IMG/VR virus record: IMGVR_UViG_3300035181_001174
Span: 1 to 24,060 of that record
Origin: a virus
Taxonomy: Duplodnaviria > Caudoviricetes
Length of the DNA stretch: 24,060 nucleotides
Reading direction: 5' to 3' (one strand)
Part shown: piece after piece, positions 1 through 24,060 of the stretch
How the letters are laid out: every line of letters starts with the position of its first letter
How positions within the stretch are numbered: position 1 is the stretch's first letter
Translations under genes and position numbers: made by a program
Notes under the pieces: generated by a model
The model's database searches: none
Told to the model about the DNA's origin: nothing
What the model saw: only the letters and a program-made list of their open reading frames with translations

Positions 1-503
1 AGAACGTCGAGCGCCTGGCTGCCCGTGCCCGTGAGCGCGATGGTCTTCACCGTCGAGCTCACTGCGGGTGTCGACGCAGTGACGGCCGCCTGCGGGCCGA
101 ACAGAATCTCCTGCCCTGGCTGCAGCGTGATGGAGAACGTCGTACCCAGCAGGCCATAGGGGTTCGTCCCGCCCTGAGCAATGGTGATACTGTTCGCGTT
201 CGTGCTTGGGTTGCGGAACTTAGCCGCGACAACCTTCTTCCCGTTGAACGACTGCGTTGCGCCGCCGAACGATGGCAGGGCAGTCAGGTCGATCGTCGCT
301 GCCCCAGACGAAAGGGCCTGCTGAAAGTCGGCAACGGCATTGCAGGCCGGCGTAGTGGTCGGCCCATAGACGTCGTCGCGCCCGACGGTAACGCCGCCCG
401 AGAACAACGTGTGGTTCACGACCGAGGTCGGCGCGATGGCCGCCCCGCTCGGTACCTCGACCACGTCCAGTTTGCCACGGTAGGTAACGCTTTGAATAGC
501 CAT
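1..503 (-). CDS. Virion tail-region protein downstream of tape measure (3' end outside window)
   Basis: Not in ORF track. ATG at 503 with GGAGGGA SD just after the TMP stop; open to window edge: MAIQSVTYRGKLDVVEVPSG...ATIDLTALPSFGG...TIALTGTGSQALDV; Thr/Gly/Ser-rich. Confidence 0.75.
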   Translation of the reverse strand, partial: MAIQSVTYRGKLDVVEVPSGAAIAPTSVVNHTLFSGGVTVGRDDVYGPTTTPACNAVADFQQALSSGAATIDLTALPSFGGATQSFNGKKVVAAKFRNPSTNANSITIAQGGTNPYGLLGTTFSITLQPGQEILFGPQAAVTASTPAVSSTVKTIALTGTGSQALDV

Positions 504-513
504 TGTATCCCTC

Positions 514-2070
514 CTAGACCCCGGATAGGGTCGCCATTGCCCTGCTCAGGTTGATTTGAGCCTCGATGTCCGATGCCCCGCGGCGCGTTCGAACGCCGCC
601 CCCGATGACCTGCATGCGTAGCTGGTCCATGGCGTCTGCGGTGCGCTTCGTATTCTCCGCGGTCTGTTTGGCCGCGTCGTCCTCCGGTTTTGGCTGGTAG
701 TTCTCCCAGATGCCGTAGCCTGCCCCGAGCGCCGCGCCGATCGCTGCCCCCCATGGGCCACCGACCATGAACCCCATCGCCCCAGCCTCAAGAGCGCGCC
801 CGGCGATGTTCATCGCGGAATACCCTTTGCCCTGCTTATCAGACGCTAGGAGCTCTCCGCCCATACCTATGGCGAGTGGAAGGAACGCGCGCGCTATGCC
901 CATGAGAGCGACCCTTAGACCGCCCCCTGCGAGCAGGCCCTTCATCGCATTGAACCCGCCCTTGCCCAAAGCGCCCCAGCCGAGCGCGGCCCCTGCACTC
1001 GACGCGGCGGCCCCGCCGCCTGCTATTGCTGCTGCGGTCGATGTGCCGGCCAGCATTCGCAGTTGCATGTTCAGGCGCACCAGGCCGGCGTACGCCCCTT
1101 GCAGACTGGCGATCAACGATGGCCCTATCCTTATGATCCCAGCCAGAATGAACACGAAACCCGCCGTACCGCCGAGATACTCGTTGAGGTCATGCAGACG
1201 CTGCGCCGCCCAGGTCACCGCCCGCGCGATTGCGCCGAGCACAGGTATGAGCATCTGGCCCGTTGGGAGCATGATCTGCGCCAATGACTCGCCCAGGTTC
1301 TGGATCACCCCTAGGAAGCTCATCGTCGCCGGGTAGATTTTCTCCATGCCCTTGATCAGTAGCTCCATCGCTCTCGGGCCCTGCAGCGCCCCAAACGCCA
1401 TAGACGCCCGCGCAGTAGCATAAGGGCCGGTCCCGAAGTCGCCTAGCCCGGCGGCCTTCGCCACCCGAGCGATGTCGATCCCCTTCGCGGCGAGCGACAT
1501 GATCGTGTCCTGCCCTGCCGGACGGAACGACGAGCCGAGCGAGGCGAGCGTACGCGCCACGTCTCCGACGTCCGCCTCGCCCCAGCCCTGCGCCGAGCCG
1601 ACTGCCGCGAGCGTTCGTAGGGTCGCCACCGCCTTGTCGCCATCGTGAGTTACCGCGGCGAGGCCCCGCGCGTAGCCGATGAGCGCCTCGGTCCGGTACG
1701 GCGTCTCTGTGCCCATCTGCCTCAGTTCACGCATGATCTTGTGGGCCGCCTGCGCGGAGCCGAGGATGGACTTGAAGCCGATCTCGATCCGCTCGTACTG
1801 GGCCGCGAGGCGGACACCGGCGAACGACGCCGCCGCCGCGCCGAGCATGCCAATGCTGGACGCGAGCGTGTTGACGACGCCCATCGCCTGCACGGCAGGA
1901 AGTTTGATCGACGTGATCGACGCGCCCAGGTCCTTCGTTGACTGCTCCGCCGGGTCCGCCTGTTTCTTGAGGCGAGCGGACGCCTGCCCGACGTCATCAA
2001 GGGCCTTGGTCGTGCCCTCATCCTGTATCGCTACGTTGATGAGCAGTCGCCCTAGTTGCTCGTCGTTCAT
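514..2070 (-). CDS. Tape measure protein
   Basis: 518 aa Ala/Gly-rich helical protein; TMP-like segment ELRQMGTETPYRTEALIGYARGL; hydrophobic GGPWGAAIGAALG; follows tail chaperone. Confidence 0.88.
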   Translation of the reverse strand: MNDEQLGRLLINVAIQDEGTTKALDDVGQASARLKKQADPAEQSTKDLGASITSIKLPAVQAMGVVNTLASSIGMLGAAAASFAGVRLAAQYERIEIGFKSILGSAQAAHKIMRELRQMGTETPYRTEALIGYARGLAAVTHDGDKAVATLRTLAAVGSAQGWGEADVGDVARTLASLGSSFRPAGQDTIMSLAAKGIDIARVAKAAGLGDFGTGPYATARASMAFGALQGPRAMELLIKGMEKIYPATMSFLGVIQNLGESLAQIMLPTGQMLIPVLGAIARAVTWAAQRLHDLNEYLGGTAGFVFILAGIIRIGPSLIASLQGAYAGLVRLNMQLRMLAGTSTAAAIAGGGAAASSAGAALGWGALGKGGFNAMKGLLAGGGLRVALMGIARAFLPLAIGMGGELLASDKQGKGYSAMNIAGRALEAGAMGFMVGGPWGAAIGAALGAGYGIWENYQPKPEDDAAKQTAENTKRTADAMDQLRMQVIGGGVRTRRGASDIEAQINLSRAMATLSGV

Positions 2071-2074
2071 GTTC

Positions 2075-2224
2075 TCACTCGTCCGGTTGCTCGATCCGCG
2101 CCACGGCGGCGAGCGTGATCAGTTCCCGGGCCGGAATGCCCCGCAACTCGCACGGCAGGCGGTGCAGGTAACGTAGGCACAGTATCGTCCAAGCCCCGTC
2201 GGTACTGTGCCTCAGCTGTTTACC
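2075..2224 (-). CDS. -1 frameshift extension of tail assembly chaperone (gpGT-like C-terminus)
   Basis: -1 frame open from the GGTAAAC site to TGA at 2075-2077 just before the TMP ATG: KQLRHSTDGAWTILCLRYLHRLPCELRGIPARELITLAAVARIEQPDE. Confidence 0.75.
   Translation of the reverse strand, partial: GKQLRHSTDGAWTILCLRYLHRLPCELRGIPARELITLAAVARIEQPDE
2175..2224 (-). promoter_or_regulatory. Programmed -1 frameshift signal (slippery G GTA AAC plus downstream hairpin)
   Basis: Heptamer at 2224-2218, 5-nt spacer, then perfect 10-bp stem AGGCACAGTA/TACTGTGCCT (2212-2203 with 2184-2175). Confidence 0.7.
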
Positions 2225-2622
2225 CGTTCGTCCAGCACGGTCTCGTCACCCGCCAGGAATGGAAACGCCTCAGACCACGCCTGCCGGAGCCGCAGGTAGG
2301 CGCGGGGCTTAGCCAATGCGAGCCTCATGAACAGATCGCCCGCCGTCAACGGAGACGGATCCCCGGTGAACGTCAGCGCCAGCAGGGCGACCTCCATGCA
2401 TCCGCCCTTGGGCATTTGCGGGTAGGCGCGCCTCAGACGTTTGGCGTCCTCCTGCACTGCCGCGAGCCGCGGTACGTCGGGCTCCTGAAACGTGAACACT
2501 GCCGGCTGCCCGTCGAAGAACTCGCTCAGATCGACGGAACATGTCGCCAACGTATCCGGCTGCGTAGACTGCAGAAGCGCGCCCAGACCGGTAGTCGTAA
2601 TCATCGATGCGTCACTCATCAC
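2212..2622 (-). CDS. Tail assembly chaperone (gpG-like)
   Basis: 136 aa, between tail tube and TMP, ends at the frameshift signal; ATGA coupling with upstream gene. Confidence 0.75.
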   Translation of the reverse strand: MMSDASMITTTGLGALLQSTQPDTLATCSVDLSEFFDGQPAVFTFQEPDVPRLAAVQEDAKRLRRAYPQMPKGGCMEVALLALTFTGDPSPLTAGDLFMRLALAKPRAYLRLRQAWSEAFPFLAGDETVLDERVNS

Positions 2623-3050
2623 CAGTAGACCCCCGTGTACACCCAGCCCTCAATGCCCATCTTGACCTCGACCGTCTCGATCGTCTCGCCGTCCTCGATG
2701 GTTTCATTTGCGCGCAGGATCATTCCCACGTACGAGCGGTTCTGCACCATCGAGGAGACCTCCTTCACGTCCACCCGAATGGCCAGCCCGGCGCACGACG
2801 CAAACTGCGGCCCGCTATCACTGACCTGCAGTTTGAGCCTCACGGTCGCCGCGCTCCGCTTGTATCTCGACTTCTCCAGGCCGTCTCCCAGGCTCGTGAC
2901 GTCCCCGTCGATCGCCGATTCATCGAGCTCGATCGACTTCGCGAGCCATTTCTGCGATTGCGCCGCGTTGAAACTAATGGTCTGCCCATTGACGACCCCA
3001 CCGAGGCTCGTCTGTACCAGGCAGTCCTGCCCGATCAATCTGTACGCCAT
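2619..3050 (-). CDS. Major tail/tail tube protein
   Basis: 143 aa beta-rich, tube-like segment SIELDESAIDGDVTSLGD; GGAGG SD; synteny. Confidence 0.7.
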   Translation of the reverse strand: MAYRLIGQDCLVQTSLGGVVNGQTISFNAAQSQKWLAKSIELDESAIDGDVTSLGDGLEKSRYKRSAATVRLKLQVSDSGPQFASCAGLAIRVDVKEVSSMVQNRSYVGMILRANETIEDGETIETVEVKMGIEGWVYTGVYW

Positions 3051-3060
3051 GATGACCTCC

Positions 3061-3480
3061 TCACCCGACCGGGCGGTACCTGACCCGGTAGATCGCGCCT
3101 AACTCCGAATGTCGCGTTGTGCCCAGCATGACGTCCGCCTGCTCGAACACACTGTCTGTAGCTACGTTCAGCCTGTAGTCGGTTCCTACGACCACCTGCT
3201 TGTTGAGCAATGCATGCACGCGGTCCATGATGGGCTGCAGTGCCGCCGTGCCCCCTCCCTCGCCGATCACCGTCACCCTGTAGCGCATCTCGACCATTGC
3301 AAGCCCGTCGTCGATAGCGCGCACCGCCTTCGGCAGTCCCTCCGGCGCGTAGACGATGAGCGGAGCCGGAGCCTCGGGGACCGCCTTCATGCTCCAGACG
3401 CCCTGCACCATCGCCATGAGCGTGACGTCGCCCGTGAGCGTCGCATAGAGCCAGGCGTCCACCTCGGCAGTCGGGCTCAT
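3061..3480 (-). CDS. Tail completion/terminator protein (DUF3168/gp17-like)
   Basis: WLYATLTGDVTLMAMVQGVW...APAPLIVY pattern; synteny. Confidence 0.75.
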   Translation of the reverse strand: MSPTAEVDAWLYATLTGDVTLMAMVQGVWSMKAVPEAPAPLIVYAPEGLPKAVRAIDDGLAMVEMRYRVTVIGEGGGTAALQPIMDRVHALLNKQVVVGTDYRLNVATDSVFEQADVMLGTTRHSELGAIYRVRYRPVG

Positions 3481-3848
3481 TGCTCCAGGTGCCTCCGCAG
3501 AATGTCAATGATCGTCTGCTGGTTGTTCTCGACCGCCTTCCTCATCCACGCGTACTTCCCGTGAAACTTCGAGGCCAGCTCAAGCGGCGCGGCGTACGGC
3601 ATGTCGGCATGAAGGCAGATCGTGACGAGCTCCTCCGATACGTCGACGACGTCACCATGGATGGACGCCTCCAGCATTCCGGTCGGCGTGTAGCCCTCGC
3701 TGTACGGGTTGCCCCACCTATGGTTCGCCTTCGCGTAGGTCTCCAGGTAGGCGGCGATCTCCTGCGCGGCGTCCAGTTTCGCCTGCAAGAGGCGGCGCTT
3801 CTTGGCGTCGATGTTCGCGAGCAGTTCCTCCAGCCCCCGTACGCTCAT
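3477..3848 (-). CDS. HK97 gp10-like neck/tail component
   Basis: VRGLEELLANI...TGMLEASI...YAAPLEL...KYAWMRKAV pattern; synteny. Confidence 0.75.
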   Translation of the reverse strand: MSVRGLEELLANIDAKKRRLLQAKLDAAQEIAAYLETYAKANHRWGNPYSEGYTPTGMLEASIHGDVVDVSEELVTICLHADMPYAAPLELASKFHGKYAWMRKAVENNQQTIIDILRRHLEQ

Positions 3849-4186
3849 AGCACCCGCTCCACGCTCAGTTGCACGGTCGCCGCGTATTCGTTGCAGTCGA
3901 TCACCCGGTAGAGGTCGCCCGTCTCGTCGACCAGCCGGTAACGCTCGTAGTCGGCGTCGATACTTGGCGGCATTGTCTCGCGCTTGTAGAAGACCGCCAC
4001 CTTCGGTATCCGAGCGTGAATGTGAAGCCCGCTGTCGTAGAACCGGAGCGGTCTCGGGTTTGGATTGCGCAGGTAGCCGACCAGCCCGCTCTGCACGGTC
4101 GCCCAGTTGTCCATCGGGCCGCCCGTCACATCCTGCGTGACCGTGTTGAACATGAGATCGAACGTCGTTCGCCCGGGATCGCTCAC
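3845..4186 (-). CDS. Head closure/stopper-like protein
   Basis: 113 aa; GGPMDNWATV and RLVDETGDLYRV segments; position; ATGA overlaps on both sides. Confidence 0.6.
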   Translation of the reverse strand: MSDPGRTTFDLMFNTVTQDVTGGPMDNWATVQSGLVGYLRNPNPRPLRFYDSGLHIHARIPKVAVFYKRETMPPSIDADYERYRLVDETGDLYRVIDCNEYAATVQLSVERVL

Positions 4187-4878
4187 GCTACTGCCCTCAG
4201 TCTATGGAACCTGCTGCCAAACCCAGACTGCCTGTCAAACTCCTCGCGCCAGTTGGTGACCTGTGACTGCAGATACCCTCCGCTGCCGTAGTCGTTCGAG
4301 ACGTCACCCTCCGTCCACCGCGCTACGCCGTCCCGGATCGCGAGGCTCAGTTGGGGAGCCAGCCGGGCCGCCGCGCCGCAGAGGATCGCCCGCCAGGCCG
4401 CCTCCGGGACGAATGTCCAGAACCCCCATCGACCCGTGATCTGAATGCTGTTCGGGTACATGGGGCCTACGTTCCCGAACACGGCGAACGGGCTGATGAA
4501 CGTGATGTAGGTGAACGATTTCTGTTTGGCGGGCGCGTTCGCCGGACACAGGATGTAGTCGGTTCCAGATGTCAACGCCCTGCCTGGATCGGTCGGCGTC
4601 ACCCCGACCATGAACGTTTGAACGGTTAGGAGGCCCGCTCCGAGCTCCAATACCGGCTGGCCATTGGGTGCAGTCGTGATATCGGCGGGCGAATAGTAGC
4701 GCGCCGTCGTCGGATCGGTCGCAGGCGTGAAGAACGGCACATACCCGGTCCGCTCCTCCCACTCCTCGATGGCCGAGTAGACCGCGCCGTCGAGGTCCAG
4801 GTAGCCGTTCGGGATCGTGAGGCCCGCCCCCTCGATGAACCTGCTCAGATCGACTCCCGTCGGCATCGCCGTCTGCAT
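4183..4878 (-). CDS. Head-tail connector/adaptor
   Basis: AIEEWEERTGY...IQITGRWGFWTFVPEAAWRAIL pattern typical of gp6/gp15-like adaptors; position. Confidence 0.7.
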   Translation of the reverse strand: MQTAMPTGVDLSRFIEGAGLTIPNGYLDLDGAVYSAIEEWEERTGYVPFFTPATDPTTARYYSPADITTAPNGQPVLELGAGLLTVQTFMVGVTPTDPGRALTSGTDYILCPANAPAKQKSFTYITFISPFAVFGNVGPMYPNSIQITGRWGFWTFVPEAAWRAILCGAAARLAPQLSLAIRDGVARWTEGDVSNDYGSGGYLQSQVTNWREEFDRQSGFGSRFHRLRAVA

Positions 4879-4879
4879 G

Positions 4880-5092
4880 TCACTTGTCCTCTGCCGGGCT
4901 GCGTAGCGCCTTATTCTCGCCCGGCCAGATCGCCTTCGCCGCCACCTGCACCCGCGCGAACCGCTCCGGCACCGTCACCGTCCGAGCGTCGTCGAGCTGC
5001 AGGGTCGCCTCGTAGTCCTCATCGTCCTCGCCGCCCCATTTGATCTCGATCACTTTGCCGGTTACGCTCACAATGTCGCCAACGCGCGCCAT
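4880..5092 (-). CDS. Small hypothetical protein (head module)
   Basis: 70 aa filling the gap in operon direction; C-terminal ENKAL..PAEDK tail often seen in post-capsid small proteins. Confidence 0.65.
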   Translation of the reverse strand: MARVGDIVSVTGKVIEIKWGGEDDEDYEATLQLDDARTVTVPERFARVQVAAKAIWPGENKALRSPAEDK

Positions 5093-5113
5093 CCTACGCT
5101 CCCTGCCGGGTTG

Positions 5114-5153
5114 CGCCGGGGCCCCTGGACTTCAACGCGAAGAGGCCCCGGCG
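5114..5153 (-). other. GC-rich intergenic stem-loop
   Basis: CGCCGGGGCC/GGCCCCGGCG 10-bp stem; no U-tract. Confidence 0.55.
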
Positions 5154-5163
5154 TTCGTCGCCG

Positions 5164-5547
5164 TTACGGCTGCTTCTTGTGCTTCACAATGGCGAACACG
5201 TCCAGAACAACCCCGGTCGTCGCACCGGAGACGGTCACCACCGGGCGCAGGTAGCGGGCCGGGCCGATGTAGCTCACCTGCTGCACGACCGCAGTGGCCG
5301 AGCTGGTGATCGGCGTCAACGTGCCCACCTGGTTCGCGGTTGTGACGTTCGTCCATGTCGCGTTATCCGGGGAATCCTGCAGGCTCAGTGTGTGCGTACC
5401 GTCCGTCCACACACCCGGATTGAACACGATCATGTCCGCATCCGTGGCAGACAGGTCGAGTGCCGTGCCGTTCGTCGTGGTGGTGATGGCCTTCGGGCCG
5501 ATCAGGGGCACCGTCGGCAGTTCCTGGCTGATTGCTCGCAGACTCAT
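5164..5547 (-). CDS. Capsid decoration/cement protein
   Basis: 127 aa Thr-rich beta protein right after MCP: NGTALDL...LSLQDSPDNATWTNV...RYLRPVVTV. Confidence 0.7.
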   Translation of the reverse strand: MSLRAISQELPTVPLIGPKAITTTTNGTALDLSATDADMIVFNPGVWTDGTHTLSLQDSPDNATWTNVTTANQVGTLTPITSSATAVVQQVSYIGPARYLRPVVTVSGATTGVVLDVFAIVKHKKQP

Positions 5548-5599
5548 TGGTCTATCCCTCCCCCGCCTCTGCGGCGGGTCTGTCGTCTGAACTGGTTGG

Positions 5600-5636
5600 G
5601 AGGCGGGGCCGCGCGTCGTGCCTACGGCCCCGCCTC
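5600..5636 (-). other. Stem-loop after major capsid gene (mRNA stabiliser or weak terminator)
   Basis: GAGGCGGGGCCG/CGGCCCCGCCTC 12-bp stem; no U-tract. Confidence 0.6.
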
Positions 5637-5643
5637 AGTCATC

Positions 5644-6954
5644 CTACGAATGCATGATGAGCCGGGAGAACGCCTCACCGAGAACCGGAAGGCCATCCGT
5701 TTCCTTGCGGAAAACGTAGCCAATCTGGTTCGTGGCCGCGTAGAGCTCGTAGAGCACCTGCAGGGTCATGGTGAGCGCGTCGGCGATCCAGTATTTGCTG
5801 AAATCGCCAAGGATCGCGACGTACTGGCTCGCCGAGATCGTGCTCGGCATGAGCTCCGATTCGTAGATCGGGCGGCCCATGAGCGTGTCGGGGGTCCCGC
5901 CGATCAGCGCGGTGCCCTGCGCCACGAACGGGGTCCCGATGAGCCCCGGTTGCCAGATGTACTGGGAGTTGGCATCCTTGAGCTTGCGCACTGCCGCGAC
6001 AACCGGTCGGCTGATGATCCAGCTCGACCTTTGCCTATACTGGGCCTTCAGGTTGTAGAACGTGTTCATGACGTCGTCGCCAGCAATCGCAGTCGGGCTC
6101 GCGGCGGTGACGTCACGGGTCGTCGGAATGCCCTGCGCGGACGGCGTCATCACGCCGAGCGGCTGGTTCGCACCGCTTCCGTTCAGGAACGCGTTCTCCT
6201 CGGTCAGCGCGACCATGTACGCCAGACGATCGACCAATACCGTCTCGAAGTTCGGGACTTTGCGGATGAGCGTCCGGCTCAGCTTGAGCAGTTTGGCCAT
6301 CGGATGCGGCCGCCACTCGCGCTTGCCGACGCTCGCGGTCGTTTCCTCGTTGCCGGTGCCGAGTTCCACCGTCCAGTCAGTAGCCGACGGGTCGGTATCG
6401 AGGGCGGGAACGCCGAGGCTATCGGCTGTCGGCACCTCGTAGACGGTGGACAACTGCCGAACGAACATGAGGTTTTTCATGAGCAGCAGGAAATCCTGGA
6501 TCATCTCCTGCGGCAGAATCGCGAACCCGCCGCCCGTCGGGACGTCAGCCTGGTAGGCCTTTGCCTCCGGGCTGTTCAGCAGTTTCGCGTCCGCCTGCTG
6601 GGCCGCCGAGCCATCGTAGCCGGTGCCAAGCGCCTGCTGGCGGAACAATGCGAGTTTCAGCTCCTTCGCGACAGGCGACTGCTGGGCCTTCTCCTCGGGC
6701 CGCGTGCTCCCAATCACAGGCTGGGAGGTCTCGGGCACCTTCTGGCCCCACGCCTCCAGCTCATCCGCCTTGCGGAGGCGCTCGATCTGCTTGATGAGAC
6801 TGTCGCAGTCGGCCATCCGGCTGTCGAACTCGGCCTCCTCATCCGGCGTGAATGTCTCTGGCTTGCCGGCGTGCTTGGCCTGGAGCTCCTGCACACCCGC
6901 GAGGGCGCGATTGTAGCGCTCCGTCAATGCATCAATAGTTGCTTTGTTACTCAT
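5644..6954 (-). CDS. Major capsid protein, HK97 family
   Basis: N-terminal coiled-coil delta domain; GGFAILPQE, AFLNGSGANQPLG, RKLKDANSQYIWQP, TLMGRPI, GDFSKY motifs. Confidence 0.95.
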   Translation of the reverse strand: MSNKATIDALTERYNRALAGVQELQAKHAGKPETFTPDEEAEFDSRMADCDSLIKQIERLRKADELEAWGQKVPETSQPVIGSTRPEEKAQQSPVAKELKLALFRQQALGTGYDGSAAQQADAKLLNSPEAKAYQADVPTGGGFAILPQEMIQDFLLLMKNLMFVRQLSTVYEVPTADSLGVPALDTDPSATDWTVELGTGNEETTASVGKREWRPHPMAKLLKLSRTLIRKVPNFETVLVDRLAYMVALTEENAFLNGSGANQPLGVMTPSAQGIPTTRDVTAASPTAIAGDDVMNTFYNLKAQYRQRSSWIISRPVVAAVRKLKDANSQYIWQPGLIGTPFVAQGTALIGGTPDTLMGRPIYESELMPSTISASQYVAILGDFSKYWIADALTMTLQVLYELYAATNQIGYVFRKETDGLPVLGEAFSRLIMHS

Positions 6955-7747
6955 CTAGGTAGGCTCCTCGCGCGACCGCCAGCGCGATCCTGCCGCGCCG
7001 AACGAGGTCGCGAAGTCGTTGCTCACGCTTGAGGGCGAGAGCGGCTGCGTCAGTGTCGTCCGGGTCGTCCTCCTCGCCAGCATCTCGCTGCGGGTACCCG
7101 TGTAGTGCTATGGCGACCGCCTGTTTCCGGGAGAATCCTGCGTCCCGTAGGAACTCCTCGAACTCGCGGACCGTTTCAATGCTCTTGACCGCCGAGGCCA
7201 CCGCTTTCGGGTTGGCCGGGACGGGAACGATGCTAAACTCGTAGAACTCGGCGATCTTGGATATCCCCCTGCACTGGCCCTTGCACCGGGCGATCCCCGG
7301 GGCGTCGAACAGGTCCATCGGCGCGCCGGACTGCTCGGCATGGTCCAGCAATGCCTTGCCATTCTCGAAATAATGCACGCCGCTGTCGTAATCTGGCATG
7401 AACCCCACGGAGAGGCCCACGGAGAGGCCCCGCTGCATCCGCTCCGCGCAAACCTGCCGGGCCGCCTGCCCATCCGGCGTTCCGTGAAACTCGGCCTTGC
7501 AGAGGAGCTCGCCGCCGCGTTCCGCCGCCTCGACGGGCATGGCCACCGGCAGACTGCTCCAGTCGTGTCCGACCGCCACGAACCCGGAGGACCTGAAGTC
7601 CTTCAACGCGCCCTTCCAGCACCCCGGATAGAGCACGTCGCCTTGGCGGTCCATGTTGCCCATGACCGCTGCTGCGCCGGCGATCTGGTTGTCGCTGATT
7701 TCGACGTCCTTCAGAACGTAGAACTTACTCAGTGGCAGTGGTTGCAT
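6947..7747 (-). CDS. HK97-type prohead protease
   Basis: DRQGDVLYPG, GHDW (His), GLSVGF (Ser), EFSIVPVPANPKA; C-terminal REFEEFLRDAGFSRKQA; start placed at ATG 7747 with GAGGTG SD. Confidence 0.92.
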   Translation of the reverse strand: MQPLPLSKFYVLKDVEISDNQIAGAAAVMGNMDRQGDVLYPGCWKGALKDFRSSGFVAVGHDWSSLPVAMPVEAAERGGELLCKAEFHGTPDGQAARQVCAERMQRGLSVGLSVGFMPDYDSGVHYFENGKALLDHAEQSGAPMDLFDAPGIARCKGQCRGISKIAEFYEFSIVPVPANPKAVASAVKSIETVREFEEFLRDAGFSRKQAVAIALHGYPQRDAGEEDDPDDTDAAALALKREQRLRDLVRRGRIALAVARGAYLDE

Positions 7748-7781
7748 CCCGCACCTCTCATATCTGCCAGCACCCGGCGCA

Positions 7782-8828
7782 CTACTCATCTGCCGGTCGT
7801 GCATCCAACGCGGCGCTCGCCGGGCCGTCGCCCTGCCGCGCGTAGTAGTCTAGCTGCGTCGTCGGCACCTCGCCGACCTGTGGATCCATCCTAGGCGGGT
7901 ACAGATTCGGGGCCGCCTTCAGCACCTGGTACGTCGAGCAGATACAATTCGGGTGACTGATCGGAACGTCATCAGGTTGGTAGATCCCCGGCCCAAGCCC
8001 GCTGTCGTGCGCTGCGTAGACGTCACATATGTCAGGCTTCGGGTGACCCGAGGACAACGCCCAGCCGATCCCCAGCAGGTAGGGTTGCAGCCCGCCCGTC
8101 TGTCTGTCCACCGCGGCCACGTTCGTCGTCGCCCGGTGCGCCTGAATGAGCTCCGTTCGCGCGATCCGCATCGCCACCCACCACGGCGAGTCCTCACCCG
8201 CTCCCGTCAACGCGTCGTGCACCCGGTCCGCTGTCTGGGCTGCGCTCAACTGCTCCGCCACGCTTTGCAGGATTGAGTCTTCGACGGCCCTGTAGCCCAG
8301 GTCAGTCAGATTGTGCAGTCTCGTACTCAATGTGATCCCGTCCGAGTAGTACCGGGCAGCGAGGCCCTCGACCGTCTGTTGCGCGAGTCTCCCAAACCGT
8401 ACCGTCACGTGCGCTCCGTCGCTCAGCTTCCACGTCCGGTCCATCTCGGCAATCAGTTCCGGGTCGACGTCTCGCCTCCAGACCATCTCCGCTACCTGCT
8501 GCGCCCTGTCTGCCGCCGCCTGCGCCAGCTCCAGCATCCCAGCATCAAGCAGGTCGGCATAATCGCTCGACAGTATCTGCAACTGCTTATCAATCCCGGC
8601 GAGTAGCTCCTGTAGCCGCGCGTTGTTGATCATCTGCTCGTCTGTGAACAATCCCTCGCCCAGCACCTCTATCTGAAGAGCGATTTCGCGGGCCGCGGCG
8701 TCGTACGTACCCATGAGCCGGCGCAGGTTATCGCGCGTTAGGACGAGTTGCCTGCGCCGGGCCGCCACGAGCAACGCGCGGTACTCCTCCGGCGTCCAGT
8801 CGCGCGCGGCCCTACGCTCCGACCGCAT
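7782..8828 (-). CDS. Minor head protein (MuF/SPP1 gp7-like)
   Basis: RIARTELIQAH...HPKPDICD...PISHPNCIC motif; lies between portal and protease. Confidence 0.8.
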   Translation of the reverse strand: MRSERRAARDWTPEEYRALLVAARRRQLVLTRDNLRRLMGTYDAAAREIALQIEVLGEGLFTDEQMINNARLQELLAGIDKQLQILSSDYADLLDAGMLELAQAAADRAQQVAEMVWRRDVDPELIAEMDRTWKLSDGAHVTVRFGRLAQQTVEGLAARYYSDGITLSTRLHNLTDLGYRAVEDSILQSVAEQLSAAQTADRVHDALTGAGEDSPWWVAMRIARTELIQAHRATTNVAAVDRQTGGLQPYLLGIGWALSSGHPKPDICDVYAAHDSGLGPGIYQPDDVPISHPNCICSTYQVLKAAPNLYPPRMDPQVGEVPTTQLDYYARQGDGPASAALDARPADE

Positions 8829-10233
8829 CGAGCGCCTCGATCTCGCGGATCACCCGGTCAGCCCAGTCAACCGGCTCATCGCGGGACTGATCATCTGACC
8901 CATCACCTTCCCCATCAAGCGCCTTTGCCGCCTTGCTCCGGCCCGCCGCCTCCGCCGCGTCTGGGACGCCTCCGGCAAACTGCGAAAGGTCTGGCGCCTT
9001 CGAGCGCAGTTCGTCACCATCCGGCAACGGGTCGAGGTCGAGGTGCAACCGCGCCTCATTCGGCGTTATGATCGGGCCGCCGGCGGCAAGGACCAGCCGT
9101 TTTGCCCGCGCGTCCTCATCCGGCTGCAGGGCGCGCACGTTCCGCGTGTCGAACCACATCTGCACGCTCGGGTCGCGATCGAAGTCGGGCAGTAACTGCA
9201 GGTCCAGCTCCTCGGAGAGCTCCGCCATCGCGGGCAGGATTCCGTTGTACCACGCGCCGGATTCCGCCTGCTCCCGGTTGTCATAGTGCGTGTTCGTGTC
9301 ACTCGGCAGACCGACCACCATCGGGTCCAGCATGAGTGCCGCGCAGACCCGGCTCGTCCACTGATTGTTGAGGACCTGCACCGCCATCTGGTCCGGCGAG
9401 AAGCCCAACTTCTCGATCTCGAACGGCTCGGCCATGAAGATCGGCTCGCCGCGCCGATCGCCTGTCGTCCGCGCGCGGAGGGCCCGCGTGAACCGCGCCG
9501 CCTCGTCGTCATCGAGGCCCGAGATGCCGCTTTCCCTTGGCCCAATCACGAACGGTGTCATCATGAAGTTTTCAATGAGCGCGCTTATGACCGTCGAATA
9601 CTCATTGTCGCTAAAGACCTGCCGTAGCTGTTGCTTCAGCGGGCTCAGGCCCTTGCGCACGCAGTCCGGATCGACGCCAAACCTGAAATGAACGACGTCC
9701 TCTACCGGGTGCTTGATCCACGACCCGTCGACGTACTGCTCATAGTGGGTCACCTCCGCGGAACCGTCGGACGGCCACCGCGGTTCCATCTGGAAATGGG
9801 GCACCCATCGCAACTCGACCGGGCGGCCATTGTTCGCCCTGATCTTGAGCCAGTAAGCGTTCCCGTCACAGAGATAGGAGAGCACGGTCGCCTTCCAGAG
9901 GCGGCGCCCTCCCCACCGAGGCGCGGGCCGCTGCAGAAGCTGCGCCAGTGGGTGCGTCGGGAGCCATTCGACCGTCTCGCCGTCCGGGTTCAGCCGCTGC
10001 GGCATGCATCGCGCCTCGGGAAACGAGAGCATCCACCAGTTGAGACAGATCCCGACGACGCTATTCTTCCAGAGATCGCCCGCCTTCTGAACGTAGTCAA
10101 GCTGAGTGCCGGGCAGGTTCCAATACATCAAGTTTTGGCGTCGTCTGACGTTGTACGACGCCTGGTCCTGTCCGCCGATACCCGACCAGCGGAACGCCTT
10201 CAATCCGGCTCGCAATGTGTCGCGCACGCTCAT
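8812..10233 (-). CDS. Portal protein (HK97 family)
   Basis: HPLAQLLQRP, GNAYW, EDVVHFRF, GLSPL, ITPNEARLHLDLDPLPDGDEL; likely start MSVRD at 10233 by ATGA coupling. Confidence 0.93.
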   Translation of the reverse strand: MSVRDTLRAGLKAFRWSGIGGQDQASYNVRRRQNLMYWNLPGTQLDYVQKAGDLWKNSVVGICLNWWMLSFPEARCMPQRLNPDGETVEWLPTHPLAQLLQRPAPRWGGRRLWKATVLSYLCDGNAYWLKIRANNGRPVELRWVPHFQMEPRWPSDGSAEVTHYEQYVDGSWIKHPVEDVVHFRFGVDPDCVRKGLSPLKQQLRQVFSDNEYSTVISALIENFMMTPFVIGPRESGISGLDDDEAARFTRALRARTTGDRRGEPIFMAEPFEIEKLGFSPDQMAVQVLNNQWTSRVCAALMLDPMVVGLPSDTNTHYDNREQAESGAWYNGILPAMAELSEELDLQLLPDFDRDPSVQMWFDTRNVRALQPDEDARAKRLVLAAGGPIITPNEARLHLDLDPLPDGDELRSKAPDLSQFAGGVPDAAEAAGRSKAAKALDGEGDGSDDQSRDEPVDWADRVIREIEALDAVGA

Positions 10234-10349
10234 CGGCCTATCCATCCGCGCAGCCAGATCGCGGCAACGAGCACGAGCAGACAGGCCGCGCCGATCACGA
10301 CGAGACCGCCTGCAAACTGCACCATCGCCCAGAGGATCGGGGCCTGCAT
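10230..10349 (-). CDS. 39-aa single-transmembrane micropeptide
   Basis: Not in ORF track. ATG directly after the TerL TGA, stop overlaps portal ATG (ATGA): MQAPILWAMVQFAGGLVVIGAACLLVLVAAIWLRGWIGR. Confidence 0.65.
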   Translation of the reverse strand: MQAPILWAMVQFAGGLVVIGAACLLVLVAAIWLRGWIGR

Positions 10350-11774
10350 TCAGTCATCCCCCAGTACGCGCATCCGGCGCGCTCCGGCCAACTCCGCGAA
10401 TGCGTCCGCGCTCGCGTCTACCTGGTCGTCGTGCAAGCAGCCCTCCCTAAAAGAGCGCAACTCCGACAGGTATGCATGGTTCCACGCGCCGCGGATCGCC
10501 CAGACGTTGCCAGCATTGACCTGCGAGGCGAACCCGGAGGCGCGGACCTCCTTCGCGCCAGTCACGGGAGCCGACCGCATGTTGCACCCCGCCAGCATTC
10601 GCGCCATGTGCAGAACCTGGTCCTTGCCCGCCTGCCCGGGGTCCTGCGGAATGCGGATCAACGCCGCGCGCCCGTCGACCTCCGCCGCCCGCCGCATCTG
10701 CGCATCTCGCTCGTCCGGGGCCCACCTCCCGCGAACGACGTCGAGCACGCCAAACGACCCATCCGCCGCCCGACACATCAGCACGCCCACCGTATAGTCG
10801 CCTCCGCCTGCAGTCGCCGCGAAGTCCCACGCCCTGCACATAGCGACAGGAGCCGCCGGCGGATCGTCCACGATTCGAACTCGGTCCGGCTTGAAAATGG
10901 AGCCTTCCCTGGGTTGAGGGTTCTGCTGGTAGAGAGCCTCGAATGATCGTTCGCCATCGTTCTGGTCCATGATCGCCTTGATACGTAGCAACGCATCACG
11001 ATCGTAACGCTCAGGCCACAACGCCTCGCCCGGCGCGCGGCTCAGGGGGTCGTCCTCCTTCGCCAATGCCGGCAGGCTCAGCACCCGCCATCTGTCCGGC
11101 TCGCTCGCAATCGCCCGCGCATCCAGCCCGTCCTCGTGCCACGGCGTCATCACGATCACGATCGCGCCGCCAGGGTCCAACCGCGTGAGCAGGTCGTCCG
11201 TGTAGTGGTCCCACGCCGCCTCGCGTTTGACGTCACTCTCGGCGTCCTCCCGGCTCCGAATCGGGTCGTCGATCACGATCAGCCGGAACCCCGTACCGGT
11301 CGGCGGACTGCCCATGCCTCGGGTCATCATCACGCCGCCCGCCGTCGTGTGCCATTCGTCCGCCGCCGTGCTATCCTGCGCAATCGCAATCCGGCCCTGT
11401 GCCAAGTTCCTGGCCTTGCGCCCCAGCCTCCGCGCGAACCGCTCGTTGTAGCCACTGATCAGCACATTCGCGGCAGGGTCCAGCTCCAGCATCCGCACGG
11501 CCAGTCGAACCGTCACGTTCTCGGTTTTCCCGTGTCTCGGCGGCATCCTCACGGCGTAGCGGTCGCACCGGCCCTGCAGAACGTCGTCTACGTCGCGCGC
11601 CACTCGCCGAATGTGCCGCGGCAGATACCAGCCGTGTGGGTACGTCTGCAGCAGCCAGTCGGCGTAACTCGCGTCACTCGCCGACAGTCTCTTTGCCAGC
11701 AGCCGCAGATAGTACTGTTCCCTCAAGCTCCGCGATACGCTGTCGAAGCTCGTCGTCGGATAGGGCAGCGACAT
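10350..11774 (-). CDS. terL: Terminase large subunit
   Basis: Walker A MPPRHGKT, Walker B LIVIDDP, VMTPWH coupling region, nuclease AWDFA...DYTVG...HDDQVDA; exact start uncertain. Confidence 0.95.
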   Translation of the reverse strand: MSLPYPTTSFDSVSRSLREQYYLRLLAKRLSASDASYADWLLQTYPHGWYLPRHIRRVARDVDDVLQGRCDRYAVRMPPRHGKTENVTVRLAVRMLELDPAANVLISGYNERFARRLGRKARNLAQGRIAIAQDSTAADEWHTTAGGVMMTRGMGSPPTGTGFRLIVIDDPIRSREDAESDVKREAAWDHYTDDLLTRLDPGGAIVIVMTPWHEDGLDARAIASEPDRWRVLSLPALAKEDDPLSRAPGEALWPERYDRDALLRIKAIMDQNDGERSFEALYQQNPQPREGSIFKPDRVRIVDDPPAAPVAMCRAWDFAATAGGGDYTVGVLMCRAADGSFGVLDVVRGRWAPDERDAQMRRAAEVDGRAALIRIPQDPGQAGKDQVLHMARMLAGCNMRSAPVTGAKEVRASGFASQVNAGNVWAIRGAWNHAYLSELRSFREGCLHDDQVDASADAFAELAGARRMRVLGDD

Positions 11775-12078
11775 CCATCTCCACCTGTGATCGAACGGGC
11801 GGGTTGTAGACGTTCGGCCTCTTGTGCTTGAGCAGGAAGATCAGCAGGGTGTCGCTTGATTCGCGGGCCCTCCTGTAGGCCACGTCCTCCAGCATGTCTA
11901 TGCCACGCTGTTCAGCCTCCGCCCATCGGCGCGCGAACTCCGGGTTGTTGTGGCGGTATAGGTAGACGGTCATGCGGGTTATCCCGGCCGCCGCCGCCGC
12001 GTCCGTCACAATCCCGGTATCCGCAAGCGCCTGAAAGAAACGCCCCCACCAGGGCCTTTCTGTGGTATAGTTTGTCAT
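11674..12078 (-). CDS. terS: Terminase small subunit
   Basis: HTH-like GIVTDAAAAAGITRMTVYLYR, PEFARRWAEA, SDTLLIFLLK, LSDDEL; start at ATG 12078. Confidence 0.85.
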   Translation of the reverse strand: MTNYTTERPWWGRFFQALADTGIVTDAAAAAGITRMTVYLYRHNNPEFARRWAEAEQRGIDMLEDVAYRRARESSDTLLIFLLKHKRPNVYNPPVRSQVEMDVAALSDDELRQRIAELEGTVLSAAAGKETVGE

Positions 12079-12109
12079 TATAAACTTCTCCGACCTCCAG
12101 CCTACCCAG

Positions 12110-12134
12110 AAACGACAAAAGCCCCTCCGGGGGC
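12110..12134 (-). terminator. Intrinsic terminator in late leader
   Basis: GCCCC-CGGA-GGGGC followed by TTTTGTCGTTT on the minus strand. Confidence 0.6.
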
Positions 12135-12183
12135 GTCGGCCCTCGGCGAGGCTTCGCAAAGCCGCCAATTTTCAGTTGTCGTG

Positions 12184-12453
12184 CTATTCTACGCGAACCC
12201 TGCCGCGTTTGTCAAGCAGAATTTGCAAATCCATCAGACGCATTTGCGAAATGACGGCGCAGACGAGCACCCGATGGTCCCAGCGGACGTACTGGTTGCA
12301 GTGTCCGTCCGGGCATCGGCCCGTTCTGACGCCGGTGTACGGGTCCTCCCGCTCATCATGGACGTGCACCGCCAGCATGCCGTTACCCTCCCGCTCGATC
12401 AGCGGGCGACCGCAGGCCGGGCAAACTAGGAGCGGGAGCCGGTGCATCACCAC
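12184..12453 (-). CDS. Small Zn-ribbon protein, possible late regulator
   Basis: CPAC...CPDGHC; immediately upstream of and overlapping the late promoter; function inferred from position only. Confidence 0.55.
   Translation of the reverse strand: MVMHRLPLLVCPACGRPLIEREGNGMLAVHVHDEREDPYTGVRTGRCPDGHCNQYVRWDHRVLVCAVISQMRLMDLQILLDKRGRVRVE
12186..12215 (-). promoter_or_regulatory. Sigma70-type late promoter
   Basis: TTGACA (12215-12210), 18 nt, TAGAAT (12191-12186), upstream of terS. Confidence 0.7.
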
Positions 12454-13130
12454 CTATGCTCGACGAACGCTATCGGGTACTGATTGAGCTCCTTGTCGCA
12501 CAGTATAACGCTGTCAGCGCGGTCAAGCATCACCCGAAGGTGCTCAGCCGGTATTATGGCCCACTCCGGGACGTAGATCGTAGCGTAGTTCAGGGTCGAT
12601 AGATCATCTGGCCACTCGCACTTGCCGTAGACGAGCCTCGATCCGGTGAGCTCGCCAGGGAATGGCGGCGGCTCAATGCCGAAGGTTTCCCACGCGCGCG
12701 CCCACTGGTCCTCGTGTCTGAAGTTCCATCCGGATAGATCGGCCTCAACATGCGTGTCGCCGCCTTCGATGACGCCGCGCACCATGTCTCCGTTATCGCG
12801 CCGGATGATGACCTCGCGCTGAATGTGTTCTCCATCCGGAGTAGCGCGCATCCAGAGCTCAGTATGCCCAGTCGGGACCAGGTAGTGCAAACAGTAACGG
12901 CCATCGGCGAACTCGAACTCAATGTCGTCCAGGCGCGTCTCTATGATCGCCTCCGGGGTCGTCGCCTCGATCTCGGCCAGGCTCGGCCTCGGGTCGCCTT
13001 CGGCCCATTCCGCCTCGTCCTGCGGCACTGCCGGGGACCACTGCCACGCATACCCGTATTCGCGGGCGATTCGCAGCGCCATGTTCGCCATCTCGACAGG
13101 GCATTTCGCCCACGCCTCCTCCTGGTTCAT
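12447..13130 (-). CDS. Hypothetical protein (paralog of the gene at 23765)
   Basis: Start MNQEEAW at 13130 (ATGA overlap); acidic, Trp-rich. Confidence 0.75.
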   Translation of the reverse strand: MNQEEAWAKCPVEMANMALRIAREYGYAWQWSPAVPQDEAEWAEGDPRPSLAEIEATTPEAIIETRLDDIEFEFADGRYCLHYLVPTGHTELWMRATPDGEHIQREVIIRRDNGDMVRGVIEGGDTHVEADLSGWNFRHEDQWARAWETFGIEPPPFPGELTGSRLVYGKCEWPDDLSTLNYATIYVPEWAIIPAEHLRVMLDRADSVILCDKELNQYPIAFVEHRW

Positions 13131-13618
13131 CCCGCAGCCTCCTCGATCTCCGCCTTGATCGGCTCCAGCAGCTCGCGTAACCGCCGGGCGATCCTCACAA
13201 CGCGCTCCGGGTCGTCGGACACTACGATGTGCCCCAACGATAACATCCGCCTCTGCTCCGGCGTGCAGCCACCCGGTTTCGCCTTGCCGGGCGCCTTTAT
13301 CTCGACGAAACACCAGAGCGGACCGGCTATGTGAACGGGCAGGTCGACCATGCCGGGGTCTGAGCCCGACAGATCAGCCCGGTGTTGACCGACGCGCAGG
13401 GATTCGAACCCGGCGTAGCCCAACGCCTGCTTCGTCGCCGCAACGACGGCGGCCTCCGGGTTCGTGCGCCGGGCCCTTCCGCCGCGCATCAGCGCAGGTT
13501 CATCCCAAACCTTTCGACCGCAGGCGAGACAGATCCAGCCGACGCGAGTCCGGGCCGCAGTTGGCAACCGTAGCGGGCGCATCTCGGCCCCGCAGCATGT
13601 CGGCGCGCCGGTGATCAT
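13127..13618 (-). CDS. VRR-NUC-like PD-(D/E)xK nuclease with N-terminal Zn ribbon
   Basis: PGMVDL...FVEIKAPG...TPEQ; TCCG...CLAC at N-terminus. Confidence 0.75.
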   Translation of the reverse strand: MITGAPTCCGAEMRPLRLPTAARTRVGWICLACGRKVWDEPALMRGGRARRTNPEAAVVAATKQALGYAGFESLRVGQHRADLSGSDPGMVDLPVHIAGPLWCFVEIKAPGKAKPGGCTPEQRRMLSLGHIVVSDDPERVVRIARRLRELLEPIKAEIEEAAG

Positions 13619-14016
13619 TTCACCTCCTCCGTTTGGGCGAGCCCGTACGCCTCGTAGTTCGGCAGTGGCAGCGGGCCGTCCTGCGGTCGCCAGAGGTGCA
13701 GGCAGTACGGGTTGATTCGCGCCTGATTGTGGGACGGGTGATACTGCAAAACCGTTTCGTCCGGCTCCCAGATCGCGTTCCGCACGGCATCCATCTCCAG
13801 CCAGGTCGGAGGGCGGTCTCGGAGGCTCACGCTGACGTGGTCCCAGTTACTGCCCAATGAGACGATGATCCCCAGCACCTCCGGCGTCATGCCCATCAGT
13901 ATCCGTTTCTGCGCCGCGAACCCCGAGTCCGTCCGCTGCAGAATGCGCACGCTGCGAGGGTTGCCCATCAGCTCCCTGATCTCATTGTTCGTCTGGCACT
14001 TCCGGAATGACTTCAT
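13615..14016 (-). CDS. Conserved phage hypothetical protein
   Basis: WDHVSVS...PTWLEM...QYHP...PYCLHLWRP motif seen in a widespread phage family; start MKSF with GGAGGAG SD. Confidence 0.75.
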   Translation of the reverse strand: MKSFRKCQTNNEIRELMGNPRSVRILQRTDSGFAAQKRILMGMTPEVLGIIVSLGSNWDHVSVSLRDRPPTWLEMDAVRNAIWEPDETVLQYHPSHNQARINPYCLHLWRPQDGPLPLPNYEAYGLAQTEEVK

Positions 14017-14109
14017 CGTTCCTCTCCTCCTCCTGCAGAATCGATCCACAATGCCCGAAGAACGCCGCAAACCGCCTGTTCTGCGTTCCTTACTACCCTT
14101 CGACCATAT

Positions 14110-14349
14110 CTATTCTCTCCGTGTCACGTAGCGCGAGCATGGGGCATTCGCGCTTGAAGTCACGCCCGCGGCCTGTGTCTCTGCGTCGTTCTCAATGCTT
14201 ACGGTCTCGACGTTCTGCACCCATGCCTCCCAGTTATCGGCCTCGCCCGAGTAGATCACAGGCGGAATGTGCTCCATGATCCGTATCGCGATCTTGAATG
14301 GGTCGACGTCTCCCAAAATGCGGCAATCGGCATTGAAGGTGATTATCAT
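14110..14349 (-). CDS. Hypothetical protein
   Basis: ATG with GAGGT SD; 79 aa; 3' end may be degenerate. Confidence 0.5.
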   Translation of the reverse strand: MIITFNADCRILGDVDPFKIAIRIMEHIPPVIYSGEADNWEAWVQNVETVSIENDAETQAAGVTSSANAPCSRYVTRRE

Positions 14350-14480
14350 CGTTATCTACCTCGAATGATTTGCAACGCGCGCTACTCAGCAACCTTAGAG
14401 TTTCTTAAGGTTCGGGCATACCTCGAATCAGCGAACGTCTCTCGAAGGCGATTATCATCGCTAGCTGATCTCAAATGCAG

Positions 14481-14585
14481 GGTGTAGGGTGTATGAAGGG
14501 AGTACCTATTTTTGCCTTATTTTGAGCTTGTGACTCATATAGTAAAAAACCTAAAAACAGGTACACCCTTCCTACACCCTACACC
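14481..14585. repeat. 33-bp inverted repeat around AT-rich core; putative replication origin
   Basis: 14481-14513 matches reverse complement of 14553-14585 at 30/33; internal GGTGTA repeats; 39-nt AT-rich spacer; abuts primase stop. Confidence 0.75.
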
Positions 14586-16777
14586 AACCCAGGATTATCC
14601 CTGTCGAGCAATCCGATCCCTTGCCACCGCATTCCATGTTTGCCCCTCACGGAGGAGAAACCGCGCTCAGCGAGCCGGCGGCTGAAGTCCTTGTGGTTCA
14701 CCGCGCGTTCGCCGCAGATGCGGGCCCATTCGGCGTACGCCGTGTAGAGCTCCGTCGATCCGCAGGTGTACTCGCCCGAGATCACACATCGGTCGTCGAG
14801 GAACTCCTTCAACGGGTCCATGTCCTCACGGTAAGCGGACGTCGCCTCGCGGACCTGCGGCGGTGCGCCGAGGCCCTCCCGCTGCCAGCGCAGGCATCCC
14901 TCGACCGCCCATGACAGAATGCCGCGCGCCTCGACCTCGAATCGCCGGTCGATCTCGCGCCGGGGAATCAACGCGTCGTCCGGGATGCGCACGGTGAACG
15001 GAATCAACGGCAGGCGGTCCCATATCGCCTGGTCGGTGCCGCGTACCCTGGGTTTGTGGTTCGTCGCGAGCCAGATTTTGAAAACCGGCTTGAAATCGAA
15101 CCACTCGCCATGCAGGAACCGGGCGCTTATCGTGTCGCCCCCTGTCAGGCTCTTTACCATGCTCTCGGCGAGACGTTGACCGTCCTCAGCCTCCGAGGCG
15201 TAGACGTACCGGGCCCCGGCGAGCCGGGCAATGTCGTTGGGAATCGTTCCTTGCTGTTTGACCATCAGCGTCGACGTCGGCGTACGGACTGCGTAGGTTC
15301 CGACTAGGTTGGCGACAGTTTCGATGAACGTCGTCTTGCCGTTCCTGCCTACGCCGTGCAGGATGAACATCACGCGCTCGTCCGTCAGACCTGTCAGCGA
15401 GTAGCCGACGGCGCGTTGAACGTAGGCGCGGGTCTCGGCGTCGGGAATGATCGTCGCGAGGAACTGCTCCCAGTACGGGCACTCCTCGCAGGGGTCGTAC
15501 TCGACCCCGCAGAGACGCGTCAGGAGCCGCTCAGACTTGTGCGTCAGCAGCTCACCCGTGCGCAGGTCCACCACGCCATTGGCGCAGTTGAGGAGCCACG
15601 GGTCGGTGTCGAAATCCTGCATCCGCACCGGTATGCCCGGCTCGGACTGCGCAAGCGCCAGCATCGCGCTACGTTTCGCGTTCGATTCCGAGGAAATGGC
15701 GTGTTTGGACAACTCCTCGCGCTCCGACTTGGTCCTGCAGGCCGAGACCTCATCGTGAATGGCCATCACGGTTGCCTTCGCGATCTGCTGGACCCGCGCG
15801 TCATCTTGCTCCCAATGCGTGCCGGTCCAGACGTACCATGCCTGCCGGTCGTAGGAGTACCGCAGCTCGTGGCCGTGCCATGCCGCGAGGCGTTCGGCAT
15901 TGCCCGTGTCCGTCGCCCGGCGTACCTCGGTCTCCTCCGTCTGAACCGGCACCCAAGCCGGCGCCTCCTTAGCCAGTCGAACGAGCTCGGCAAGCGTGCC
16001 GCCGGACTCGATCCAATCCGAAACGTCCCCCTTCGGGAGAAGGTTCGGCAGGTGCACGACGCGTACTATCCGCGCCACACCGTACAAGGATCGCGCGACC
16101 TCCTGCGCATGTTCCTCGCCTGGCTCGTCGTTGTCGGGCAGGATGATCACGGAGGCCCCGCGCAGGTACTGCGCATACTCGTCCAACCACTTGCCAGCAC
16201 CGCCAGAGTTGCACGTAGCCACGCAGCCCAATCGCCGAAGGTTGTCGACGTCCTTCTCGCCCTCGACGACGAGCACCGTCTTGCCCTCGCGCGCCCGCGC
16301 CACGACCTCCGGCAGGCGGTAGGGGACGCGCTCCACGCCGGTCAGGTTCCATGTCCATCCGCCGTTCGCTGCGGGTCGCCTCTGCTTGAACACTTTCTTG
16401 CCGTTGGGGAGAGGCGGGTATCGGAGGACCTGATAGAGGAGTTGGCCGTGTGCGTCGGTGTAGTCGTAGACGACCTGCGGGGGAACGTCATGGCCGTAGT
16501 CGTGCTGGGGCGGTTTGTGCCCATTCGTGCTGGGCCGCTCCGCCGGTTTCTCCGGCCAGAGCCCGCGGGCCTGGAGCGCGGCCACCACCGCCTCCTGCGA
16601 GCATCCTGCATGGCAATGGACGAGGATTTTTCCATCGCGCTCAGTGACGCTCAAGCTGGGCGATCCGTCGTCGTGCGCCGGACAGTGAACGGACCCGCGG
16701 GGGGATCGGCAACTACAACCGGGCCTGTCACACCTGAGAGCATCGCGAATACGGTCGATCTGGACTAGCGAAGGCAT
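14579..16777 (-). CDS. P4-family primase-helicase (Zn finger, TOPRIM, D5_N, SF3 helicase)
   Basis: CPAHDD...HCHAGC; VVEGEKD, PDND..G; TDTGNAERL, LLNCANGVVDL; GVGRNGKTT; KSLTGGDTISARFL; ATNHKP. Confidence 0.93.
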   Translation of the reverse strand: MPSLVQIDRIRDALRCDRPGCSCRSPRGSVHCPAHDDGSPSLSVTERDGKILVHCHAGCSQEAVVAALQARGLWPEKPAERPSTNGHKPPQHDYGHDVPPQVVYDYTDAHGQLLYQVLRYPPLPNGKKVFKQRRPAANGGWTWNLTGVERVPYRLPEVVARAREGKTVLVVEGEKDVDNLRRLGCVATCNSGGAGKWLDEYAQYLRGASVIILPDNDEPGEEHAQEVARSLYGVARIVRVVHLPNLLPKGDVSDWIESGGTLAELVRLAKEAPAWVPVQTEETEVRRATDTGNAERLAAWHGHELRYSYDRQAWYVWTGTHWEQDDARVQQIAKATVMAIHDEVSACRTKSEREELSKHAISSESNAKRSAMLALAQSEPGIPVRMQDFDTDPWLLNCANGVVDLRTGELLTHKSERLLTRLCGVEYDPCEECPYWEQFLATIIPDAETRAYVQRAVGYSLTGLTDERVMFILHGVGRNGKTTFIETVANLVGTYAVRTPTSTLMVKQQGTIPNDIARLAGARYVYASEAEDGQRLAESMVKSLTGGDTISARFLHGEWFDFKPVFKIWLATNHKPRVRGTDQAIWDRLPLIPFTVRIPDDALIPRREIDRRFEVEARGILSWAVEGCLRWQREGLGAPPQVREATSAYREDMDPLKEFLDDRCVISGEYTCGSTELYTAYAEWARICGERAVNHKDFSRRLAERGFSSVRGKHGMRWQGIGLLDRDNPGLV

Positions 16778-16790
16778 CTATACCTCCCTG

Positions 16791-16913
16791 AAACGCAAAA
16801 CTGGCCCTGGAGAGAACCTGGTACGCCTGGTTGGCAGTCCCCGCACAGGTCGAGGTCGGCGAATCCAGGCCCTCTCTAGGGCCAGCTATCCTGTGTGTCC
16901 TAGCGCTGCCAAC
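16791..16913 (-). ncRNA. Structured primase leader (attenuator-like, alternative pairings)
   Basis: 21-bp stem 16885-16865 with 16821-16801 followed by TTTTGCGTTT; loop motifs CCTGTG and CTGCCAAC complementary to upstream CACAGG and GTTGGCAG. Confidence 0.6.
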
Positions 16914-16932
16914 GCCTCTGGTTGTCGATCAC

Positions 16933-16961
16933 ATTGTAACGCATGGCGGGCCGAATGTCAA
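16933..16961 (-). promoter_or_regulatory. Sigma70-type promoter for primase
   Basis: TTGACA (16961-16956), 17 nt, TACAAT (16938-16933). Confidence 0.8.
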
Positions 16962-16968
16962 CGCCGAT

Positions 16969-17181
16969 CTACGCCTCTCCGTCCCATGGCTCGGGCCAAT
17001 CCGCCCATGCAATGATCGGGAGCTCGAATGGCTCGAAGGAGTCGCTGTACCAGAACCCGTCGATATAGGCCGCGTGAATCACGAACCGGCCCGACTGGTC
17101 GCCATGAACAGTCACGAGTTTCATTCCCGGGTTATCCGGTAGCCGATCTGCGCTCCTGTTCCATGTCAGTTCAGGCATCAC
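16969..17181 (-). CDS. DUF551-like small protein (paralog 1)
   Basis: W...DRLP...LVT...W...IAWADWPEP pattern. Confidence 0.75.
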   Translation of the reverse strand: MMPELTWNRSADRLPDNPGMKLVTVHGDQSGRFVIHAAYIDGFWYSDSFEPFELPIIAWADWPEPWDGEA

Positions 17182-17392
17182 ACTCCCCCGCCTCTCCGTC
17201 CCACGGCTCCGGCTGCTCCGCCCACGCCAGCACGCGCGCGGTCAGTCGCTCAAACCCGTCGAGATACCACTGGCCACTGATGTACGCCGCCATCGCGACG
17301 AACCGCTGCCCGCGGCGCTCAATTGTCACCAGCACGCGTCCGTGGGTCTCCGGCAGGCATTCGCTGCAGGGGTGCCAAATCCGTTTAGACAT
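17171..17392 (-). CDS. DUF551-like small protein (paralog 2)
   Basis: WHPCSECLPE...VLVT...W...VLAWAEQPEP; start MSKR at 17392. Confidence 0.75.
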   Translation of the reverse strand: MSKRIWHPCSECLPETHGRVLVTIERRGQRFVAMAAYISGQWYLDGFERLTARVLAWAEQPEPWDGEAGECDA

Positions 17393-17996
17393 CGTCCTCT
17401 CCTCCGTTCTCCGCGGCATCGCAGTTCTCCTCGCCCAGGAACGAGATGAACCCGCCGCCGTCCATTCTCACCGTCGCTTCAAACCAGCCGTCTCGAATGG
17501 GATCGAAGCGCATCATGGTGATTCTGGTATCGCCTCCTGCATCGTTGTGTTGCCGCCATATTGGGTAGAAATACCACGCGCCGGGCGCATAGGTGAGGGC
17601 CACGAGGGACCATGCCGAAGCGTCATCGCCCGCACCCTCATATGCATCGTTTTCCTCTTTCAGCAGGTAGTCCCACACTGGGCCACGCAGACGTCGCACG
17701 CCGTCCTGCCCGGCGCGTTCCTGTCCCCTCATAACGAGGGTTATGCGTATCTCACAGGAGATCAGGGCCCTCAATATTCGCGCGGCCTCCTGCAGACTGC
17801 TACGCCCGAAGGCGCCATTGTCAGCCCGCGGATACCCCATTGCCGAGCAGAATCGATCGACGTCAAGAGCAATGGACGCATATGACTCTCCTCGGTTTTC
17901 GTACCACTGGTCCAGCAATGCATTATGGGCCCTCGCCATTTGCGCGTCCTCCCGTGAACGCGCTATTGAGAGATCATCCAACTCAGACGCCATCAT
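17385..17996 (-). CDS. Hypothetical protein
   Basis: Start MMASEL after GGAGG; shares C-terminal GGFISFLGEENCDA with upstream gene. Confidence 0.65.
   Translation of the reverse strand: MMASELDDLSIARSREDAQMARAHNALLDQWYENRGESYASIALDVDRFCSAMGYPRADNGAFGRSSLQEAARILRALISCEIRITLVMRGQERAGQDGVRRLRGPVWDYLLKEENDAYEGAGDDASAWSLVALTYAPGAWYFYPIWRQHNDAGGDTRITMMRFDPIRDGWFEATVRMDGGGFISFLGEENCDAAENGGEDDV
17419..17453. repeat. 35-bp direct repeat, copy 1
   Basis: TCGCAGTTCTCCTCGCCCAGGAACGAGATGAACCC identical to 18020-18054. Confidence 0.95.
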
Positions 17997-18165
17997 TGCC
18001 TCCGTCCTCCTCCTCGGCGTCGCAGTTCTCCTCGCCCAGGAACGAGATGAACCCACCTCTGTCTAGCCTCGCTACCGCCACGGTGTAATCCTCCGCCTCG
18101 ACGATGCAGACTATCGTGCCCGTCGCTCCATCTGCTCGCCGCCGAATCCTGTCACCGACCCGCAT
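17983..18165 (-). CDS. Small SH3/KOW-like protein
   Basis: MRVGDRIRRRADGATGTIVCI pattern. Confidence 0.6.
   Translation of the reverse strand: MRVGDRIRRRADGATGTIVCIVEAEDYTVAVARLDRGGFISFLGEENCDAEEEDGGNDGV
18020..18054. repeat. 35-bp direct repeat, copy 2
   Basis: Identical to 17419-17453. Confidence 0.95.
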
Positions 18166-18370
18166 CGTCGTCTATCTCCCGTCCAATGCGGTCGATCTCG
18201 TTGTAGTGCCAGTGCATCCATTGATCCGGTTCGAGACAGACATAGACGACTACGCACGGTTCGACGCCATTAGACGTATCCCGCTCAGTCTGAACGACCT
18301 GCTTTACGCGGCCCCGTAGCCACGTGCCGCGATGTCGCACGACGTCACCGATCCGTATGTCCGGTTTCAT
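18152..18370 (-). CDS. Small SH3/KOW-like protein
   Basis: IRIGDVVRHRGTWLRGRVKQV; ATGA coupling. Confidence 0.65.
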   Translation of the reverse strand: MKPDIRIGDVVRHRGTWLRGRVKQVVQTERDTSNGVEPCVVVYVCLEPDQWMHWHYNEIDRIGREIDDDAGR

Positions 18371-18786
18371 AAGGCGCCTCCCGGTTTGTCCTGCACCTCA
18401 ACCTCGTCCGTCCACCAGAGCGTCGTCTGGTTTGGCAGGGGTTGCACCGCGAGCACCTCGAACGGCAGGTCCTTCTCGCCGATCCTGCGCGTCTTCCGCA
18501 TCGCACCGGTAACGCGCCCCAGCAGGCCTGTCGCGACATGTTTCACGGTGCTCCCAATGCGCGCCGTCGTCGGCGTGTTCTCGACGTTCCACGTCGCAGG
18601 ATCGGCAGGCTCCAGATCATCGGCCCAGACGTCCCATTCACCGCGCCAGGGCATCCCAACGGTCACCATCGTCGCGTCCTCGGCCTGCATTGTGATCGTG
18701 TTCGTGACGCGCGGCTCCGTGCGGACTGCCACGACCCTGCCGCGCAGGCCGAGGCGCGTGTGGACCACCAGATCGCCGGGTTTCAT
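18367..18786 (-). CDS. Tandem SH3/KOW-like domain protein
   Basis: MKPGDLVVHTRLGLRGRVVAV and RIGSTVKHVATGLLGRVTG; start at 18786 with GAGGAG SD. Confidence 0.65.
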   Translation of the reverse strand: MKPGDLVVHTRLGLRGRVVAVRTEPRVTNTITMQAEDATMVTVGMPWRGEWDVWADDLEPADPATWNVENTPTTARIGSTVKHVATGLLGRVTGAMRKTRRIGEKDLPFEVLAVQPLPNQTTLWWTDEVEVQDKPGGAL

Positions 18787-19010
18787 GATCGCGCTCCTCG
18801 CCTCGCGCCGGTCCACGGCGTCGGTTGGTCGGCCCATGCCGCTACCTGCGCACCTACGCGGCGCCCAGCGTCTAGATACCACTCGCCATCCAGGAGAAAC
18901 GCGACGACGTTGCAACGCAGTCCGTCCGCATCCTCTGCCGTTGCCAGGACGCGTCTGCCCTCTGGCGGTAGCATGTCCGCCGTCTCCCTCCATTCGACCA
19001 TGTTCGCCAT
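18783..19010 (-). CDS. DUF551-like small protein (paralog 3)
   Basis: WRETADMLPPEGRRVLA...WYLD...VAAWADQP; strong GGAGGAGG SD. Confidence 0.75.
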   Translation of the reverse strand: MANMVEWRETADMLPPEGRRVLATAEDADGLRCNVVAFLLDGEWYLDAGRRVGAQVAAWADQPTPWTGARRGARS

Positions 19011-19202
19011 CGTCTCCTCCTCCTACTCGCGCCTCACAGTGCCCCGTCGAGGTCGGTTGGTACGTCGACACATGGGCGGTTTGTCCTCGTCACCAGCGCG
19101 GGTTTTGCCGCTTCCCCCCGGAACGACGCCGCGCTGGCTGCCTACTGCTCTAGGATGGTCGGTCTTTGTCCCTCCTCTCCCCGCGACTCCATTCGCGGCG
19201 CG

Positions 19203-19406
19203 TCATCTCGCCACTTCCAGCGGCGGCAAAAGCTGTTTCAGCGTCGGGGCAATGTCCTGTGGGCGCGTCACGGTCACTGTCACGACCTGCGGGCCGGGAT
19301 CTGGCTTGCGCGCGAACGCAGTGAGCACCCAGGCGAGGCAGATCATCCCGACGCAGGCGCACAACGCCTTCATGTAAAGACCCGCGACTCGGTACCGGTC
19401 AGTCAT
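19203..19406 (-). CDS. Small membrane protein
   Basis: Hydrophobic ALCACVGMICLAWVLTAFA; ATGA coupling to recT. Confidence 0.6.
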   Translation of the reverse strand: MTDRYRVAGLYMKALCACVGMICLAWVLTAFARKPDPGPQVVTVTVTRPQDIAPTLKQLLPPLEVAR

Positions 19407-20212
19407 CGCCCGCCCTCCTTGCCGTTAGCCTCCGGCGCGGCCTCGATCACCTCGCCCGTCGCGGGATCGACGTCACCCTCCAGCACCGCCGGCGTGTAGG
19501 TCTCGCCCTCCCCGGCGTCGAGCGAGACGGCCTTGGCCATCTCGACGCTCATCGGCAGGTATTTAGCCAGGCGGCGGACGACCGTCTTGCGCGCCATCTC
19601 GGCCCAGTCCGTCTCCCAAGGCCCCGCCGCGCCCGACTTGCTCCGCTTGCGGATTGCCTCGATCTCCGACCGGGTCATCACGTCAAACATCGGCGTGTCC
19701 GTCCCGCGCAATTTGGCCACGGCATAGACGTACCTGACCTTCGATGGGTCGCGGTCACCGTCGTAACGCGGGTTATGGACGATCTCCGGATGCGTCCCAA
19801 GGCGCACATCGAATTCGTCCCCCTCGTATACCACGAATGCCTGCACGGTCTCGACCTCGCCACTCCGGCGGGCGAGAGTGATCAGCCCCCGGTAGCCCAC
19901 GATCAACTGGCACTGATCCTTGTAGGGGAGCAGGTAGCATTCGCCCAGCGCGCTCCCGGGGTCCAGCCCCAGCTCGGCGGCCATCATCGCCGAGCGATAG
20001 ATGCTTACCATCGTGCAGTTGCGCAGGGCCGGCGTCCGCGCGACGCAGTTGAGCACTACCCGCGCGAGACGGTCAGCAGAGACGTGCCGGGCCGCCGCCT
20101 GCGCGATGTCGGCCTTGCGCGCCTCCAGATACTGTGCGAGGGTCCGCAGGTCGTTTCCGACCGGCTTGTTGACATTCACCGTCGCCACCGCCGTGTTCGT
20201 CACTGTCATCAT
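19403..20212 (-). CDS. recT: RecT single-strand annealing recombinase
   Basis: AAELGLDPGSALGECYLLPY, QLIVGYRGLITLARRSG, VYEGDEF, PWETDWAEMARKTVVRRLAKYLP. Confidence 0.95.
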   Translation of the reverse strand: MMTVTNTAVATVNVNKPVGNDLRTLAQYLEARKADIAQAAARHVSADRLARVVLNCVARTPALRNCTMVSIYRSAMMAAELGLDPGSALGECYLLPYKDQCQLIVGYRGLITLARRSGEVETVQAFVVYEGDEFDVRLGTHPEIVHNPRYDGDRDPSKVRYVYAVAKLRGTDTPMFDVMTRSEIEAIRKRSKSGAAGPWETDWAEMARKTVVRRLAKYLPMSVEMAKAVSLDAGEGETYTPAVLEGDVDPATGEVIEAAPEANGKEGGR

Positions 20213-21150
20213 CCTCTCCTCTCCGTTTTGAATGGCATCAGAAACACTCTCGGGCCATGCTCCGGCGTATGCCTGCGGATGAGCTCCTCGCTTGGGTTCA
20301 ACTCCATGGCAATCGCCTTCCAGTCCGGCGCGCCCTTGCGATTCCTCCAGGTGAACACCCCGCGAGACGTGCGCAGCGCCTTAGCGAATCCCATCGCCGC
20401 CTTGAGACGGGCGGTACACTGCTCCTCGGCCTGCTCCGCGCCTTCGCACGCCGCCCGCGCAGCCTCTAGCCGGGCGACGACCTCCTCCAGCTCGTCATCG
20501 GCGTCGATCGCCGGCCCCACGCTCCACGGGTAGAATCTATCCAGCAATCGCCCATCGTTCTCCGTCGGATCGGGCGGCACCCCGCGCCGAACGTTGTAGT
20601 CCCAGAACTCGATGGCAGCCGCTTCCATCTGCCGGGCAACGGGAATGTCGTACTCGATCTCGTAGATGCGAACATCGTCGACCCCAAAGAGGGCGATCAA
20701 GTACGCCAGGGGCCCCCGCCCGGTGACGTGCATCTGCCAAACGATTTGCAGCCGCTCATGGAGCGGGATAACGTCACTACCGGACGGACCGTACTCGTTC
20801 GCGATGTGCGGCGAGTGCGTCTTGATCTCCACCAGACGCTTGTCCCTGACGCGCTCGTAGTCGGGCGACGCGGCAATGAACCGGGCCGGCTCCGGCCAGC
20901 GGCAGAACGCGGCATTGCGCAGGACCTCGCCGGTCTCGTCCGTGTAGATGCGGGCCACGTATGGCTCCATCCGCAGACCGCGCAGCATTTGCGCGTTTGG
21001 CGGTTCAGACTCGATCTCGCCCGTCTTTTCGAGATAAACCGCTAACGGTGTCTTCCACGGGCTTGCGCCCATAATCGCCACGACGTCCGTCGCGCCCAAG
21101 TACGTGCGGCGCTCGCGCAGCCATTCGGCGTGCTGTTCGTCGGTCATCAT
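20209..21150 (-). CDS. YqaJ-like (lambda-exonuclease family) recombination nuclease
   Basis: EWLRERRTYLGATDVVAIMGASPWKTPLAVYLEKTG, ASPD, VEIKT, Q..WQMHVTG; adjacent to recT. Confidence 0.92.
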   Translation of the reverse strand: MMTDEQHAEWLRERRTYLGATDVVAIMGASPWKTPLAVYLEKTGEIESEPPNAQMLRGLRMEPYVARIYTDETGEVLRNAAFCRWPEPARFIAASPDYERVRDKRLVEIKTHSPHIANEYGPSGSDVIPLHERLQIVWQMHVTGRGPLAYLIALFGVDDVRIYEIEYDIPVARQMEAAAIEFWDYNVRRGVPPDPTENDGRLLDRFYPWSVGPAIDADDELEEVVARLEAARAACEGAEQAEEQCTARLKAAMGFAKALRTSRGVFTWRNRKGAPDWKAIAMELNPSEELIRRHTPEHGPRVFLMPFKTERRG

Positions 21151-21656
21151 AGTTCCACCATCGAGATGAGTCTGAGCGCCTCTTCGATATGCAGAACGGC
21201 GTCCGACAGGAACGTGCACCGTTCGATGCGTTTCGCCTCAATGTCACCGGCGAGCGTTTGAGCGGTCCTAATCTCGTCGATGTATGCCTGCAGGTCGCGC
21301 TCGAACCGTTTCAATCTGAGTATGAGCCGAGCAACGATCTCCAGATCATCGATGCACGCCCATGGATACTGACCGTTATACCGTTCATCGTCTGTCATGT
21401 TGTGTGCCAAAGGATTCCCTCCTTGAGCTACGTCAGCAATGCTCGACACCGCCCCCACCATGCGCCTGAGAGCACCGTTCAGATAGGCATCATCGCGTTG
21501 GGCAATCGCGGTTTCGCTTGCGCTATAGTTAGCTCGCGTGGACGCCGCGTAGCCTGCGATGAACGCCTTGTGCGCCAATGGCTTCAGCTCGTTAGCGAGA
21601 CGAGACAGTTCGTCTCTGATTTTCCCGAGTTCGGCGCGATGTTCGTTGGTCATCAT
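21147..21656 (-). CDS. Hypothetical helical protein
   Basis: 169 aa; ATGA coupled on both sides. Confidence 0.7.
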   Translation of the reverse strand: MMTNEHRAELGKIRDELSRLANELKPLAHKAFIAGYAASTRANYSASETAIAQRDDAYLNGALRRMVGAVSSIADVAQGGNPLAHNMTDDERYNGQYPWACIDDLEIVARLILRLKRFERDLQAYIDEIRTAQTLAGDIEAKRIERCTFLSDAVLHIEEALRLISMVEL

Positions 21657-21886
21657 TTGATCAGCACCCCCAGCTCCAGGATTGCGTCCTGAATGGAGTC
21701 CATCGCCTCCTGAAGGCCCCAGAAATGCCGATGCAGCTCATCGCTCATCTGGCCGGGATGTTCCGAGGAGAGCGTCTGGCTGAAGGCATCGTTCACCTCG
21801 TCGACGTACGGCCTCAGCTCCACCGCGATCTCGTGGAGTCTGACCATGAGCAGGGCGATTGCATGGCGCGTCCTCTCGTCGGTCAT
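21653..21886 (-). CDS. Hypothetical helical-hairpin protein
   Basis: Start MTDERT at 21886 (ATGA overlap). Confidence 0.65.
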   Translation of the reverse strand: MTDERTRHAIALLMVRLHEIAVELRPYVDEVNDAFSQTLSSEHPGQMSDELHRHFWGLQEAMDSIQDAILELGVLIK

Positions 21887-22116
21887 AGCTCGCCTCGCTT
21901 TCGCGCGTGCATCTCGGCGATCATGTGCAGCCGCATGGCCTCTGCCGGGGTGAGAACGTGCACGCCGCGATTGCAGTGCGCGCAGCGATACTCGTAGAGG
22001 CCAATGCGAGGGAAGGCCTCGACGTGGCGGCACAGTTTGCCCGGCGTGTCGGCCCAAAGCGGGCACTGCACCTCGCGCGGCGGCTCGGGCAGCCATGCGT
22101 TGTCTGGAGCGCTCAT
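21883..22116 (-). CDS. Small Cys/His-containing hypothetical protein
   Basis: CPL...C...CAHC; GGAGG SD; ATGA coupling. Confidence 0.6.
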   Translation of the reverse strand: MSAPDNAWLPEPPREVQCPLWADTPGKLCRHVEAFPRIGLYEYRCAHCNRGVHVLTPAEAMRLHMIAEMHARKRGEL

Positions 22117-22547
22117 ACCAGTCCCTCCCGCTCAGCGGCCTCGCGCAGGGCCAGACGCACGGCATCTGCGACGCTCACGCCGCGCCGCTCGGCCTGCTCC
22201 CGCGCCAGCCTGCGCGCCTCGGGGTCGAGTAAGTCGAGCAGAGGATCGGCCTTCTTGCGCAGGTGCCGTGTGGTCAGTGCGTTGAACGTCCGCCACTCCT
22301 CCGGCCTGCAGTTGGGGCAAGGAACCGGATCACCCCACGCGCCATCGACGCCCTTGCCATTGCAGATGGCGCAGGTCGGGGCCCCTCCCAGCAGCCGCGA
22401 GTTCTTCGCGATCTGCTCCGGCGTCGCCCCCGCTGCATCCGCCTCGGCGATTAGGATGCAGGTATAGCAGATGCCGTTCGGCTCCAACGCCGTTTCGAAC
22501 CCGCAGCTGACACACCGGTAGAGTTGTGGTACACTGTGTTTGTCCAT
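22113..22547 (-). CDS. Double Zn-finger protein with C-terminal ribbon-helix-helix-like segment
   Basis: CVSC/CYTC, CAIC/CPNC; EQAERRGVSVADAVRLALRE; GGAGGAG SD. Confidence 0.65.
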   Translation of the reverse strand: MDKHSVPQLYRCVSCGFETALEPNGICYTCILIAEADAAGATPEQIAKNSRLLGGAPTCAICNGKGVDGAWGDPVPCPNCRPEEWRTFNALTTRHLRKKADPLLDLLDPEARRLAREQAERRGVSVADAVRLALREAAEREGLV

Positions 22548-22596
22548 CCTCATCTCCTCCAGGGCTCGCTCGGCTCGATCCGGGCGGGCCCTCCTC

Positions 22597-22839
22597 TCAT
22601 CGAGCAGCAGCGGCAGCAGTTTGCTCCTGCTCGTCGATCTCTGCAAGCGTCCTGCCCAGTTTGTCCAGCGCGATCTCCTTGCATATCCGCGCGAGTTCGT
22701 CGCAGCACGGCTTTTCTGGTACGACCGCCTCCCTCTCAATCGCCGACAGGAGCGACCATCGAACGCCTGCGCGTCGGCAGAGCTCGGCCTGTGTCACCTC
22801 CAGGGCCCTCCGCCTCGCTCTCAGCTCCCGTCCCGTCAT
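22597..22839 (-). CDS. XRE-family HTH regulator (Cro-like position)
   Basis: ELRARRRALEVTQAELCRRAGVRWSLLSAIER; GGAGGTGA SD; first gene after promoter. Confidence 0.85.
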   Translation of the reverse strand: MTGRELRARRRALEVTQAELCRRAGVRWSLLSAIEREAVVPEKPCCDELARICKEIALDKLGRTLAEIDEQEQTAAAAAR

Positions 22840-22859
22840 GGTTCATCACCTCCACGACT

Positions 22860-22888
22860 ATGATACTGTGGCGACGCGTAGTTGTCAA
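22860..22888 (-). promoter_or_regulatory. Sigma70 promoter (leftward early operon)
   Basis: TTGACA (22888-22883), 17 nt, TATCAT (22865-22860); A-tract upstream. Confidence 0.85.
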
Positions 22889-22941
22889 TAGGTTCCGACA
22901 GTTTTTTTCTGGACGTGGCCAACGCCTGCCCGGTTTCCTGA

Positions 22942-22954
22942 GCGTAAACTACGC
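22942..22954. promoter_or_regulatory. Putative operator palindrome
   Basis: GCGTA-AAC-TACGC midway between promoters; GCGTAG half-sites also at 22876 and 23013 within both promoter spacers. Confidence 0.5.
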
Positions 22955-23006
22955 ACGAGCGCGCTCGCCGAGGCCGAAAAAAACTTGAGATTTTTGCCGC
23001 TCCCTA

Positions 23007-23035
23007 TTGACAGCGTAGATACAACGTGGTATAGT
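23007..23035 (+). promoter_or_regulatory. Sigma70 promoter with extended -10 (rightward operon)
   Basis: TTGACA (23007-23012), 17 nt, TATAGT (23030-23035) preceded by TGG. Confidence 0.88.
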
Positions 23036-23056
23036 ATGGTCGTAGTGAGGAACCGA

Positions 23057-23086
23057 TAAGCCGCCACCCACCAAGGGGCGCACGGA
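23057..23086 (+). repeat. Start-associated bulged hairpin motif, copy A
   Basis: TAAGC CGCC A CC caccaa GG GGCG CACGGA. Confidence 0.65.
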
Positions 23087-23099
23087 ACCGGAGAGAACA

Positions 23100-23309
23100 A
23101 TGATCACCATCACCCAGACCAACGGAAACGGCCGGAACATGATCCGCGGGTGTCGCGTCACCATCCGCCGAGATGGCGAGCTCATCGACCAATTCGTGGT
23201 GCCCGTCATGTGGCACGGTGTCGACTACTGCAAGGCGCATCCGACCGGTCGGTATGGCCAGCGGTTCTATGACGCTCTGGAGGCCGCGGTCCAGGAGTTC
23301 AACGTCTAA
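23100..23309 (+). CDS. Hypothetical early protein
   Basis: 69 aa, GGAGAG SD, first gene after promoter. Confidence 0.75.
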   Translation: MITITQTNGNGRNMIRGCRVTIRRDGELIDQFVVPVMWHGVDYCKAHPTGRYGQRFYDALEAAVQEFNV

Positions 23310-23311
23310 TC

Positions 23312-23380
23312 TGCCGAAACCGGCCTCCAGGCCGGTCCACGGGGAGGCGGTTCCCCCCATGCTGATGAGGCAAACCCCGC
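23312..23380 (+). ncRNA. Hammerhead ribozyme, type II
   Basis: TGCC-GAAA-CCGGCC(tcca)GGCCGG-TC-stem I-CTGATGA-GGCA; complete core, GUC cleavage triplet 23335-23337. Confidence 0.88.
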
Positions 23381-23381
23381 A

Positions 23382-23412
23382 CAAGACGCTACCGTGACCG
23401 GAGCGCAGCGGA
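23382..23412 (+). repeat. Start-associated bulged hairpin motif, copy B
   Basis: CAAGA CGCT A CC gtgacc GG AGCG CAGCGGA. Confidence 0.7.
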
Positions 23413-23423
23413 GGAGAAGGACG

Positions 23424-23675
23424 ATGCGATACACAGTTGAGAACACGTTCCACCACACGCAGGCGACGTTTGTGGAGCGCCCAGACGGTACGATCAGCGC
23501 GCGCACCATGCGCCGGGTCCAGCGCGCTCTCTGCCCTAGCCCGACCTGCCTCTGCGACACTTCCCCGGCGAGCGGATATGACGTGGAGTGGTTGAGCGGC
23601 TTCGAGCCAGTGTACGACGGGCCGCGGATCGTGGCATACAAGGTCTGGCATGGCGACCCCAACTATATCGACTGA
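23424..23675 (+). CDS. Hypothetical early protein
   Basis: MRYTVENTFHHTQ...LCPSPTCLC; GGAGGAG SD; start at ATG 23424. Confidence 0.75.
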   Translation: MRYTVENTFHHTQATFVERPDGTISARTMRRVQRALCPSPTCLCDTSPASGYDVEWLSGFEPVYDGPRIVAYKVWHGDPNYID

Positions 23676-23721
23676 CGTACAAGCCGCGCCCGCCCGGCAA
23701 TAGGCGGGCCCCTACATCGCG

Positions 23722-23751
23722 TAAGCCGTCACCGACCCGGGACGCAGCGGA
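23722..23751 (+). repeat. Start-associated bulged hairpin motif, copy C
   Basis: TAAGC CGTC A CC gaccc GG GACG CAGCGGA. Confidence 0.7.
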
Positions 23752-23764
23752 GGAGCAGGACGAA

Positions 23765-24060
23765 ATGACACGTGAACAGGTATGGCAGGAGATGCCGATC
23801 GACCTCGCCAACGCGGCGCTTCGCATTGCCCGCGCCTACGAGCATGGGTGGGCGCGTTCCAGCGTGGTGCCGCAGGGTGAGGCATACTGGGATTTTGATG
23901 ATCAGCGCCCCACGCTGGAGGAGATCGAAGAGGCGACGCCTGAGGGCGCGATGGGCAAGGGGATAACTGGGCCGTCGATCGACTTCACGGGAGGCCGTTT
24001 CCATGTGCAGCACACGACGCTTACCGGGCGGACGATGATCGACGTGTCCCTGGGACCTGG
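23765..24060 (+). CDS. Hypothetical protein, paralog of 12447-13130 (3' end outside window)
   Basis: Not in ORF track. MTREQVWQEMPIDLANAALRIARAYEHGW...; GGAGGAG SD; open to edge. Confidence 0.8.
   Translation, partial: MTREQVWQEMPIDLANAALRIARAYEHGWARSSVVPQGEAYWDFDDQRPTLEEIEEATPEGAMGKGITGPSIDFTGGRFHVQHTTLTGRTMIDVSLGP

Follow-up and report, generated by a model that had tools for sequence, protein, structure and literature searches.

A type II hammerhead ribozyme with a strain-private stem I mismatch between two small genes of an uncultured tailed phage

The ribozyme lies among rightward genes of a tailed phage

The window, that is, the whole stretch of DNA analysed here, is an entire virus record of 24,060 bases. 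On the leftward arm lie genes for terminase, portal, protease, major capsid, tail completion, and tape-measure proteins together with a D5-type primase, RecT, a YqaJ exonuclease, and an HTH protein, and this gene content identifies the virus as a tailed phage. The YqaJ and RecT genes are found at 19403–21219. A search with the YqaJ protein returned five loci, namely this phage and four relatives at 84–89% identity (L124–L127), and a longer contig of the same phage (L123) is 100% identical to the window across 11,849 bases. A tyrosine integrase (PF00589) was found in none of the five records, which may be incomplete. One RecT relative at 35% identity occurs in a Nitrospiraceae bin, which is too distant to point to a host.

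Three genes are read rightward on the plus strand. Gene 1 (23100–23309) encodes 69 aa and stops 2 nt before the ribozyme, gene 2 (23424–23675) encodes 83 aa, and gene 3 (23765–24060) is the start of a 225-aa ORF that is complete in L123. None of the three belongs to a known family or has a Pfam or PHROG match; homologues of genes 1 and 2 were found but are nameless, and an Atlas look-up on the rightward genes gave one lead at 0.75 and no usable match. Upstream, a sigma-70-type promoter at 23007–23035 (+; TTGACA-17-TATAGT with an extended TG, 11 of 12 matches) occupies the same site in L124–L127 and is likely to drive the three genes; the promoter scan found three sites where 0.3 were expected. 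The original prediction had placed the ribozyme in an early phage operon. The tailed-phage genes and the same-strand promoter fit a phage operon, and we infer the term "early" from the layout only. No terminator-like site was found in 22860–24060.

A second near-consensus sigma-70 promoter at 22888–22860 (−) diverges from the first. Within 22860–23035 the two promoters have related spacers with A/T tracts between them, and the HTH gene (22597–22839, −) adjoins the pair, an arrangement in which shared operator sites are possible. In two of the four relatives, the divergent promoters are separated by an inserted gene for a D12-class adenine methyltransferase, which has a promoter of its own (L125 5760–6917, −, and the equivalent in L127). 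On the other side, the gap between genes 2 and 3 (23676–23764) has no ribozyme in the window and folds as a plain hairpin plus a leader. A G+C-rich hairpin at 23687–23708 (+), where L124 and L127 have a ribozyme, was rejected as a typical terminator for lack of a T-run. At E up to 2, no further ribozyme was found in the early region (L128, L129).

A complete type II hammerhead with a loop I pseudoknot

Positions 23312–23379 (+) match the Rfam model Hammerhead_II (RF02276) at 42.0 bits, above its gathering score of 37 (E 1.3e-5). The match spans the full model (positions 1–66 of 66) and is the sole Rfam match in the window. Our own type II descriptor also matched once in the window, and 2 of 200 dinucleotide shuffles contained any match. 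The core CUGANGA, GAAA, and the NUH triplet are all present, and the elements follow the order stem II, GAAA, stem III, NUH, stem I, CUGANGA, and stem II, with stem II open. The hammerhead motif is real and an ordinary type II member, complete and with the topology and canonical core that the original prediction had described, and every sequence element listed in that prediction between 23312 and 23380 lies at its position. As in RF02276, looped stems I and III and a short open stem II surround the canonical core, and a 4-bp pseudoknot connects loop I and the tail. Unlike the class, the window copy has a C-A at the third stem I pair and is followed by a family-specific leader hairpin.

The TAA stop of gene 1 (23307–09) is followed by TC and then by the ribozyme, which with its pseudoknot tail covers 23312–23376 (+) according to the Rfam match, conservation, and covariation. 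After the 5′ side of stem II (TGCC, 23312–15), GAAA (23316–19), the stem III hairpin, and the GUC triplet fill 23316–23337. Stem III pairs CCGGCC (23320–25) with GGCCGG (23330–35) across a TCCA loop (23326–29), and as a hairpin on the 5′ product it has a predicted energy of −13.5 kcal/mol. In the GUC triplet (GTC, 23335–37; T23336, C23337), cleavage is predicted after C23337, a position that the canonical core and the Rfam match corroborate. The stem I hairpin (23338–23361) includes the C23340-A23359 mismatch already reported in the original prediction and a bulged A23345, beyond which G23346-C23354 and G23347-C23353 extend the stem up to the 5-nt loop I (CGGTT, 23348–52). The core CUGAUGA (CTGATGA, 23362–23368), recognized from the sequence and the Rfam match, leads to the 3′ side of stem II (GGCA, 23369–72) and the pseudoknot tail AACC (23373–23376). 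Thus placed 2 nt past the gene 1 stop, the ribozyme has its predicted cut 86 nt ahead of the gene 2 start, and the Shine-Dalgarno sequence of gene 2 sits 33 nt beyond the pseudoknot tail, outside the ribozyme.

Conservation and covariation among relatives

A type II hammerhead was found in five of the five records, with eight copies in total, seven of which score above the Rfam cut-off. By type, these are five A copies (orthologues, window's included), two B paralogues, and one C paralogue, and loop I of the window copy is equal in size to those of the B and C paralogues. One ribozyme is present in this phage's 46-kb record and two each in L125, L126, and L127. All four related contigs (L124–L127) carry an orthologue of the window ribozyme, and the original prediction thereby withstands its own refuting condition on homologous loci, failure to conserve the core and stems. 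Across the eight copies, 98.7% of 152 cells pair, compared with 26–51% in a partner-sliding control, and four pairs show double-sided changes, of which three belong to stem I and the fourth to the pseudoknot. This covariation separates three paralogous lineages and hence represents few independent events; within the five type A orthologues alone, no compensatory change was found.

These comparisons refine two elements. Stem II had been described as TGCC/GGCA, and its conserved part is the 3-bp GCC/GGC helix (23313–23315 with 23369–71), the fourth pair, U23312-A23372, being present in only 4 of 8 copies. For the pseudoknot, loop I (GCGGTT) had been paired with a tail consisting of AACC and CCGC. 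The GGUU/AACC portion stands: it is 100% paired in the eight copies with one compensatory column (U-A/C-G), and because the loop YGGYU and the tail ARCC occur in all eight, the conserved pseudoknot is assigned as four base pairs between G23349–T23352 and A23373–C23376. The CCGC portion was rejected as a partner, since CGC 23378–80 forms the basal stem of a covarying leader hairpin by pairing with 23408–10.

One family member, at L126 427–495 (−), falls below the Rfam cut-off with 32.1 bits. It abuts the following sigma-70 promoter and could therefore only shape the 3′ end of the upstream gene.

A bulged-A leader hairpin precedes each ribosome binding site

The leader hairpin heads the RBS of each of the three rightward genes and is found nowhere else in the window. 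Copy 1 (23053–23085, +) precedes the RBS of gene 1 and is composed of a basal stem, an internal loop, and a bulged-A hairpin. Copy 2 (23378–23410, +) has the Shine-Dalgarno sequence GGAGGAG (23410–16) directly after it, and copy 3 (23718–23749, +) stands before gene 3, in the gap that has no ribozyme. Copies were found in the window, L124–L127, L135, L136, and L139. In an alignment of 19 copies, several of which are closely related and three of which come from other contigs without a ribozyme nearby, we observed nine consensus pairs, five of them changed on both sides, as well as G-U pairs and the bulged A. The hairpin has no Rfam match at E up to 2. It could serve as a 5′ stabiliser or as a protein-binding site for translational control.

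Predicted separation of the gene 1 and gene 2 messages

Type II hammerheads are very common in bacteria, and Perreault 2011 (PMC3088659) describes their loop I pseudoknot, notes that the ribozymes flank single prophage genes of inconstant identity, and puts forward the idea of processing into gene-length messages. In the same study, 14 of 18 tested hammerheads conforming to the consensus were active, and three tandem phage or prophage arrangements cut native polycistronic RNAs of ~2 kb in vitro, one of them also in E. coli. The window ribozyme, which adds one example to a class known since 2011, likewise flanks single genes of changing identity in a phage genome; in contrast to the clustered prophage hammerheads described there, the window record holds a single copy. 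The supplementary alignments of Perreault 2011 may hold relatives of it. The purpose of self-cleaving ribozymes in bacteria and phages is still largely elusive (PMC6765202), and searches of mainly open-access literature listed no study, beyond Perreault 2011, that puts the in vivo role of phage intergenic hammerheads to the test.

It is probable that the type II hammerhead cuts a presumed early transcript after C23337 and yields separate gene 1 and gene 2 messages. A transcript from the promoter at 23007–35 would run through the gap, where stem II and the pseudoknot would form and the 2′-OH of C23337 would attack the next phosphate. No RNA data set containing the locus was listed, a result that carries no information about expression. 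Hammerhead cleavage takes place 3′ of C17 and leaves a 2′,3′-cyclic phosphate and a 5′-OH (PMC6765202). The upstream piece would then have the stem III hairpin at its end, with a 2′,3′-cyclic phosphate, similar to a terminator-protected 3′ end, and the downstream piece would carry a 5′-OH on its first base, C23338, and then run through the stem I hairpin and the leader hairpin to the RBS. In this way, each gene would receive a fixed hairpin-capped end regardless of the gene upstream, and the 3-bp stem II, being short, would let the cleaved pieces separate. Separately capped messages would suit often-swapped genes, and the effect of the 5′-OH end would depend on the nucleases of the host. The probabilities that we attach to separate messages and to the alternatives discussed below overlap in part.

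The arrangement resembles the engineered RiboJ (PMC9964548), in which a self-cleaving ribozyme and a hairpin before the RBS give a standard, context-independent 5′ end. RiboJ is synthetic and placed after a promoter, whereas the layout in the window is natural and lies between genes, and insulation by it is suggested by analogy.

The C-A mismatch is a minority allele

C23340 opposes A23359 at the third stem I pair of the window copy, and the other four orthologues have G at that place, making A23359 private to the window among the five. Counted from the cut site, pairs 1.1 and 1.2 are possible and pair 1.3 is the C-A. In contigs of four public DNA runs (X1–X4), the G of the C-G allele accounts for 59.6 of 69.3, 95.2 of 95.2, 466.4 of 471.2, and 154.4 of 154.4 units of depth, respectively. 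A 119-base contig with a depth of 9.7 from run X1, which is maybe the source sample of the window itself, shows no difference from the window, from which we conclude that the C-A mismatch is a genuine minority allele of the strain. The only variable core position listed in the read contigs, differences near contig ends being unlisted, is 23366, the free N7.

A possible though somewhat unlikely alternative to separate messages is that the family ribozyme works and the window copy is mostly misfolded, so that genes 1 and 2 stay on one message. The private A23359 and the dominance of G in the four runs speak for it, and so does predicted folding. In a model that omits the pseudoknot and Mg2+, the first stem I pair of the window copy has a predicted pairing of 0.00–0.05 in all seven flank settings, compared with 0.63–0.97 in the L124, L126, and L127 orthologues and 0.02–0.90 in the L125 orthologue, which carries its own mismatch. 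Relative to the minimum-energy structure, the hammerhead fold costs 4.1 kcal/mol in the window copy and 1.3–2.4 kcal/mol in the other seven. Among 113 IMG/VR matches, described in the next section, the window copy ranks third lowest in predicted folding, and stem I is broken at the third pair in only six, window's included. According to a review (PMC3138052), mismatches close to the core are not tolerated in hammerhead catalysis, but the large penalty given there concerns the pair directly 3′ of the cut and not the third pair. In addition, the window copy retains the first two stem I pairs, six distal G-C pairs, an undamaged core, and the pseudoknot. Because the folding model leaves out the pseudoknot and Mg2+, and because 12 of the 113 natural matches also fall under 0.05, the low predicted core pairing is a caution about the window copy and not proof of inactivity. 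The original prediction had the ribozyme processing a polycistronic mRNA, an interpretation put forward, and in part examined experimentally, for other hammerheads of phages (PMC3088659); full activity of the window copy is the part left unsupported, because the strain-private C-A mismatch cuts its predicted core pairing to at most 0.05. From these models, the window copy is probably slower than the C-G form carried by most of the population.

Damage is also seen in other family copies. The type A copy of L125 has a stem I mismatch, and the paralogous type B hammerhead of this contig (5345–5413, −) has C for U4 in the core (CCGAUGA), a variant that PMC3088659 cites as slower in vitro. These damaged copies are consistent with relaxed selection. 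A loose end at window position 23364 in runs X1–X4 corresponds to a further paralogue with C at U4.

The stop-ribozyme-RBS arrangement is common in IMG/VR

One narrow pattern retrieved 122 IMG/VR loci, with an estimate of ~420 stored stretches. These loci contain 117 distinct cores, window's included, of which four without stem III or stem I pairing were dropped to leave 113; the pattern fixed stem II and the core and is hence uninformative on their variation. A stop triplet is found within 12 nt upstream in 92 of the 113 (30.9% at random positions, n = 4356), and 85 are followed within 90 nt by an RBS with its start codon (25.7% at random). For the 73 matches with long flanks, which were used to examine ORF layout, an RBS-led ORF ends within 45 nt upstream in 57 (9.9% at random positions) and another starts within 100 nt downstream in 66 (30% at random), both flanking ORFs being present in 54; the median gap from the stop is 2 nt. 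The stop-ribozyme-RBS arrangement of the window is the norm for IMG/VR type II hammerheads. A pseudoknot of at least four pairs is possible in 52 of the 113, whereas 500 partner shuffles averaged 12.4 and reached at most 22. Strong sigma-70 promoters are not enriched near the 73 matches (17 on the same strand and 15 on the opposite strand). In other IMG/VR contigs (L062/L071, L074/L075, L065, L021, and L045), stretches of a few kb contain at least two type II hammerheads, some of them near-identical.

The close spacing behind stop codons bears on another, unlikely explanation, in which cleavage lowers or times expression, either because the 5′-OH piece is degraded as after glmS cleavage or because the ribosome terminating on gene 1 gates folding of the ribozyme. 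The footprint of a terminating ribosome extends over ribozyme starts that lie up to 3 nt past the stop. In 41 of the 57 matches with an upstream ORF, the ribozyme starts at most 3 nt after it and falls inside this footprint, and on gene 1 such a ribosome would cover the 5′ strand of stem II and GAAA; the tight spacing, however, may be plain genome packing. Decay has a precedent in glmS, where cleavage precedes decay of the RNA (PMC6765202), but the downstream piece here is predicted to be hairpin-capped at its 5′ end and no ligand-binding part is evident. Direct uncovering of the RBS by cleavage was rejected, as the RBS lies outside the ribozyme, 33 nt past its tail.

Gene exchange around the ribozyme

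The gene order after the promoter differs in each relative. With genes denoted by their length in aa and ribozymes by type, the order is promoter, g69, A, g83, g225 in the window; promoter, g126, promoter, g69, A, g225 in L124; promoter, g71, B, g126, promoter, g95, A, g83, g225 in L125; promoter, g86, C, promoter, g69, A, and the contig end in L126; and promoter, g71, B, g95, A, g225 in L127. The type A ribozyme thus follows a 69-aa gene in the window, L124, and L126 and a 95-aa gene in L125 and L127, and it precedes an 83-aa gene in the window and L125 and a 225-aa gene in L124 and L127. The element in front of a gene also varies: L124 has a promoter and L125 a ribozyme before the 126-aa gene, and L125 has a promoter and L127 a ribozyme before the 95-aa gene. 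Gene 3 has no ribozyme in the window yet has one in L124 and L127, indicating that the ribozyme is dispensable there. Identity begins at 23312 for L125 and at 23313 for L127, where the ribozyme itself opens, and another gene lies upstream; identity breaks also at the leaders, and the gene slots hold differing genes. Joints of DNA contigs near the ribozyme, whose sides are 18–42 letters at 85% likeness, give weak support only, and among the contig joints listed none goes back. The depth peak over the ribozyme in DNA contigs was not used as a measure of copy number.

We tentatively consider a broader picture, which is rather unlikely as a whole, in which the hammerhead is a natural insulator standing in for a promoter, the modules are also recombination borders, and the early genes are plug-in cassettes. 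In this picture, a promoter or ribozyme, the bulged-A leader, and the RBS would equip all accessory genes with one type of 5′ end. A precedent for shuffling at repeated regulatory modules is provided by the PeSL cassettes of T4-type phages (Arbiol et al. 2010, PMC2839356), and here too a repeated module borders exchanged genes. The PeSL stem-loops are terminators joined to an early promoter in T4-type myoviruses, whereas here a bulged-A leader preceded by a ribozyme or a promoter forms the module, in a siphovirus-like phage with records of 32–46 kb, known from contigs alone.

This precedent, the flanking genes that vary among relatives, the start of identity at the first bases of the ribozyme, and the nearby YqaJ and RecT genes would also suit a purely DNA-level role, in which the locus is a conserved repeated junction for accessory-gene swaps by a RecE/RecT-type recombinase and cleavage is incidental. 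We regard this as quite improbable, given that homology needs neither an invariant catalytic core nor compensatory changes in stem I and the pseudoknot, although a DNA-level role and cleavage are not mutually exclusive. A chance look-alike in G+C-rich DNA, suggested by a minimum-energy fold of the ribozyme region that differs from the hammerhead fold (z-score −1.19), is refuted by the Rfam match, the shuffles, the covariation, and conservation in relatives despite changing flanking genes.

The phage is uncultured, which limits direct tests. Among the relatives, the same genes come preceded by a promoter, by a ribozyme, or by neither, forming a tidy natural series, and the natural weak alleles (the C-A mismatch and U4C) add to a ready set for reporter tests of the effect of cleavage. 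In the leftward arm, repeats of 39 bases (16972–17010 and 17189–17227) and 54 bases (17409–17462 and 18010–18063) are located at identity breaks with the relatives, hinting at a second set of cassette borders.
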